The notes under the pieces: generated by a model
The model's database searches: none
Seen by the model: the letters and a program-made list of their open reading frames with translations, nothing else
What the model was told of the DNA's origin: nothing
Source: an uncultured Phycisphaerales bacterium
Lineage (GTDB): Bacteria; Planctomycetota; Phycisphaerae; Tepidisphaerales; Tepidisphaeraceae
DNA: 64,000 bases
Assembly (NCBI GenBank): GCA_963758525.1
Contig: CAVWVQ010000003.1
Span: forward strand, 2,688,001 to 2,752,000
Direction of reading: 5' to 3'
Shown here: one piece after another, positions 1 through 64,000 of the stretch
Layout of the letters: each line of letters begins with the position of its first letter
Numbering within the stretch: position 1 is the first letter of the stretch
Position numbers and translations under genes: made by a program

Positions 1-542
1 TCGCCGACGACGGAAGCTGATCGTGAACGCGGAGAGTTCTGAGAGACGTGACGCATAGGAATGACCTGTCCTGACGGCAGCCGGCCGCTGCCCGTTCTCC
101 CTTCTCAGTAACGCCGATCGCGCCGGACGGTTCAACCAATTGTTCCCAAGTCATGCCCAGCGATTCTGATGTAATGGAATGACGAGCGGGAAAACAGCGG
201 AAATACTGCGGTATTTCAATCAGGAAGCCACGGGTTGCGGGACGCCGGACCCCATCCCATCGGGGCACGTTGGGATCATCATCGCCGGCGCAGTGGGATC
301 GCTCTGGTGAATCCATTGTGAATCCCCGGGCTTTTTGGGACTTTCCAGATGGTCCCATTGGCTAAGAGAGACCACTCAAGCCAAAAATTGTTGCCGAAAC
401 ACACATTGTGATCGCGATGGATATTTAGAGGAGGCGGCGTGCAGTACGGTCGATGCGGCGATACGCCGCTTCAGACTGCCGAGCCGGTGGAGCAGGCATT
501 CGTTATCGAAGCGCCCGCAGCGCGCTGAGTGGGTGTCACATC

Positions 543-2620
543 ATGGCATGTAGATTTGTGGTGTTGAAACTATATTTTCTTCTTCCCGTCCTTTGTGGCG
601 GCATCGTCGCGTTTGCAGACCCTGCGCCAATGCCCCCATCAAGCAGCATCTCCGCAGCGGAACGTAGTGATCCGGCGATTCCGTTCGTCCATCCCGGCGG
701 GTTGCACAGCCAGCAGGATTTCGAGCGGATGAAGGCGAAAGTAGCGGCCGGCGAGCATCCCTGGATCGACAGTTGGAACGCGCTGATCGCACACCCGAAG
801 GCCCGCAATACTTACAGGGCGGCGCCGCTTGCCAACATGGGCGACTTCAGGCAGCGCGCGTCGGCTGACGCGGTCGCCGCCTATCTCAACACGCTGCGAT
901 GGCGCGTTTCGGGCGAGACTGCTTACGCGGACTGCGCGGTACGGATCTGCAACGACTGGTCCGCGCGCGTGAATACGATTTCCGGCGGAGGTCTGGTCGG
1001 CATTCCGATCTACGAATTTGCCGTGGCTGGCGAAACGCTACGGGATTATCCGGGTTGGGATCGCGCCGACTTGCGCACTTCAAGGCGATGATGGAGCAGT
1101 ATCTCTATCCCTCGTGCCACGAGTTTCTCGTGCATCATTCCGGGACGCCGGTGAGTCACTACTGGGCAAACTGGGATCTGTGCAACATGGACGGGATCCT
1201 CGCGATCGGTGTTTTGTGCGATGACCGCGCCAAGTTCGACGAGGCGATCGAGTATTTCAAGAATGGAGCGGGCAACGGCAGCATCAAACACGCGGTGCCG
1301 TTCCTCTATCCCGGCGGGCTGGGGCAGTGGCAGGAAACCGGGCGCGACCAGGAACACGCCCAACTCGGCATCGGGATGATGGGCACGTTCTGTCAGATCG
1401 CCTGGAACCAGGGACTGGATCTGTACGGGTACGACGACAATCGCTTTTTGGCCGCGGCGGAATACACCGCAGCGTACAACCTCTGGAAGCCCGTGCCGTT
1501 CACCTTCTACAACAACGCCGACAACGTGAATAACTATTGGCCGTCAGAAGAAACCTGGTGGGGGCGCGGGCGGCTGCAGCGCCCGATCTGGGAGATGATC
1601 TATAACCATTATGTCGTGCTCAAAGGGCTGGAAGCTCCTAACCTCAAAGCGATGGCAGAAGTCTACCGGCCGGAAGGCTTCGAACATGACGATAATTTCG
1701 GATTCGGGACGCTGACGTTTACGCTCAACGCCGCCGACTCACCGTATCCGCCGGCGCAGGCTCCGCCGGTTCCTCCTGGGCTGGTCGCGCAAGCGAGCAT
1801 CGGACGCGTGTGTCTCTCCTGGAAACCGTCGGAAACAGCTAACGGTTATATCGTGCAACGCGGAACCCAACGTGGAGGTCCCTACCAGACGATTGCGTCT
1901 TACATCGGAGCATATCCGGTCTATGACGACCAGAGCGTGACCAACGATACCACCTATTTCTACGTCGTCTCGGCGAAAAATCAGACCGGGTCCAGCGGTA
2001 ACTCGATTGCAGCAGAAGCAACACCTCGCAGCGCCGGCAAGCTTCCAGCGGACTGGCAGCAGACCGACATCGGAAAATGCAGCCGGCCGGGCGAGGCTGA
2101 ATATGCTGACGTCGGCAACCAGACGTTTGTGATCCGGGGCACGGGCGAGCACATCGGCGGCAAGGCCGACGGATTCTGCTTCGTTTGCAGAAAAGCAACC
2201 GGAAACATCACATTCAGTGCGCGACGGTCTGGCGTGAAGTTTTGCGGCGGGCAGTTGCAGAAAGTCGGCATCATGATCCGGGAATCTCTCGACCCGGGCA
2301 CAAAGACACTCGCCATGGTCTCCGGGGACTCCGGCTTCCGCGAGGCCAAATTCGCATCGCGCATCCTGGATGGAGATGACATGCATTGGCAGAACGGAAA
2401 TGCGTACACCGCCCCTGAGCAGCCAACGTGGTTTTGCCTGAAGCGGGTCGGCGACACCTTCACCGCATATCAGTCTATCAATGGAACAACCTGGTTTATG
2501 GTTGGCAAGCCACGGACCGTTCAAATGAATACCGATTGCTATATCGGGTTCGCAGTCGGTTCCAACAGTGATAAGGTTGTTGCAGCGAGCTTTGACAACG
2601 TAAATTTAAAACAGCAATGA
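543..2620 (+). CDS. Secreted alginate-lyase-family protein with Fn3 and C-terminal beta-sandwich domain; one frameshift near 1072
   Basis: Signal peptide, FVHPGGLHS, YWANWDLC and WQETGRDQEHAQLG motifs, Fn3 repeat (YFYVVSAKN). ORFs 453-1091 and 899-2620 join at DRADL/AHFKAMM. Confidence 0.75.
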
Positions 2621-2634
2621 CCAAGCTCATTAAA

Positions 2635-2874
2635 CTCTTCGCCTGAGAGCACTTTGACCACGAGCCGGTCGTCCTGTGCATGGCTAAGGCCACCACCGGC
2701 GGCTATGGCGCGCTGATCACCACGTCCAAAAGTGCAAAGATGATCAAAGAAGAGTTCGGTCTCTATGACCTGCTCGTGTCCGCCGAAGAAGACGTCCTCA
2801 TGCTCTTCCCGGCCCTGACCACCACACGCCAAACTGCCCAGCGCGGTCTCGACATCTTCGAAAAGTCCCTGTAG
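2635..2874 (+). pseudogene. C-terminal fragment of a class-III PLP aminotransferase
   Basis: LFA*EHFDHEPVVLCMAKATTGGYG resembles the PLP-lysine motif; in-frame stop, no N-terminus. Confidence 0.6.
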
Positions 2875-3113
2875 CCGCCCCAAAAATAAGTTATCCAGCC
2901 GTTTTTGCCGGCGCGACCGGCGTCACTGAACGATAAAAGCCCCGCTTGCAGACGGGCGGCAGCTTCAGAATCACACGCTCTCGCTGGGAGGCGGAAAAGA
3001 CGGAGCGGTTCTTTTGACGACGAGTGATGGTGATCCGGTTTGTACAGTCTCGATCCGGACTCGTTCCCGCTGATCTACGGCCCCGATGAGCAGCGTGACA
3101 GTGCAAGGCAGTC

Positions 3114-3299
3114 ATGATTAGGAATAATTCAATCCTGGTCGTTATGGTGATGATGCTGGGCCTGTGTCGCGCCAGCACGGCTGCGGAATTTTTGCATCCT
3201 GGGATTACGCTCTCGAAGGCGGATCTCGAGGCGCTCAAGGCCAATCTGAATACGGAGCCATGGAAGTCGGCGCTGCGGCGATCGGCCAGAGTCATGTGA
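3114..3299 (+). pseudogene. N-terminal stub of a secreted lyase-like protein
   Basis: Signal peptide then EFLHPGITLSKADLEALKANLNTEPWKSA, similar to the FVHPG N-terminus at 543; truncated. Confidence 0.55.
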
Positions 3300-3772
3300 T
3301 GACGCGCGACCAGATCATTCGCTATCTGGCCAATTGCGTGGTGCGAAACATGGTATTGCTGGTGAACGTCACTCCCGACCGTCACGGGGTAATTCCGGAA
3401 CTGGAACAGCAACGGCTGCGGGAAGTGGGCGTTTGGCTGGCGAAGGCAGGCAAGGCCGTCTACGGCACGCGCGGCGGTCCGTGGGAACCGGTCGACAGAC
3501 AGTACGGCTGCTGCTACAGCGGAAACACCGTCTACCTCCACCTGCTAAAAGCTTATAGCGGCGACGCATTGCGCGTGCCGCCACTGGGTGATTTGCGCGT
3601 CGTCAAAACATACAGCGTCATCGGCGGCAAGAGTCTGAATTTTGCAGCCGATGACAAAGGAGGCATGGTAGTCCGCGGCATCGATCGGATCGTTTCTCCG
3701 GTCGACACGATCGTCGGCGTGCAATTCAGCGGTGAGGGCAAAAGCGTCTGGGCGGCCGTAGCTGAGAGGTGA
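3299..3772 (+). pseudogene. C-terminal fragment of GH29 alpha-L-fucosidase
   Basis: LLVNVTPDRHGVIPELEQQRLREVGVWL..GKAVYGTRGGPW is a typical GH29 C-terminal segment. Confidence 0.7.
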
Positions 3773-3829
3773 CGATGAGACAGGTGACGAATGACAGTCG
3801 GCGTCGCGCTGATCGTCACGATCCGCGGC

Positions 3830-4029
3830 CCTCCCTCTACGTCAATGGCGAAGCGGCCGGAGAAAACACCCACATGGCGTTTTCCCCCATTTGCCTCGGT
3901 CCCACCACGGAGAACTGCACCGGCAAATCCCAATTTGTCCGAGACCCATATTTGAACGGCAAGGTGGACGACTTCCGCATCTATCGAGGGCCGCTGTCTG
4001 CCGGCGAGGTGAAATCGCTTGCGACATGA
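3830..4029 (+). pseudogene. LamG-like jelly-roll domain fragment
   Basis: LYVNGE...GKSQF..DPYLNGKVDDFRIYRGPLSAGEVKSLA. Confidence 0.7.
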
Positions 4030-4585
4030 GCAGCGCCTGCGTGAGCGCCAAGAACAGGCCTACCGGGACGCGTTTCCCCGGTGGCTGATTCAGCCCGTTG
4101 CAGCTCCGCGGCGTCTGCTTGAGGCCCTCGAAGATGCGATCCGACGGGTGCGGTTTGACGGGCCGAGCTTTAACTCTGCCGACCGCGATCTGCTCCGCGC
4201 CGTCAAGCAGGGGCGATTCGGTTCCCTGTTCGCCGAACTGCCGCTCATTGGACGGGATCGCCAGCCTCCAGCGGTGAAGCTGATATACAAGCTTGGTCTG
4301 CAGCTTTACGGGCTGATGCCGGAGTCGGTGTTGTCCGACTTACTGATCGACAACGACGTGCGTGTGGTTCTCCAGCGAGATTACCTCGTCGCCGTCTGTT
4401 CCACGCTCGCGCATCGCTACCTACAGACGGGCAGGGCATACTATTCGCCGTACCGTCCGGTCCTTGAACTGGACGGCATCCGCAAGTTTGTGGCGTTCAC
4501 CCGGAACGCTATCCGCCAGGTGTATAACTTGTGCGTTCCGCAGTGGCGGACGTACATTGGTCACGAGGACGCTTTCGAAGGGTAA
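4019..4585 (+). CDS. Hypothetical protein, possibly truncated
   Basis: 188-aa ORF with protein-like composition, preserved in both repeat copies. Confidence 0.4.
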   Translation: MRHEQRLRERQEQAYRDAFPRWLIQPVAAPRRLLEALEDAIRRVRFDGPSFNSADRDLLRAVKQGRFGSLFAELPLIGRDRQPPAVKLIYKLGLQLYGLMPESVLSDLLIDNDVRVVLQRDYLVAVCSTLAHRYLQTGRAYYSPYRPVLELDGIRKFVAFTRNAIRQVYNLCVPQWRTYIGHEDAFEG

Positions 4586-4676
4586 ACGACGTCTGTGTAG
4601 TGCCGCGCGCCGCGGCGACTCCAGGCTCGCTTTGACGAAGAGTTCGTTCATCGTCCTGTGAAATGAGCCTTGATGG

Positions 4677-5705
4677 TCAGCGAGGCCGCCCGGTGGCTCT
4701 GCGCTCGTCTGGGGAGGGTACGACGAACGCGCGCATTTGCGTCTCCTTGTCGGCCAGATAGCGATCCGGGGCGAGCTGAATCTGATCGTCCACCGTCAGC
4801 CTGCCGTCGATAAAGCCGCCAACAGCGTCGAACTCATAGGGAATGTGGAACCGAGCCGGGTCGGTGGGGTCGGGTTGGCCGGCGAACAGTCTGAGCTGAC
4901 CCGCGTAGTCCACCGTCACGTTGCCTTTTTGTTGCCCGCTGTTAGTGATCAAGGTCGCGCCGGCGTTCAGGAACAGGGAACAGTCGCTCAGGACGGCCAA
5001 ATCGGCGTCAGACGTTGCCGGCTTCAGCGCTACACCCACGAGTTGCCGATTGGTCCGCAACGCGTAATTGCAAAAGAGACTATCATCCGAACCGTACTTG
5101 TTAATCGAGCTGTGAACGAGCTCAGAACAATTCTGCGAGCACGAGACGTAGACGACTACCAGCCGCACCCCAGCGGCCGTGCGACACTGGTGCAGGACCA
5201 GCATCGTCGTATGCGGCTGATTGAACAGCGGGCCGGAATGAAATAGCGTGTCGGGCACCGTGACGGTGGTCGGCATGCTCGCGGTGAACGGCGGCGCCAG
5301 CGCGCCAACCGGTACCGACACCATCTCCTTTGGCCGGTTGATCGTGTCAAATTGGCAAATCTGGTTCACCGGCCCCGCGGCCATGAGGCGCCCGATTCCA
5401 TCGGGGTCCTCCGCGTACAACAGCGTCCCCGGCGGGGCGAGGTAATCCATGCACTGCTGCTGGGCCGGCAGATACGCCGCTCGAACGATCGCGCGTTGCG
5501 CTTGCACCTTTCGCTCGGCCTGCCGCCGCTGGAAATCCGCCCACTGCTGGCGAGCACAACCGTTAAGGCCGGGGCCGACAACATAGACGCCCAGCATGAC
5601 CGTGTTGATCAGGGTGAGCAGGAGCATTAGCCGAAACGATCGCCGGCTGACGCCGGACGTCGACGGTGCGTACTGGATCGGCGTGGACGTGTGACGCTCG
5701 CTCAC
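4677..5705 (-). CDS. Membrane-anchored hypothetical protein
   Basis: 342 aa with N-terminal TM helix; start overlaps the upstream stop; C-terminal LFAGQPDPTDPARFHIPY motif. Confidence 0.7.
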   Translation of the reverse strand: MSERHTSTPIQYAPSTSGVSRRSFRLMLLLTLINTVMLGVYVVGPGLNGCARQQWADFQRRQAERKVQAQRAIVRAAYLPAQQQCMDYLAPPGTLLYAEDPDGIGRLMAAGPVNQICQFDTINRPKEMVSVPVGALAPPFTASMPTTVTVPDTLFHSGPLFNQPHTTMLVLHQCRTAAGVRLVVVYVSCSQNCSELVHSSINKYGSDDSLFCNYALRTNRQLVGVALKPATSDADLAVLSDCSLFLNAGATLITNSGQQKGNVTVDYAGQLRLFAGQPDPTDPARFHIPYEFDAVGGFIDGRLTVDDQIQLAPDRYLADKETQMRAFVVPSPDERRATGRPR

Positions 5706-6271
5706 TTTCCATCTCCCGCGGGGGGCGACTTGGGATCATAGGCGCCGCTCCGTGGGGTCGTGTGCGGATTTGCCTCGTGGTAGGCCTTGGGACTGACGCT
5801 CACGATCAGCGGCGTGCCGTGGTACTGGCCCAGTTTGATCTTTTCTTCGATTTCACGCATTCCACTGCGGGCGTCGAGGCGCACAAGCTCCCCAAGCTTC
5901 GCGTCCTCCGGCACGCTAAATGCCTGGAGCTTACTCAGATTGACCAGGTCGATGTGAAACGTGCACTGCCCTCGGTCCACCAGCGCCACCACCGTTATGA
6001 CGATCGTCTGCGCACCGTCGCTGGCCGACGGATACTTGCAGCCGCTGGTCGTGGGGCTGTTGGTGTCTTTGCCGGTTTGAAGGGTCACAAAGCCGTCGGG
6101 CGTTCCTTTCGGCAGCTCGATCCGGAACCGTTGCACGAGACAGGAATTGTCGCTCACGAGCGGCACCTCTGCCGTGAACTGGATCGGCTGAGTCGTCGCA
6201 GCCTGTCCTCCGGCAAATGCGTGTCCGGCGAAGAAAAGGCCGAGCAGGAGGGAAATGAAACGATGACGAAT
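5702..6271 (-). CDS. Exported hypothetical protein (apparent ATT start)
   Basis: Frame of ORF 5702-6166 extends upstream through a signal peptide (FISLLLGLFFAGHAFA-GGQAATTQP) to GAGGAG-N6-ATT. Confidence 0.55.
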   Translation of the reverse strand: MRHRFISLLLGLFFAGHAFAGGQAATTQPIQFTAEVPLVSDNSCLVQRFRIELPKGTPDGFVTLQTGKDTNSPTTSGCKYPSASDGAQTIVITVVALVDRGQCTFHIDLVNLSKLQAFSVPEDAKLGELVRLDARSGMREIEEKIKLGQYHGTPLIVSVSPKAYHEANPHTTPRSGAYDPKSPPAGDGK

Positions 6272-6377
6272 ACTTTGCTCCTCGCAGAGGGACTGACCGT
6301 CAGAATCGCTTCATCACGCATATCATCCGGCTCTTTCAGACGCCAGCAACCCCCTCAGCCGCTCAGCCGCCGTCGAA

Positions 6378-6854
6378 TTAACGATACGTTTCCGTGAGAT
6401 GGCCGTTATCAGTCTGTGGCTCCGAAACACTGGCCGACTGGAAGCGCCATGCACTCATTTGCGAAATCAACGTCCATACTCCGCTGATCAGCAGTAGAGC
6501 GGGCGCGGAGGCGATCAAGGAGAGATGGTGATCAATGAACCAGTGAGATAGTTCTATGATGAACGAAGCAGTTCCGACGAGGCAGACGATCATGGCCAGC
6601 CGCCTGACCAGGGGCGGAGATTTCAGGAAGGCGTACAACACCGCGCCAGCGGCATAGGCGACGAGGTAAGCAAGGACCTGAGCGAGTGAGTATTCGCTGT
6701 GGTACTCGTAGCCCCATCCATTGCTGTATCCATACGAAAAAAAGGTCCAACTGAGATCCGAACGACCCAACGGGGCCGTGATGAGAGTAAACGCTGTGCA
6801 GGCCAGCAACAGGGCAACGAGGTGCAGGATAATGAAGATGGACCACCTTGTCAT
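6378..6854 (-). CDS. Integral membrane protein (about 4 TM)
   Basis: Four hydrophobic segments; GAGG RBS before ATG. Confidence 0.7.
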   Translation of the reverse strand: MTRWSIFIILHLVALLLACTAFTLITAPLGRSDLSWTFFSYGYSNGWGYEYHSEYSLAQVLAYLVAYAAGAVLYAFLKSPPLVRRLAMIVCLVGTASFIIELSHWFIDHHLSLIASAPALLLISGVWTLISQMSAWRFQSASVSEPQTDNGHLTETYR

Positions 6855-7358
6855 AACAGCCTCACATCGCCTCGCAGGCTGCTATCGCGAGCGGGTGCGG
6901 AAGGATAAACTGCAATTCTTTGGCGACTGCGAGCCTTGCAACAGCTCGCGGGCTATTTACACAAATGCTTCTTTTGATGCGATGAATCGAACGTAGGGAG
7001 GCCGGGCGAAGTTCCACCACACCAATCCAAAAACCAGTTTTTGATACTGTGGGCGGCCAAGAAGGGCCACGAGCTAATCTTGGCTTTTGAAGCGGGGCCG
7101 CTTTGATGGATGCAATGGGCGCGGCGGTTAGGTTCATTGGTGGCGCGGTGGATACGCCGCGAACCAATGCGCCGCTGTTCCAATCGCTCGGCTTCGCGTG
7201 CTCTTCGGCACGTCGCGCTAGATCGTAGGGTACAGAGTTGGAAACCGTGTCCAGCGGCCGCTGAAAAATACGGCGGATTCCACCTGTTTCGGAGTAAGTA
7301 TTGGCGATGGAGTGCAGGCGACGGCGATGAAGTGATTGCCGCCCTCCTGGACGCCCAA

Positions 7359-7880
7359 TCACCTGGTTGCGCCCATCCCGAATTGGTCGAAGAAGGCTGC
7401 ATATGCGACTTTAATCATGTCGTACAGCGGGGCACAATCGAGGGATCGTTGATTCGCAAAGTACAGGGCGGCATACGGGCACTCATCTGCAGCTGGCAGC
7501 GCAAATGCTTCGGGGGGGATCGAGTTTAAAACTTGCTCATTGCATATGGATTCAAGTGCAGCACGATCATCCGTTGCGTCGAGCCCAGACATGAAGACAG
7601 CGAAAGCATGAAGGGGCGGCTGCTCTTCATCTTCGGCTTGGGACAGGCGCATGTAACCAGCCGTATCTCCGCACCTGAAAAACGTGGCGGCGAGCCAACC
7701 ATCGGCGACGATCCTAAACGTTCCGTGTTCGAGCAAAGCCGACTTCATTTCCACGTACACTTCTTCGAGCTTGTCTGCGCTGCAGGCTGTCGCTCGCGGA
7801 TCGACAATTCTTCGGCAGCCCGGAGGATAAAAGAGCTTTCCGTGAAAATGAAATACCATGCTATACGCACATCGTGCCAT
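7359..7880 (-). CDS. Hypothetical protein
   Basis: 173-aa ORF kept open in both copies. Confidence 0.5.
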   Translation of the reverse strand: MARCAYSMVFHFHGKLFYPPGCRRIVDPRATACSADKLEEVYVEMKSALLEHGTFRIVADGWLAATFFRCGDTAGYMRLSQAEDEEQPPLHAFAVFMSGLDATDDRAALESICNEQVLNSIPPEAFALPAADECPYAALYFANQRSLDCAPLYDMIKVAYAAFFDQFGMGATR

Positions 7881-8020
7881 GCTTGACGACTGTTTTCGAG
7901 CTTTCAGCAGTTCCGCAGAGTTGAATTGACGTCAAAGCACGCATATTCGACCGCACGGCATTTAACAGATGCAAAACTAATCCTGATTCCCGCCGGGCCG
8001 TTTCGACGTAGACTCCATGC

Positions 8021-8275
8021 ATGCGATCCGATGAGGTATCAGCCTGGCAAGCGCAGAAAATCTCCTCGTGGCTCACGCCAACCCTCGTGAGGCTGGTCAA
8101 GCTGCACGCCCGCATGGTCGTGAATGACTTCTCCGATAGCGATCCGTTGATGGCGAAAGTGGTAGCGGCCAAAGAGGCCGTGCGCGAATTGCAAGTGCAG
8201 TTGCATGATTTGGAAGCGAAGCGGCAACGGTCAGAAGAAGCGCCGACATGGTTGAAGGCGCGTGGCGTTGATTAA
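8021..8275 (+). CDS. Small helical hypothetical protein (family shared with 44318-44539)
   Basis: QA..I...L..L..RM....F...DPL......A..AV..L.V.LH pattern. Confidence 0.6.
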   Translation: MRSDEVSAWQAQKISSWLTPTLVRLVKLHARMVVNDFSDSDPLMAKVVAAKEAVRELQVQLHDLEAKRQRSEEAPTWLKARGVD

Positions 8276-8302
8276 TCTGGTTCCATCGAACGACAACGGA
8301 GA

Positions 8303-9480
8303 GTGCTGATGCGCCGCTCGCGTTTCTATGCCGGCATACTCATGGTGCTGTTGACGGCTGCTGGCATCACATCAGCGGACACCCTCAAGGTCGGGCCGGG
8401 CGAGAAGTTCGCCAAGCCTTCGCAGGCGTTTGCCGCCGCCGCGGAAGGCGATGTCATTGAAATCGCGGCCGGCGAATACAGGGGTGACGTCGCCATCATT
8501 CAAACTAATAAGCTTCTGATTCGTGGGATGGGCAGACAACCCGTGAAAATCCCCGCCGATGGCAAGAACGCTGGCGGCAAGGCCATCTGGATCGCCGCCG
8601 GTGGTGACATCACCGTCGAAAACATTGAGTTTTCCGGTGCCCGCGTCCCTGACCGCAATGGCTCAGGTATTCGGGCGGAAGGCCTCAATCTCACCCTGCG
8701 CAACTGCCGATTCTACGATTGCGAGAATGGCCTGCTCGGCGGCAACGGCGAGATGCTCATTGAAGGCTGCGAATTTGCGCGTTGTGGCCCCGTCGCACAG
8801 CCGGCAACCCATTCGCTCTATATCGGCGAGAAATGCACCAAGCTGGTCTTCCAGTACAACTACTCCACCGACGCGATCGAGGGTCATCTGCTGAAGAGCC
8901 GGGCTCAGGAAAACTGGATCCTCTACAACCGTCTGACTGACGAAAACGGCACCGGCAGCGCTGTGGCCGACTTTCCCAACGGGGGTTACGTCGTCATGGT
9001 CGGCAATATCCTCCAGAAGGGGGCAAACGCTCAGAACACGCGCGTGATCGCTTACGGCATGGAGGGGATCAAGTACAAGCGGAACGCTCTATTCGTGGTG
9101 AACAATACCATGGTTTACGAGAACCGGCGCGCGGCGCGTTCTTCGTCAACGTGCAGCATGTGGCGGGGGATTTTGTGCCGGTGATTCGCAACAATCTCTG
9201 CGTCGGCAGGATCCCGCTGACCAACAGCCCCAAGCCGGACGCCGGCGGCAACCTATTGCTAAAGTCTCTCGATGAAGCCGGCTTTGTGTCCCCACGCGGG
9301 TACGACTACCACCTCAAGCACGGCTCGCCCGCGATCGACAGGGCCATCGACCCTGGCAAGGCCGACAATTTCGACCTGACGCCAGCGTTCCAATACCTTC
9401 ACCCCTGCGCCAGCGAGAAGCGTGCGACGGCCGGCCCGCTCGATATTGGGGCATTTGAGTTCGGGAGGAAAGAACCTTAA
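8303..9480 (+). CDS. Secreted right-handed parallel beta-helix protein; frameshift near 9130
   Basis: Signal peptide, ITVENIEFSGARVPDRNGSGIR, GHLLKSRA, C-terminal DYHLKHGSPAID...DIGAFE. Confidence 0.8.
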
Positions 9481-9712
9481 AAAAAATGCTTCCCCATCCC
9501 ACGGAGGCGAAACATGCCTGATGCACGAGTTTCTTCAAAGTCTTGGAGCCGCGGCGTTCGACCGCGCTGCCGGCTGGCGCTGCCGCGGCTGTTGCCAGCC
9601 CGAGATCGATCAACGGCTCGACAGCAATTCACATGACCGTCGCGCACTTCGTGGCCGGGCTCGTGGAAACAATCGAGCGGGCATTGCTGTGTTTTGTGTG
9701 CGAGCCGGCGAC

Positions 9713-10290
9713 TTAGAGCGGCTTGCGGCTCTTCGTAGCGTAGCCGCAATGTGCGAAGAAAGCCGTGGCGTCGGCCGGGCTCACCGCTGGCAGCGCCTCG
9801 GCGATCCCTTGGAGCAACCCCGGAACTGTCCGCTTGGCCAGCTTCCGCAAATGTTTTTTACCTTCGAGATTGCGTTCTCGATCGGATTGAAATCCGGTGA
9901 ATACGGTGGCAGCCGCAACACGCGGCAGCCTGCCTTCTCGATCAATTCGTCAACCCGCCGGTCGTTATGTGCGGCAAGATTGTCCAGCACCACGACCCGA
10001 CCCTTGCGCAGGACCGGGATTAATTCGTTGCCGAGAAACTCAACGAACTTCGCGGCAGTGGTGCCACCATCAAAACTGGTCGACGCGATGATGCCTTTGG
10101 TCGACAAGGCCGCGATGGTGCTGATGGTTTTAAAATGACTGTGGGGAACGCTGTCGACCACTCGCGCACCCGGTGCCGCGCGACCGTGCGTCCGCTGCAT
10201 CTTGGTATTGGCACCGAATTCGTCGAGAAAAACCAAACCGATGATTCGCGTGCCGGCGAACCGGCCGAACCAGGCGGCTGCGATTCTCGG
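9713..10290 (-). mobile_element. IS630-family transposase remnant (DDE domain, N-terminus missing, frameshift in A-run near 9855)
   Basis: LVFLDE, VVVLDNLAAH, LPPYSPDFNPIE motifs; C-terminus FFAHCGYATKSRKPL* in the second frame. Confidence 0.88.
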
Positions 10291-10333
10291 CGATGTCACC
10301 ACGGTAAACAGTTACTCCCAGACTAATGGCCGC

Positions 10334-12688
10334 CTATTTCGTCACGCTCAGCACGATCATTCCCACGATGCGCGTGGCGACTTCGGGGGTGTAGCCGACC
10401 ACGCCGTCCACATCTTCGCCAACCAGGCCGTTGGTGAGATCTTCGCGGCTGAAAATGATGGCGTTTTGGTTGTTGATTTTCATGACGCGCAGCCGCAGGC
10501 TTCTGGTCCCGCCGAGCACCTTCTGGGCGAAGGCGCGGTAAATCGGACGATCGCCCAGCCCGGGCGGATGAAGGGGATCGTCATCCGGGATGGTTATTTT
10601 CAGCTGATCCGCCGCCGGACCGAACGCGCTGCTCAGTCCGGTTTCCATGGAATCGGCAAACGCCGAAGAACCTCCGGCCGCGTCGATCAGCAGCGTCCCG
10701 CCGCGGTTGACGAAGTTTTTGATCTCGTCCCACTGCTGGGCGGTGAAGTCCACCTGGGCAGTCCCAGTAAGAGTTGCCAGCTTGAATTTGCCGGGATCGA
10801 GCTGGCCATGTCCCAGCTCGACGGTGGTGAACTTGTCGTCTATTTTATCGACGTCGTGATTGATGGCGGACATGTTGCGCCAGGCGCCGGGCTCGGGGTC
10901 CCAGTTGCCGGCGTAGGAAACTCGCGCGATTTGCAAGCTGCGCGTGGTGGCTATCGCGGGGTTCACCTCAATGTGGATGGAATTCCGCTTGTAGCGGATG
11001 CCGGTGCGTTCGGTGGCATATTCGAGGATGTCCACTCCCATTCCGTAGGGGATCACGTTCCCCTGGTAGGGCACCTGCCAGACGCGTGAGGGGTCCTGCT
11101 CGGGCGCCAGGATGACCAGTTCGCGAACCCCGTTGCTGAGTCCCAAAAGTCTCGGTTTGTTCGGCCATTTCTTCGTCGGGTACTGCTCGTTGGTAAAGAT
11201 GAGATGATTTCCCGGCAGCTCGCGAAATTCGTACCTGGGGAACATTTTTGAGCAGGCGCCTTTGAACGATTGCGTAAAGGATTTGCTGCCGCAGTCGGCA
11301 TTGGCTAGAAGCATTCCACCCTCCTCGACAAACTGGCGGAGCCTGGCGATGTCGCCGTCGCTCAGCGCCAGGGGCAGGGAGCCGGCCAGGTAGACAATCG
11401 GCGCCTCGTGCAGTTCCGCAACTGGCGTGGCGAGGGAGACGATGTTCCATTTGAGCGGGGTTTCCGTCTGGGCCGACATCCAGTGGCTCAGGTTGAACAT
11501 GTCGCGGGGGCGCTGGTTCCAGTGATCGGGCACCGGCTGTGCGCCCTTTTGCGGAGGAATGCTGGCGTAGGTGAGTTTGTCGATCACGACCGGAGCGTTG
11601 CCGTTGCTGAGAAAGAGCAGCGCGAATGCCGTTCCCGGAATGTTGCGGACGTTCATCCCCCAGATCTGTGTTGGATCGCCGAAAGATCCGTCAGGCTTTT
11701 GATCTGACACGAGGTGGTTGGAGCCGCTCTCAAACCAGTTGATGTTGCCGAGATACTTGTATCCCGACGCGACGCCGATGCGCTCGATTCCGTAGAGCGC
11801 ATACAGATGGGCAATGTAGTCGCGGCTATTGCGGTCCCCGGTGTAGATATGATCGAAATTCTGCGTGATCCATTTCATTCCCTGCTCGATATTGGCGTCC
11901 CTGGGGTTGCCATTGCATTCGCGCTCCTCGGCGGCGTGAACATAGTCGTGGGTGATGAACAGCGTGGCGACGCCGGCGCAGGTCATGGGAACGCTATCGT
12001 CCCCCCCATTCCCGCCCCCGTGCATGATGTAGGCCCATCCCCCGGCCTGGCTTTGATGGCGGCGCCACGCCTGGTCCATCGCGTCCCAGGTGGCCATGCC
12101 AACTTCGGCGTCATCCTGCGCCAGCGCCCACAAACCCAGCACCCCATATTGGCTGATGCTGTGGTCGTATGTGTCCGGCGGCATATTCGGATAGTGAAAC
12201 AGGCCGCGCGCCTCGCCTGCTGCTTTGATCAGGCTTGTGAGGTGAGCGGCGTCCTTAACTTCGAGGCTGCGCAACTCCCTGTTCTCGCCAAGGAACGACC
12301 ATATCTGGGCGCGCACGCCCAGAACATAGACATTGTCCGATTTTAGATGCATGAGGTATTGGATCGCCTTCGCCAAGCGCGCCGATGACGAACTCTCCCC
12401 ATCTGCCAGCAATGCGTAAGTTGCGATGGCCGTCAGGCCGCCCTCCGACTGGTGGGGCAATCCCGGATATTCCCAAAGTCCGCTGGGCTGCTGGACGCTG
12501 TACAAATAATCCTTCGCCCGGTTCATCGCGTTGCGGATTTGCTCGTCGCTAGCCGCCGCCGCCCCGGGGGCGATGATCCCAATCGCAAGTAATGCCAGGG
12601 CAATTCTCAGCCGCAGAAAGAAACTCCGACCGGCCGGTTGTGACGTTGACCCAGCAGGGCATCGGGCGGGGAAGGTCTGATCGATCAT
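10334..12688 (-). CDS. DUF4159-domain protein with N-terminal prenyltransferase/squalene-cyclase-like repeats
   Basis: QQPSGLW, SQYGVLGLW, YALYGIERIG repeats; two DUF4159-like domains (FVEEGGMLLANADCG, FVNRGGTLLIDAAGG). Confidence 0.8.
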   Translation of the reverse strand: MIDQTFPARCPAGSTSQPAGRSFFLRLRIALALLAIGIIAPGAAAASDEQIRNAMNRAKDYLYSVQQPSGLWEYPGLPHQSEGGLTAIATYALLADGESSSSARLAKAIQYLMHLKSDNVYVLGVRAQIWSFLGENRELRSLEVKDAAHLTSLIKAAGEARGLFHYPNMPPDTYDHSISQYGVLGLWALAQDDAEVGMATWDAMDQAWRRHQSQAGGWAYIMHGGGNGGDDSVPMTCAGVATLFITHDYVHAAEERECNGNPRDANIEQGMKWITQNFDHIYTGDRNSRDYIAHLYALYGIERIGVASGYKYLGNINWFESGSNHLVSDQKPDGSFGDPTQIWGMNVRNIPGTAFALLFLSNGNAPVVIDKLTYASIPPQKGAQPVPDHWNQRPRDMFNLSHWMSAQTETPLKWNIVSLATPVAELHEAPIVYLAGSLPLALSDGDIARLRQFVEEGGMLLANADCGSKSFTQSFKGACSKMFPRYEFRELPGNHLIFTNEQYPTKKWPNKPRLLGLSNGVRELVILAPEQDPSRVWQVPYQGNVIPYGMGVDILEYATERTGIRYKRNSIHIEVNPAIATTRSLQIARVSYAGNWDPEPGAWRNMSAINHDVDKIDDKFTTVELGHGQLDPGKFKLATLTGTAQVDFTAQQWDEIKNFVNRGGTLLIDAAGGSSAFADSMETGLSSAFGPAADQLKITIPDDDPLHPPGLGDRPIYRAFAQKVLGGTRSLRLRVMKINNQNAIIFSREDLTNGLVGEDVDGVVGYTPEVATRIVGMIVLSVTK

Positions 12689-12787
12689 CGACGGCAGCTC
12701 TCGGTCGCAGGATCATACTTGACAATTGTGGAAGAACGTTCGGGCGTGAATTAACCCGACCGGTCCCACACGGGAATTCTGCAAGGC

Positions 12788-15700
12788 CTATATCCCTGGA
12801 AGTTCTCTGCTCCGCCGGCGGCGGGCGCTCAGCATCGGCAGCGCGCCGGCGAGCATCAGCATCGCCGAGCCGGGTTCGGGAGCGGCGTTGTAATCGAGGA
12901 CCAGATCGTAGGTACCGGAGACATTGACAAACTCCAGCGAGAAGATGCCTGTGGGCGGCGTGGCACCATTAATCGTCAGGCCGCTGCCGAAGTTGGATGT
13001 GTCGAGGGCAAAGACGTTGCTGCCGCTGCCGCTGGGAGTCGTCGTCAGCAGATTTGCGGTGCTGGTGCCGGACGTTGTGGTCAGTGAGCCGGCGGACGTT
13101 CCCGGCAGCGATGGAATGGTGTTGGACTGTCCGATGATCCAGCTATAGGTGCTCGTGTTGCTGGCGGTTGTCAGAGGACTGAGGTTGGCGGCCGCGATCG
13201 TGAACGGCTGATTTGATCCGCCCGACGAGACGGTCAGCCCGCTCATGCTGATGTCGTCCCAGTTCACGCCAGGCGTACCGCTGGCGCCGCTTCCGGGCGC
13301 CGCCGGTGTGGTTCCCAGCGCGGCGATCTTCCATTCGTAGGCCGCACCGCCGTTCCATGTCTCGTTACCCGTGGTGAGCTTTCCCGAGGTGAGGGCGTCC
13401 GCTCCCGCGGTGATGATGCCGCCATTCCTGGCAGCGGCATTTCCGGTGAGGGTGACCGCTCCTTTGACGGTGCCATTTCCACCAAGAATGCCGCCGGTAT
13501 AGGCGGTGCCGTTGCCTATCCCCACCGTCACGCTGCCGTTGCCAGTTGAGCTGGTGGCATTGTTAGCGCGAATTGTGCCAGCCGATATGGTTGTTCCGCC
13601 GGCATAAAGATTCTGCCCCGACAGCGCCATGGTGCCGGCGCCCGTCTTGGAGATTCCCGATCCGCCATTCTCCGCGATCACGCCACTCACGTTTAGATCG
13701 GTTACGGCGGCACCTTTGGCCACGCTGAACCCCAATGTCCCGCTGCGAATGACGAGCGGTGCGCTGATGGTTGATGTCGTGGCACTGGCGTTGGTGGTGA
13801 TCCCGAATCCCGAGCTGAAGTTGTAGCCGTGCATTCCATCGAACGCGCCGGTTTGCGACATCGTTCCGCCGGTGAGCACGAAGTTGGTGATGAAACCGTT
13901 GTTATTGGTGTTGACCGAGTTGTTGAGGGTGCCGCCGTTGATGTTCACCGTGGGCACCGAAGTGCCGCTGCTGTACCCAAGCGCATCATTGGCAGTCAGG
14001 CTAACAACCGCTCCAGAACTAATAGTGAGCGTGCCTCGAATGGTGCCAGCGGAGCCGCCGGTCGCCAACGTCAATGTTCCAGCACTCACTGTAGTCGCGC
14101 CCGTATAACTGCTTGCGCCGGACAGGGTCAGCGTCCCAGATCCGACCTTTATTAACGCGCCCGACGAGCCGTTGTCCTGGATAATGCCGCTGAACGTCGT
14201 GCTCGCATTCAGATTCCCGATAGCGAGATTACCCGCATCCTGGAGATAGCCGAAACCTGCGAGAGAACCAAAATTCACGGTCTCGCCGCCACTGACACGG
14301 AAGCTGGAACTCGCGTTGTTGCCGCTATTGCTGAAGACAACACTCGCATTGGAAAGGTCGAGAGTGGTAGTTGGTGCGAAGACGTTGACAGTTTTTTGAG
14401 TCCCGGCGGAAGTACTGTAGGTCAACGTACCTGTGAATCCGCTCCAGTTCACCCCGCTGCCGAGAAACACGGATAGAGCGGTGCCGCTCGAGTTTTGAAT
14501 CGTCGCACCTCCGCTGCCGGTCAAATTGCCGTTGATGGTTGAACCCCCAATGATGTCGATCGTTGACGAGGTGCCGGCGGCGGCAATGAGATTATTGCCC
14601 AACGTTACGGTGTTCATCTGCAGGGTGCCGCCGCTCAGGGTGACATTGCCTGTACCGAGTGCGGAATTGTTGTTCAATCGCAGTGTGCCGGCGTTGAGCG
14701 TCGTTCCGCCGCTGTACGTGTTCGACGCGGTCAAAATCGCCAGACCCGGACCATTCTTGACCAGGATCGTTGGGTGCGAACCATCAACGATTTGAACCTG
14801 GATCTCGCTGTCCGTCAGCGCTGTATTGGGATTGTAAAGAAATAATTCACCGCTGGTCAGGCCGGACGTGATATTCCCGCTTCCCTTGATCCACTTACTA
14901 TTGGCACCTTGATCGATGAGGCCACCGCTGGCGAGCGTCAGCGCGCCGTTAATCGTTATGTCGCCGCTGCCGTTTTCGATCAGCGTGTTGATCGTTCCGC
15001 CGGTGGTATTCAGGCCATCGCCCACCCAGTTCGCGGTCGATGAGGCGGTTGTTGTCGTGGCGGCGGCCGTGATGGTATAGGTGCCGCTGCTGCTGCCGCT
15101 GTGAGCCCAACTGTAGGTGCTGTTGCCGTTATCGATCACCGCCCAGCCGCCAATCATCCCGCCGTTCACATCCAAACTGGTGGTGGTAATGTTCCCCGTT
15201 GTGGTGAATTTGACGGTGCCGCCGCTGCCCGCGGTCTGCGTCAAATTGCCCAAATTGAGCGTGTCGGTGGAGACGGTGATATTGATAGCGGATTGCCCGC
15301 CCGCGTTGATCGTCGTGGTCGTAAAGGATTGCGAGTTCGTGCCGGCTTTCGAGTAATTGAATGTCCCGCCACCGAAGTTCAGGGCCGTTGAGCTCAGGGA
15401 GCCGGTGAGCGTGAGCGTACCGGCGTTAATGGTGGTAGGGCCGGTATAACTTTCCGTGTTGGAGAGTGTGAGCGTGCCCGTGCCGGTTTTCGTGAATCCG
15501 GCGCCGGAGTCGGAAATCACCGAGGCGATGGTTGCCGTGCCGGCGATGTCAAAGTTACCCCCGGCAGCGAGAGTAAGATTCAAAGTGCCGGTGCTGGCGT
15601 TGCCGATGGCAAGGTTGCCGCCGGATGCGATGTATAGGAGGTCGCCTGCGATTCCGGAAACCGAGTTGTTGCCGCCGTTGAGCGTGATCGTGCTGGTGCC

Positions 15701-16057
15701 GCTGCCGTTGGTGTTGTTGATGCTAAGCGTTTGCGTCGCGTCCAAGTCATTAAGCGTGCCGATGTTCAGGTTGAACGAGGGGGCATTCAGCGTGAATGCC
15801 GTGGGGGAATAGGTGGTATTGGTGAATTGGATGTCATTGGAAGTGAGTGGCGCACCACCACTAAAGCTTCCATTGCTCGTCAAGTCGGCTGAACCGTTGA
15901 GGACGCTGTTGGCCGTGTTCGCGCTCGCTCCCACGCTGCTTACAACAGTGGACAACGTCGCGGCCGCGGCCAGCGAAAGCCGTCTCATTGTCTTGTTGCG
16001 GCGAGCCAATTGGGGGGAAATGGTTCTGCCGCCGATGAATCCGTTGCGAACTTGCAT
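12788..16057 (-). CDS. Autotransporter-associated beta-strand repeat protein with PEP-CTERM sorting signal
   Basis: Repeated KxGxGTLTL..N.Y.G.TT...GTL units; C-terminal APEPGS-TM-RRRR. Confidence 0.92.
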   Translation of the reverse strand: MQVRNGFIGGRTISPQLARRNKTMRRLSLAAAATLSTVVSSVGASANTANSVLNGSADLTSNGSFSGGAPLTSNDIQFTNTTYSPTAFTLNAPSFNLNIGTLNDLDATQTLSINNTNGSGTSTITLNGGNNSVSGIAGDLLYIASGGNLAIGNASTGTLNLTLAAGGNFDIAGTATIASVISDSGAGFTKTGTGTLTLSNTESYTGPTTINAGTLTLTGSLSSTALNFGGGTFNYSKAGTNSQSFTTTTINAGGQSAINITVSTDTLNLGNLTQTAGSGGTVKFTTTGNITTTSLDVNGGMIGGWAVIDNGNSTYSWAHSGSSSGTYTITAAATTTTASSTANWVGDGLNTTGGTINTLIENGSGDITINGALTLASGGLIDQGANSKWIKGSGNITSGLTSGELFLYNPNTALTDSEIQVQIVDGSHPTILVKNGPGLAILTASNTYSGGTTLNAGTLRLNNNSALGTGNVTLSGGTLQMNTVTLGNNLIAAAGTSSTIDIIGGSTINGNLTGSGGATIQNSSGTALSVFLGSGVNWSGFTGTLTYSTSAGTQKTVNVFAPTTTLDLSNASVVFSNSGNNASSSFRVSGGETVNFGSLAGFGYLQDAGNLAIGNLNASTTFSGIIQDNGSSGALIKVGSGTLTLSGASSYTGATTVSAGTLTLATGGSAGTIRGTLTISSGAVVSLTANDALGYSSGTSVPTVNINGGTLNNSVNTNNNGFITNFVLTGGTMSQTGAFDGMHGYNFSSGFGITTNASATTSTISAPLVIRSGTLGFSVAKGAAVTDLNVSGVIAENGGSGISKTGAGTMALSGQNLYAGGTTISAGTIRANNATSSTGNGSVTVGIGNGTAYTGGILGGNGTVKGAVTLTGNAAARNGGIITAGADALTSGKLTTGNETWNGGAAYEWKIAALGTTPAAPGSGASGTPGVNWDDISMSGLTVSSGGSNQPFTIAAANLSPLTTASNTSTYSWIIGQSNTIPSLPGTSAGSLTTTSGTSTANLLTTTPSGSGSNVFALDTSNFGSGLTINGATPPTGIFSLEFVNVSGTYDLVLDYNAAPEPGSAMLMLAGALPMLSARRRRSRELPGI

Positions 16058-16116
16058 GTCTCTCCGCCGGTTTTATTCGAACTGCCCACGGCGATGCACA
16101 ACCCGCCGTTCTCCCC

Positions 16117-16146
16117 TATGTCGCAGGCGGCACCCGAATCGTTACA
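16117..16146 (-). promoter_or_regulatory. Putative ECF-sigma promoter for the PEP-CTERM gene
   Basis: Minus strand TGTAACGATT-N10-CTGCGACATA, twin of the plus-strand motif at 16199. Confidence 0.65.
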
Positions 16147-16198
16147 AAAAATTGAGAATTCGGTTTCCCCGTCAGATTCTTCGCCGATGCCATTTTTG

Positions 16199-16228
16199 TG
16201 TAACGATTGGAAGGTTGGCTGCGACGTA
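16199..16228 (+). promoter_or_regulatory. Putative autoregulatory ECF-sigma promoter
   Basis: TGTAACGATT-N10-CTGCGACGTA upstream of the sigma gene. Confidence 0.65.
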
Positions 16229-16294
16229 TCTGCAGGCAGTATGATGCGTCGATGACGTTGGCCTTGCGTCCCAGAGACGCATTCGAGTGTCCGA

Positions 16295-16819
16295 ATGAAT
16301 GAATCAATCGAGGATGTTGCCAGGAAATGGGCTGCGGCACAGCCGCTGGTTGCTTCGTTTATTTCCTTGATTGTATCGGACTTCCATAACGCACAAGACG
16401 TGCTGCAGGAGGTCGCGGCGGCGGTGTTGTCTCACGACCCATCCCGCAGCGTCCCCGAGTCGTTTAACGCGTGGGTCATTGGGATCGCCCGTCATAAGGC
16501 GTTGGATTTTCATCGCCGTCAGACCCGCGACAAACTGGTCTTTGACTCAGAGGCGCTGTCGATCCTCGCCGAGGTGCATCAGGAGGTTCGCCAGGACCAG
16601 GGGCCGCGCCGCGAGGCCATGGAGCATTGTCTCAAGCGGCTGGCTTCCAAGGCGCGCCGGCTCATCGAACTGCGCTACCAGGATGATATGAAGCCGGGCG
16701 CGATCGCCGGGGCGATGGGGAGTAACGTCAGCGCGGTGAAGGTCGCGCTCCACCGCGTGCGGGCGGCGCTGCGGGTCTGTATTGAGGCGCGGCTCAGTTC
16801 TGGAATCGAGCTGACATGA
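16295..16819 (+). CDS. ECF sigma-70 factor
   Basis: AQDVLQEV, FNAWVIGIARHKALD (region 2); LIELRY..IA..V.VALHRVR (region 4). Confidence 0.93.
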   Translation: MNESIEDVARKWAAAQPLVASFISLIVSDFHNAQDVLQEVAAAVLSHDPSRSVPESFNAWVIGIARHKALDFHRRQTRDKLVFDSEALSILAEVHQEVRQDQGPRREAMEHCLKRLASKARRLIELRYQDDMKPGAIAGAMGSNVSAVKVALHRVRAALRVCIEARLSSGIELT

Positions 16820-18411
16820 AGGACCCGATGGCACTTCTCGACGAACACTTCGACGGCATCCTCGATGAAGCCGGGGCGGCAGAGTTGTCGGCATGGGTGA
16901 AGCAGAACCGTCGCAACGCCCGCCTTCTGGTCGATGCCGCGCGGTTGCACCAGGATCTTCGCGAACTGTTCCTTGGCCGCCGGCTTTTGGAAGAGGCGGC
17001 ATCATCAGGCACTTCGCTCCATGACGCGATGATCCTCCCCGCTATATCGCTTCCAGCCAATGATGAAGCGGAGGCGCAGACCCCTCCGGTGGCAACGGTA
17101 CCGACTCGCATTGAACCATCGACGTCGCGTTTGCGTCATCGGTACTGGAAAATCGCCGCTGCGATCGCGATCCCGATTCTGGCCGGCATCGTACTCTGGT
17201 CAGTCCTTCGCCCCGCCAAACCCGGCGGAGCTCTGGTCGCCAGCGCCTCGGCCGTTTGGGACAATGCAGTTCAGCCACCACACGACGGGCAGCCCCTTCC
17301 TGCTGGACCGCTGCAACTGGCCAGCGGGCTGGCCGAGATACGCCTTAATAACGGCGTTTCACTCGTCGTTGAAGGCCCGGCGCATTTCCAGCTTCAATCT
17401 CAGAACAGCGTCGCGCTTGAACTGGGCAAAATTACGGTAAGCGTACCTGCCACTGCCCACGGATTTACCATTCAGACTCCCTCCTCGCGCACCGTCGATC
17501 TGGGGACAGAGTTCGGCGTCATCGTGGACGACGCCGGAAATACCGAAACGCATGTCATCCGCGGCACGGTTGAAGTAACGCCCACCGCCGGTGGCGCAGC
17601 GCTGCTCTTCTCGGCAGACCACGCGGCACGCGTCGATGTCGGCGCCACTTCGGCGCAAACGATTGAGTGCCACGCGGGGAATTTTGTGCAGGACGTCCCG
17701 GCAATCGACCTTGTGGACGTCATCGCCGGCGGAGACGGGACGCAGGGACGGTCAAATAGCGGGATCGATATGGCCACTGGCAAAGCCTTGCCGGTGAAAG
17801 TCCCGGCAGGCATGAACCCCGGGCCCGAACCAACGATTCGCGGAGACGGAAAGTTCCACCCCTGCCCCTCCCTGCCATTGGGTGTCTTCATCCCGCATGG
17901 TGGGCCGACGCCTGACACAGTCGACGCTGCCGGCCACCAGTATATTTTCCCGCCCACGAGCAACCTTGCGTATCAAAACATTTGGCCCGGATCCGCCCAG
18001 CATCTGCTGGGTGGCGATTCGCCTACCACTGGTATGACCAAAGAGAATGGCTACCCGGCGCCGGGTCACCGATTACTCGAACTTCATGCCAATAAAGGAA
18101 TCACGTTCGATCTCAATGCACTGCGCACCGCTCATCCCGACCGGCCATTCTCGCATCTCGTCGCCCGTTGCGTGAATATGAATGCATATGCCGAACCAGT
18201 GATCGGTGCAATAGTCTCCGATCGATCGGAGCTTTGGATATTTGTGGATGGCGATCTCCGTGCACACAAGCTGATTCATCGCATGGACCCGCCATTCGAT
18301 GTTGACGTTCCCATCGAACCCGCTTCGCATTTTTTGACATTGGTGGTGAGCGACGGAGGAGATGGCTTCGACTGGGACGTGGTGTCGTTGGGTGATCCAA
18401 GGTTAAAATGA
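16816..18411 (+). CDS. FecR-domain anti-sigma factor with C-terminal NPCBM/NEW2-like domain
   Basis: TM helix; GFTIQTPSSRTVDLGTEFGV; HANKGITFDL; FLTLVVSDGGDG..D...GDPRL. Confidence 0.88.
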   Translation: MKDPMALLDEHFDGILDEAGAAELSAWVKQNRRNARLLVDAARLHQDLRELFLGRRLLEEAASSGTSLHDAMILPAISLPANDEAEAQTPPVATVPTRIEPSTSRLRHRYWKIAAAIAIPILAGIVLWSVLRPAKPGGALVASASAVWDNAVQPPHDGQPLPAGPLQLASGLAEIRLNNGVSLVVEGPAHFQLQSQNSVALELGKITVSVPATAHGFTIQTPSSRTVDLGTEFGVIVDDAGNTETHVIRGTVEVTPTAGGAALLFSADHAARVDVGATSAQTIECHAGNFVQDVPAIDLVDVIAGGDGTQGRSNSGIDMATGKALPVKVPAGMNPGPEPTIRGDGKFHPCPSLPLGVFIPHGGPTPDTVDAAGHQYIFPPTSNLAYQNIWPGSAQHLLGGDSPTTGMTKENGYPAPGHRLLELHANKGITFDLNALRTAHPDRPFSHLVARCVNMNAYAEPVIGAIVSDRSELWIFVDGDLRAHKLIHRMDPPFDVDVPIEPASHFLTLVVSDGGDGFDWDVVSLGDPRLK

Positions 18412-18424
18412 ATTAGGTGCATAG

Positions 18425-21181
18425 ATGCGGAAACGAGCACGCGATTTTACTCTTGTTGAGCCGCAGCGCTGCCTCAGGCGAAGATCCAAATCAGCTTTCA
18501 TCTCTGAAGGGGCTTCTTGTCAACGGCGAGACGGCTTGATTGCTAAGTTCCGTTCATTGCTCTCTCCGATCAGCTTCGCGCACTCCCCCTGCGCCCTTGG
18601 CGGGGAGGCTAACGAGGCGGGGGTTTGGGGGCAGAGCCCCCAAGTCTTTGTCGTTCTCGGCGGAACCGTGGCTGCCATCCGGCACCGCGCGGGCGGCGCG
18701 ATGCGGCGGTTGAATTCATCTCTATGCGGTCATCGGACGGACGGGTCGCAATGCCAGGCCGTGTGTTCCGAGCCGAATAAAACCTTGTTCGCGTCAACCG
18801 GGCCGAATTCACACTGTCGCAGTCACCAGCAGAACCCGAATCCGACGCCAGTGGCGTCCGATTCGAACCAATGCCTGCCGGGCCGAATGAAGCCGAGTCG
18901 CGGTCTCCAGATTGACGAGACATCGTCTTGCATGGCTGCAAGAACTATTGATGTCATAAGCGTTCCGCCGAACCGCTGGTCATGCCAGGATCATCTCCTC
19001 TTCTTGTTTGACAGGTTGTTGCTTAGCAGATTGTTGCTTGAGCCGGGCCTTGTTGGCCGCCCGCTCGTGTCCGGTGGGCTCCTGGCCCTGGTAGGCCGTC
19101 CCGTCGCGGACCATGGCAAAGAGGACACGCAGCAGGCGTCTTCCCATCGCGACGTTCGCCTTGGGCTTGACCATGTGTCCGATCAGCCGCTGGCGGATCG
19201 CCTCCTGCTTCGCGTCGGAGCGGCAGAGGGTGACCGCGGCCTTGCACAACGCCCAGCGCAGCGTGGCGCTGCCCGCCTTGGTGATGTGACCCGACTGGGT
19301 CCGGCCGGCCGACTCCTGGTTGTCGGGAGTCAATCCCGCCCAGAACTCGAGGGTGTCGGCGTTGGGAAAACGGGAGAACTCGCCGATCTCCGCGGCGATG
19401 ATGCACGCCCAGATCTCGTCGATTCCCGGCACGCTCTTGAGAATCGCAATCAGGGAGGCGAATCGCCGGTCGCGGTTGGCAAAAATGATTTTCCTGCGCA
19501 GGCATTCCCGCTGTCGCTCGATCAGGCAGACCAGGTCCAGGAAGTTGCCGAAGGCTTCGCGCTGCACGTCCTTGAGCAGATCGCCATTGGCCAGCAGCCA
19601 TTTCTGGGCGCCGGCGCCGTCCAGCTTGGGACCGCGAATGTTGGCGGCCAGGAGCATCGACCGCATGGCGTGCTTGGCGCGGGTGAGGGTGCGGGACAAA
19701 TGCCGCCAGTGCCGGCCGAGCTTGCGGAGCTGCATCACTGCTTCGGGGGCGATCCATCCCAGCGGGCACTCCCCGCGGGAGAGGCGCTGGGCGATGTCGG
19801 CCGCGTCCTTGCGATCGGTCTTGCGCCGCTTACCCCGGAGGTTGGACAACTGCGTCGCGTCGGCGATCTCGATCTTGTCCACGCAGGAGCGGAAGCGGTC
19901 GATGAACCACTCGACAAAGCCGACGGCTTCCACTGCCAGGCGGCTGGGACGCGGCAACGCCAGCATCCATTTTTCGATGCGGTCAACGCACTTGGTGTCA
20001 CAGGTCAGCGCGGCGATCTGCGTCCCCGAAGCATCGACAGCACACAGCGAGACGGTACACTTATGCAAATCCACGCCGACGAACGCGGCGTACGAAACAG
20101 GCACATCAGACATAACAAACTCCGTGTTAGGGACCAAGGGAACTTAGAACACTCCCGGAAGCGTAACGGCTTCCGCAGGCCCCTTCACGGTTTTACGCTG
20201 GTGGAACTCCTCGTTGTTATTGGAATCATCGCTGTCTTGATTGCATTATTGCTTCCGTCCCTCCAAAAAGCGCGACAGCAGGCCAGGTACGTCAGATGGC
20301 AGGCTTTCAGCCGTGATTTGTCGATGGATCCCAGCGTCATCGTCCATTACGACATGCAGAATGATGCGGGAACCTCCTTCCTGACGAATATGGCCATGGG
20401 TAATGCCCGAGACCCATCAATGGTCCCGTCCAATCTCGACGCGCAGATTCTCGACTGGTCGCAGAGCCCCTTTCCGCTGCTCTCGGTCAACTATCCCGGG
20501 CAGGTGGCCGCACTATGGTCGAATAGCGGGCGATTCCCGGGAAAGCCGGCCCTGTCGTTCAACCCAACGCTCACACCCAACGCCATGGCCTACATCGGAC
20601 AGCGGAACAATGGAATCGGTCGGATCGCCAACATGCTGCGCAAAACGCAGGCCTACACGCTTTTGTACTGGGTCTATGTGCCCCGTCCGGCTGTTGACAA
20701 CCAGCTCTTTGTGTATTGGGCTGGCAAGGGCAATTCTGCACAGATCGTGGTCACCACGGATATGGCCTGGGGCGGGAACGTCAACGCCTCGCAGGGGAGC
20801 GGTTTTGGCGGTTCCCCTACCATGACCTCATTTTCCACCGGAACAGGAGCGATTCCATTCACCTATGGGCAAGACTCGCGGTGGAATCTGTTTGCCTTCA
20901 CCAGCGATCGCAGATCTGGAGTTGCCAAGCTCTATCAGAACGGCGTGCTGGTCGCCTACCAGCAGTCGGGCAACCAGTTGATCGTCGGCCCTGACGTGGC
21001 GTATCCAACCGGCAGCGATCCTGGCGCATTGGTCTTTGGAAATTGGCCGAACCACGGTGAGAACAATATCGTCTGCGACGAATTTGGACTTTTCGACTCT
21101 GATCTTTCTCCCAACGACCCATTGATACTGGGCACCATTTCGCCACGCTTTTTCCCGATGTACACTGTGGGCGTGAATTAA
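18425..21181 (+). CDS. Prepilin-type N-terminal cleavage/methylation protein with LamG-like C-terminus, interrupted in frame by an IS110 element
   Basis: [31 protein letters not shown] from 20192. Removing 18499-20193 gives ...[13 protein letters not shown]-terminal [22 protein letters not shown]. Confidence 0.9.
18640..18979 (-). ncRNA. Putative bridge/seek RNA of the IS110 element (ends approximate)
   Basis: Contains matches to the donor junction (18715-18723, 18664-18670) and to the target (18808-18816, 18780-18784), in target-loop then donor-loop order on the minus strand. Confidence 0.75.
18980..20113 (-). CDS. IS110-family DEDD recombinase/transposase
   Basis: [20 protein letters not shown] (DEDD); [20 protein letters not shown] (catalytic Ser), [22 protein letters not shown] before ATG at 20113. 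Confidence 0.96.
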
Positions 21182-21211
21182 CCTGACCGGCCCCCAAACC
21201 GATGCGTGTCC

Positions 21212-21691
21212 ATGGCGCTTAGAGAATTCTTCAGTCAAAACCCCAAGGCGGTCGCCACAGGGACCGTCCTGGTGCTGGCAGCTTGCCTTGTTGTGATCTT
21301 TTCCGAGTTGAACGGCGGCGGAAAACCCAGGTTGCCGATCATGCCTGATCAGGCATTTTACACCACTGACGACGGCGCTACCCTCTTCGCCGATTCCCTC
21401 TCCAAAGTTTCCCCAATCGACCATAATGGGCATCAGGCTGTGCGGGCCCACGTCTACAGCTGCGATGGAGGGCGCCATCGATGGGTGCAGTATCTGGAAA
21501 AGATGACCGAGAAAGAGAAAACAATCGCTGAATCTCCCGAGCAATCCCGCAGCCATTCGTTCGATCCTCTGATCAAAAAGCCGGGGGATTCAAAATGGGT
21601 CCACCAGAGCGATCTCACTGCGCCGGCGATGATGATCCCAAAGTGCCCCGACGGGATGGGCTCAGGCGTGCCGCAACCCGTCGCCCCCTGA
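21212..21691 (+). CDS. Membrane-anchored hypothetical protein downstream of the prepilin gene
   Basis: Single TM helix; AFYTTDDG..AVRAHVYSCDGG..YLEK..KCPDG. Confidence 0.8.
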   Translation: MALREFFSQNPKAVATGTVLVLAACLVVIFSELNGGGKPRLPIMPDQAFYTTDDGATLFADSLSKVSPIDHNGHQAVRAHVYSCDGGRHRWVQYLEKMTEKEKTIAESPEQSRSHSFDPLIKKPGDSKWVHQSDLTAPAMMIPKCPDGMGSGVPQPVAP

Positions 21692-22094
21692 CCCTGAAAG
21701 CCGCTTGCGCGAAAAAGTCAGGCTGTGCCTTTCATCTGCGGGAATGCGAAGTACAGTTGGAAATGCGAAGGGGGTCAGCCCCAGGTCAGCCCAGCTTCCC
21801 GTTTGAAGCCGCACGTTTCGTTTTCTCCGGGCCCTTGCTGTTGTTCTCCTTACTCGGCCGCCACGGATTTCGCGCCGCGGGTGATCTCGAGTTCCAGTTG
21901 CCGCAAGCCCGTCGTGGGGGAGACGCAGCCGGGCGCGGCTGGTTGTTCTCAATTCATCTTCACCTTCGATATTGTCTTGCTTCGGGCTGCAGCGCGGCAT
22001 GCGATTGTACTGCAGGCGCAGGCGGGTCAACATCCTGCGCACAGTCCCCTCAACGATGCTCAAAAACAACCACAGAGAGGGAGGAGCGCACGGA

Positions 22095-22326
22095 GCACAC
22101 ACGCCGCGGAGCGTGCATTGCGCCCGGCGGTGGTGGCCCGGAAGATCAGCGGCGGGAGCCGCAGCAGAAACGGCGCGGAGGCATGGGCGACGCTTTGCTC
22201 GCTGCTCCGCACGGCCGATCAGCAGGGCCAGAATCTGCTCGAGACGATCAAGGCGATGTTAATTGGAGCATGGGCCGCGAAGCGGCCGCCGACCATGCCG
22301 GCGGGGCCGTGACTGCAGCCAGTTAC
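22095..22326 (+). mobile_element. IS66-family remnant: transposase C-terminus and right end
   Basis: AERALRPAVVARKISGGSRSRNGA..SLLRT motif; ends CCAGTTAC (reverse complement GTAACTGG). Confidence 0.8.
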
Positions 22327-24541
22327 CCCAAATAACTCGCGTTCGCCTGATGCATTCCCGTTCGTCATGGTTTACAGACTGACCCCTGCATCGGAAAGGT
22401 TAAGAATTGTTGAAGACGCAATTGTAGCGCAGGAAACAGTAGCATCAGGACAGACGCTGAGGGTTATGCTCCCGTCCTAGATAGGAAGCTGGGCGACCCT
22501 CTTCGCGCCTCCCGAATTTTCGGCGCACCCCCACAATTCATGATAAAACATCCGCTCGACAAGGCTTAGCCGATCACAGGAGAATTGAGCCGATGGGCAC
22601 CACTACCGCAGTTTCAGCGAAGCTAACCTGGAATGGCGTGCCTGCGAAGAAACATGGCGACTCCTTTGCCGACGCGACAAGAAATACCGCGTTTTCGGTG
22701 GAGTTCAAGCAGTGCTCTTTTTCACTAAAGTCCCTGTAGCCGCCCCAAAAATAAGTTATCCAGCCGTTTTTGCCGGCGCGACCGGCGTCACTGAACGATA
22801 AAAGCCCCGCTTGCAGACGGGCGGCAGCTTCAGAATCACACGCTCTCGCTGGGAGGCGGAAAAGACGGAGCGGTTCTTTTGACGACGAGTGATGGTGATC
22901 CGGTTTGTACAGTCTCGATCCGGACTCGTTCCCGCTGATCTACGGCCCCGATGAGCAGCGTGACAGTGCAAGGCAGTCATGATTAGGAATAATTCAATCC
23001 TGGTCGTTATGGTGATGATGCTGGGCCTGTGTCGCGCCAGCACGGCTGCGGAATTTTTGCATCCTGGGATTACGCTCTCGAAGGCGGATCTCGAGGCGCT
23101 CAAGGCCAATCTGAATACGGAGCCATGGAAGTCGGCGCTGCGGCGATCGGCCAGAGTCATGTGATGACGCGCGACCAGATCATTCGCTATCTGGCCAATT
23201 GCGTGGTGCGAAACATGGTATTGCTGGTGAACGTCACTCCCGACCGTCACGGGGTAATTCCGGAACTGGAACAGCAACGGCTGCGGGAAGTGGGCGTTTG
23301 GCTGGCGAAGGCAGGCAAGGCCGTCTACGGCACGCGCGGCGGTCCGTGGGAACCGGTCGACAGACAGTACGGCTGCTGCTACAGCGGAAACACCGTCTAC
23401 TTCCACCTGCTAAAAGCTTATAGCGGCGACGCATTGCGCGTGCCGCCACTGGGTGATTTGCGCGTCGTCAAAACATACAGCGTCATCGGCGGCAAGAGTC
23501 TGAATTTTGCAGCCGATGACAAAGGAGGCATGGTAGTCCGCGGCATCGATCGGATCGTTTCTCCGGTCGACACGATCGTCGGCGTGCAATTCAGCGGTGA
23601 GGTCAAAAGCGTCTGGGCGGCCGTAGCTGAGAGGTGACGATGAGACAGGTGACGAATGACAGTCGGCGTCGCGCTGATCGTCACGATCCGCGGCCCTCCC
23701 TCTACGTCAATGGCGAAGCGGCCGGAGAAAACACCCACATGGCGTTTTCCCCCATTTGCCTCGGTCCCACCACGGAGAACTGCACCGGCAAATCCCAATT
23801 TGTCCGAGACCCATATTTGAACGGCAAGGTGGACGACTTCCGCATCTATCGAGGGCCGCTGTCTGCCGGCGAGGTGAAATCGCTTGCGACATGAGCAGCG
23901 CCTGCGTCAGCGCCAAGAACAGGCCTACCGGGACGCGTTTCCCCGGTGGCTGATTCAGCCCGTTGCAGCTCCGCGGCGTCTGCTTGAGGCCCTCGAAGAT
24001 GCGATCCGACGGGTGCGGTTTGACGGGCCGAGCTTTAACTCTGCCGACCGCGATCTGCTCCGCGCCGTCAAGCAGGGTCGATTCGGTTCCCTGTTCGCCG
24101 AACTGCCGCTCATTGGACGGGATCGCCAGCCTCCAGCGGTGAAGCTGATATACAAGCTTGGTCTGCAGCTTTACGGGCTGATGCCGGAGTCGGTGTTGTC
24201 CGACTTACTGATCGACAACGACGTGCGTGTGGTTCTCCAGCGAGATTACCTCGTCGCCGTCTGTTCCACGCTCGCGCATCGCTACCTACAGACGGGCAGG
24301 GCATACTATTCGCCGTACCGTCCGGTCCTTGAACTGGACGGCATCCGCAAGTTTGTGGCGTTCACCCGGAACGCTATCCGCCAGGTGTATAACTTGTGCG
24401 TTCCGCAGTGGCGGACGTACATTGGTCACGAGGACGCTTTCGAAGGGTAAACGACGTCTGTATAGTGCCGCGCACCGCGGCGACTCCAGGCTCGCTTTGA
24501 CGAAGAGTTCGTTCATCGTCCTGTGAAATGAGCCTTGATGG

Positions 24542-25570
24542 TCAGCGAGGCCGCCCGGTGGCTCTGCGCTCGTCTGGGGAGGGTACGACGAACGCGCGCA
24601 TTTGCGTCTCCTTGTCGGCCAGATAGCGATCCGGGGCGAGCTGAATCTGATCGTCCACCGTCAGCCTGCCGTCGATAAAGCCGCCAACAGCGTCGAACTC
24701 ATAGGGAATGTGGAACCGAGCCGGGTCGGTGGGGTCGGGTTGGCCGGCGAACAGTCTGAGCTGACCCGCGTAGTCCACCGTCACGTTGCCTTTTTGTTGC
24801 CCGCTGTTAGTGATCAAGGTCGCGCCGGCGTTCAGGAACAGGGAACAGTCGCTCAGAACGGCCAAATCGGCGTCAGACGTTGCCGGCTTCAGCGCTACAC
24901 CCACGAGTTGCCGATTGGTCCGCAACGCGTAATTGCAAAAGAGACTATCATCCGAACCGTACTTGTTAATCGAGCTGTGAACGAGCTCAGAACAATTCTG
25001 CGAGCACGAGACGTAGACGACTACCAGCCGCACCCCAGCGGCCGTGCGACACTGGTGCAGGACCAGCATCGTCGTATGCGGCTGATTGAACAGCGGGCCG
25101 GAATGAAATAGCGTGTCGGGCACCGTGACGGTGGTCGGCATGCTCGCGGTGAACGGCGGCGCCAGCGCGCCAACCGGTACCGACACCATCTCCTTTGGCC
25201 GGTTGATCGTGTCAAATTGGCAAATCTGGTTCACCGGCCCCGCGGCCATGAGGCGCCCGATTCCATCGGGGTCCTCCGCGTACAACAGCGTCCCCGGCGG
25301 GGCGAGGTAATCCATGCACTGCTGCTGGGCCGGCAGATACGCCGCTCGAACGATCGCGCGTTGGGCTTGCACCTTTCGCTCGGCCTGCCGCCGCTGGAAA
25401 TCCGCCCACTGCTGGCGAGCACAACCGTTAAGGCCGGGGCCGACAACATAGACGCCCAGCATGACCGTGTTGATCAGGGTGAGCAGGAGCATTAGCCGAA
25501 ACGATCGCCGGCTGACGCCGGACGTCGACGGTGCGTACTGGATCGGCGTGGACGTGTGACGCTCGCTCAC
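24542..25570 (-). CDS. Duplicate of 4677-5705
   Basis: Same 342-aa translation. Confidence 0.7.
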   Translation of the reverse strand: MSERHTSTPIQYAPSTSGVSRRSFRLMLLLTLINTVMLGVYVVGPGLNGCARQQWADFQRRQAERKVQAQRAIVRAAYLPAQQQCMDYLAPPGTLLYAEDPDGIGRLMAAGPVNQICQFDTINRPKEMVSVPVGALAPPFTASMPTTVTVPDTLFHSGPLFNQPHTTMLVLHQCRTAAGVRLVVVYVSCSQNCSELVHSSINKYGSDDSLFCNYALRTNRQLVGVALKPATSDADLAVLSDCSLFLNAGATLITNSGQQKGNVTVDYAGQLRLFAGQPDPTDPARFHIPYEFDAVGGFIDGRLTVDDQIQLAPDRYLADKETQMRAFVVPSPDERRATGRPR

Positions 25571-26234
25571 TTTCCATCTCCCGCGGGGGGCGACTTGGGA
25601 TCATAGGCGCCGCTCCGTGGGGTCGTGTGCGGATTTGCCTCGTGGTAGGCCTTGGGACTGACGCTCACGATCAGCGGCGTGCCGTGGTACTGGCCCAGTT
25701 TGATCTTTTCTTCGATTTCACGCATTCCACTGCGGGCGTCGAGGCGCACAAGCTCCCCAAGCTTCGCGTCCTCCGGCACGCTAAATGCCTGGAGCTTACT
25801 CAGATTGACCAGGTCGATGTGAAACGTGCACTGCCCTCGGTCCACCAGCGCCACCACCGTTATGACGATCGTCTGCGCACCGTCGCTGGCCGACGGATAC
25901 TTGCAGCCGCTGGTCGTGGGGCTGTTGGTGTCTTTGCCGGTTTGAAGGGTCACAAAGCCGTCGGGCGTTCCTTTCGGCAGCTCGATCCGGAACCGTTGCA
26001 CGAGACAGGAATTGTCGCTCACGAGCGGCACCTCTGCCGTGAACTGGATCGGCTGAGTCGTCGCAGCCTGTCCTCCGGCAAATGCGTGTCCGGCGAAGAA
26101 AAGGCCGAGCAGGAGGGAAATGAAATGATGACGAATACTTTGCTCCTCGCAGAGGGACTGACCGTCAGAATCGCTTCATCACGCATATCATCCGGCTCTT
26201 TCAGACGCCAGCAACCCCCTCAGCCGCCGTCGAA

Positions 26235-26711
26235 TTAACGATACGTTTCCGTGAGATGGCCGTTATCAGTCTGTGGCTCCGAAACACTGGCCGACTGGAA
26301 GCGCCATGCACTCATTTGCGAAATCAACGTCCATACTCCGCTGATCAGCAGTAGAGCGGGCGCGGAGGCGATCAAGGAGAGATGGTGATCAATGAACCAG
26401 TGAGATAGTTCTATGATGAACGAAGCAGTTCCGACGAGGCAGACGATCATGGCCAGCCGCGTGACCAGGGGCGGAGATTTCAGGAAGGCGTACAACACCG
26501 CGCCAGCGGCATAGGCGACGAGGTAGGCAAGGACCTGAGCGAGTGAGTATTCGCTGTGGTACTCGTAGCCCCATCCATTGCTGTATCCATACGAAAAAAA
26601 GGTCCAACTGAGATCCGAACGACCCAACGGGGCCGTGATGAGAGTAAACGCTGTGCAGGCCAGCAACAGGGCAACGAGGTGCAGGATAATGAAGATGGGC
26701 CACCTTGTCAT
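26235..26711 (-). CDS. Duplicate of the membrane protein at 6378-6854
   Basis: Two amino-acid differences. Confidence 0.7.
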   Translation of the reverse strand: MTRWPIFIILHLVALLLACTAFTLITAPLGRSDLSWTFFSYGYSNGWGYEYHSEYSLAQVLAYLVAYAAGAVLYAFLKSPPLVTRLAMIVCLVGTASFIIELSHWFIDHHLSLIASAPALLLISGVWTLISQMSAWRFQSASVSEPQTDNGHLTETYR

Positions 26712-27216
26712 AACAGCCTCACATCGCCTCGCAGGCTGCTATCGCGAGCGGGTGCGGAAGGATAAACTACAATTCTTTGGCGACTGCGAGCCTTGCAACA
26801 GCCCGCGGGCTATTTTACACAAATGCTTCTTTTGAAGCGATGAATCGAATGTAGGGAGGCCGGGCGAAGTTCCACCACACCAATCCAAAGACCAGTTTTT
26901 GATACTGTGGGCGGCCAAGAAGCGCCACGAGCTAATCTTGGCTTTTGAAGCGGGGCCGCTTTGATGGATGCAATGGGCGCGGCGGTTAGGTTCATTGGTG
27001 GCGCGGTGGATACGCCGCGAACCAATGCGCCGCTGTTCCAATCGCTCGGCTTCGCGTGCTCTTCGGCACGTCGCGCTAGATCGTAGGGTACAGAGTTGGA
27101 AACCGTGTCCAGCGGCCGCTGAAAAATACGGCGGATTCCACCTGTTTCGGAGTAAGTATTGGCGATGGAGTGCAGGCGACGGCGATGAAGTGATTGCCGC
27201 CCTCCTGGACGCCCGA

Positions 27217-27738
27217 TCACCTGGTTGTGCCCATCCCGAATTGGTCGAAGAAGGCTGCATATGCGACTTTAATCATGTCGTACAGCGGGGCACAATCGAG
27301 GGATCGTTGATTCGCAAAGTACAGGGCGGCATACGGGCACTCATCTGCAGCTGGCAGCGCAAATGCTTCGGGGGGGATCGAGTTTAAAACTTGCTCATTG
27401 CATATGGATTCAAGTGCAGCACGATCATCCGTTGCGTCGAGCCCAGACATGAAGACAGCGAAAGCATGAAGGGGCGGCTGCTCTTCATCTTCGGCTTGGG
27501 ACAGGCGCATGTAACCAGCCGTATCTCCGCACCTGAAAAACGTGGCGGCGAGCCAACCGTCGGCGACGATCCTAAACGTTCCGTGTTCGAGCAAAGCCGA
27601 CTTCATTTCCACGTACACTTCTTCGAGCTTGTCTGCGCTGCAGGCTGTCGCTCGCGGATCGACAATTCTTCGGCAGCCCGGAGGATAAAAGAGCTTTCCG
27701 TGAAAATGAAATACCATGCTACGCGCACATCGTGCCAT
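27217..27738 (-). CDS. Duplicate of 7359-7880
   Basis: Near-identical translation. Confidence 0.5.
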   Translation of the reverse strand: MARCARSMVFHFHGKLFYPPGCRRIVDPRATACSADKLEEVYVEMKSALLEHGTFRIVADGWLAATFFRCGDTAGYMRLSQAEDEEQPPLHAFAVFMSGLDATDDRAALESICNEQVLNSIPPEAFALPAADECPYAALYFANQRSLDCAPLYDMIKVAYAAFFDQFGMGTTR

Positions 27739-28234
27739 GCTTGACGACTGTTTTCGAGCTTTCAGCAGTTCCGCAGAGTTGAATTGACGTCAAAGCACGC
27801 ATATTCGACCGCACGGCGTTTAACAGATGCAAAACTAATCCTGATTCCCGCCGGGCCGTTTCGACGTAGACTCCATGCATGCGATCCGATGAGGTATCAG
27901 CCCGGCAAGCGCAGAAAATCTCCTCGTGGCTCACGCCAACCCTCGTGAGGCTGGTCAAGCTGCACGCCCGCATGGTCGTGAATGACTTCTCCGATAGCGA
28001 TCCGTTGATGGCGAAAGTGGTAGCGGCCAAAGAGGGTGCGCGAATTGCGCGTGGAGTTACATGATCTGGAGGCGGGGCGGCAACGGCCAGAAGAAGCGCC
28101 GACGTGGTTGAAGGCGCGTGGCGTTGATTAATCTGGTTCCATCGAACGACAACGGAGAGTGCTGATGCGCCGCTCGCGTTTCTATGCCGGCATACTCATG
28201 GTGCTGTTGTTGACAGTGACCTTCAACATCCCGG

Positions 28235-28535
28235 TTGAATGCCTGCCGGGTTGTCTACGTCGTGGATGACCAGGACGGGCGAGTGACGACGTACGGCTTT
28301 GCCTACGGAACGTTGCCGATCATGCAGAATCGGGTGAGGAGCGGTTCCTGGCTGAATGGGATCGACAGGACGACAGCGTGCAGTACGACATCCTCGCCTT
28401 CTCCCGCCCGCAGAAGTTGCTCGCCCGGATTGGTTACTCGTGGGTGCGACGACTGCAAAAGCGCTTCGGTCGCGATTCGGTGAAGGTGATGGCTCGAACG
28501 GTAACGCTGGTGGCGGGCCCTATGGCTCCGTCATG
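28235..28535 (+). pseudogene. DUF1990-family C-terminal fragment
   Basis: NACRVVYVVD..YGFAYGTLP / HAESGEERF..YDILAFSRP..RRLQKRF across a frameshift. Confidence 0.75.
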
Positions 28536-28842
28536 AAGGAAATCAATACATTTGCACGTCCTGCACGTTATCGCGTTCATCGCACAGAGAGTCGCGATCG
28601 CACTGCTGCTCCTGGTCTCTTTCGAGCTGCCGCTCCGACCGTAGTCCCAAATACCGCGCCAATCCAACCGGCTCCGCCCTGTGATCCAAATGCGATTTGC
28701 AAGAACAGCAATGCTTCAGTTCGGTGCGAACACCGCAACTGTCGCCCTGGGCCGGTGCCCCCTTCATTCTATGCGTTACGCTATGGCTTGCACCCCCGTA
28801 ACTTGCATTCTCCTCGCAGCTCGCTTTTGTCTTAAGGCAAAT

Positions 28843-29220
28843 ATGATTTTGATCGTGGACGATGAGAAAGACGCCGGAACGGCATTGGTGCGGTTGATAC
28901 GATATGCCGGTCACGAGGCCGCGTCCGTGACCGGAGGTGCAGCGGCGCTGGCCATGCTCCGCCTCCGCAAGCCTTCTTTGCTGGTCCTCGACGTGAACAT
29001 GCCCGAGATGGACGGTCTGACCGTTCTTAGAGCGATCAAGGAGCACGACGACTTAAAGGATGTGCGGGTAATGATGTACTCGGCAGATATGACCCACGAA
29101 ACGATGGTCGAGGCAAAGCGATTGGGAGCCGAGGACTTTCTGGTAAAGGGCACAGTTGCGATTGACCACCTTGTGGCCCGGATTTGCGATCTCGCGGGCG
29201 AACCAGTCAAGCCAGGCTAG
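28843..29220 (+). CDS. Single-domain response regulator
   Basis: ILIVDD, LLVLDVNMPEMDG, GAEDFLVK. Confidence 0.92.
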   Translation: MILIVDDEKDAGTALVRLIRYAGHEAASVTGGAAALAMLRLRKPSLLVLDVNMPEMDGLTVLRAIKEHDDLKDVRVMMYSADMTHETMVEAKRLGAEDFLVKGTVAIDHLVARICDLAGEPVKPG

Positions 29221-29303
29221 CAGCGTTTCGGGAGGAAGACTCGCCTACCCGCCCCCTCCGGCGGCCTGCATGAGATTGGCAATTCTCTGGCGAGTGCTTG
29301 GAC

Positions 29304-30482
29304 TCAACAGGTTCCCAAGCGCCGTTCCGGCAACAACAAGCGAAACGTCGAACCGATCCCTACCTGCGACTCAACCTCCAGTCTGCCCCCCAGAAGCTTG
29401 GTGGCCTGCGATGCGATGGACAGGCCCAGTCCGAAGCCCGGCTGCCCATGCGTGTAGCCCCTTGAGAAGGCATCGAACAAGCGACTCAGGTTTGCGGGTG
29501 CGATGCCCGGCCCCTCGTCGCTCACCCCGACTGCCCAGCCGTGGCCGCTCCCGTCGCCGTTCACTGCCGCTTTGGCCGTCACGCTTACAGTGCCGCGGGC
29601 GCTGTACTTGATGGCATTGCCCAGGAGGTTCTGCATCACGAGCGTGATCAACTCGCGGTCAGTTCGGGCCTCGGCCGCTTCAGGGACGTCCACCACCAGT
29701 GCCAGGCCTTTGCCCTTCGCTTCGTGGCTCTGCCGCGCGGTGATCTCCGAAAGCGCCAGCTTCAGGTTCAGTGGCTCCCATGTCGGCTCCACTGCCTCTT
29801 TGCGAAGGCGTTCGGCTTGCAGCAGGCGATCCATTCCTCCAATCGTGTGCGAGATGGACTTCTGGATCGACTTCACGTCTTCCACGCCGTCGGCGCAGTC
29901 GGCGATTCCCCCCAGTCTTTGACCGAGAAGCTCTAACACGAGTGTTGCGTGGTTGAGATGATTGCGCAGATCGTGTGAGAGGAATGTCATGTACCTGGAC
30001 TGCGACTCGGAAGCCGCTCGAATCTGTTCACGCTGGTGCTCGGTGAAGACGACGATTCCACTCTGGACGGCCGCGTCCACCGCCATGTTCAGAGCCACGT
30101 TCTGCCGCACGTCGAGCCGCTCGTTCAGTTCAGCCGAGACCTGTTCGATGATGATCCGCCGCAGCAGGCGATACTCGACCACCAGCTCCCGCACGTTGTA
30201 GTGCTCGTGGAAACGGGCCACCCCATGCACCTTGCTGTCCTCCATGAGTTGCCGGGTGGCTGCGGGCGTGTCTGATGCCAGGGCTTCCACGATCTCCCCC
30301 AGAATCATCGGCACGGAGTTTCGCAACTGGTTGAGTGTGAGTTCATCACTGTTGGGGAGCGTCTGCCGTACCGCCGCTTCCCACGCCGCAATGATCGACT
30401 GGGCGCGTGCTCTCAACGCGGCGGCGATGCGCGGGAAGGCATGGTGCACCAAGAGATCGAGGGTCTGATCTTCGACGGACAT
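29304..30482 (-). CDS. Sensor histidine kinase with RsbRD_N-like N-terminus
   Basis: LSHDLRNHL H-box; NLLGNAIKY; VSDEGPGI; GFGLGLSI. Confidence 0.92.
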   Translation of the reverse strand: MSVEDQTLDLLVHHAFPRIAAALRARAQSIIAAWEAAVRQTLPNSDELTLNQLRNSVPMILGEIVEALASDTPAATRQLMEDSKVHGVARFHEHYNVRELVVEYRLLRRIIIEQVSAELNERLDVRQNVALNMAVDAAVQSGIVVFTEHQREQIRAASESQSRYMTFLSHDLRNHLNHATLVLELLGQRLGGIADCADGVEDVKSIQKSISHTIGGMDRLLQAERLRKEAVEPTWEPLNLKLALSEITARQSHEAKGKGLALVVDVPEAAEARTDRELITLVMQNLLGNAIKYSARGTVSVTAKAAVNGDGSGHGWAVGVSDEGPGIAPANLSRLFDAFSRGYTHGQPGFGLGLSIASQATKLLGGRLEVESQVGIGSTFRLLLPERRLGTC

Positions 30483-31062
30483 TGCAAGGCTCCTAACCAG
30501 GAGTGGCGCGAGTGATGGCAGATTTCCTGCCCCCAAATTTCGTAACGATGTAACCGAGCGGTATCGCTTGGACCTGTGCGGATGGTGCTGAAAGCCGCGT
30601 CATTGTCTATTTTCGACACAGTCACGCCCATCCATAAAGTTCCTTTTCTCCAGCGATGGCGTCGTCATAGCTATTCCGGGGCGGACTGCTCCATCCCCGC
30701 ATCATAGAGGGATGGAGCTTCGATGTATTGCCTCCAACCATCGCTCCTCGTCGCGATGACTCGACTCTCCGGCTCACGATTGAGGCGGGGCCGGCACGTC
30801 GATCTTGACGCCAAACCGCCGGCACATTTTCCGGAACGTGGCGACCTTTTCTGGCGTGTTCAATGCCGCTTCCTGGGGAGACTCCGCCCAGAAGAGCACG
30901 TCGCGCCAGTCCCGCAGAGCCACATCAGTGAATTCATGAACACGCTTCGCATCTCTTCCTAAAACGCGACCTCGAATACAGTTGAAGAATAGAACGATTT
31001 GCTGCACCCGATCCCTCTGTCGGCGTGTAGAAATTCTGATCAACCGCGGCCCGAATCCTTCG

Positions 31063-31542
31063 TCAGATGGTCGAGAAGTGTTGATCAGTAGCAAGCTCAA
31101 AACCCTGAGCGGATGTCAATTGAGCAACTGCAGATATGAGTTGCAACGGCTGAAGAGGTTTGAGAAGTACGGCATCGAATCCTGCTCTTCGGTATTCCGC
31201 TACTTCTTCTGCCAAGGTAAATGCCGTCATTGCGATGGCCTTCAGCTGATGCAGCTTTTGTAATTCCTTGAGCAGTTCGCATCCGTCACCATCCCACAGC
31301 GCGATGTCACAGACGGCGAGACTGATCTGCTTTCTTTTTGCCACATCCAGCGCGGCCTGATACCCATCAGCGGTGCAGACGACATATCCATCTATTCTGA
31401 CAATCGCCGCAACCGTCACCAGAGATTCGATCGGCGCTGCAACGACGAGAATTCCGACCCGATTTGCCGGGATGATACTGAGTCGATCGTTGTGGGTTGA
31501 AACGGCCACTTTTAGCCCTCGCAGCACTCGCTCGGGACTCAA
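31063..31542 (-). CDS. Response-regulator receiver protein (degenerate N-terminus)
   Basis: LAVCDIALWDGDGCELL, AIAMTA, GFDAVLLKP. Confidence 0.7.
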   Translation of the reverse strand: MSPERVLRGLKVAVSTHNDRLSIIPANRVGILVVAAPIESLVTVAAIVRIDGYVVCTADGYQAALDVAKRKQISLAVCDIALWDGDGCELLKELQKLHQLKAIAMTAFTLAEEVAEYRRAGFDAVLLKPLQPLQLISAVAQLTSAQGFELATDQHFSTI

Positions 31543-32079
31543 TGGTTCCTATGCTGCGCACTCCAACTTCTGAAGGTACAACTTCCGCAGCTGCCCTGCG
31601 AATCCGAATTGCTCAGCTTCTGAAATTCCTTACCCAGCCGGTCATGGCGTTTTAAGGTCGGAGAACTCGAACAATGGAAGCCTCTCTCAATTAGAAGGGT
31701 GCCACCCAGAGAGCGAGAGTACATCCTACGCACTCGACGCGCTCGGCATTCTGTTTCCGGATTGAATTCGACTGCCGGAATTCGACAGTTCCGCAGTTCG
31801 CCCCGCGTACAGCATTCCGCGATATGGCGAGAGAGAGGGACAGGAGCCGCGTTCGCAGTCGCTTCGCGCTGGCCGCACTGGAAAACCGCGCCGCACTGGG
31901 TCTTCACGGAGACCAAAGAAACTCCGCCGAAGAGGCGGCATCTCATTTTGCGGACCGCTTCGCAATGCGAAGAGTTTTAATTTCAGAGTGATTCGTTGCC
32001 GTCAAGCTTACGATGAGAGGGGCGGGCAGTGCTCTGCGGGTGGTGGGGGACAATCAGTTTCTCACCGGAAGGTCGGCTC

Positions 32080-32630
32080 GCGCTGGACATCAACTCGACC
32101 ACGCTGCAGGGGGTGTTGCGTTCGATCCAGCCGTCGCGTCCCCACAGCGTTCATGCACCGCGCCGCGACGCTCGATCCGCTCTGATCGGCCAGGCGACGA
32201 TCATCCCAATCACCAAGCGATTACCGGAATCTCCGATCTCTGTTTTGGTCCGGGATATCAGCCCCAGCGGTGTCTGCATCATCCTCACGCAGATTTTTCA
32301 CGTTGCTGATCGCTTTTTGCTGCTGCTGGCACACACTGCCGGGCCGCAGCGGGCGGTGTTGTCAGAAGTGAAACATTGGCGATCGCTCTCCAACGACCTA
32401 TTTGCAATCGGTGCGGAGTTCGTGCGAATGGTGGAGGGCGCTCAGGCTGCGAGCGAGCTCGCTCGTGAAGATTCACCGTCTCCCACGGCTCATGTCGCAG
32501 CGCCCGTGGCGATCCCCATGGAGGAAACGATCGGGCAATTCAGAGAGACGCCTGGCGAGGAATGCCGCCGGCGGACGTGGCTCAGCTCCAAGAACTTGAG
32601 GCAAGGCTGGCGACGCTGCTCAATGAGTGA
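32080..32630 (+). CDS. PilZ-domain protein; frameshift near 32560; start uncertain
   Basis: RRDAR (RxxxR) and RDISPSG (DxSxxG) motifs, IGAEF. Confidence 0.65.
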
Positions 32631-32958
32631 TCCGGCTACACCGCGTCGGATTCGTGTCGGCAGTCCGCCGCTACATTGTCGATGGGAGAGCTGGAAGCCA
32701 GATAACCCGACTCGCCAATTGGAAACACGCGCAGCCCTCGTGCTTCCGTAGGATTGATCGATCGATGACAGCGATGCCCAGATCGATCGATACTCGATGC
32801 CACCGGATTCGACCGAGCTAATCACACGCATGATGACGCTTTTGTGAAACCATTCTACCCATCGAGCGGGTTCGTGCAGGATGGAGTGCGGAATTGCCAT
32901 GTGATACGTTGTGTGAGTTCGTGCCGGGGATGGGTACTCTCTTGAAAGGATATTTGCT

Positions 32959-33255
32959 GTGGCAACTTTCATCACCACCATCAAGTTCACTCGGCAGGGC
33001 ATAACGGGAATCGGCGAAACGACCAAACGGGCGGCGGCGTTGAAAGCCTCCGCCAAAAAGATGGGCGTCACGATTACAAACATCTACTGGACCATGGGGG
33101 AGCACGATGGCGTGCTGATCTTTGAAGCGGCGGATGACGAGACGGCTAGCGCTTTGCTGCTGCACGTGGCCGGAATGGGGAATGTTCACACCACAACCGC
33201 GCGGGCCTTCACCGTCACAGAAATGGACAAGATTCTGGCCAAGGTGCATGGCTAA
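32959..33255 (+). CDS. GYD-domain protein
   Basis: FTRQGI..YWTMGEHDGVLIFEAADDE..GNVHTTTARAF; AAGGA RBS. Confidence 0.88.
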   Translation: MATFITTIKFTRQGITGIGETTKRAAALKASAKKMGVTITNIYWTMGEHDGVLIFEAADDETASALLLHVAGMGNVHTTTARAFTVTEMDKILAKVHG

Positions 33256-33469
33256 AGTTTTGTCACCGCGTCGAGGCGCGTACGAAACATTCGCGAGATC
33301 CGCTGAGTTCGCGGAAAAACCGGGATCACTCAAAAGACATATTTCCGAATTGAATCTGTTCAACTCCGGAAGAACTCGATCGCCGAAGCAGTTTAGCCCG
33401 TGCGCGCGTCGTCTGGCCGCTGCCCAGAGAGCGAAGCTGTAGTCCCCCCGGTTGCGTCTGGCGCGGCGA

Positions 33470-33590
33470 CCCCCACTTGCCCGAGGCGTAATGCGCGGCG
33501 ACGGCCAGAGCGTGAACAGCGTTTTCGGCTCTGACCGCGGCGAGATACAGCGTATCCCGCGGCGTATCCGATCTGCTCCAGCCGCTCGCG
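33470..33590 (-). pseudogene. Frameshifted paralogue of the 44318-44539 small protein
   Basis: RERLEQIGYAA/DTLYLAAVRAENAVHALAVAAHYASG aligns with RMRLEQLGYTGNDPLFQAALQAEHAAQNLSVTAHYDS. Confidence 0.65.
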
Positions 33591-33723
33591 GAAAGCGCAT
33601 GGTGGCACCATCTCACCTTCAAACAATCGTAGCTTTCATCCGGGTTGGAGGGAGGAGGGGGGATAGCACCGGCGCGACAGCACCCGGGGGCTCTTTGGGG
33701 TGCAGCATTTCCCGGAAAACTGC

Positions 33724-33972
33724 TCACCTTCGCAGCTTGGCCAGTTCAGTGAGCGCTTCGGCAGGGTTCACGCCACACCCAATCGCGAATTCGATGAACT
33801 CCGCCACATCCAGTCGCCGGCTTCCCGTCTCTGACCGCGCCACCCACCACTGATCCTGTTTGATTCGATCCGCGAGCTCCCGCTGCGTGAGCCCGGCCTC
33901 TTTACGCATCGCCCGCAGAAATGCGGGAACCCTGCGGTAGAGAAGAGCGTGATTGGGCTTCGTGGACATCAA
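33724..33972 (-). CDS. XRE-family HTH regulator
   Basis: LRAMRKEAGLTQRELA..VARSETGSRRLDVAEF. Confidence 0.9.
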   Translation of the reverse strand: MMSTKPNHALLYRRVPAFLRAMRKEAGLTQRELADRIKQDQWWVARSETGSRRLDVAEFIEFAIGCGVNPAEALTELAKLRR

Positions 33973-34001
33973 CGCGGACTATCCGCAACCGACCCACTGA
34001 G

Positions 34002-34050
34002 GCGCTTTGCGCATATTTGTCTTGACGCGCTTTACGCATCAACTGACAAT
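34002..34050 (+). promoter_or_regulatory. Sigma-70-like promoter overlapped by direct-repeat operator candidates
   Basis: TTGACG-17-GACAAT (34022-34050); GCGCTTT(G/A)CGCAT at 34002 and 34027. Confidence 0.55.
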
Positions 34051-34118
34051 CCCTAACTGAAGTGACCGGCCCGTGACCGGCCCAAACGGCGGGGATTTCA
34101 ATTAACGGGAGGAGTTAC

Positions 34119-35374
34119 ATGTCTATGAAAATGACGCGTCGCCAAGCGATGCAGGCAATCAGCGCTGCAGCCCTGGCGGCGGGCTCCTTCAAAGATGTTT
34201 TCGCGGCTGATGCGCCGAGTGTACTGCCAAGCAGCCTCAGAACGGTCGGGGTCGGCATGGCAAAGGTCGAGCCGTTTGTTCAGCCAGGTATGAACTGGAG
34301 CAGCGCGGAATTGAATGACTTTCTTGCAGAACTGCCCGCAGAGGGAATGCTGAGTCTCAAACAATCGCTGCGATTGCTGCCACCGGATGCGACGATCAAA
34401 GAACTGCACGGAGACCAGCGCGATATGGGTGAATTCCAAGACGCACTCCTGCGGGCGTCCACCAACATCTTTGAATACCCGATGAGCGACAAGACAAAGA
34501 TCTATTATCACGAGCTGGTCAAATGGGTTGCCGGAAAGGCCGGCGTCGATCAGTGGATCATCGACACGCAGCCGACGTTCTTAATTGAAAGAGCGTACAT
34601 GGAGCAGTTCTTTGCGACGCTGTGGGACAAGCTCATCGCTAAACAACGAACGGAACTCGTGGCGAAGATTGATCCCCAACGCACGCTCAAGGACGTCGCG
34701 GCAATCATTTCCTTAAGCGGCGCAGGTGCGCTGGCCGCACTCTCGACCACGGCCTGTTTCGCGGGTTTCACGTTCTACACGACGATGAGCGTTACGATCT
34801 GCACCGCGGCTGGCTGGTTCGGAATTACCCTGCCATTCGCAGCCTATACGTCCGTTGCATCGCTGGTCGCGTTCTTGAGTGGCCCATTCGGATGGGCGCT
34901 TCTCGCAATCGTCGCGGCCGCTGGCGTTGCGCTCGCGGGCGCGCCGATGCGCAGAAGACCGCGGCAGCAATCTGCCAACTGCACGTCTTGAAGGTCGCTG
35001 CCCTGAAGGACGCGGGGAAATCTGAGGATCTTTTTCAGGCGCTAGGCGACCCACTCAAGCGGCAGTTGGTCGGAAAGTGGAGTTGGCGCACCAGCGATGG
35101 AAGCGTAGACGCCGAGTTGCGAAGCGATGCGACGTTTACTGCGGAGAACAAGCCTGACAAGAAACCAGAATGGAAGGATCCGGCGCGCTGGGTCACGACA
35201 GGCAAGGGCAACTGGAGCGTGCGGGATCAAAAGCTGACGATCACGATGACCCAGGTTTGGGCGGTTGCATTCTGGAAGGACTATCCGGTGACCTGGTTCG
35301 ACAATGAGAAGATCGCCGCGGTCAAGCCCACTCAGGTTGAGCTTGAAGATGGCTCGCTGCTGCAACGTCAATGA
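34119..35374 (+). CDS. Tat-signal protein with YaaW-like central region and C-terminal beta domain; frameshift near 34940
   Basis: MTRRQAM Tat motif; YHELVKWVA..IE....F..LWDKL..R; FLSGPFGW; continues as ADAQKTAAAICQLH. Confidence 0.6.
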
Positions 35375-35517
35375 CGCCGGTCGGGATGGAATCCGGATGA
35401 TGGGTCCCAGTGGAAGTCGGCATGAGGGAATTACGTCCTCGGATTCTCATGGCAAATCTGGTGCAACTTACGATCGCGCGGCATGCCTTCAAATCTTGAC
35501 CGCGCAAGGAAGGTTCT

Positions 35518-36537
35518 ATGGGTATAACTTCGCCTACAGCTCGCACGAATAATGTAGTCTTGATCTCGGCCCTGCTCATGTTCGCGATTCCCCTGTGCCA
35601 GAACGGAATTGCGCAGACTTCGCAGCCAGCGGGCAGCCCAGAAATAGATCACGTTTTTGACTGCGCGATAAAAGCATTCGCGCTCCAATCCCAGGCCGAC
35701 CGCGTTGCGACCGACCCGCCCACCAAGCCGGTGGGAACGGACAATTGGAGGAACCTCCAGCCGAAGGAATTCGAGTCAGACCAAGACTTCACCCAGCGCC
35801 AGACGACGGCACGCGCCCAAGAAGAGCGAGCGTACAGTGACGCAACGGCCGCTTGGAAAAATGCCTCGGCGCAGTATGATCGGCTGCAGTTAGAACGCGC
35901 CGATTTGCATGCGGAGGCGATCCAAACCCTCATTAAAGGTGCTGTGTCCGTCGATGTCGGTATAGTCCCTGAACTTCCCCGGTACGATCGCGCAAAGAGG
36001 GTGTTCGAACCAGTTGCCGTCCGAGTGGATAATCAGGACGCGGTGCACGGTGCTGATAAGGCTGCGCATATCGTTTGTGATCCATTCGACCTATCAATAG
36101 CCATAAACGACATGCGCCGCGCCCAAGAGTTCAAAGAGGGCGTGGCTGCCGGAACGATCAAACTCCGCATATGGGTATCACCGCGCGATGTGACCGTAAC
36201 CACGCCGATCTTAGTCTCGGCCGCGTGGACTGAGACGGTGCCCGCGCCAGCGCCAGCGCAAAAGCCTGGTTCCACATATCTCAAACAGCTGGCAGCGGGC
36301 CTGTTCACTTACGCGCTGGGTGGGAGCCCAAACCAAGTTGAGGGTGCCGAAGCATCGGTTGGGACGCCTGACGAGCCGCAGCATATCGAGCACCCGGCGG
36401 TCACACGGGAGGGCGAGGAGTATACGATCTACCTCCAGACGGTACGCGCTGTCGCCGTTGACCAACAAGGGAAGCCGTTGGATGGGGTTGTGGTCAACGT
36501 GATCACACAGGACACCAGCGGCCAACGCGCGCCATAA
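35518..36537 (+). CDS. Exported hypothetical protein
   Basis: Signal peptide, QTSQP, PKEFESDQDF..R. Confidence 0.7.
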   Translation: MGITSPTARTNNVVLISALLMFAIPLCQNGIAQTSQPAGSPEIDHVFDCAIKAFALQSQADRVATDPPTKPVGTDNWRNLQPKEFESDQDFTQRQTTARAQEERAYSDATAAWKNASAQYDRLQLERADLHAEAIQTLIKGAVSVDVGIVPELPRYDRAKRVFEPVAVRVDNQDAVHGADKAAHIVCDPFDLSIAINDMRRAQEFKEGVAAGTIKLRIWVSPRDVTVTTPILVSAAWTETVPAPAPAQKPGSTYLKQLAAGLFTYALGGSPNQVEGAEASVGTPDEPQHIEHPAVTREGEEYTIYLQTVRAVAVDQQGKPLDGVVVNVITQDTSGQRAP

Positions 36538-36775
36538 CCCGAACTCTTGGCAGAAATGGAGGGACGGCGGTAACGATCCGCCTCAGCGCACCGCTGCCGG
36601 TCCCGATCGGAGAACAGTTTATACCGCTTCATTGTGAAGAAAATTACCATGCATAACGGAATCAAGAGGGCACCAAGCGGCATGTGCAAAACTGAGAGCA
36701 GGGCTGGTCCGCGCGACGAAATCTTGATGCAACGAGGCCAAACCGAGCCGCCAGGTAGATTGACGCGTTTCTCGG

Positions 36776-38335
36776 ATGGCGAACGCAATTTTGGGATCCG
36801 TCATGTCTGAGGCAGGAACTGCGTCAAATCATTTCTGGCGGGATCTCCAGCGCAGATGCGTGGCATCGTTGCATGCCGCAAGAGCGGAACTCGCAATCGC
36901 AATCTCGCGAATTCAGCGGTTTCGAGCTCGCCGTGATATGGCAGCTTGCGCAGTTGAATGTGGCGGATTAGCTGTAAGCGAAAAATTGGTCTTCACAGAT
37001 CCGCGGTTGTCGGAGGCATGCGAGTCTGGATCGGCCCTGCTGGACCAAATCAAGCAGAAGCATAGGGAGCAGGCCTCGCTTCGATCAAGCCTCTCGACTT
37101 TTGATGCGAACTCTGAGTCGGCAAAAATCAGTGAAATTCGCGGCAAGATCAAAGCCTTGTCGCAGACCCTGAAGTTGAACCGGCGTAAGCTGGAGCGTGT
37201 TCATCAGCAACTGGGAGAACAGATTCTCGCAATCGGGGAACATGCAGATCGCTTCCCAGATCAGTTCAGGAAGCAGAAGGCAGCCGTCGAGCAAGTCCGC
37301 GAAGCGGAGTCGGCGATTGCGGTCGGAAATGCTCGTCGCAAAGAACTGAACGCTTCCATTGGAGTAAGCTTTCGCACGCTCGCTGTAGCTGTGATGGTCG
37401 CGTTGCTCGCTATAACGTGGATGTTGCGGTCATCCGCCAAGCGCCGACACCTGGTGGCAATACCGGCGATGTCAACAGCCGTTGCGGCACCTTCGCCCGC
37501 TCCAAAGCCCGTAGAAACACCAGTAAAACCTTCAGGTCTCTCGCGGCAAGAGCTGGCGCTTTCCGCTCAACTCGTGCAGTTGCATTGGGTGGCGTGGCGG
37601 CCTGGCAGTCAGAGCCTATTTGGGTGGAATGATGTCCCTGATGCGGACGAAGGATGCACGGGCTCCGCTGGAGTTGTTGCCGTGAGAGGCGGCACTCTTT
37701 GGCTGGTCACCAATCGCCATGTTTTGATGCTTGAAGATATTGCAGGGACCAAGACCACCGAGATCGCGCTCAAGTCGTACGACATGCAGGTGAAATTTCC
37801 TTCCGGTCAGATCCGGGACGTGAAGAGAATCGCACACCTTGCCGGTTCACTTGATCTGGCGGTACTCGAAGTCGACGCGACGAACTTGTCGGAAGGAACT
37901 GACTTCGTGATGCTCCCGCTGATGCCGAAGGAGATGAGTATGCAAGTCGGTGACGAGGCGGTGGCCGTAGGAAATCCCGGATATCAAGGCGTCACTTTCG
38001 AGGGCACCCAGACCTTTGGTCACATCAGCGCACTTCGTGAAGATCCGCCGGATAACAGCGGTCATTCCTGCAAATGGCTACAGGTTGATACCGCGATCAA
38101 TCACGGGAACAGCGGCGGGCCGTTGTTCGAAAAGGAGGAAGACCGCTACTTTTGGGTCGGCGTCAACACACTAGTCATCGGCCGCGAGCAGGGATATGAG
38201 GGTATCAATTTAGCGATCGATGCTCGCGAATTAGCCGAAGCCGAGGCGACCTGGTACGACGCAACCAAGGAGGGGGCCGCAAAGGCGCTCACCGAAGTGT
38301 ATGGGTCCGCCACTGGCGTCTACACCCCACCATGA
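36776..38335 (+). CDS. Membrane-anchored S1C trypsin-like serine protease with N-terminal coiled coil
   Basis: LVTNRHV, DLAVL, AVGNP, QVDTAINHGNSGGPL triad motifs. Confidence 0.9.
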   Translation: MANAILGSVMSEAGTASNHFWRDLQRRCVASLHAARAELAIAISRIQRFRARRDMAACAVECGGLAVSEKLVFTDPRLSEACESGSALLDQIKQKHREQASLRSSLSTFDANSESAKISEIRGKIKALSQTLKLNRRKLERVHQQLGEQILAIGEHADRFPDQFRKQKAAVEQVREAESAIAVGNARRKELNASIGVSFRTLAVAVMVALLAITWMLRSSAKRRHLVAIPAMSTAVAAPSPAPKPVETPVKPSGLSRQELALSAQLVQLHWVAWRPGSQSLFGWNDVPDADEGCTGSAGVVAVRGGTLWLVTNRHVLMLEDIAGTKTTEIALKSYDMQVKFPSGQIRDVKRIAHLAGSLDLAVLEVDATNLSEGTDFVMLPLMPKEMSMQVGDEAVAVGNPGYQGVTFEGTQTFGHISALREDPPDNSGHSCKWLQVDTAINHGNSGGPLFEKEEDRYFWVGVNTLVIGREQGYEGINLAIDARELAEAEATWYDATKEGAAKALTEVYGSATGVYTPP

Positions 38336-38348
38336 GAAGGTTGACCTG

Positions 38349-38831
38349 ATGCGTGCCGTTTGTGTCAATCCCTCCTGCACTCAGCACAACAAGGCCGTTG
38401 CCGGCCATGCGCGGTTTTGCAAATCCTGTGGACAACTTCTCGCCGTGCCCGTGTCCGAGCCTCTTCCGTGGTGGATGTCGGCAGGATTGATCGTAATCTC
38501 GTTGCTGCTGCTGACACTACTCAGTGGTTGTAAAAAGACAGATGACACCGCGACCGTATCGCCGTCAGCACCAGCTCCAGATCGCTGGCAGGTGAATTTG
38601 GCTGAGATACGAAAGTCCTATGAGCAAAATCAGGCGAAGCTTCGGGTCGACTGGCGGGCAGCGCTCGCAGAGGCGCAAGCGGGAGACCTGAACGCTGATG
38701 CCTTGGACCGAGATATTGTAGGGCTTTCCGCGAAGCTTCAGCGGTCGACCGCGGCGCTAAATGAGTGGGACGATCAGCTCGTGGCTGAGATCGAAAAGCG
38801 CGGCCTCAACGCAGGAACACCTCACCAATGA
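38349..38831 (+). CDS. Zn-ribbon / lipobox-containing hypothetical protein
   Basis: CVNPSC..FCKSCG, TM ending LSGC. Confidence 0.65.
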   Translation: MRAVCVNPSCTQHNKAVAGHARFCKSCGQLLAVPVSEPLPWWMSAGLIVISLLLLTLLSGCKKTDDTATVSPSAPAPDRWQVNLAEIRKSYEQNQAKLRVDWRAALAEAQAGDLNADALDRDIVGLSAKLQRSTAALNEWDDQLVAEIEKRGLNAGTPHQ

Positions 38832-39271
38832 GTGTCGAGCTGCGCCAGCTGTGGTATCGGCATCCGGGCCGCTGGCTCGCGCTGAGCGTCGTGTGCGTTC
38901 AGATTATTCTGTTTGTTGCCGTCGTGGTGCACAGAAGCCGGAATGTGCGCCTTTCGGAGCAGTCTCTGGACTTGGCCAACCAGAATTATCAAGCACATGC
39001 GCACGAACAGCAGCTCGCGACCGACATTGCGGATTATCAAAATATGGTTGAGCGCTATTCCGCTCAAAAAAGCCAGCTAATACACGATGTAACGCAATTC
39101 CAAGGCGAACTTGATTTGCTGAATCAGAAGACCAAGAGCCTTGATCGTGTGCATGGAGACATGACACGGCTCGAAGGCGGCTTGAACGAATACACCCGTG
39201 CCCAAGAGAGCTTCCTGAAGCACCTCGCGCTCCTTGAAGCGCAGACGAAGAATACGGCTGGATTACAATGA
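38828..39271 (+). CDS. Single-TM coiled-coil protein
   Basis: ATGA overlap, TM then heptad-rich region. Confidence 0.7.
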   Translation: MSVELRQLWYRHPGRWLALSVVCVQIILFVAVVVHRSRNVRLSEQSLDLANQNYQAHAHEQQLATDIADYQNMVERYSAQKSQLIHDVTQFQGELDLLNQKTKSLDRVHGDMTRLEGGLNEYTRAQESFLKHLALLEAQTKNTAGLQ

Positions 39272-39699
39272 AAACGACAGTTGTTGAATGGTGGCTTCAG
39301 ATGACTGCTGCCGTCATTGCTGCAATTGCGGTTGTTGCCGCAATCATCGCGCTGGTACTCCAATTAACACAATGCGCCCGTCTGCAGGAGCAGATTGCAA
39401 GCGAACATCGCGAGGCTGTCGAGATTGCGACGTCGACCGCTTCGACCGAATCATCTCTCAAGCGGGAATCTGAAAAGGCGGAAAAGCTTGTCGCGGATGT
39501 TAAGGAGGAACTCAAGCAACGCGACCAAACGCTTGAAGTGATGGCCGATGTGCTGGCGAAGGTTAAGGTTCTTCAGCAACAGCGCGATACCTTCGACGCT
39601 AAGCGCTCTGAAATCGCGGAGAAGATGTCAAAGCTGGACGAAGACTATTCCAGAGCTGGTGCGGTGGCTCCATCCGCAAAACTGAATTCACTGCCGTAG
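39268..39699 (+). CDS. Single-TM coiled-coil protein
   Basis: ATGA overlap, TM then heptad-rich region. Confidence 0.7.
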   Translation: MKTTVVEWWLQMTAAVIAAIAVVAAIIALVLQLTQCARLQEQIASEHREAVEIATSTASTESSLKRESEKAEKLVADVKEELKQRDQTLEVMADVLAKVKVLQQQRDTFDAKRSEIAEKMSKLDEDYSRAGAVAPSAKLNSLP

Positions 39700-40029
39700 C
39701 GTTGTAAGCGGCTGTTTAGTTGCGAGCGAGAGCTTGCCCACCGTCCGGCGATACCTAAAAAAGGGGCGTCGAGCGTAGCAGACAAAGCCGCCGGCAAGAA
39801 CGCCCACTTTCGCGCGGGCAGGCTATCCCGCTACCCACTCAATACTTGACGCCCACCCCAAGTTGGCCAGGAACGCCACGAGCACTTGCTCCGTTTGTGC
39901 GTGGCATCGCTCGATGATCTCGGGGTCGTGCCCCGCAAGCTCCACAACCATCTGCGCCTCCCGCATCGCGCGGTTGACCGCCGCGGTGTCGGCATCAGCG
40001 CCGCCAGGCGTAATCGCCCATAGCCCCTG

Positions 40030-40240
40030 TTCCTGTCCAAGAGCTTCTTGGCGGCGGACAGATACTGTCCCTCAGCGCCGAAGGATTCGGCGGCCTGGGC
40101 TTTCTGCTCGCTGTTGAGCGATTTCCGGACGCCGAACCAGGTGAACGAGCCGCGTACGGCAGCGAAGGCCGATCGCAGGCGCTGTGACGGTGACGTCGGG
40201 CTCGGGCGCCGGCTGATCGATCCATGGTCATGGGACCTCC
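40030..40240 (-). pseudogene. 5' fragment paralogous to 51770-52759
   Basis: QRLRSAFAAVRGSFTWFGVRKSLNSEQKAQAAESFGAEGQYLSAAKKLLD. Confidence 0.85.
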
Positions 40241-40501
40241 TGTGGGCCCGGGAATTGCCCCAGGCGAAAAGTGGGAATAATTGGTGTTTCTGAGATCGAC
40301 GTAACCAAAGGTGAATTCTGCAGTTACATGGGAGCGGGTTTCCAGGAGGCTCAAAGCAGGGGCTGCCTTGGGTCGTCGGAGGGTTACGGAACGCTCCAGC
40401 GGGGCTGGAATTCGCGGCAAACGGCCTTCCGACGGCTGCCTGTGACGGCATCGCGGGCCGATCTGGGGGAAGTCAAAAACCAGTTTTTGAAATGACAGGG
40501 A

Positions 40502-41100
40502 TCAATGGGCCGCGGATCGTGCGACGCGCCGAATGCTCTGCCGGCTCACCGTTGTCGCGTGTGTAGATCCCCGGCCGGCTGGCATGTAGGCACCTGCCAC
40601 TGGCCCAGGCGCGCAAACGTTCCACCGATTCGGCGGCGCTGACGGAGATGGGAACGACATTGCGCAGCTTCCTTGAGCGGAATGTTCAGGATCGCCGCCA
40701 GGCGGCAGCACGATTGAATCTCCGCGCCCGTCCATCCCTCGTCGGCGGGGCGCGTACTGGGGTGATCGCAGGCAAGCCATACTTACAGAGATAGATCGGC
40801 CAGATCGCTTCCCGCTCGGGGGCGGAGGGCAGGTCGATGTAGAAGATGCCGTCGAATCTCTCTGCCCGTCCAAACTCCGGCGGGAGCTTGGAGATGTCAT
40901 TGGCGGTGGCGGTGGCAACCACGAACACATCACTCATGTGATCCGCCAGCCAGGTCGATATCCCACACCGCCAGCGACCATTTGTTCTGCCGGGCGAGTT
41001 GGGCGATGTCGCGCAGGACATCGTGATGTTCCGCCGACTGGATCCAGATTCCGGTGAATGCGGCGGCAATGTATTCGGTGAAACGTTGAGTGAGCGTCAT
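40502..41100 (-). pseudogene. Internally deleted paralogue of the AAA ATPase at 53010-54506
   Basis: [23 protein letters not shown] joined directly to [30 protein letters not shown]. Confidence 0.85.
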
Positions 41101-41254
41101 GAAGTTCTCCTGTGTTTTGATGTTGGTTAAACCGGGAGGTAGGGAAACGACATGAACTGAGCGATGGCTAACCCGCCGCGAGAGCGGCGTCGCGGTGAAG
41201 CAAAATCGCGAAGCGGTTTCGGCCGATCATCAGGCGCGGTGCGCGACGAAGCGT

Positions 41255-42150
41255 TTAGAGCGTCAGAGTCGGCGAGGCAATGTGGTGTGAACGGCGCGCT
41301 CCGGCGCTGCTTCGTAGGGTCCCGCATTCGGGGCATCGCTCATTCGTTGCGCGAAGATCGTAGCCGCACTTGCGGCAGATGCCCGGACCGATGGTCTTCC
41401 AGCGTGACAGCCACAGGCAACCGAAAGCGATCAGCACCAAAAGTACCGACACCGGCCACAGCGAAAACTGAATGTAGTGCCCGTTGGCCGCGGTGAGTCT
41501 GGCCAGGCCAAAGAGCTCCGGGGCCGGGAGAATTGGGGCATCGAGTTTACGGTCCGCGCGAACGGAGACGCCCGGCGGGAGGCGAATCGAATCGAAACGA
41601 AAGCGCCCGTTGTTGCATCGAAACCACCGCAGCGTGCCAGATTCAACATTGTGAAGGTGCTGCGGATACCAATAACTCAGAATGGCCAGCGATGCTGCGG
41701 CCAGCGCCAGTGCGGTCAGCATGATGCCGGCAATCTTCAACGATGACCTCGCACCCCCGAGGGCTTGGCTGTGGTTGGGCAGCCTGACTCGTCGAAGAGC
41801 ACGAATGGCATCGACCGAGCCTATCGCGAAGAGAGCGGTCAGAAACCAGAGAGGCACGAACAGGTCGTGCACCGCGCCATGAAGAACAGCGTAGAAGCCG
41901 AGATAGCTTTTGACCGTAGGGAGTTTCGAGTGGATTGGCTCATCGAGCGCGTTCCACCACCCAGCTTCGCCCGGGTGTGCGGGTCTGTTCATCCAGACAA
42001 TCAGACCCTCCCGACAGGCCAGCATCCAGCGCGCTGATCAGTTGCGTGGGACAACTGATCAATTTGCCAATTGCTCCGCGCCCAAACCACGGCCGTTGCC
42101 AGGCACAATGCCAGTGACAAGGCGGAGAGAATGCGAAACAGCCGTCTCAT
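41255..42150 (-). CDS. Membrane protein with C-terminal CxxCGYDLRA..RCPECG Zn ribbon; frameshift near 42030
   Basis: MRRLFRILSALSLALCLATAVVWARS start; several TMs; CRKCGYDLRATNERCPECG. Confidence 0.75.
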
Positions 42151-42269
42151 GGTTTCCCCACGTAATCGACGAAAATGGAAAATTCCCCAGTGGCGCTGAC
42201 GCAAGCATCTTAGGGCGTGGCGAACAGCATCAAAATTCCCGCGAATCTCGCGACAACGGGGAAAATTGG

Positions 42270-43130
42270 TTACTCGGGCTTGCCGAGCCGCTGTAATGCG
42301 TAGGCAGCGTGCTCGCTCTGGCGGTCATGCCGCACGTACTCACGCCAGTGCAGGCGGGCTTCAACTTCCTCCCCCAGATCGTCGAGCGCATCTGCGAGGT
42401 TGTAGCGTGCCCTCCAGTTGTCGGGAGCGGCCTCCAACGCACGGCGGAATGCACCGGCTGCTTCCTGCAGGCTTCCCAGCTCTCCCAGGCACAGGCCGAG
42501 ATTATTCCATGCGTCGCTGTGAGAGCTGTCTATTTCGACAACTTGCAGATACCGCTCGACTGCCTGCTGCCGTTCTCCCAAGCTCCGCAAGACGTTGGCC
42601 AGCGCGAAGCAGACGTCGGCGTCGGGGCCGCCTTCCAGTAGTGCCTGGCGGTAAGATCCAGCCGCCTCCGCCAGCTGCCCCTGTTCCTCTTGCTGAAGGC
42701 CGTGCGTGAACCATTCCCCAGCGTTTCGCGGACCGCCGATGATCCGCAGCGGATGCTGCGGCCTGTCCTGATCGAAGTCAAAATGATATTGCCCATCGGC
42801 TTCGGTGAGATCTCCCTGCTCTAACCGCACGAGCAGTGTCCCGCTCCGCTCCAGGATGGCGAGTTGTTCAAGCGGATATTCCGTGTCCGACTGGCGCTCG
42901 CGTAAAACCTTGAGACTCTTGCGCACACGACCGAGAGTGACGCCGCTGGCCAGCAGATCGCAGAGGCATTTAGCCGCGGAGACCTGACGAAAATCAAATT
43001 GCGCGATATTACCCTGCGAGATGGTGGGGCGAATCAGGCCTGCTCGCACCCAAGCCCGCAGCCGCTCGGCGGGGACGTTCAAAATCTCGCCGAGCGAGTC
43101 GAGGGTATACGTCTTTACGCTCGTGTCCAT
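42270..43130 (-). CDS. MerR-type HTH plus TPR protein
   Basis: LRAWVRAGLIRP; TPRs (DAWNNLG, ARYNLA). Confidence 0.85.
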   Translation of the reverse strand: MDTSVKTYTLDSLGEILNVPAERLRAWVRAGLIRPTISQGNIAQFDFRQVSAAKCLCDLLASGVTLGRVRKSLKVLRERQSDTEYPLEQLAILERSGTLLVRLEQGDLTEADGQYHFDFDQDRPQHPLRIIGGPRNAGEWFTHGLQQEEQGQLAEAAGSYRQALLEGGPDADVCFALANVLRSLGERQQAVERYLQVVEIDSSHSDAWNNLGLCLGELGSLQEAAGAFRRALEAAPDNWRARYNLADALDDLGEEVEARLHWREYVRHDRQSEHAAYALQRLGKPE

Positions 43131-44029
43131 CGCGGCTGGAGTATACGCTGAACAGCTCGCATTTTACGACGATTTGCGCCGCTTCGACGCCGCCGCTGAC
43201 GCGGCCGGTTTGCTGGCGCTGCCAGCTTGGCCGGCTTCTTCTTTTGAGGCTTGGCAGTTTCCAGGCTCTTCTTCAGCGCTTCCATCAAGTCGGGAATTTG
43301 CTGCAGATCATCCACCGGCGGCGTGACGATTTGCTTCCCGGCAACCTTGCTCTCGACGAGCTGCAAGAGCCGCTCATCGTACGTGTCCTTGTATTGCTTG
43401 AAGTCAAAATCTTCGTCAACCATCGACTCGACGAGCATGTGAGCCATCTTCAGCTCTTGCGCTCCTGTTTCTGCCTTTGGGACTTCGGCGGCGAACTCGC
43501 TGGCCGGCCGCACCGCAGACGCGAACGACAGGAATGTCATTGCCAGCAGGCCGCCGGTCGGCCGCAGCAGCACCACCTGATCTTTGGCCCCGAAAACGAC
43601 CTGTGCGAAGGCGTAGTTCTCCTGCTCCAGCATCGTGCGCAGAAGCAGCGCGTACGGCTTGAAACCGACCGGGCCATCAGGGACAAGATACATCGTGCGA
43701 CCGCTGTACTGCGCCGGATCGATCGCGTTCGGCTTGATGAACGCTACGATATTGACGGCCTTGTCCTTCTCCGACCGCAGTTTCTCCAGCTCGTTCGGAT
43801 CGATGATGACATACTGGTCCGGCGAGTATTGATAGCCGCTGACGATCTGATCGCCCTTGACCTCACCATGCTCGGGGCAGGTTTTGCGGTATTTGATCCG
43901 CATTCCGCAGTCTTTGTGGAGTTGATTCAACGCCACACCACTCTCGCTGGCCGTGGCGGAGTACGCCTTCACGGGGAGTGTGACCAGACCGAAGCGGATG
44001 AAGCCCTTCCAGACAGATCGCGCAGCCAT
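43115..44029 (-). CDS. ku: Non-homologous end-joining protein Ku
   Basis: RSVWKGFIRFGLVTLPVKAYSAT, RIKYRK, YKDTYDERL, DLMEALKKSL. Confidence 0.95.
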   Translation of the reverse strand: MAARSVWKGFIRFGLVTLPVKAYSATASESGVALNQLHKDCGMRIKYRKTCPEHGEVKGDQIVSGYQYSPDQYVIIDPNELEKLRSEKDKAVNIVAFIKPNAIDPAQYSGRTMYLVPDGPVGFKPYALLLRTMLEQENYAFAQVVFGAKDQVVLLRPTGGLLAMTFLSFASAVRPASEFAAEVPKAETGAQELKMAHMLVESMVDEDFDFKQYKDTYDERLLQLVESKVAGKQIVTPPVDDLQQIPDLMEALKKSLETAKPQKKKPAKLAAPANRPRQRRRRSGANRRKMRAVQRILQPRWTRA

Positions 44030-44317
44030 ATAGCCTCTGAGGCCCGCGGCCTCGGGTGATCCGTCCATGGAGTAGGATTCGAAAATGTCGGAGAAGCGGC
44101 GTGAGTCGCCCGACAGATATCAGTGTATCGCCTGGCCGGCGGGCGGGAACAGAAGAAATTCGAGCGCGGCTCCGCGGACCAAGGGCACCCGCTCGGACGC
44201 TGGCCGAATGATGTTCTTATCGGACGAGGATCGGGGGCATGCGCGTTCGCATTCGCCTTTTGCACCGCCTCCCCAGGACGCGCGTCATGGGTTCTCGCGA
44301 TGGTGAGGCGATCTATT

Positions 44318-44539
44318 TCATTGTGCTTCAAACCTACCGACTCCCGACGTGCAAGAGTCGTAGTGGGCCGTGACGGACAGATTCTGCGCCGCATGCTCCG
44401 CCTGGAGCGCCGCTTGAAAGAGCGGATCGTTCCCAGTGTATCCGAGTTGCTCAAGTCGCATGCGGAGCCGTCGAAAGTAGCGAAGATGCCGGTTCACCTG
44501 CTCTCGTAACTCAGTGGCTTGGGCGGGGGTGATTCGCAC
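44318..44539 (-). CDS. Small helical hypothetical protein
   Basis: 73 aa; paralogues at 8021, 27879 and ~33500. Confidence 0.7.
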   Translation of the reverse strand: MRITPAQATELREQVNRHLRYFRRLRMRLEQLGYTGNDPLFQAALQAEHAAQNLSVTAHYDSCTSGVGRFEAQ

Positions 44540-44725
44540 GCCAGCAGCCTACATTACGGGCGCAATTTCGTCGCCACTGTTTGAACGATTTCAGATCAGC
44601 GCAATCGAGGAGGGCCGGCATTGACGGCCGGGCGGAGCTGTCGGTGTCAAACCACTGGGCAGCGTCGCGCGGGACATTCGCGATCAGCATCTTTGCGGTA
44701 TGTCGTTCCGGATGAATCAACAAGC

Positions 44726-45085
44726 TCACGTTTCAATACTGAGCGTCTTGACTCCGATCCATGCATGATCGCCCGCTCTGCCAAGGACATAAACCTCAAC
44801 TTCAGAGCCGCGTGTGACACGAAAGACACCAAGGCCATTGAAATTGGACTCCAAAACCTTCCGTAGCGACTGGAATCGGCTCGCCTGATCGTCATCCACC
44901 AATTCACCAAAAAAGGCTTCAATGGTCTGTTCACTGATCGCGTTCGAGTTTGCGTGAGCTGCTACGGCATCCCGCGATGATCCATCGGTCGCGGGCCAGT
45001 TGAAGACTTCAAATGGCTCATCACTCTCCGACGGGTAGAGCAATCCCGCGACAGCCAGCCGAAGTTGTGACAACACAGCGTTCAT
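44726..45085 (-). CDS. nuiA: Nuclease A inhibitor
   Basis: GLLYPSESDEPFEVF..EVYVLG..GVKTLSIET; coupled to the nuclease gene. Confidence 0.9.
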   Translation of the reverse strand: MNAVLSQLRLAVAGLLYPSESDEPFEVFNWPATDGSSRDAVAAHANSNAISEQTIEAFFGELVDDDQASRFQSLRKVLESNFNGLGVFRVTRGSEVEVYVLGRAGDHAWIGVKTLSIET

Positions 45086-46071
45086 CAATCCGGTCCAGCA
45101 TGCAGCAACGGGCGGGGCGGGGTGATTGTTTCTGAATCGACCTTTGCGTCCAAGGCCATCCGGACGTCATCGGGTAGAGCCGTAAAGAAATGCAGTCCGG
45201 TCTTTGCTTCGATCGAGGCTGGCGCGCAGCGGAAACCCGCCCATTCCTCGCCAACGCGGTCATTGTCGTTTGGAACATCCACGGCAATCACCCGGTCCGT
45301 CGCATCAACGTTTGCCAAATCATCACGTCCAGTATCGCGTGTGACGACGATGACCTTCCAAATTTGCGCGGGCACGATCACGCGACCCTCGGCGATCGAA
45401 TCTGCCGGACCCTTGCTGCCGACGCCGCCACGGCCTGCCGGTCCGCTGCTGATGTACAGTCGATCGCCGGCCCGCGCCAGCTCGCGGCAATAGTTCTCCA
45501 ACTGAGCCCAGCACTTGCGATTGTTGTTTGGTGCCTGGGGGACGATGTTGGTCATGACGAAAGTGCCATAACTGCTCGAAAGAGTACTTGCGCGGTCGGA
45601 GTGATCGCACATATGCCCGCGATCGAATCCGCTGCCGGTGTAGTCTCGCGACGCGACGTGATCGAAGCTGGCGGGCAGGGTATCGTCAGAATCAAAAGTC
45701 CGCTTACGCGGCGCGCTTCCCAGGTCTGCTGCGCAGAGCCGCCAGGAAACCCATCGGGGCTCGCCGGCGGAGTCGTCATATGCGAGCGCAAAATACGGCT
45801 TGACCATCAGGTAGTTGTCGCGGTTAACGGGATCCTCTGTCGCGCCGCTGGGATTGCCGAGCAGCATCTGCACAGACGATGGGCCAGACGGCGGAGGCGG
45901 CGGAAGTGCGGCGTTGCTCGGAAAGGCTTGCGTTGCCGGAGAACCATCAGGCGCGTTCGGTCCCCGTGCCAAATCGTCCGGGGGGCGCGACAGCCACAAG
46001 CCCAGGACGATTAGCGCGACGCAGACAAGCAGGATCGAGATGACTAACAGCAATTGGCGGGGCTTTGGCAC
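45085..46071 (-). CDS. nucA: DNA/RNA non-specific endonuclease (NucA-like), membrane-anchored
   Basis: LGNPS, GFDRGHM, TFVMTNIVPQAPNNNR..W..LE. Confidence 0.92.
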   Translation of the reverse strand: MPKPRQLLLVISILLVCVALIVLGLWLSRPPDDLARGPNAPDGSPATQAFPSNAALPPPPPSGPSSVQMLLGNPSGATEDPVNRDNYLMVKPYFALAYDDSAGEPRWVSWRLCAADLGSAPRKRTFDSDDTLPASFDHVASRDYTGSGFDRGHMCDHSDRASTLSSSYGTFVMTNIVPQAPNNNRKCWAQLENYCRELARAGDRLYISSGPAGRGGVGSKGPADSIAEGRVIVPAQIWKVIVVTRDTGRDDLANVDATDRVIAVDVPNDNDRVGEEWAGFRCAPASIEAKTGLHFFTALPDDVRMALDAKVDSETITPPRPLLHAGPD

Positions 46072-46103
46072 GGCCCCCAGCTTATCGATGCGCGCTTCGG
46101 CCG

Positions 46104-46661
46104 CTACTTCCAGCCGACCGCGAGTGCCGACGCAGTGGAAGCGCTGCACTCGGGGCAGGTACCGCTGACGTTGCCGGTCAAGGAGTACCCGCACTGGATA
46201 CAACGGTTCTCCTCCCGACGCTTGAGTCTTTGCTTCCGCCGGCCCAGCCAAGCGGGAGTTTGCCAGAGGAGACAAGCGGCGAACAGGATGCCGCTCATGT
46301 CGCGCACTTGCGAATACAAAGCCACCTGCCGGGACCGGTCGGCAGCGAGGTAGCTTTTTAGAAGGCTTCTCTGCCTAGCTTGCAGCCGTCTCACTTCCGC
46401 ATTCAGCGCGTGACCCTGTTGGACGAATACCGGATCATCGGTCTCGGCGACATGAGAATAAGGATCGGAAGAACGATAAGCAGCCGCCGCAAGCAACGCG
46501 CGATAGAGCTGCTGTTGGTTATTCCGAAGCAGCGGTACGAACTTTTCCTGCGCAAGCCGCGTTGTCCGCGCAGTCGAAGCTTTCAGCAAGGCGCAGGTGA
46601 TCCACACCAAGAGGGCCAGAAGAAGCACCAGATTCAGCGGCGACTTGAGGAGACGTCTCAC
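46104..46661 (-). CDS. Membrane protein with C-terminal CxxCGYSL..CPEC Zn ribbon
   Basis: CIQCGYSLTGNVSGTCPECS. Confidence 0.75.
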   Translation of the reverse strand: MRRLLKSPLNLVLLLALLVWITCALLKASTARTTRLAQEKFVPLLRNNQQQLYRALLAAAAYRSSDPYSHVAETDDPVFVQQGHALNAEVRRLQARQRSLLKSYLAADRSRQVALYSQVRDMSGILFAACLLWQTPAWLGRRKQRLKRREENRCIQCGYSLTGNVSGTCPECSASTASALAVGWK

Positions 46662-46707
46662 TTCGATATTTTATACGAGATGATCTGCCACCACGAAACG
46701 ATTAGAG

Positions 46708-47415
46708 GTGCAAGAGATGCAAGAGCCTCAAAAGCTTGATCGCACACACCTTCTCTATGGCCCGTATCGCCCGCCGAAAGCCCGTCGGGGCGACCGCCTC
46801 TTCTGTGAGATCCTCGGCACGGTCAAAGTAGGCGGCCATCACAATGCACCTGTCATGTGGCCGTGGATCGCCAAGAGCGGCCGTCACACGCTGGTCCTCT
46901 GCGGTGATCTGGTCAGGGCGGTCCGATCTGAATCGGAGATCGCCGTGGCGCATCATTTCGGAGTCGTCAACGCGACGGTTCGCAAATGGCGTCGAGCGCT
47001 CGGGGTGGGTCGAAGCACAGAGGGTACGCGCCAACTTGAGCGCGGCGTCGCACTTGGCAGAACGGACGATCGGCTGGAACTCGCGCGCCGGAATTCCAAA
47101 ACCGCGCCGGCCCTCGCGAAATCGTCGGCGAGACTGAAGGGTCGTATTCAGCCGCCGTCGGTGATCGAAGCAGCCAGGGAGGCGGCGCACCGTCCGCGGT
47201 CAGAATCGTGGAAGTTGCAGATGGCGGCATATTGGCAACGCCGCGGTCATCCACCGGGTCATCCCGAATCGAGATTCTGGACGTCGAGCGAGGATGCCCT
47301 GCTGGGAACCGCCACTGATGCAGAAGTGGGGCGGAAGATCCGCAGAAGCACAAAAGCAGTGAGCGGCCGTCGATTCGTGCTCAAGATCCCCAGATACCGG
47401 AAACGATCGATTTGA
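46708..47415 (+). CDS. Hypothetical basic HTH-like protein
   Basis: AVAHHFGVVNATVRKWRRALGV; WTSSEDALLGTATDAEVGRKI. Confidence 0.65.
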   Translation: MQEMQEPQKLDRTHLLYGPYRPPKARRGDRLFCEILGTVKVGGHHNAPVMWPWIAKSGRHTLVLCGDLVRAVRSESEIAVAHHFGVVNATVRKWRRALGVGRSTEGTRQLERGVALGRTDDRLELARRNSKTAPALAKSSARLKGRIQPPSVIEAAREAAHRPRSESWKLQMAAYWQRRGHPPGHPESRFWTSSEDALLGTATDAEVGRKIRRSTKAVSGRRFVLKIPRYRKRSI

Positions 47416-48293
47416 AAAGAGACGCCCATGTCGCGCTGGCGGTTCACGATTCTGTCAGCGGCTCCCAGGCCGTGATCAATGTCCCCGATGACGAGCGCCG
47501 TTTGTTCTGGCGGGCGAGTCGGGCGATATTGCAATGGGCATCGTGATGTTCCGAGGACTGTATCCAGTAATGCTGCGGCGTTGGGGACCCGGTTGCATGA
47601 GAGTCATAGAGTCCCCCGTGTGTGCGTTTTGGGGAGGGGCGAGGGGACGGAATGGATGGAGATCCGAGGGGCGAATTTTCTTTCACGGCGGGAATGTCGG
47701 GAACTGGCCTGGTGTTGTCACCTCCGGCGACGTATCTCGGCCGCTGAAAGGCCGGATCAGTTGGTCGTTTGACTTTGCGCTGTTAAACGGTGTTCTGCGC
47801 TCCGCCGAACCGGGAGTCGCTCGTTCGGCGCACCCGCCACGCCAGGAATCTCGATCGGCATTGCGATCGCGTGGGCACCTGCTCAACTCCAGCCAACGCA
47901 GCGCCCATGTGTAGACCCGTGCAACCTCCGCCGGCCGGGCCGCCAGTTTCGGCGGCAATGGCCAGTCGCTGAACACTCCGGTGGGGCTAGCGGGATCCGG
48001 TTCCGCGGCTACAGCATGCCGATGAAGCTCCGTGAAATGACGATCGATTGTCGTCCGAGGCTTCTGCCCCTTCACCGCGCTCGATGACTTACTGCCACGC
48101 CGTAGATCGGATCATCGGCGCAGACATGCGAGATCGGGGCGTGGTGATGTATCCGCTGGCCGAGTCGGGTCGCGTTCAGTCAACTCATACCGGTGCGTGG
48201 AAATCGCAATCGAGATCAGCGACGCGACCACGGCCAACGCCAGCACGGCAGCCACGTTGTGGAGGATGACGATTGCGCGGTCACCTACGCCGT

Positions 48294-48941
48294 TCACAGG
48301 CATGGGGGAAGCTCCCCCGATAGAAACCGCTGGCAGGGTTTGGCAACGGACATCGGAGCATAGGATGGCGCTTCGATTCTTTGCTCCGCCGCCCGCGCTC
48401 TCTTCTCTCCGGCCTCCACGAGCGATTTGATTGCGACGAGGGTGTCGCGTTCGCCCTGGCTGGATGCACCCCGCCGCGATGCCGCTATGGCGCGGGCAAG
48501 GTGCTCGGCCGCCTTCGCCAATTCGTCGGCGAGTGTCGTCGGTTGTTTCTCCACGGGCAGCGGTTCCGGTTTTGGCAGATCCATTTTCATTGACCGTTGT
48601 CCCCACACAGCTTCTGACGCCCACGTCGCAAGCAGCTCACCGCGGCTGCAGACGCCGAAGCGTTGGTACAGCCGCTTGATGTATAGATGCGTCGTGTGAA
48701 TCGAAATCCCCAACTTGCGGGCAATCTGCTTTTCACCTTCGCCTGACCGGAGGAGCGAGAGAACCTCCCTTTGGCGGGGAGGCAGGTGAAGCTCACGGGG
48801 AACGACCGTTGTTACTGGAGCGATAGTTGTGTGCTGTCCATGCAATATGAGATCAACGAGCGGGTAACTTTTTTCCGAAAAGGTAGCAGAAATGCCAATT
48901 TTTTTTGGGTGTGTAAACGGAAGGCGCGTTTCCGGCACCAA
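48294..48941 (-). CDS. LuxR-type HTH protein (start uncertain)
   Basis: LPPRQREVLSLL..GEGEKQIARKLGISIHT..YIKRLY.RFGV.SRGELL. Confidence 0.75.
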   Translation of the reverse strand: MVPETRLPFTHPKKIGISATFSEKSYPLVDLILHGQHTTIAPVTTVVPRELHLPPRQREVLSLLRSGEGEKQIARKLGISIHTTHLYIKRLYQRFGVCSRGELLATWASEAVWGQRSMKMDLPKPEPLPVEKQPTTLADELAKAAEHLARAIAASRRGASSQGERDTLVAIKSLVEAGEKRARAAEQRIEAPSYAPMSVAKPCQRFLSGELPPCL

Positions 48942-49278
48942 CTACCGACCCACTATTCCAAACTGCATTGCAGGCAGAACAGCTAACGGCGGTTATCGCT
49001 GCTGCACCCGCTGCTGCGTTTCCGCCGTCTGATGAAATTCCGCTGTCAGCTGCTCGGCGGTTCGATCGCCCGGGGCGTGCACGATGAAGTTGCCGGCCTA
49101 GCGGCAAGCCCGTGGGTCAAACATCGGCTTACAATCAATCGGGAAAGTAGCGAGTTGAAACTAACATCCTCGAATATCGCGAGACGACTGCTTATTCTCG
49201 CAACGATAGGTAAAAAAAAACAAGCATCCCCGCCGGCCGGCCCTCGTCGCTGAACTGCAACGAAGGCCGGCTCTGTAG

Positions 49279-50253
49279 TTATTCCCGCTGACGCGGGTCA
49301 AACCGTTTGCTGCAAGTCGCAGCGTCGATCACCCGACCCGCCGCCATTTGCTTGTCCTTCTCCCGTCGACGACGGAGTGCCTTTCTTTTCCAAGGACTCC
49401 ACAACCAGATCGCCACGTGACACAAGATACCGCCGACGAGGATCACAACGACTACGGCGACCGGACGGACAAATCTGTCAGCCACGCCGAAGACGAGTCG
49501 CTCGATCAGACCGGGCGTCGGCGCTTCGCCATTGGTCGACGGGGTCGTGCCGCCAAGCATGTTGTCTTTTACGGCAATGACCGTCGCGACGCCACCAGCC
49601 GTCAGCAAGACCTTCGGGTGCGTCTCCAAATAGTCCAATACCCGCGCCGGCGCTCTCGCCATCGCCACCAGAAGCCGGTTTCGCTCTCCCGCCGGCAGCG
49701 CCGCAATTTCGTCAGCGTAGCGGGCGAACGTCACCGCCTGATCGGTTGTGAGCCCCTGGCCGATGGTGATGCCGTCCGTGCCCAACTTCTCGGCGAGGCT
49801 GGCGCCCGCGCCAGGATGTTTTGCTTCCAACACCAGCGCATCCTTCCCATATGCCGCCACAAGCCGCGCCGTCACTTCTGGATCGCGTGCGGCGGCACGG
49901 ATGGCTGGCGCAACGAGATCGGGCGAAACGCCGTCCAACGCTCCAATGATTCGCGAGGGTGACCGTTCCACGGCGTTCAGCGCCGATGGTCCGTAGCGGG
50001 TGCCGTACTGGGTGACCCGTTCGACCAGTTCCTCGCCCCCTTCCTCCATGGCTCTATCGAGCACCTGGCGCACCGCCGCCTCGCCGCCCATTTCGGCAAG
50101 CTCCGTCGCTGCTTCACTCCCTCCTTCCCGAATCATGACGTCGACCAGCTCTCCGGCTGCGGCTTCCGTCGCCGAAGACAGTTGACACGTCATGATGCCG
50201 CTGGACGTCAAAGCAATCAGCAAAACAGACGCGAACAGAATTAGACGCCTCAT
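49279..50253 (-). CDS. Membrane-associated hypothetical protein
   Basis: N-terminal signal/TM, helical repeats, C-terminal TM; ATGA coupling. Confidence 0.75.
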   Translation of the reverse strand: MRRLILFASVLLIALTSSGIMTCQLSSATEAAAGELVDVMIREGGSEAATELAEMGGEAAVRQVLDRAMEEGGEELVERVTQYGTRYGPSALNAVERSPSRIIGALDGVSPDLVAPAIRAAARDPEVTARLVAAYGKDALVLEAKHPGAGASLAEKLGTDGITIGQGLTTDQAVTFARYADEIAALPAGERNRLLVAMARAPARVLDYLETHPKVLLTAGGVATVIAVKDNMLGGTTPSTNGEAPTPGLIERLVFGVADRFVRPVAVVVVILVGGILCHVAIWLWSPWKRKALRRRREKDKQMAAGRVIDAATCSKRFDPRQRE

Positions 50254-51407
50254 CTCCGGGCCTCCAACAAAGCGTCAATAATCGCCTGCCGTTGGTTTTG
50301 CTCCGCCAGCTTCGCCGCCTGCTCGAACGATGCCCGCAAGCCGGGGGATTTCTCACCGCCGTCCACAATCTCATGTTCAAGCGTGTCCAGGAATTTGTCA
50401 GACTGATCGATGACATGCGCTTCAAGCCGATTGCTCGTCCACCAGTCGACCGCCGCGCCGACGGCCAAGCCAGCGCCTACGCCGATCGCGGTGCCGGCGG
50501 GGCCAACCAGCGATCCGGCTCCCGCACCCGTGGCGGTGCCGCCGACCATGGCGGTGTCGCCGGCAACGTCCACGGCCAGCGATACGCCAACGCGGGCGAG
50601 GATCTCGGCGGCGAGCGCCTCCCCCGCCTCAGTGCCCGCCCAACCGCCGGCCACCGATGCCAAGCCGGTTACCACACTGTCACGGGGCGTGGTGGCGTTC
50701 AGTTGGTTGGCACGGTTTTCGATGTCCGCGTACAGACCATCCCACCCCTCGTCGGCGAGCACGATCGGCGACTGGCTGCCTTCCAACGGCAGCTGGATCT
50801 CTGCGAAGAGCTGATTGCGGCTCGCCTCAAGATCTCCGCGATACTGTTTCAGCACGTCTTCCAAATCAGCCTGGAGGGCCTGTTCCGACAGGACGTGCGC
50901 GCGAAACTTTGCCTGGATGTAATCGGCGACGTGGTTTGTGACTTTATTTCCCCGGACGTGACGGTCCCATTGGTCGGTGACGAAGCACCCCATCACACCG
51001 AACCGTGTTCGCCATCCCGACACGTCTTCGGCGAAGGGTTTGACGCCGACGCGGTGGACGTCGAATCGTTCGTGGAGCGCATCGATTGCCCGCGCTGCCG
51101 CCTGACGGTTGCGCTGGAGCGCCGCATCGAGCAGCGGCGAAATCTCCCTGCGGTAGAACACCGTCACGTTATCCGCCGGCACCTGCACGGTCGGCGACTG
51201 CGCCGTGAAGCCGCCCAAGTGCAGGCGTTGCCGTATTTGCGTGATCCGCCAAGCTGCCGCGATCAGGCCGATCGCCGCGAGCAGTGCCACGATCCAGCGC
51301 ACATAGGGCCGTCGGCTCACGACCCGCGGTAGCGGCGGGTGGTATTGAAGAGCGTGTGGAGTGCTCTTGTTTGTCTGTGTTGTTCCGTTCGTACTTTGGT
51401 CTTTCAT
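50250..51407 (-). CDS. Membrane protein with glycine-zipper segment
   Basis: AAGGAGG RBS; TM; GGTATGAGAGSLVGPAGTAIGVGAGLAVGAAVDW. Confidence 0.75.
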   Translation of the reverse strand: MKDQSTNGTTQTNKSTPHALQYHPPLPRVVSRRPYVRWIVALLAAIGLIAAAWRITQIRQRLHLGGFTAQSPTVQVPADNVTVFYRREISPLLDAALQRNRQAAARAIDALHERFDVHRVGVKPFAEDVSGWRTRFGVMGCFVTDQWDRHVRGNKVTNHVADYIQAKFRAHVLSEQALQADLEDVLKQYRGDLEASRNQLFAEIQLPLEGSQSPIVLADEGWDGLYADIENRANQLNATTPRDSVVTGLASVAGGWAGTEAGEALAAEILARVGVSLAVDVAGDTAMVGGTATGAGAGSLVGPAGTAIGVGAGLAVGAAVDWWTSNRLEAHVIDQSDKFLDTLEHEIVDGGEKSPGLRASFEQAAKLAEQNQRQAIIDALLEARR

Positions 51408-51497
51408 CGAAACCTCCTTCAATTGTGAAAATGAGTCGGCAGACCGGCGGCAGGACGGATTCGTCCTGCTTCCGGTCCGCGGTGTTTGAGGATTCAG

Positions 51498-51773
51498 TTA
51501 TTGCGACGCGATCGTGGCGGAGCGGCCAAGCCAATGCCGGCGGAGCCAGGCAACTTCGGCTTCGAGTGCCTTGCTGCGTTTGGCGAACGGCCCGAGCTTC
51601 GGCCCCGCCACTGGAGCCAGGTCCGCCCACCAGCGTCCGTGCTCATCGGGCTCGCAGTGACTGGCCCGGCGGACCCGGATGTCGCCCAGCCGAGCGAGAT
51701 CCAGGTCGTCGGTGTAGATGCAACTGGCGGTTCCGTCCGGGTCGATCACCAGTTCAATGATCTCGCCCGTCAC
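51498..51773 (-). CDS. Conserved small hypothetical protein
   Basis: Coupled to the upstream gene; IRVRRASHCEPD..WWADL.PV.GP.LGPF. Confidence 0.8.
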   Translation of the reverse strand: MTGEIIELVIDPDGTASCIYTDDLDLARLGDIRVRRASHCEPDEHGRWWADLAPVAGPKLGPFAKRSKALEAEVAWLRRHWLGRSATIASQ

Positions 51774-52759
51774 GATGCCGCCGGCCCGTTCTGTCCCGCC
51801 GGCTGGCGGAGGATGCGGCGACGGGGTGCGTCCACGAGCATCTGGTCGAGGTGCGCTTGCACCGCTGAAAGCTGGCTGGTGAGATGGTCGCGGAGCGACT
51901 CGTTGTTGCGGACGACGGTGGGGTCCACGCCGGCCAACGTGCGCTGGGCCGTGTCCACCAGACGGTCGAGGTCACCGTTGGAACGCACGTTGAGTCCGCG
52001 GAACCGCTCGAAGAACTGGTTGAGGTTCTTCACGGCAGAGTCCCGGAAGATTTTCTTCTCGCCGGACGGGTCGGCGGTAAGCCGCTCGATCAGATGGGAA
52101 ACCAGCTTGCCAAACTCGGCCACAAAAGCCTGTTCTGCAAGTTGCACGGCTTCATCGAACCGCTGAGCAATGCGCTGGCGTTCCTGCTGATACAGACGCG
52201 GGTTGAGCCGGAGCAAATACTCTGGCGGCTCGACGGATGGAAAATCAAACTCGACGCCGAACAAGCCGCGCAGTGTCGGCGGATAATCGTTCGGGTTGAA
52301 CAGCCGGCCAAGCCGATCCCGCGCTGCCAGCTTGAGCTGCTCAAAGTGCTCGTCGAGGTTCTCCACCGCCGTCAACAACTCCTGGCGAAGATCCGTCATG
52401 CGGGAGTTGAACGGGTCCACGTCATCCTGTGGGACGAGCCGCACGCCATTCTCGGGATACGGCAGGGACATGCCCTTCCAATACGAGATGATCTGCGAGC
52501 GGACGGCGGTCACGGCCCGGAAGGCTTCATGTTTGTTGTCGAGAAGCTTCTTGGCGGCGCTGAAGAATGCCGCTTCGGCACCGAAGCTGTCGGCGGCCTG
52601 GGCTTTTTGCTCAGACGTCAGCGCCTTGCGCGTGCCGAACCAGGTAAACATGACGCGGGTGGCGGCAAAGTTGAGCCGCAGTCGTTGGGCGGCTGCGGTG
52701 TTGGTCGTACTGGAAGCCGACGCGGCGCGCCGGCTGGGACGATCGACGGCCATAGTCAT
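51770..52759 (-). CDS. Hypothetical protein (DUF3150-like)
   Basis: AAAGGA RBS; SAAKKLLD, LPYPENGVRLV, LFNPNDYP; family assignment tentative. Confidence 0.7.
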   Translation of the reverse strand: MTMAVDRPSRRAASASSTTNTAAAQRLRLNFAATRVMFTWFGTRKALTSEQKAQAADSFGAEAAFFSAAKKLLDNKHEAFRAVTAVRSQIISYWKGMSLPYPENGVRLVPQDDVDPFNSRMTDLRQELLTAVENLDEHFEQLKLAARDRLGRLFNPNDYPPTLRGLFGVEFDFPSVEPPEYLLRLNPRLYQQERQRIAQRFDEAVQLAEQAFVAEFGKLVSHLIERLTADPSGEKKIFRDSAVKNLNQFFERFRGLNVRSNGDLDRLVDTAQRTLAGVDPTVVRNNESLRDHLTSQLSAVQAHLDQMLVDAPRRRILRQPAGQNGPAAS

Positions 52760-53009
52760 AGGAGTCCTTTCGTGAAAAGAGGGGGGTGATTCGTTGGCCA
52801 ATCAGAGTGGCGGTTGCGATGTCGCGAAAAATGCGACGCAACTGACGGCAAATGAGCCACGTATGGGACGGTCGTTGAGTTAACTGACGTTTTGGAGGGC
52901 GTAATTCAGGGCGTCAGCCGTGAAAAACGCCTCAGCGTGGCGGGGATGGGCATCGCGGGGGGCGCAGGCCCCTTTCCCGGTGCGGAAAGTACCAGACGCG
53001 GGATTCGCG

Positions 53010-54506
53010 TCAGTTGTTGGATGGTCGGGACACACGCCGGTTGCTCGGTGCAGCGGGTTCAGCGGTTGCACGGACATAAATCCCCGGTCGGCTGGCATCG
53101 AGACACCGACCCGCCGCCCACGCCCGCAACCTGTCCACGGATTCTGCCGCAGTGACGGCAACGGGCACGACATTTTTGGCGGCATCGATGAGCGGCATAT
53201 CCAGCAGCGCCGCCAGACGGCAGCACGACTGGATTTCCGCGCCGGTCCAGTCCCGGTCATCGGGGCGCTGAGCCCTGGGGTCGTGGCCGTAGCGGGCCAG
53301 ATGGATTGGCCAGATCTTGTCTTTCTCTGCACGGCCCGGCAGGTCAATGAAGAACACCGCGTCAAACCTCTCGGCGCGGGTGAACTCGGGCGGCAGCCGG
53401 GTGATGTCGTTCGCCGTCATGATGAAGAAGATGTCGCTTTCGTGATCGGACATGAACGAGAGGAGCGACCCGAAGAGCCGAGAGGTGACGCCGCTGTCAC
53501 CGCTGGATGAGGCTCCGGCCAGCGCCTTGTCCGCTTCATCCAGAAACACATTGCAAGGTGCCATGGCTTTGGCGAGGGAGAAGACCTGCCTCGTCCGCTC
53601 TTCGGTTTGACCCACCAGAGATCCCATCAGTGCGCCGGTGTTCAACACGAGCGTGGGCCGGCCGGTTTCATTGCCCAGGGCCTTGCAGAATAAACTCTTT
53701 CCGGCCCCCGGAAGTGATACCAGCATCAGCCCGTGGGCCACGGCCCGACCGGAGCCACTGGCGCGAATGATCCGCTTGCTGAAATCCTTCAGCGGCTCAA
53801 GTCCGCCGAGATCGGCGAACGTCTCACCGCCGCAGTAGAGCGAAACCAGCCCGGACTTCTTGAGCATGCTGCCCTTGAGTTCCCAGATGCTCTGCGGTTC
53901 CAGCCTGCGATGGCGGACGAGCGAGAGACTGAAGGCCGATTCCGCCTCGACACGGGTCAAGCCAGCCGCCGCGTCCAGGAGCCGTTGCAGATCCTCGCCC
54001 TTGGGCATCTCGCCTTTCTCCGTGGCGATGCCGCTGGCGATGGTCTGGAGCTGTTCTCGGTCGGGAAGCTCATGCTCGATCACCACGAAGCATTTCTCCA
54101 GCTCGATGGGGATTTGCACGATGGGGGAGAGAATCACGATGAACGTGCGGTTGTTTTTCCCGGCTTGGATTTGGTGGGCCAGGGCTTGGACGATCGCGTT
54201 GGATTCGCTGGACTGGAGAAAACGATGGAAGTTGGGAAGCACAAGCAACGCCGAGCTGTCGGTTTTGGCCAGGGCGTTGAGCGCCCGGATGGCGGCGACT
54301 GGATCGGTGGCGTTGGTCGCGGCAGCCTGGCCGTTATTACCCGCAACGGACAGACCTCTGTCCACGTCCCAGGTCGCCAGTGCCCACTTGTTCTGGCGGG
54401 CGAGCTGGGCGATCTCGCGCAGGGCATCGTGATGTTCCGCCGACTTTATCCAGATGCCGGTGAATGCGGCGGCGATGTATTCGGTGAGACGGGTAGCGAG
54501 GGTCAT
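53010..54506 (-). CDS. AAA+ ATPase (Ycf46-like)
   Basis: DLGGLEPLK, PGAGKS, FLDEADK, TANDITRLPPEFTRAERFDAVFFIDLP, WTGAEI. Confidence 0.92.
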   Translation of the reverse strand: MTLATRLTEYIAAAFTGIWIKSAEHHDALREIAQLARQNKWALATWDVDRGLSVAGNNGQAAATNATDPVAAIRALNALAKTDSSALLVLPNFHRFLQSSESNAIVQALAHQIQAGKNNRTFIVILSPIVQIPIELEKCFVVIEHELPDREQLQTIASGIATEKGEMPKGEDLQRLLDAAAGLTRVEAESAFSLSLVRHRRLEPQSIWELKGSMLKKSGLVSLYCGGETFADLGGLEPLKDFSKRIIRASGSGRAVAHGLMLVSLPGAGKSLFCKALGNETGRPTLVLNTGALMGSLVGQTEERTRQVFSLAKAMAPCNVFLDEADKALAGASSSGDSGVTSRLFGSLLSFMSDHESDIFFIMTANDITRLPPEFTRAERFDAVFFIDLPGRAEKDKIWPIHLARYGHDPRAQRPDDRDWTGAEIQSCCRLAALLDMPLIDAAKNVVPVAVTAAESVDRLRAWAAGRCLDASRPGIYVRATAEPAAPSNRRVSRPSNN

Positions 54507-54889
54507 GAAATTCTCCTGTGGGTATGAGTGATTCGAACGTGAGGAAACGACGGGCGATTCAGCGGTGGTTGTCACGCCGAAATGGGCGGGTACGGTAATG
54601 GCTCAAATGCTGACTGGAAGTACGGAGATCAAAAAAACTGTCGCCGAAACTTGAAGCTGAAATCGCCGAAATCATCAAACGCGAATGTCCCGGGGAAAAC
54701 ACCCGGCCGAACCAAGCCAGAAACAGACGCAGAGCCCGCTGCGCGAGAAGGTAGGGCAGTAGAGGGCGGAAAGTAGGCATCAGAAACTGGCGCGTGACTC
54801 AATGAGAATATTCAATCCCGGAGCGGCCACTCACCCCCGATAACGGGCGAACCCGTCGAGTGTGCGCCTGATGACGTATTGTCCTTCCC

Positions 54890-56845
54890 TCAACGGGCAC
54901 GGCGCGGAGACAGCGTGATGCTGCGGCGCGAACGGCGTTGCTCCCCAAGGTGCTTGCCGTAATACGTCAGAATATCGCCGCGTGTAATGATTCCCGCGAG
55001 TTTGGCACGATCGCGCTGAATCACGGGCAGCCGGCCGACGTGGTGGTGGATCATATGATCGATCGCGTCACGCAGCGTCGAATCATCGTAGACCACCACC
55101 GGCGGACGCTTCAGAAGTTGCCGGAGCATCAGACCTTCCGCGACGCGCGGATCCGTGACATCACGGCGGGTGACGACGCCCACCAGATCACCGAAATCGT
55201 TGACGATCGGAAAACCATGATGCTTCGCGTCTGGCGCGCCGCTGTCGAGCCACGTCCGGGTAACCGCAACCGTCTGATCGGCGGGGAGCACAACCGTCTC
55301 TCCCGAGCAGGCGTCGCGGACCAGCACCTGCGCCAGAACATCAGCTCGGTATTCAACCGGAACGCGCACGCCCTGGCGATGCATCTTCTCGCTCATGATC
55401 GATGTGCGTGAAATCAACGTCGCCACGGTGTAGGAAGCTGCGCAGCCACATCGCGCCGGCAGGATTGCCCAGGGCTGCAGCGTCGTTTCGAACGCGAAGA
55501 CGACGCAGGTAAGCATCGCCCGCGAAGCACCGGCAAAGATCGCGACCATCCCCACCAGCGAGGCCACTCGGATGTCCAACGCGATGGCCGGATCGACACG
55601 ATGCGCGATCAGCGCGAGCACCGCGCCGAGCGATCCGCCGATGGTGAAGACCGGGGCGAGCGTGCCGCCAGCGGTACCGCTTCCCAGGGAGACCGTCCAC
55701 GTCAGGAATTTGAAAAGCAGGAGCAGCGAGGCTGCCCGCAGGGCAAGATCGCCGCTAAGCAGATGGTCGATGTTGAAGTATCCCGAACCGAGCGTGTAAG
55801 GGGCGACATAGCCAATCACTCCGACCACGAGTGCGCCGACTGCGGGATGCCACATCCAGTGACACGGGATGTGCTCGAAGAGATGCTCCACGAGATACAC
55901 CGCCTCGGTCATGATGACGGCGGCAACCCCCATGATCCCACCGAGAATGGTCCAGATGGTGATCTCCAGATAGCTCGCCGGCACAAACGGCCCACCGCCG
56001 ATCTTGAAGAACGGCTCGAAGCCTTCAAAGTGATAATGAACCACGGACGCGACGGCGCATGCCATTGCAACCGGGATGATCGAGCGCGGACTGAACTCGA
56101 AGAGAAGCAGTTCGATGGCAAGCAACACCGCCGCGACGGGACATCCAAATGCCGCCGCGATTCCCGCCGCCGCCCCGGCGGCGAGCAGTATCTTGCGCTC
56201 GGACGGCGTGGTGTGGAGTAACTGTCCGACCAACGATCCGAGCGCCCCGCCGGTTGCGATGATCGGCCCTTCCGCGCCGAATGGCCCGCCGGTGCCGATG
56301 GAAACGGCCGCCGACAGTGGCTTCAGGAACGTCATCTTCGGCGGAACCCGGCTCTGGTTGAGCAGCACCTGTTCCATCGCCTCGGGGATCCCGTGCCCCG
56401 CCACCTGCCGCGAGCCGTAGCGGGCGAGCAGCCCGATCAATATCGCTCCCGCAACCGGAATAAGAACGATCCACAATCCCAAATGATTCGCCCCCATCGT
56501 CTGCGGCGGCGTCCCATGCTGAATCGAAAGCCGGCCATAGAACGAGAGATTGGTAATCAGCCAGATGGTCCGTATCAAAACCTGAGACAGCAATCCCGCC
56601 AGCAATCCGATCAGGATGCACAGGCAGGAGATAAACAGAACCCTCGCATCGAGCGGATTGGATTGCACCGGCAGCTTCGCGTCTGCCAGCGTCGGCCCCA
56701 TCGATAGGGAGATCGGCAATCCGTCCGTGGTCGAAGCCGCCCGAACCTTCTGTTCGGCCGCGTCACTCTTATTTTCCGCGCTCAACGCTTCCGCCTGGTC
56801 AGGGGTGAGGGAAGCAACGTATAGACGAGCACGGAATGTTGTCAA
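54890..56845 (-). CDS. ClC-family chloride channel/antiporter with CBS pair (start uncertain)
   Basis: GHGIPE, GPFGAEGP, GTAGGTLAP; two C-terminal CBS domains. Confidence 0.95.
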   Translation of the reverse strand: MTTFRARLYVASLTPDQAEALSAENKSDAAEQKVRAASTTDGLPISLSMGPTLADAKLPVQSNPLDARVLFISCLCILIGLLAGLLSQVLIRTIWLITNLSFYGRLSIQHGTPPQTMGANHLGLWIVLIPVAGAILIGLLARYGSRQVAGHGIPEAMEQVLLNQSRVPPKMTFLKPLSAAVSIGTGGPFGAEGPIIATGGALGSLVGQLLHTTPSERKILLAAGAAAGIAAAFGCPVAAVLLAIELLLFEFSPRSIIPVAMACAVASVVHYHFEGFEPFFKIGGGPFVPASYLEITIWTILGGIMGVAAVIMTEAVYLVEHLFEHIPCHWMWHPAVGALVVGVIGYVAPYTLGSGYFNIDHLLSGDLALRAASLLLLFKFLTWTVSLGSGTAGGTLAPVFTIGGSLGAVLALIAHRVDPAIALDIRVASLVGMVAIFAGASRAMLTCVVFAFETTLQPWAILPARCGCAASYTVATLISRTSIMSEKMHRQGVRVPVEYRADVLAQVLVRDACSGETVVLPADQTVAVTRTWLDSGAPDAKHHGFPIVNDFGDLVGVVTRRDVTDPRVAEGLMLRQLLKRPPVVVYDDSTLRDAIDHMIHHHVGRLPVIQRDRAKLAGIITRGDILTYYGKHLGEQRRSRRSITLSPRRAR

Positions 56846-57146
56846 CCGGAGATCGAGCCCGTTGCTGATTCAAGCGTGACCGAATATTCCGAAATCCAAG
56901 CGCATCAGCCATCGAGTTGCTCGGCCATTTGCAGGGCTCGTTTCGCAAATGGCTCCAACCCCAATGGGCACCGCTTCCCCAACACATCGAGGTCAATCAC
57001 CTTGGCCGGCGCGGCGTATAGTGTAGCAAGGCTCAGCTCAACGCCTGCCTCATCACGAACTGCGGTGCAAATGAGGAGGCTCGGGCAGAGGTAACTGTTT
57101 ACCGCACGGATTCTGTGAGTGCCCCGGATCGGAGTTTGAGGCATTG

Positions 57147-57192
57147 TGTAGCGGGGTCGCTGAACCCGGACCGGCGTCAGCGACGCCGACTA
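57147..57192. repeat. GTAG-type REP-like inverted pair / stem-loop
   Basis: TGTAGCGGGGTCGCTGA...TCAGCGACGCCGACTA. Confidence 0.55.
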
Positions 57193-57880
57193 GTGCGCCT
57201 GAAAGCGTAAGAGATCTGAGAGGTGCAAGTCCTCTCCGGGCAAACGTTCTCCGGCCCGTAACCGAGAGTAACTGCGTGGCCGCGAGGCCAGGTGGAGAGC
57301 AACAGGAGGTGAATGACCAGTCCGCAACGCAAGTGAACTCGATTCGGCCGGATGTGGTGGCGAGCCTGCTACGGTGGGCGACCGCATCGTTCAAGGCGCG
57401 GTCCGTCACGCGATCGAACCGATCTTCGAGAAGGAGTTTGCCCAGCACAGCTACGGCTTTCGCCCCGGCAGGGGATGCAAAGACGGGTTGCGGCGGGTGG
57501 ATGGACTTCTCAAGAGCGGACATCGTTACGTGGTGGACGCGGACCTCAAGAGCTACTTCGACACGATCCCGCACGACCTGCTGATGAAGCAGATCGGCAA
57601 GCGGGTGGCGGATGGCCGGGTGCTGAACCTGATCGAGTCATTCCTTGAAGCCAAAATCATGGAAGGGCTGGAGCAGTGGACGCCGATGGCCGGTTCGCCG
57701 CAGGGCGCGGTGTTGTCGCCATTATTGAGCAATATCTATCTGAACCCGCTGGATCATCTGATGGCGGGCAAAGGATACGAGATGGTTCGATACGCCGACG
57801 ACTTCGTGATCCTCTGCCAGTCGGAGGAAGATGCCCAGCGGGCGCTGGCCGAGGTGCGGCAATGGACGGCGCAAGCCAGA
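57193..57880 (+). mobile_element. Group II intron remnant (5' RNA end plus partial RT; class-C-like)
   Basis: Starts GTGCG immediately after a hairpin; RT fragment follows; no 3' domains V/VI. Confidence 0.85.
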
Positions 57881-57886
57881 CGGTGA
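57377..57886 (+). pseudogene. ltrA: Group II intron reverse transcriptase fragment
   Basis: DRIVQ, SYGFRPGRG, VVDADLKSYFDTIPH, PQGAVLSPLLSNIYL, RYADDF; both ends missing. Confidence 0.9.
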
Positions 57887-58212
57887 TTCAGCACGATCAG
57901 GCACCCCTGAACGCACATGTCATACGGCTGATGGTTCGTCTTGCAGAAGCTGAACCACAAACCGCCCGCCCCCTGTTGATGTGGGTGCCGCGGGCGAAAA
58001 ATCCGCGGGACATGGAACGGCTCCCACGGGCCGCTGGTGACGTGACCGTTAAAACAGATCTCGGCGTCAGTGAAGGTGGGATTGCCGTTGCCCTCTGCAT
58101 CGCCCAGCGGAATGTGCAGGGCCTCGCACAACCGCCGGCAATCTTCCACGGCGGCGACAAACTGCGGGCGCGGCAGAACCTCCAGCCGCTCCCAGTAATG
58201 GGTGTAGCCCAT
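57880..58212 (-). pseudogene. MGYTHYW-type hypothetical protein, 3'-truncated at the intron junction
   Basis: AAGGAG RBS; MGYTHYW..ICFNG..FCKTNHQPYD; runs into antisense RT sequence. Confidence 0.7.
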
Positions 58213-58256
58213 GTGATCTCCTTAAATTGTTGAGAAGAAAATGCCCCCGCAGTGAA

Positions 58257-59851
58257 TTACAGGAGCGGACCGAAGTCCCGGCGGATTTGGTCGGCGCAGA
58301 GCAGCATGATTCTGGCCGCTCGTCCGGCCAGCTTCTCCATCTCTTTGTGGAAGTCCCGCCCATGATGCGCATTGAGGTGATGTGCTGCCTCATGGATAAG
58401 TGTGGTGAGACTTTCTTCCCCCATGGGCTCCGTCCAGAGCCAGGGCGTGTCGATCCCCAACGTCAGTACATCGTCGCTGCTCCAGGTGGCGATCGCATTG
58501 ACGGGCGCAGTTGCGCCAGCGTGACCGAACAGATATCTGCTGTCCCGTAACCGTCGAGCAGCTTTTGGCAGAACCAGCGGGCGAACGCCATGACGTTCTC
58601 GACCCGGGCCTTGCCGCCTACCGACTCGATCAGTTGCCTGCGCCGCTGGCTGGCATTGTCTGTTTGTTCGTATACGTCGGCGACGGCAAAGCCTCCCGCT
58701 GCCGCGGCGGTGACCAGGACATGGTTGTGCTGGTTGACCACTTCGCGGGTGGTGGGGACGTGCTCCTGCAGGATCTGACGGAATCCACCCGATGTCTGCC
58801 GCGTGTCGATGACCGTCTTGCCGATCTCGCGGGCGTCTTCGTCGAACTGCCGCACGCCCATCGGCGGAACAGACCGCGCGATGTCATCGCCAAAGCCCAA
58901 GCGGATTACCTCCTTTTGAATATCGTCAGCGCACTGCGGCACGGCGCTGCCCACCCAGTCCGCCCGCACCTGCTCGCTGTTCATCTCGGCTAACAGCAGT
59001 GGTAAGCCGGCGCGGTGCAGTTTGACCAGATAGCCGCTGGCCACGGCATCCCGGCAGGGATTCATGGGGACGCGTTGCCGGATATTGGCGTGGTAGGGCA
59101 CGTCCCATTCCACCGGGCAAATGGGGATTCCCATCTCGTACACGGTCGGTTCCTCCCCGGCAGTGGCTTTCACGAGCTCAATGACGGTGTTGCGCACCGG
59201 TCGAATCCATCGGCCGGCGTCGAACAATTCCGTGGGGAGTCTTGATTCAACCGCGTGCGAAGTGTCACGGCGCTCGATGCGCCGGCCGTTCACCTGCAAT
59301 TCGGCTCCCTGTGGCACCAGCAGTCGGCGGAAGTATTCATCCAGTTCTGCAATGACCTCGGCTTTCCACGGCATGAGCATCCGCACCAGCGTTCCGGGAA
59401 TGGCTTCATTCCCGCCGACCTCCACCTGGCGGGTGATGCGGCGGCCCTTTTCGATCAGAAACTCAATGCGCCGCCCGCCGCTGGTGACGGTTGCGGTCTC
59501 CGCCAGGCAGAGCATTTCCTTGAAGCCGCGTCCCATCCTGCCGCGTTGAAGATGGGAGTCGGTCTTGCTGGTATGAAAGACCGTGCGGATGTCGGCCAGA
59601 TTGTCCATGCCGCATCCGTTGTCGCGGCAGGTGATCTGCAGGCCGCCGGGACGGTGTTCGGCGGTGAGCTCGATCCGTCCGCCACGATCGCCAATGGCAT
59701 CCAGGGCGTTTTGCACAAGCTCTTTGACCAGGTGGGCAGGCTCGCGCCCGGCATTCATTGCGGCGAAACCGTCCGTGCTCACGGCGAGCCAATCGTCGAT
59801 GACGGAGGGGTTGGCCAGGTCCCCTCCGTCGGCGCTGGGTGTCTTGTGCAT
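58257..59851 (-). CDS. GHKL (Hsp90/MORC-like) ATPase with C-terminal HExxH metallo-domain; frameshift near 58500
   Basis: KELVQNALDA, DNGCGM, GRMGRGFK; IHEAAHHLNAHHGRDF in the continuing frame. Confidence 0.8.
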
Positions 59852-59865
59852 GGTGATCGTTCCTT

Positions 59866-60696
59866 TCACGGTGAGATGTTATGACTACTTGTGCTCAACC
59901 TGCACGTGGCCGTCTGCTGCTGATCGGATTTGATTGCTCGTCGCCTGAGGCGACGGGGCTTGGGCGCGGGCTTCCCGGCTGGTGCCGGCAGTTGCTTTGG
60001 CTCCTCCGGGTCGTCGTACGCCGGGAAGTCGGCGCTGACGGGCATGACGACCGCCGCCGCCCGGCGTCCTGGACAGCGGGCATCGAGCCGGATCGGGCGA
60101 TTCGGTGCGACCGGCACGGTCATCACCACCGTGTTGTTTGTGTCCTCTGCGGCCAGGTCCGAGACCACCCGAAGCGTTTCGGCCAGTTGTTTGGCGTTGA
60201 CGCCAATGCGCGTATGGCTGAACGGGGCCGCGCCGTGGCGGCGCGGATCGTAGATACTTCCCTCCCGGCCCGGAGTGGGAAGAACCGCATCGCAGTCGGG
60301 GAACGCGGTCTGTTCGGCCAGGGCCTGCGTCCGGGTGACCTGACCGCCCGAGGTGGCGGCGATGCGAACGGTCGAGGCATCCGATTCATCCAGGAGCAGG
60401 TGCCCGAGGACCGGATTGGGCGTCGGGCGGGCGATCCCGCGGCCGGCCTGGGCCAGGGCCTTGGGCGGGACACTGGCGGCGAACTGGCGGACGTGACGGG
60501 GGTTCAGGCCCTCGATGGCCGGAAATTTGCCCGCCTCCGGTTCGTCCCACTGGAAGATGACGGCGCGGCGGCCATCTGTGGCGATGGCCCGTGGCCCCCG
60601 TTCGTGCCGCTCGATGCGGACAGTCGAGGGGCCAAAGCGGCCCGCGGCCTTGGCAACGATCTTGCCGAGGGCAACGATCTGCTTGGGCAGAAGCAT
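59866..60696 (-). CDS. Beta-sliding-clamp-like protein (partial DnaN-like fold)
   Basis: AIATDGRR, FPDCDAVLP, IGVNAKQL, PIRL, VVMPV resemble DnaN domain II/III motifs. Confidence 0.55.
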   Translation of the reverse strand: MLLPKQIVALGKIVAKAAGRFGPSTVRIERHERGPRAIATDGRRAVIFQWDEPEAGKFPAIEGLNPRHVRQFAASVPPKALAQAGRGIARPTPNPVLGHLLLDESDASTVRIAATSGGQVTRTQALAEQTAFPDCDAVLPTPGREGSIYDPRRHGAAPFSHTRIGVNAKQLAETLRVVSDLAAEDTNNTVVMTVPVAPNRPIRLDARCPGRRAAAVVMPVSADFPAYDDPEEPKQLPAPAGKPAPKPRRLRRRAIKSDQQQTATCRLSTSSHNISP

Positions 60697-60734
60697 GTAA
60701 AGCTCCTTTCGTTGGTAACGGGGTGAAGCGAACG

Positions 60735-60929
60735 TCAGCCGTTGCCCTGACGGATGGCCTGGTCAACGGTCTGGGTTTGATACATCTCGGCCGTGGGTTT
60801 ATCCGACTGCACGATGCCCAGCGCCTGCTCAATGAACTTGCTGGCGGCGCGGCAGGCGGAACCGGTGAAGCCTTTGGTAGTTACCGTGGTTTCGCCGGTC
60901 GGGCTGATGATGACTTCGATGGTTTTCAA
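60735..60929 (-). CDS. DUF2997-family protein
   Basis: IEVIISPTGET.VTTKGFTGSAC..ASKFIEQALG. Confidence 0.88.
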   Translation of the reverse strand: MKTIEVIISPTGETTVTTKGFTGSACRAASKFIEQALGIVQSDKPTAEMYQTQTVDQAIRQGNG

Positions 60930-61297
60930 GCGGCACCTCCGACGACCTGAACGGTCAGTTTGATGCTCCCATCGGACAGAGTTTGTTCAGCGACACGGTG
61001 GCCGACCCGGCGGGCTTCGATGGACGCCTTCTCCGCGGCATACGCCTGAAGCAGCTTGTCGAGCTCCGCCTGCGCGCCCCAGCGGCCGTTGTAGTTGTCG
61101 AACTGGACTTCCCCTGACTTGGTGTCGACCACGACGGGATAATTCCACCCCGGCAGTTTCACGATCAGGCCCGTTGCGTGGCCGGAGAACAGTTTCGCGG
61201 TGCCCGACACGGGCTCGGGCAATTTCAACCTTTGGCAGGCGGCAGCAACGCCGCCTGGATCGGTGAGTTTGGTTTTGATGTTCACGATGTGCGACAT
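60926..61297 (-). CDS. DUF1257 (Ycf35-like) protein
   Basis: MSHIVNIKT, FDNYNGRWG, LQAYA.EK, DGSIKLTV. Confidence 0.88.
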   Translation of the reverse strand: MSHIVNIKTKLTDPGGVAAACQRLKLPEPVSGTAKLFSGHATGLIVKLPGWNYPVVVDTKSGEVQFDNYNGRWGAQAELDKLLQAYAAEKASIEARRVGHRVAEQTLSDGSIKLTVQVVGGAA

Positions 61298-61362
61298 GGG
61301 TCACACCTCCTGTGTTGAGTTTTGAAATGAGAATGGACCAAAATTACAAAATAGTCGGGACT

Positions 61363-61725
61363 TCAAGTGAGCGTCAGGTGAGCGCCGCTTTCGGTCCTGT
61401 ACGCGATGCCACCTTTGCGGCGGAGTGCGTACACGACCTGGTAGCCCTCACCAAAGACCCGCGCCCATTCCGCCATGTTCTGACGGATCGCAGCCGTGGG
61501 CTCGCCGCACCAGAGCAGCCAGTTGTCATGCTCCTTGTCGTAGACAACGAGATGGAAAGACTTGAGTTTGAGCGGCGAGAACAGCGCCTTCTTCGCATCA
61601 TTCACCTCGACGTAGGGACGGCCAGAATCTCGTAATTCGTGTTCAACGTCGGCGAGAAGCGATCGGCGTTTGCGTGGGTGTTCCTCCTGCGCCGGCGCGG
61701 GAAGCGGCGTGGCGATTGCCGACAT
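61363..61725 (-). CDS. Hypothetical protein resembling the HYExAFE family
   Basis: PYVEVNDAKKALF..KLKSFHLVVY..W..VFG; the namesake motif is absent. Confidence 0.5.
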   Translation of the reverse strand: MSAIATPLPAPAQEEHPRKRRSLLADVEHELRDSGRPYVEVNDAKKALFSPLKLKSFHLVVYDKEHDNWLLWCGEPTAAIRQNMAEWARVFGEGYQVVYALRRKGGIAYRTESGAHLTLT

Positions 61726-61755
61726 GGTTGTTGTCTCCTTCGATTTTGGGCCGGG

Positions 61756-62316
61756 CTAAAGCTTCCGGTCGAGCAGCCGGTATTGCACCGCTTCGGCAAA
61801 ATGGCTTTCCGCGATGCATTCGCTCTGGTCCAGATTGGCGATAGTCCGCGCGATGCGGACGGCGACGGTGAAGGCCCGGGCGGAGAGGCCCAGCTCGTCA
61901 TATGCCTGTTTGCCCAACAACAGGACGCTATCGGAGAGCGTCAGATCCTTATGCTTGGTTCCCCATTTCACCGCCGCATCCACCTGCTTGCCGATATGCG
62001 CCGAGTCCGTGCCGGGGCGCTTGGAAATGAGTTCGCGGTAGGGGACTGGGGGCACTTCGACGTGGATGTCATGCTGCATGTGCTGCCGGAATAACTGTGT
62101 GCGCTCCGGATCTCGCAGATCGTTGGTGATCTCAGCTATCTCAATGTCCCTGATTCCTTTCGCTGCCTGTGCCAGCATTGTCTTGCCATGACCGCTGGGA
62201 CCAATCAGCACGACCGAATGGTTGCCCGCCAGGGCGATGATCAAGGCACGCTTGACCGCTTCCTGGGATCGAACTTCCGCAAAATCAATGCGCGGAGAAT
62301 CTCTGTCTTCCGACAT
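61756..62316 (-). CDS. Shortened ComM/YifB (Mg-chelatase-like) ATPase
   Basis: DFAEVRSQEAVKRAL..GPSGHGKTMLA joined to LGLSARA..RIARTIANL..AEAVQYR; AAAGGA RBS. Confidence 0.85.
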   Translation of the reverse strand: MSEDRDSPRIDFAEVRSQEAVKRALIIALAGNHSVVLIGPSGHGKTMLAQAAKGIRDIEIAEITNDLRDPERTQLFRQHMQHDIHVEVPPVPYRELISKRPGTDSAHIGKQVDAAVKWGTKHKDLTLSDSVLLLGKQAYDELGLSARAFTVAVRIARTIANLDQSECIAESHFAEAVQYRLLDRKL

Positions 62317-62379
62317 GGTGGTTTCCTTTGCCGCTGACGCGGCGAACGAGAAGGTTGAAAAGCCGCCCGCTCACGGCCG

Positions 62380-62775
62380 TCATGGTTCTTCCGGCCAGCG
62401 AGCGTCGGGCATCAGCCCGGCGTGTTGCAGACGCGATATGGACGCAAAAAGCTCCGTTGGTGGGTCGCCCGTCGACAGACCGCCAGAGATCAGGAGAACA
62501 ACACCCGGTCCCCCCGCAACACTGGCGGCGTCACGGCGCTTATGTCCCAGTGCCGCCTCAATGGCGGCAATGTCGCTGAGCAAGAGTTGCCGGTACTCGT
62601 CGAGCTCAGTGTATTCACCGCCCAATTCCTTGTTGATCGCCTCGAAATGCTTCTGGTCGAGTTCTTCAATCGCGCGTCTGGCCTGAGCGATCGCTGAGCA
62701 GGCCCACTGTTGATCTATTCCGAATTCGTGAATGGCTTTGAACCCGATTGACCGGACGAACATGTCTGCGCCCAC
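62380..62775 (-). CDS. Hypothetical protein, tandem paralogue B
   Basis: AAAGGAG RBS; aligns end-to-end with 62873-63262. Confidence 0.8.
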   Translation of the reverse strand: MGADMFVRSIGFKAIHEFGIDQQWACSAIAQARRAIEELDQKHFEAINKELGGEYTELDEYRQLLLSDIAAIEAALGHKRRDAASVAGGPGVVLLISGGLSTGDPPTELFASISRLQHAGLMPDARWPEEP

Positions 62776-62872
62776 GTCAGGCTCCTTTCAATTTTGGTTG
62801 TCGCCGGTGGTTTCCGCGCAGCACTTCAGTTGTGATGGAGGTTCCAACGCCGCGCGGTTACGGCTCTCACGG

Positions 62873-63262
62873 TTAAGTGGGCCAGCGAGCGTCGGGCATC
62901 ACCTCGGCGTGATGCAGGCGGGAGATCGACTCAAACAGTTCGCTCGGCGCGTCGCCCCACGACAGACCGCCCGAAACCAGAAGAACGACGCCGGATCCCC
63001 CCGCAATGAAAGTGGCGTCACGGCGGTCATCGGCCAGCCCCTCCTCAACCGTGGCGACATCGCTGAGCAGAAGTTGCTTATACTGCGTGAGATCAGTGTA
63101 TTCGCCGCACATCTCTTCGTTGATCGCCTCGAAACGTGCCTGTTCGAGAGCGGCAATTGCGCGCTTGGCCTGAGCAATCGCTGAGCGGGCTTGCCTCCGA
63201 TCCAGCTTGAACCCGCGGTTGGCTTTGAACCCGATTGACTGCAGCAGTGTGCCTGCACCCAT
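62873..63262 (-). CDS. Hypothetical protein, tandem paralogue A
   Basis: AAAGGAG RBS; VSGGLSWGDAPSELFESI. Confidence 0.8.
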   Translation of the reverse strand: MGAGTLLQSIGFKANRGFKLDRRQARSAIAQAKRAIAALEQARFEAINEEMCGEYTDLTQYKQLLLSDVATVEEGLADDRRDATFIAGGSGVVLLVSGGLSWGDAPSELFESISRLHHAEVMPDARWPT

Positions 63263-63272
63263 GTTGCTCCTT

Positions 63273-64000
63273 TCAGTTGTCGTCGTCAGAGGAGTTAGCC
63301 CGGTACTTGAGCTGCGACAGACGGCAATCGGTCGCTGCCACGTCATCGCGCACCCCGAGACATACAGGTTGATACAGACTGCCGCCCGGGTAGGCATACA
63401 AATAGCGTATCTCGATGATCTGGCCGGCGGCAGGAATATCCTGGTTGGCGGGAATGGTGACATTGCCGACAGCGACCCGGCGTGCCTCACCGTCGAGCAG
63501 CTCCAGCTTCACGCTCCGCTTGCTGCCGTTCGTGCCGGCGACAACGCAAGATGCCGTTGCCGTGAATTTGAGCTTGAACTGACTGCCGCCACTGTTGGGC
63601 CGGCCCGGCGTGTACGGCGCTGACCTGTCCTTGAAAACCACGCCTTCCCTCCTCTCCCGCTTCAGCCGTTCCAGCATCGCCCGCTTCGGCTTTGTGCCGC
63701 TGGCAGATTCGACATACCGCAGGCCATCGGCCGCAACACCGTCAACAAGGTCCAGCAACATCGTATGACGGATGGAGTAGCGACTGGCCCTCACATCAGT
63801 ACCACCGGCGTACAGGAGATCGAAGGCGTGGTAGATGTCGCCCACGACTTCGCCGTCGAGCAGGCAATCCGTGACGCTCAAGAGCTGGACGGCCTCGGCG
63901 ATCGGCAACGGCAGGCAGGTGGTCAGGCCCTTGCGGTTGATGGCCGTCACCGTGTTTCCGTGCTTGCGGATCAGTATCCTGCAACCGTCGTGCTTTTCCT
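63273..64000 (-). CDS. ATP-dependent DNA ligase (5' end outside the window)
   Basis: EKHDG at the window edge; LLDGEV, AFDLL, EGVVFK, KLKF; OB fold ending LYQPVCLGVRDD. Confidence 0.9.
   Translation of the reverse strand, partial: EKHDGCRILIRKHGNTVTAINRKGLTTCLPLPIAEAVQLLSVTDCLLDGEVVGDIYHAFDLLYAGGTDVRASRYSIRHTMLLDLVDGVAADGLRYVESASGTKPKRAMLERLKRERREGVVFKDRSAPYTPGRPNSGGSQFKLKFTATASCVVAGTNGSKRSVKLELLDGEARRVAVGNVTIPANQDIPAAGQIIEIRYLYAYPGGSLYQPVCLGVRDDVAATDCRLSQLKYRANSSDDDN

Follow-up and report, generated by a model that had tools for sequence, protein, structure and literature searches.

We find that a complete transposon of the IS1111 type lies inside a prepilin-like gene of an uncultured Phycisphaerales bacterium and leaves the reading frame of that gene open from end to end. 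Comparison with related loci leads us to propose, with a probability of roughly 0.6, that the host would read through the element and that prepilin peptidase would trim the resulting leader of ~590 residues, releasing a normal mature protein. It seems to us slightly better than an even bet that this amounts to a third way of hiding mobile DNA inside a gene, beside RNA splicing and protein splicing, in which the guides of an RNA-guided, autonomous transposon track the codons of a protease motif, both strands are coded (one for the transposase and bridge RNA, the other for a stop-free junk leader), and the host prepilin peptidase deletes the insert from the protein.

The proposed sequence of events is as follows. 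Guides matching target and donor would bring the element into the Phe codon of a prepilin [Gly/Ala]-Phe-Thr-Leu site, the inserted element would leave the host frame open throughout, and a basic ...LHG-F site would be remade at its far end. Host ribosomes would then translate the element antisense as a throw-away leader of ~565 residues, and prepilin peptidase would remove this long leader, such that the mature pilin-like protein would still be produced. Positions below are those of the window, the whole stretch of 64,000 nucleotides that was analysed.

18425..21181, plus strand: single 918-codon open frame joining the host leader, the element read antisense and the mature pilin-like protein (open reading frames, homologues, profiles)
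18425..18499, plus strand: 5' part of the interrupted prepilin-like gene, comprising the target Phe codon (TTC, 18497-18499) and, before it, a basic leader of 24 residues whose last is Ala (junctions)
18500..20194, minus strand: IS1111-type IS110 element, 1,695 bp (565 codons), with bounds set at the inferred crossover directly 3' of the Phe codon
18506..18513, no strand assigned: sub-terminal inverted repeat, 8 bp, at the transposase-downstream end (conserved in homologues)
18980..20113, minus strand: IS110 DEDD transposase/recombinase, 377 aa, codons in host-frame register (profile matches)
20114..20191, plus strand: element-encoded basic pseudo-leader ending ...RRPLHG, which restores Gly at -1 of the prepilin site (PLHG in 58/58 clusters)
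20179..20186, no strand assigned: sub-terminal inverted repeat, 8 bp, at the transposase-upstream end (junctions and homologues)
20192..21181, plus strand: mature prepilin-like protein, 329 aa, starting FTLVE and carrying a Laminin_G_3 domain (profile matches)

The element and its relatives

The transposase has D15, E62, D100, D103 and S268 within the expected motifs and matches PF01548 (47.8 bits), PF02371 (74.5 bits) and NF033542 (185 bits, cut-off 140), with the DEDD RuvC-like domain followed by a Transposase_20 domain that is typical of IS110 enzymes. As in that family, the junctions of the four copies in this genome and of 74 two-ended loci exhibit neither terminal inverted repeats nor target duplication, and the target is specific. 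Sub-terminal inverted repeats of 7-17 bp are given for the IS1111 group in the accessible text of PMC11208160, a range into which the 8-bp repeats fall, and a long non-coding region containing the guide RNA lies 3' of the transposase, as in IS1111 elements (483 nt in this element and between 252 and 717 nt in the homologues, as delimited). By all the sequence tests made, the element is a member of the IS1111 group, and the stretch quoted in the original prediction lies inside the bridge RNA of this 1,695-bp element.

The genome carries four near-identical copies, each inserted in a prepilin-type gene at the Phe of [GA]-F-T-L-[VI]-E and each with an open frame across the whole element. Two of them sit in neighbouring genes of one pseudopilin cluster, whose stop and start codons overlap; both fused frames are open. 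An Rfam scan of the window returned no family at the gathering score, including the group I/II intron RNA that would mark an IStron or self-splicing intron. Reads from four DNA sequencing runs covered the element only, with neither an empty site nor a circle among them.

Transposase matches at E<=1e-30 were found in 11 of 201 genomes of the class, the source genome included. The homologue set comprised 123 loci, drawn from the class genomes, from named genomes (27 loci) and from metagenomes (80 kept of 100); of the named records, 21/27 are Planctomycetota and the other six are on contigs shorter than 5 kb and may be mis-binned. Both ends were delimited in 74 loci, forming 58 clusters at 95%, while the remaining 49 were left out of the two-ended set, one end being absent or the end pattern not fitted. 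Leaving out nine of the 123 loci that lacked a recognisable right junction and six with less than 15 nt of flank gave 108 scorable junctions, and 22 loci in which the target loop was not found by pattern were left out of the guide pairing. One contig was counted twice, as L004 and L018. Clusters are kin, and the p-values from guide-target statistics are therefore too optimistic. A search of protein representatives yielded 67 proteins at E<=1e-30 (sequences only, without gene context). An IS110 near a prepilin gene, L138, was rejected as a family member; it is inserted ~190 nt upstream of that gene.

The bridge RNA

The following segments were assigned in the non-coding region.

18715..18723, minus strand: donor guide 2 (AGAGAUGAA) for the donor end that lies downstream of the transposase (homologues, donor covariation)
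18727..18775, minus strand: inner stem and hairpin of the donor loop (8 pairs in 55/55 clusters)
18777..18787, minus strand: donor guide 1 (CAAGGUUUUAU) for the opposite donor end; AAACC lies inside it (homologues)
18789..18921, minus strand: target-binding loop (approximate limits), made up of an outer stem, an internal loop that is roughly symmetric, an inner stem and a variable hairpin (38-sequence consensus fold)
18808..18816, minus strand: target guide 2 (CAGUGUGAA), which pairs with Phe-Thr-Leu on the coding strand (covariation and fold)
18888..18894, minus strand: target guide 1 (GGCUUCA, i.e. Gly-Phe-A), overlooked in the original prediction, with variants G(G/C)N UU(C/U) A (homologues)

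The original prediction had taken this region for a bridge RNA whose target loop comes before its donor loop, and sequence comparison supports both the identity and the order. All five strings that it quoted are present where it had placed them. When the minus strand was folded and compared with homologues, as proposed there, two of the four guide assignments, the 9-mers, stood, and the other two, 18664-18670 and AAACC as a target guide, fell. The donor guide TTCATCTCT (18715-18723) is found in 74/74 two-ended loci bar single-base variants, and where the donor end differs, as in L094/L106 and the three distant relatives L007-L009, the guide differs with it. The target guide TTCACACTG (18808-18816) lies along one side of an internal loop that is conserved, and it shows covariation with targets at the third position of the Phe codon (Phe3; cluster-level Fisher p=0.005). 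AACCGTG (18664-18670), in contrast, had been taken for a donor guide, but a heptamer of this sequence occurs at that position in only 1/55 clusters and is unconserved although the matching donor end is nearly invariant. AAACC (18780-18784) is real and conserved but was assigned to the wrong loop, as it belongs to donor guide 1: the 11-nt segment 18777-18787 matches the donor end at 10/11 positions, its core having one form in 81/101 loci and a wobble-compatible variant in 17.

Target guide 1 was located through the stem motif that closes each loop, and its variants cover Gly and Ala codons as well as both Phe codons. Compared with its own targets, it agrees at position -2 in 34/54 cases (24.1 expected on shuffling, p=0.002), at -1 in 23/54 (15.7 expected, p=0.017) and at Phe3 in 42/54 (28.3 expected, p=0.00015), all three values being inflated by kinship. 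Before GGCUUCA was found upstream, we had entertained the idea that the loops match post-insertion junctions, which was then dropped. In the consensus fold of 38 sequences the two target guides face each other across one internal loop, and the arrangement expected of a bridge RNA is thereby present: a target internal loop whose two guides change in step with the target at -2, -1 and Phe3, among clusters that are not independent. In transposase orientation GGCUUCA, which pairs with the top strand, precedes CAGUGUGAA, which pairs with the bottom strand, the order described for IS1111 elements. By analogy with IS621, each loop would have a hairpin between its two guides. Of the donor loop the consensus fold recovers only the inner stem, in which paired positions are swapped between A-U and G-C (46/8) and between C-G and U-A (50/5) among 55 clusters, and it base-pairs one donor guide to the other. 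The RNA is predicted to run from about 18921 to about 18700 on the minus strand. The single-sequence fold of 18640-18979 has z=-1.36, with 12/100 shuffles as stable, and does not leave the guides unpaired.

Target choice

The motif at which insertions occur is the Phe of the prepilin [GA]-F-T-L-x-E site. Of 108 right junctions 102 read F[TS][LMI]xE, the rest being nested in another element (2), off-motif (3) or interrupted by an ambiguous base (1), and this target is kept down to 34-37% transposase protein identity. The rebuilt site also serves as a target, as seen from the nested insertions. The prediction of a single element family directed at an amino-acid motif throughout a gene family is thus supported, both by 4/4 copies here and by 102/108 junctions.

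How the guide reads this motif is looser than had been supposed. G:T wobble had been claimed at the synonymous positions, and it holds at the first Leu base and at Phe3, where 72/73 pairs of guide and target base are Watson-Crick or G:T; it is not strict at the third position of the Thr codon (Thr3) or in the rest of the Leu codon, whose last two bases are often mismatched to the guide. Where the guide has U at Thr3 the targets are ACG (24), ACC (11), ACA (9) and ACT (1), and where it has C they are ACG (22), ACC (12) and ACT (1). The guide base at Thr3 biases the target codon and does not dictate it. Tolerance of rG:dT and U:G pairs is known from IS621 (accessible text of PMC11208160) and ISPpu10 (accessible text of bioRxiv 10.64898/2026.03.19.712850). 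Target degeneracy is a combination of wobble, plain mismatch tolerance and guide variants that sample synonymous codons, and the target rule of the family is about G(G/C)N TTY ACN YTN, within which TTY ACR YTG is merely preferred.

That a single guide decodes TTY ACR YTG strictly by wobble, and alone explains site choice, is an improbable account. All four genome copies fit such a code, ACA targets occur with the U guide only (9/45 vs 0/41), and Phe3 obeys it almost without exception. However, ACC is the target in 11/45 loci with the U guide, and the code is broken by 5 of 13 loci that have the identical 9-mer; of the 8/13 that do fit ACR YTG, four are the source genome's own copies. Some 60 genes in the genome carry the motif. 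Among 49 genomic sites that fit GSN TTC ACR YTG just five are prepilin sites, of which four are occupied, and all four insertions are there (p=2.4e-5), yet eight genomic sites that pair better with both guides are empty. The guides are too loose on their own to account for site choice; thus either harmful insertions at other sites must be lost as well, or an additional specificity factor must be at work.

Crossover and donor ends

The right junction is TTT in 107/108 loci (at least 55% protein identity), while the left junction is TTC or TTT, even between copies of one element. It follows that the target's Phe codon ends up to the left of the element, and the four insertion sites in this genome were most likely TTC originally. 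The TTT target of the original prediction was probably a reconstruction error, TTT being the right junction. We had also considered TTT targets with the crossover falling within the Phe codon, at its TT, and dropped this model on finding that the left junction varies. The effective crossover would instead lie directly after the Phe codon. Staggered cuts have been described for IS621 (accessible text of PMC11208158 and PMC13626964), and this crossover may fit that geometry, though only if the host coding strand is the top strand.

18518..18523, minus strand: -35 hexamer TTGACA of a predicted junction promoter, with the -10 hexamer 17 bp away on circularisation (cluster conservation)

By analogy with IS621, the element would circularise and form a junction promoter, whose predicted -10 hexamer would be supplied by the TTT of the donor. 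TTGACA stands at 17-bp spacing from it in 41/58 clusters, and TTGACN in 56/58. The last few codons of the element end are also constrained by the inverted repeat and the donor guide.

An open frame through the element

The original prediction, centred on the guides, overlooked that the entire element is a stop-free, in-frame insert of the host gene. This open frame is almost certainly maintained by selection. Lengths are divisible by three in 71 of 74 two-ended elements and in 35/37 distinct lengths (1,590 to 1,899 bp), and those of the three distant relatives are multiples of three as well. The transposase is in host-frame register in 74/74 two-ended loci, and in nearly all loci its start is separated from the junction by a whole number of codons. 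Of 179 single alignment gaps in the non-coding region, 57 have lengths divisible by three; the pattern of threes holds for net lengths only. Across 56 clusters the non-coding region has 0 host-frame stops, vs 274.6 expected from the mean of the other five frames, and the other frames are stop-free there in just 1/280. The whole element is without a host-frame stop in 66/71 in-frame loci (52/56 clusters).

Within the coding part, the transposase avoids codons that read as antisense stops (CTA 1/1758, TCA 1/647, TTA 2/385) and does not avoid other codons ending in A (GTA 37/1101, ACA 49/1004), and control IS110s with GC>=0.60 use CTA in 14/631 and TCA in 11/172. The coding part is weaker evidence than the non-coding part, because 6/17 GC-rich control IS110s also lack an antisense stop in the coding sequence; 3/14 lack one there or in the 450 nt downstream. 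A host-gene control on a crude ORF set gave 225/1,641 stop-free. Substitutions in the linker are even across codon positions (15.0, 15.5 and 16.0%, 26 pairs), and its amino-acid sequence is unconstrained, as a disposable peptide would be. An NCBIfam search of the 918-aa frame returned pilin families only and no intein (Hint-domain) family.

That the antisense frame encodes a protein needed by the element, or is a by-product of high GC, is largely refuted: GC-rich IS110s are indeed often open antisense, but a needed protein fits poorly with substitutions that have no codon-position bias and with a frame that matches only pilin families, and composition cannot produce lengths in threes or a non-coding region that is clean in the host frame alone.

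A stop within the host frame is found in one subclade (L002, L003, L004/L018, L013, L061), and full read-through is therefore not required family-wide. Some members have a hydrophobic stretch near the start of the linker, with a 19-residue mean hydropathy of up to 2.55 (L062) and 1.33 here, which could disturb membrane topology. One terminator-like hairpin was found on the host strand, at 18619-18641, vs 1.9 expected.

The rebuilt prepilin site and the fate of the leader

The PLHG with which the element ends in every cluster is preceded by a basic run, the median net charge over the last 20 residues being +6, and the site rebuilt with the host sequence scores 20.7 bits against TIGR02532 (cut-off 16.3) at residues 588-610 of the 918-aa frame. 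According to the accessible text of PMC8179133, a class III signal peptide has a hydrophilic leader ending in Gly/Ala followed by a hydrophobic tract, and the motif is called short. The rebuilt site has the hydrophilic leader ending in Gly/Ala, the hydrophobic tract and Glu at +5; its leader departs from that description in length, being 589 residues on read-through. Our literature search found no paper on prepilin peptidase cutting a leader hundreds of residues long. The genome encodes a prepilin peptidase of family PF01478, an in-frame host start codon lies upstream of the element in 51/53 loci, and the downstream frame is at least 100 codons long in 55/62 loci and short in 7/62, including one copy in the source genome.

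It is possible, though rather unlikely, that read-through serves instead only to avoid polarity by keeping transcription and translation coupled, and that the mature protein arises by restart at an ATG or GTG that lies in frame 43-45 codons ahead of the remade G-F site, giving a short leader, with no giant leader processed. Many members have such an ATG or GTG at about -43, antisense to the conserved His codon that lies close to the first catalytic Asp. The subclade with the stop carries an ATG at -44, preceded by a purine-rich run, and appears to use that start, four other loci (L005, L009, L010 and L035) carry an ATG of their own 16-34 codons before the site, and copies are located in coupled operons. 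However, many clusters have no in-frame ATG nearer than 150-450 codons, no clear ribosome-binding site precedes the -43 ATG here, such runs occurring mainly in the stop-bearing members, and the fusion, if made anyway, ends in a complete cleavage site. A promoter-like site on the host strand at 20034-20061 was considered as the source of a restart and rejected, as transcription would begin 3' of the -43 ATG. Removal of a long leader after read-through and restart near the site both rescue the host gene.

We consider it improbable that the insertion is a phase-variation switch, in which the gene is turned off and comes back only on precise excision, the open frame merely sparing downstream genes. 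IS621 excises at low rates with restoration of its site (accessible text of PMC13626964), and some of the downstream frames are broken (7/62); moreover, with ~60 motif genes in the genome one loss may be tolerated. Such a switch would nevertheless leave two things unexplained: the spacing in threes between transposase start and junction in nearly all loci, and the invariant Gly at -1 with a basic run before it.

Relation to known systems

Inteins, IStrons and gene-restoring integrative elements (SXT/R391 in prfC) are mobile DNA that spares the gene entered, and Rickettsia palindromic elements and other in-frame MITEs, ~100-200 bp long and non-autonomous, are inserted in frame within genes. Unlike inteins and IStrons, the present insert matches no splicing RNA in Rfam and no intein family in NCBIfam, and its removal would be via a host peptidase; unlike these and SXT/R391, the passenger is an autonomous transposon read antisense. 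The family also differs from Rickettsia palindromic elements in its size of 1.4-1.9 kb and in having its own enzyme and guide RNA.

The targets that we found described for IS1111 seekRNA elements are non-coding, namely attC, REP and transposon repeats. The present element is unlike them in that the target is a protein-coding motif and the host frame is left open. It otherwise resembles ISEc11, ISKpn4 and ISPa11, as presented in the accessible text of Siddiquee et al. 2024 (PMC11187229), in its DEDD transposase, sub-terminal repeats and long downstream non-coding region, in a top-strand match 5' of a bottom-strand match with overlap in the target, and in the lack of target duplication. With IS621 (accessible text of Durrant et al. 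2024, PMC11208160; Hiraizumi et al. 2024, PMC11208158; PMC13626964) it shares a target loop followed by a putative donor loop, each an internal loop with two guides round a hairpin, tolerance of rG:dT pairs, and staggered cuts that would leave core-adjacent positions mismatched; unlike in IS621, the RNA is downstream of the gene, the target is degenerate and the outer stem of the donor loop is not recovered in the fold. ISPpu10, according to the accessible text of bioRxiv 10.64898/2026.03.19.712850, likewise shows guide wobble, tolerance of distal mismatches and a site choice narrower than base pairing predicts; its extra determinant is a target stem-loop in intergenic REP, whereas no such determinant was identified for the present element.

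No earlier description of coding-motif targeting combined with frame preservation across a whole element was found in the literature searched. The accessible texts, including the supplements of PMC11208160 and PMC11187229, do not describe the element or the strategy and contain only unrelated motif matches, although ISfinder or bioRxiv supplements may catalogue the family. 'Reading frame' and 'pilin' have 0 occurrences in the accessible main text of PMC11187229, as have 'prepilin' and 'pilin' in that of bioRxiv 10.64898/2026.10.21.760802.

If our reading is true, a full-size transposon would live inside protein-coding genes and leave them working by borrowing a host processing enzyme, which would explain a strong and testable constraint on one IS110 lineage, namely the lack of antisense stops and the lengths in threes. 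Annotation pipelines would label such genes broken when they are possibly intact. The loci also constitute a natural set of bridge RNAs, in which guides vary over the synonymous codons of one peptide motif and are matched with natural targets, providing direct data on which guide positions accept wobble or mismatch. Both the leader length that prepilin peptidase accepts and the factor that narrows IS1111 site choice past base pairing become testable.

The Piv/MooV invertase of Moraxella inverts a pilin segment for phase variation and is not a transposing element read as a leader. Its likeness to the present system, as far as reference titles indicate, is that of an IS110-family enzyme at type IV pilin genes.

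Codon use and start signals at the target motif

Among all prepilin-motif genes of the source genome, the motif Phe is encoded by TTT in 45 of the 57 that are empty, compared with a genome-wide TTT share of about 35% of Phe codons as estimated from a crude ORF set. Occupancy by the element in this genome is 4/5 for genes reading TTC-ACR-YTG and 0/9 for those reading TTT-ACR-YTG. The excess of TTT in the empty genes could be the usual codon bias of N-terminal regions, or it could mean that these genes escape the element.

Where members of the family have lost read-through, an in-frame ATG tends to lie 16–44 codons 5' of the rebuilt site (L005, L009, L010, L035 and the subclade L002/L003/L004/L013/L061), often preceded by a purine-rich run; these members appear to have switched to providing a new start. 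One further locus, L006, contains a stop and lacks an in-frame ATG of this kind. In four loci (L021, L062, L078 and L081) the linker opens with a hydrophobic stretch just past the left G|F junction, and the left junction may for this reason resemble a second prepilin site.

Nested insertions, unrelated IS110s and additional copies

Insertions nested in the rebuilt site of another element were found at L094, L099, L100, L101, L112, L118 and L119, some of them crossing the two distant sub-families. Open antisense frames of 683–926 codons also occur in three unrelated GC-rich IS110s (L125, L126 and L129; GC 0.67–0.73), where they are probably compositional.

Elsewhere in the source genome, a pseudopilin gene cluster (G000:C3:4127903-4135205) holds one copy of the element in each of two neighbouring genes, and the two resulting fused frames overlap stop-to-start; a gene adjoining the cluster is presumably PilC/GspF-like. 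At L015, the second copy (G000:C3:3873202 onward), the downstream host gene frameshifts 36 codons past the Phe and its remainder lies in another frame, reflecting either a pseudogene or an assembly error.

Surroundings of the insertion in the window

Immediately 5' of the interrupted gene lie the following:

16295-18411, plus strand (that of the interrupted gene): ECF sigma factor gene and FecR-domain gene

In the host leader itself the motif recurs in degenerate form as D-F-T-L-V-E (18443-18460), 18 codons 5' of the insertion site and with no hydrophobic tract behind it; this second copy may be left over from an earlier duplication or insertion. Within the element's tail is a GC-rich hairpin (18594-18645) that is also seen in unrelated contigs of sequencing runs, and a similar hairpin is present in the distant member L008; it is possibly a small mobile palindrome.

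Follow-up and report, generated by a model that had tools for sequence, protein, structure and literature searches.

An IS110-family insertion sequence in prepilin cleavage motifs whose antisense strand appears to be kept translatable in the frame of the host gene

An insertion sequence of the IS110 family interrupts a pilin-like gene in the window analyzed here (the whole stretch of 64,000 nucleotides), and its copies and relatives occupy the same conserved codons, those at which prepilins are cleaved. Two conclusions drawn from the sequences are very well supported: that these elements target the prepilin motif, and that their antisense strand has been selected for translatability in the host frame. 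We propose, with a probability of about 0.6, that host ribosomes read through the element, and that prepilin peptidase cuts off the resulting 589-residue leader at a Gly-Phe site rebuilt by the element end. The pattern shows a transposon whose antisense strand is under purifying selection for nothing but translatability, over the length of its recombinase gene as well as its structured guide RNA. Selection for antisense translatability is undescribed in the open-access literature on insertion sequences that we searched.

The host ORF (18425-21181, plus strand) has 918 codons and no internal stop. The element (18500-20194, minus strand) is 1695 bp long, and its 565 codons are open on the plus, or host, strand. 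An initial annotation of this DNA had claimed that the element length is a multiple of three and that the host frame is open throughout, and both statements are correct. The element limits were fixed by aligning four near-identical copies in the source genome, with one A common to both junctions. All four copies lie in the same orientation at the prepilin motif GF^TLxE, between the Phe and Thr codons of G/A-F-T-L-x-E, and there are about 60 matches to the target motif in this genome. The element is antisense to the host gene, and the recombinase gene on the minus strand is codon-aligned with the host frame. Excising the element in silico from the window rebuilds SAF-TLVE exactly. In the occupied allele, the element end supplies ...RRPLHGF, and therefore Gly stands at position -1. 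The features of the host strand are as follows.

18425..18499, plus strand: 5' part of the host gene with the native prepilin leader, 25 codons, Ala at -1 of the empty site
20063..20191, plus strand: in-frame internal ATG (candidate start) with a possible 43-aa leader ending at the G of 20189-20191
20120..20191, plus strand: end of the element-encoded, basic, prepilin-like leader, 24 residues, supplying Gly-1
20192..21181, plus strand: predicted mature pilin-like protein FTLVELLVV..., 329 aa, with the N-methyl motif and a weak LamG-like domain below the Pfam cut-off

On the minus strand, positions 20120-20191 also hold the recombinase SD sequence (20120-20126), a hairpin (about 20156-20175), and the second inverted repeat (20179-20187). 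The following features belong to the element proper.

18980..20113, minus strand: IS110-family DEDD recombinase, 377 aa, without a TTA, CTA or TCA codon
18505..18513, no strand assigned: subterminal inverted repeat TGAAGGGGC at the element right end, with its 9-bp partner at 20179-20187
18518..18523, minus strand: -35 hexamer TTGACA; a circle junction would place TAAAAC of the other end 17 nt away, forming a predicted junction promoter
18690..18979, minus strand: predicted bridge/seek RNA of two domains, each with an internal loop, downstream of the recombinase
18718..18723, minus strand: right donor guide, complement of ATCTCT
18777..18784, minus strand: left donor guide GGTTTTAT
18811..18816, minus strand: right target guide, complement of ACACTG, the Thr-Leu codons
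18887..18894, minus strand: left target guide GGCTTCAT, the Gly-Phe codons plus junction

By its recombinase sequence, the element is a member of the IS110 family. The protein matches PF01548 (47.7 bits), PF02371 (74.4 bits) and NF033542 (185 bits; cut-off 140), residues D23, E70, D108, D111 and S276 are invariant among 25 sequences, and distant homology extends to the recombinases of IS621 and ISCro4 (PDB 8WT6 and 9T56; E 7.5e-13 and 4.4e-15). Translation most likely starts at the ATG at 20113 rather than at the TTG at 20137; the predicted SD pairing is -6.1 kcal/mol. The ORF contains the GL-P----S(t)G motif of the IS1111 group (PMC11187229). Like the IS1111 seekRNA elements ISEc11, ISPa11 and ISKpn4, the element combines a DEDD recombinase carrying GL-P----S-G with target-matching guides, subterminal inverted repeats (7-17 bp in that group), a long non-coding region downstream of the gene (here 480 bp, compared with 81 bp upstream), and a junction promoter, which is predicted in the present case (PMC11187229). 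However, 377 aa exceeds the 330-350 aa typical of IS1111 recombinases (PMC11187229), and we therefore file the element only under an IS1111-type layout. Unlike IS1111 elements, it targets prepilin cleavage codons, stays translatable in antisense, and rebuilds the cleavage site.

The inverted-repeat partners covary across clusters of relatives. Among 45 such clusters, formed at 90% identity, TTGACA/TAAAAC is exact in 30 and TAAAAC is present in 44. No end-to-end (circle) or empty-site joint was found in four contig sets, and the sequencing runs listed as matching comprised nine of DNA, with shares of 0.40 or less, and none of RNA; neither observation is evidence either way. Neither the promoter-like match at 20034-20061 nor the terminator-like hairpin at 18619-18641 rose above chance level, and both were rejected.

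The consensus fold of the predicted RNA has 57 pairs, 32 of them with compensatory changes (30 sequences). Folding the RNA of the window copy alone gave a minimum energy no better than that of shuffles (z 0.0), so support for the structure comes from covariation and not from single-sequence folding energy. An Rfam scan of 18300-20300, on both strands, gave no family near its gathering score and one chance-level match (E 0.18).

The loops hold four segments, matching target left, target right, donor left and donor right, and natural retargeting in three relatives supports their assignment as guides. In L030, whose target is CTATTA^TACCG, the left target guide CCTATTAT matches CTATTA, and the right target guide is ATACCG. 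In L083, the right target guide is ACTACAA for the non-pilin target A^CTACAA, and the donor guides have changed with the ends: the left donor guide is GGCTTTTAT and the corresponding end is CGCTTTTA. The right donor guide is ACCTCT in both L083 and L115, whose ends start CCTCT; in L115, one donor base has changed together with the matching guide base.

A two-loop RNA with target and donor guides is also found with the bridge recombinases of IS621 and ISCro4 (PMC11208160). IS621 inserts in extragenic REP repeats around a CT core (PMC11208160), whereas the pilin element has a protein-coding target and shares with certainty only one A between target and donor (AC vs AT), so that the crossover point is uncertain on sequence comparison. 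As in ISEc21, an IS110 element on conserved catalytic codons of IS3 transposases, the guides spell a conserved coding motif (PMC11187229); in ISEc21 the RNA lies upstream, and the passages describing it in that paper mention neither a preserved frame nor rescue of the target protein. The Piv invertase of Moraxella is likewise an IS110-related recombinase at type IV pilin genes (PMC11187229, PMC11208160). However, Piv inverts a segment, whereas the pilin element is a multi-copy insertion sequence. Searches of the open-access literature gave no description of elements like the present one.

For a single copy, the chance of an open host frame was estimated in three parts. For the recombinase part, 213 of 2077 windows of 385 codons in long ORFs of the source genome (10%) are open in the codon-aligned antisense frame. 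Dinucleotide shuffles are open in 3.2% of 5000 cases for the 480-bp non-coding end and in 45% of cases for the 81-bp other end. Multiplied, these chances come to about 1e-3 before phase requirements. One copy alone is therefore suggestive, and the question of openness is settled by homologues.

Relatives were collected from 27 loci in genome contigs (with titles mostly of Planctomycetota), from the best 80 of 212 metagenome-contig loci, and from genome searches. The 115 loci examined yielded 75 distinct elements complete at both ends. Among the remaining 40 loci were elements truncated at contig ends, partial elements and duplicates. The complete elements have 63-100% recombinase identity and range from 1581 to 1899 bp, with 43 different lengths. 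Most distinct right junctions (89 of 100) read T-L/M/I-x-E. The remaining 11 comprise five that are cut short, two followed by another element, one with a variant motif, and three at non-pilin sites.

The length is a multiple of three in 72 of the 75 complete elements, and the host frame is free of stops in 68. The initial annotation had suggested checking whether homologues keep a length divisible by three and few stops, and they do. After correction of recombinase stops in a set of 72, which leaves out three elements whose recombinase frame is under 300 codons (L105, L117 and L122), 70 are in phase and 66 are stop-free. Among the 45 clusters, which have 34 different lengths, 43 are in phase and 40 are stop-free. 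The elements are related and the counts therefore not independent; the signal spans branch lengths of 0.05-0.7 on a quick tree.

In 42 of 45 clusters the host frame has no stop across the non-coding end, compared with 3 of 225 other frames; stops in this end number 16 in the host frame and 255, 201, 244, 236 and 192 in the other five. The initial annotation had cautioned that open antisense frames are common opposite GC-rich coding sequences, but that this fails to explain the non-coding part of roughly 480 bp. Indels in this end are mostly not multiples of three (15 of 69 and 16 of 60 are); only the net length is. In the recombinase genes, TTA, CTA and TCA together occur 5 times in 22,937 codons, and 152 would be expected from the codon usage of the source genome; CTA and TCA occur 3 times, compared with 236 expected from the elements' own NNA rate. 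This avoidance holds at a GC3 of about 0.5, with no such codon in L071, L073 and L076.

Relatives that have been retargeted off pilin genes (L030, L083 and L084) carry stops, with 13 antisense-stop codons where 7 would be expected; two of them, L030 and L083, have also lost the phase. L083 is the sister of L071 on the quick tree (SH-aLRT 98). A clade at 34-37% identity (L129/L149, L150, L151, and an element nested at L099) occupies the same site as the pilin elements, and its frames are open or almost so: L150 has no stop between its two junctions, and L129 (1395 bp) has one stop that is followed at once by an ATG. A scan of 401 genomes for the end motifs gave nine with a match, and of the nine places outside the source genome, four were at pilin motifs and five were unrelated. 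Thirty-five pattern matches in viral contigs included no relative.

Over 24 disjoint pairs, host-frame dN/dS comes to 0.94 for the variable part and to 1.02 for the RNA core, and mismatch rates are equal at all three codon positions of the non-coding end. These comparisons show a strand on which only openness is selected, the peptide being free to drift, except for a Lys/Arg-rich stretch and Gly-1 at the very end. The antisense peptide closes with a basic stretch of 15-25 residues that has few acidic ones and Gly as its last. In 52 clusters, the spacer of 14-20 residues before PLHG contains 264 K/R, compared with 130+/-10 in base shuffles and with 85 and 129 in the other two frames; it contains 31 D/E, compared with 62+/-7 in shuffles. 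RNA or promoter constraints on the other strand could explain part of the K/R bias. Gly-1 is present at every occupied pilin site, and Ala is found at 27 of 69 empty sites. Prepilins are cut on the cytoplasmic side, behind a Gly or Ala, and their hydrophilic leader is kept in the cytoplasm by the positive-inside rule (PMC4471445, PMC10191384). The basic terminal spacer resembles such a hydrophilic leader.

The host protein itself scores above the cut-offs of PF07963 and TIGR02532 and has the features of type IV prepilins (Gly/Ala-1, Phe+1, Glu+5, and about 21 hydrophobic residues), with the exception of a short leader: its leader would be 589 aa by read-through, or 43 aa from the internal start. 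Known prepilin leaders have 6-26 aa, or about 30 in T4bP (PMC4471445), and no report of the processing of a roughly 590-aa prepilin leader was found in the open-access literature. The source genome has a prepilin peptidase (A24) gene (PF01478, 68.8 bits, G000:C3:2528924-2529229).

Hydrophobic stretches in the leader could misroute the fusion. The leader shows no avoidance of them relative to synonymous shuffles (z -0.09): the maximum Kyte-Doolittle value over 19 residues reaches 1.6 or more in 31 of 40 clusters and 2.0 or more in 8 of them, and is 1.33 in the window copy. In many relatives a hydrophobic stretch directly follows the left junction, and we infer that it probably arises from the A-rich tract beside the -35 box. 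A single-sequence AlphaFold model of the 918-aa ORF (mean pLDDT 31.9) was confident only in the pilin helix (588-621); the C-terminal domain of the host protein also scored low, and the model therefore says nothing about the leader.

The host ORF continues for at least 100 codons past the element at 52 of 57 assessable sites. Hosts that stop within 100 codons number 5 of 57 when occupied (copy B included), compared with 2 of 52 controls free of the insertion sequence. Because the insertions may be recent, intact hosts are weak evidence. Copies C and D lie in adjacent, ATGA-overlapping pilin genes of a T2SSE/T2SSF/PilM/GspH operon, in uninterrupted ORFs of 720 and 880 aa. The T2SSF gene of this operon is split into two overlapping ORFs, which could reflect either decay of the operon or indels in the assembly.

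Read-through is not the only way in which an open frame could serve the host gene. The frame might instead keep ribosomes on the mRNA, preventing Rho termination, with the pilin made mainly by initiation near the element end (at an ATG or GTG opposite a His codon, giving a 43-aa leader) and the long fusion a by-product. We consider this alternative unlikely, though far from negligible. The initial annotation had pointed to the in-frame ATG at 20063 and its 43-aa leader, and the peptide is exactly the one quoted there. This ATG is the reverse complement of an invariant His codon (CAT) in the DLHK motif of the recombinase, and every homologue consequently has ATG or GTG at this place (ATG in 24 and GTG in 69 of 93). 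Such constancy favors a restart, which also demands that the non-coding end be in phase. However, CAT is not enriched at this His (17 of 61 clusters, compared with 110 of 406 other His codons). In 44 of 61 clusters the codon is GTG, with a median SD pairing of -3.9, and the SD pairing of ATG 20063 (-4.2) is equalled by 22% of background positions. A restart also predicts tolerated stops upstream, yet 54 read-through lineages have none within 30, 50 or 100 codons upstream of the internal start (10.2, 18.7 and 27.1 expected), a count that leaves out lineages with stops or a start of their own, of which three (one clade) hold five such stops.

Given the lack of CAT enrichment, the unremarkable SD pairing and the absence of upstream stops, we infer that the fusion is the route under selection in elements of the window copy's type. 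Of the two routes to an intact pilin-like protein that had been suggested at the outset, read-through is thus upheld by in-phase, stop-free homologues, and the internal ATG is not upheld as a selected feature of the window copy. To judge from other lineages, the replacement leader is real in this element family, but as an alternative design. A sister clade (L022, L067, L068, L155 and L157) has a common stop about 19 codons upstream of the His codon and always has ATG there. In L003, L071/L073/L076, L039 and L129, a stop is followed by a new in-frame ATG with leaders of 15-33 aa, and the new ATG is preceded by an SD sequence in the five loci scored. The restart of L129 is TGAATG. In L071/L073/L076, about 540 open codons end at the new ATG (as an ATGA overlap or TAA-A-ATG), which has an SD pairing of -4.5 to -6.5 and a 15-aa leader. 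These cases count in favor of a restart, and the stop and restart near the end mean that the fusion is not what is selected in those lineages. All designs bring ribosomes across the element to the rebuilt G-F site. That they agree in this is the strongest reason to see expression of the pilin-like host protein as the outcome under selection.

Openness might also protect the element itself, if ribosomes on the host-driven antisense transcript kept it from pairing with the recombinase mRNA or the guide RNA and so silencing them, and the rescue of the host were incidental. The constant placement of the element antisense to a transcribed gene fits this idea, as does openness without peptide conservation. 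However, self-protection needs neither an in-frame pilin fusion, nor a basic terminal peptide, nor independently gained leaders with an SD sequence and ATG, and we regard it as improbable.

We find it highly improbable that the host gene is restored only when the element is removed, by DNA excision or by RNA splicing, as in a phase-variation switch or an intron. IS110-family elements do excise to circles (PMC11208160, PMC11187229), and removal of 1695 bp leaves the exact SAF-TLVE noted above. Yet such restoration needs neither an open frame nor a length divisible by three, which are the strongest signals, and the Rfam scan of both strands of 18300-20300 found no intron family that would point to splicing. 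Excision may occur alongside read-through.

We give still less credence to a real functional protein in the antisense frame, for example a transposition regulator released by cleavage. In its favor, L073 and L076 keep their roughly 540 open codons unfused to pilin, with a possible ATG of their own near the left end. Against it, dN/dS is about 1, mismatches are equal at all codon positions of the non-coding end, and Pfam and NCBIfam scans found no family in residues 1-587 of the 918-aa ORF. Finally, a GC-rich codon bias that leaves antisense frames open by chance, as in 10% of coding windows of the source genome and in 3 of 12 unrelated or distant IS110 genes, is scarcely credible for a non-coding end whose host frame is free of stops in 42 of 45 clusters (other frames: 3 of 225) and for 43 of 45 clusters in phase despite 34 lengths, a pattern that holds at GC3 0.5.

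Under the read-through reading, the life of the element might be as follows. The predicted guides match the Gly/Ala-Phe-Thr-Leu codons of prepilin genes and the element ends and, in the sequences compared, covary with both. By analogy with other members of the IS110 family, the element would excise to a circle, use the junction promoter, and reinsert under RNA guidance. Selection, according to the statistics above, maintains an antisense strand that is free of stops and shares the phase of the host gene, by synonymous codon choice in the recombinase gene and net frame-preserving indels in the RNA end; the leader peptide drifts freely save for its last 15-25 residues. The fusion would be targeted by the pilin helix and cleaved on the cytoplasmic side, the leader would then be degraded, and translation of downstream coupled genes would be preserved. 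The element would gain a multi-copy coding target at low cost to the host.

Inteins and IStrons are selfish inserts in conserved coding sites that are removed after translation or transcription and leave the host product intact. The pilin element would be intein-like in effect, but its removal would be by a host protease and would lose the upstream part, a loss that is tolerable only because the upstream part is a disposable leader. An intein proper was rejected, with no Hint domain, only pilin and LamG-like families in Pfam/NCBIfam scans of the 918-aa ORF, and a dN/dS of about 1. An IStron was likewise rejected, with no group I intron ribozyme and only the chance match (E 0.18) in the Rfam scan of 18300-20300. 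Elements whose end restores part of the interrupted gene are known among tRNA/tmRNA islands and the comK and sigK prophage-like elements. Unlike in such cases, the whole element of 1.6-1.9 kb, with its recombinase gene and guide RNA read backwards, lies inside the host ORF.

We lean slightly towards seeing here a third mode of hiding in a gene, in addition to that of introns and that of inteins. A whole family of RNA-guided insertion sequences would be translated backwards as a junk leader of 530-630 residues, and would be removed from the protein by a host protease at a site that these elements target and restore. The same DNA would encode the recombinase, the guide RNA and the open antisense frame, and in-frame nesting would be possible. 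Two questions become directly testable with these elements: by what means insertion sequences can stay in conserved coding motifs and leave the gene alive, and whether prepilin peptidase has any upper limit of leader length. For annotation, occupied alleles will be labelled pseudogenes, yet may be functional. The family also offers a natural series of about 75 bridge RNAs whose guides vary at codon wobble positions, together with retargeted relatives. Judged by eye rather than by counting, the target guides of the pilin-targeting elements vary mainly at those positions.

Elements occur in tandem or nested within one another at four loci with related elements (L081, L097, L099 and L112), where they include a distant type adjoining the type found in the window. 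At these tandem or nested loci, the open frame continues into the adjoining element up to the limit of the available locus sequence, giving open runs into the neighbour of more than 247 codons in L081 and more than 481 codons in L099, the locus end being the limit in each case. A second clade, with about 34% recombinase identity, is represented by L129/L149, L150, L151, L139 and L144; its insertion site is likewise the prepilin cleavage motif, GF^TLxE, and the frames are open or nearly open. The left end of second-clade elements, GCTATGTAGG, was seen in L129 and L099.

In L025, L080, L099 and L103, among others, the first 10-30 codons of the host frame within the left junction encode GF-ISVGA followed by a hydrophobic stretch, in which 19-mer hydropathy is at most 2.55. 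This segment resembles a second prepilin-type signal. The element in the window also contains a GC-rich hairpin motif (18592-18644) that recurs in short segments of numerous contigs with no other relation to one another; the motif may be a widespread repeat that the element has on board.

In L030, a relative retargeted to a non-pilin gene, the insertion lies within YNYRVFDRYNREV, a motif that looks conserved, in a target gene that we take to resemble those for Rpn/YhgA-like nucleases. This element shares the direction of its target gene and lacks an open frame.

Two genes at other copies in the same genome (G000) have broken reading frames in the assembly. The T2SSF gene is represented by two overlapping ORFs (G000:C3 4123745-4124966), and the host gene of copy B (G000:C3 3873198-3874211) has a frame shift 35 codons past the junction. 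Either decay or assembly indels would account for both.

The host leader in the window carries a second, degenerate motif, DFTLVE (18443-18460), 19 residues ahead of the real motif, and doubled leaders of like kind are present in further G000 pilin genes (C3 about 4930277, 3070573 and 3890757). These second motifs could be duplications or decoy targets. Two element-free pilin-like genes (G000:C3 about 4773160 and 687725) have RRPLHGF at the leader end, as well as leader DNA similar to that at the end of the element. Both genes may thus far be remnants, the leader being a former element end.

The host gene belongs to the following module in the window:
16295-21691: ECF sigma factor, FecR-type anti-sigma factor, pilin-like/LamG gene and small membrane protein
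Similar genes also surround copy B. At about 22000-22312, a short ORF end (LCSLLRTADQQGQNLLETIK...) presumably recalls the C-terminus of IS66 transposases, and is perhaps a remnant.
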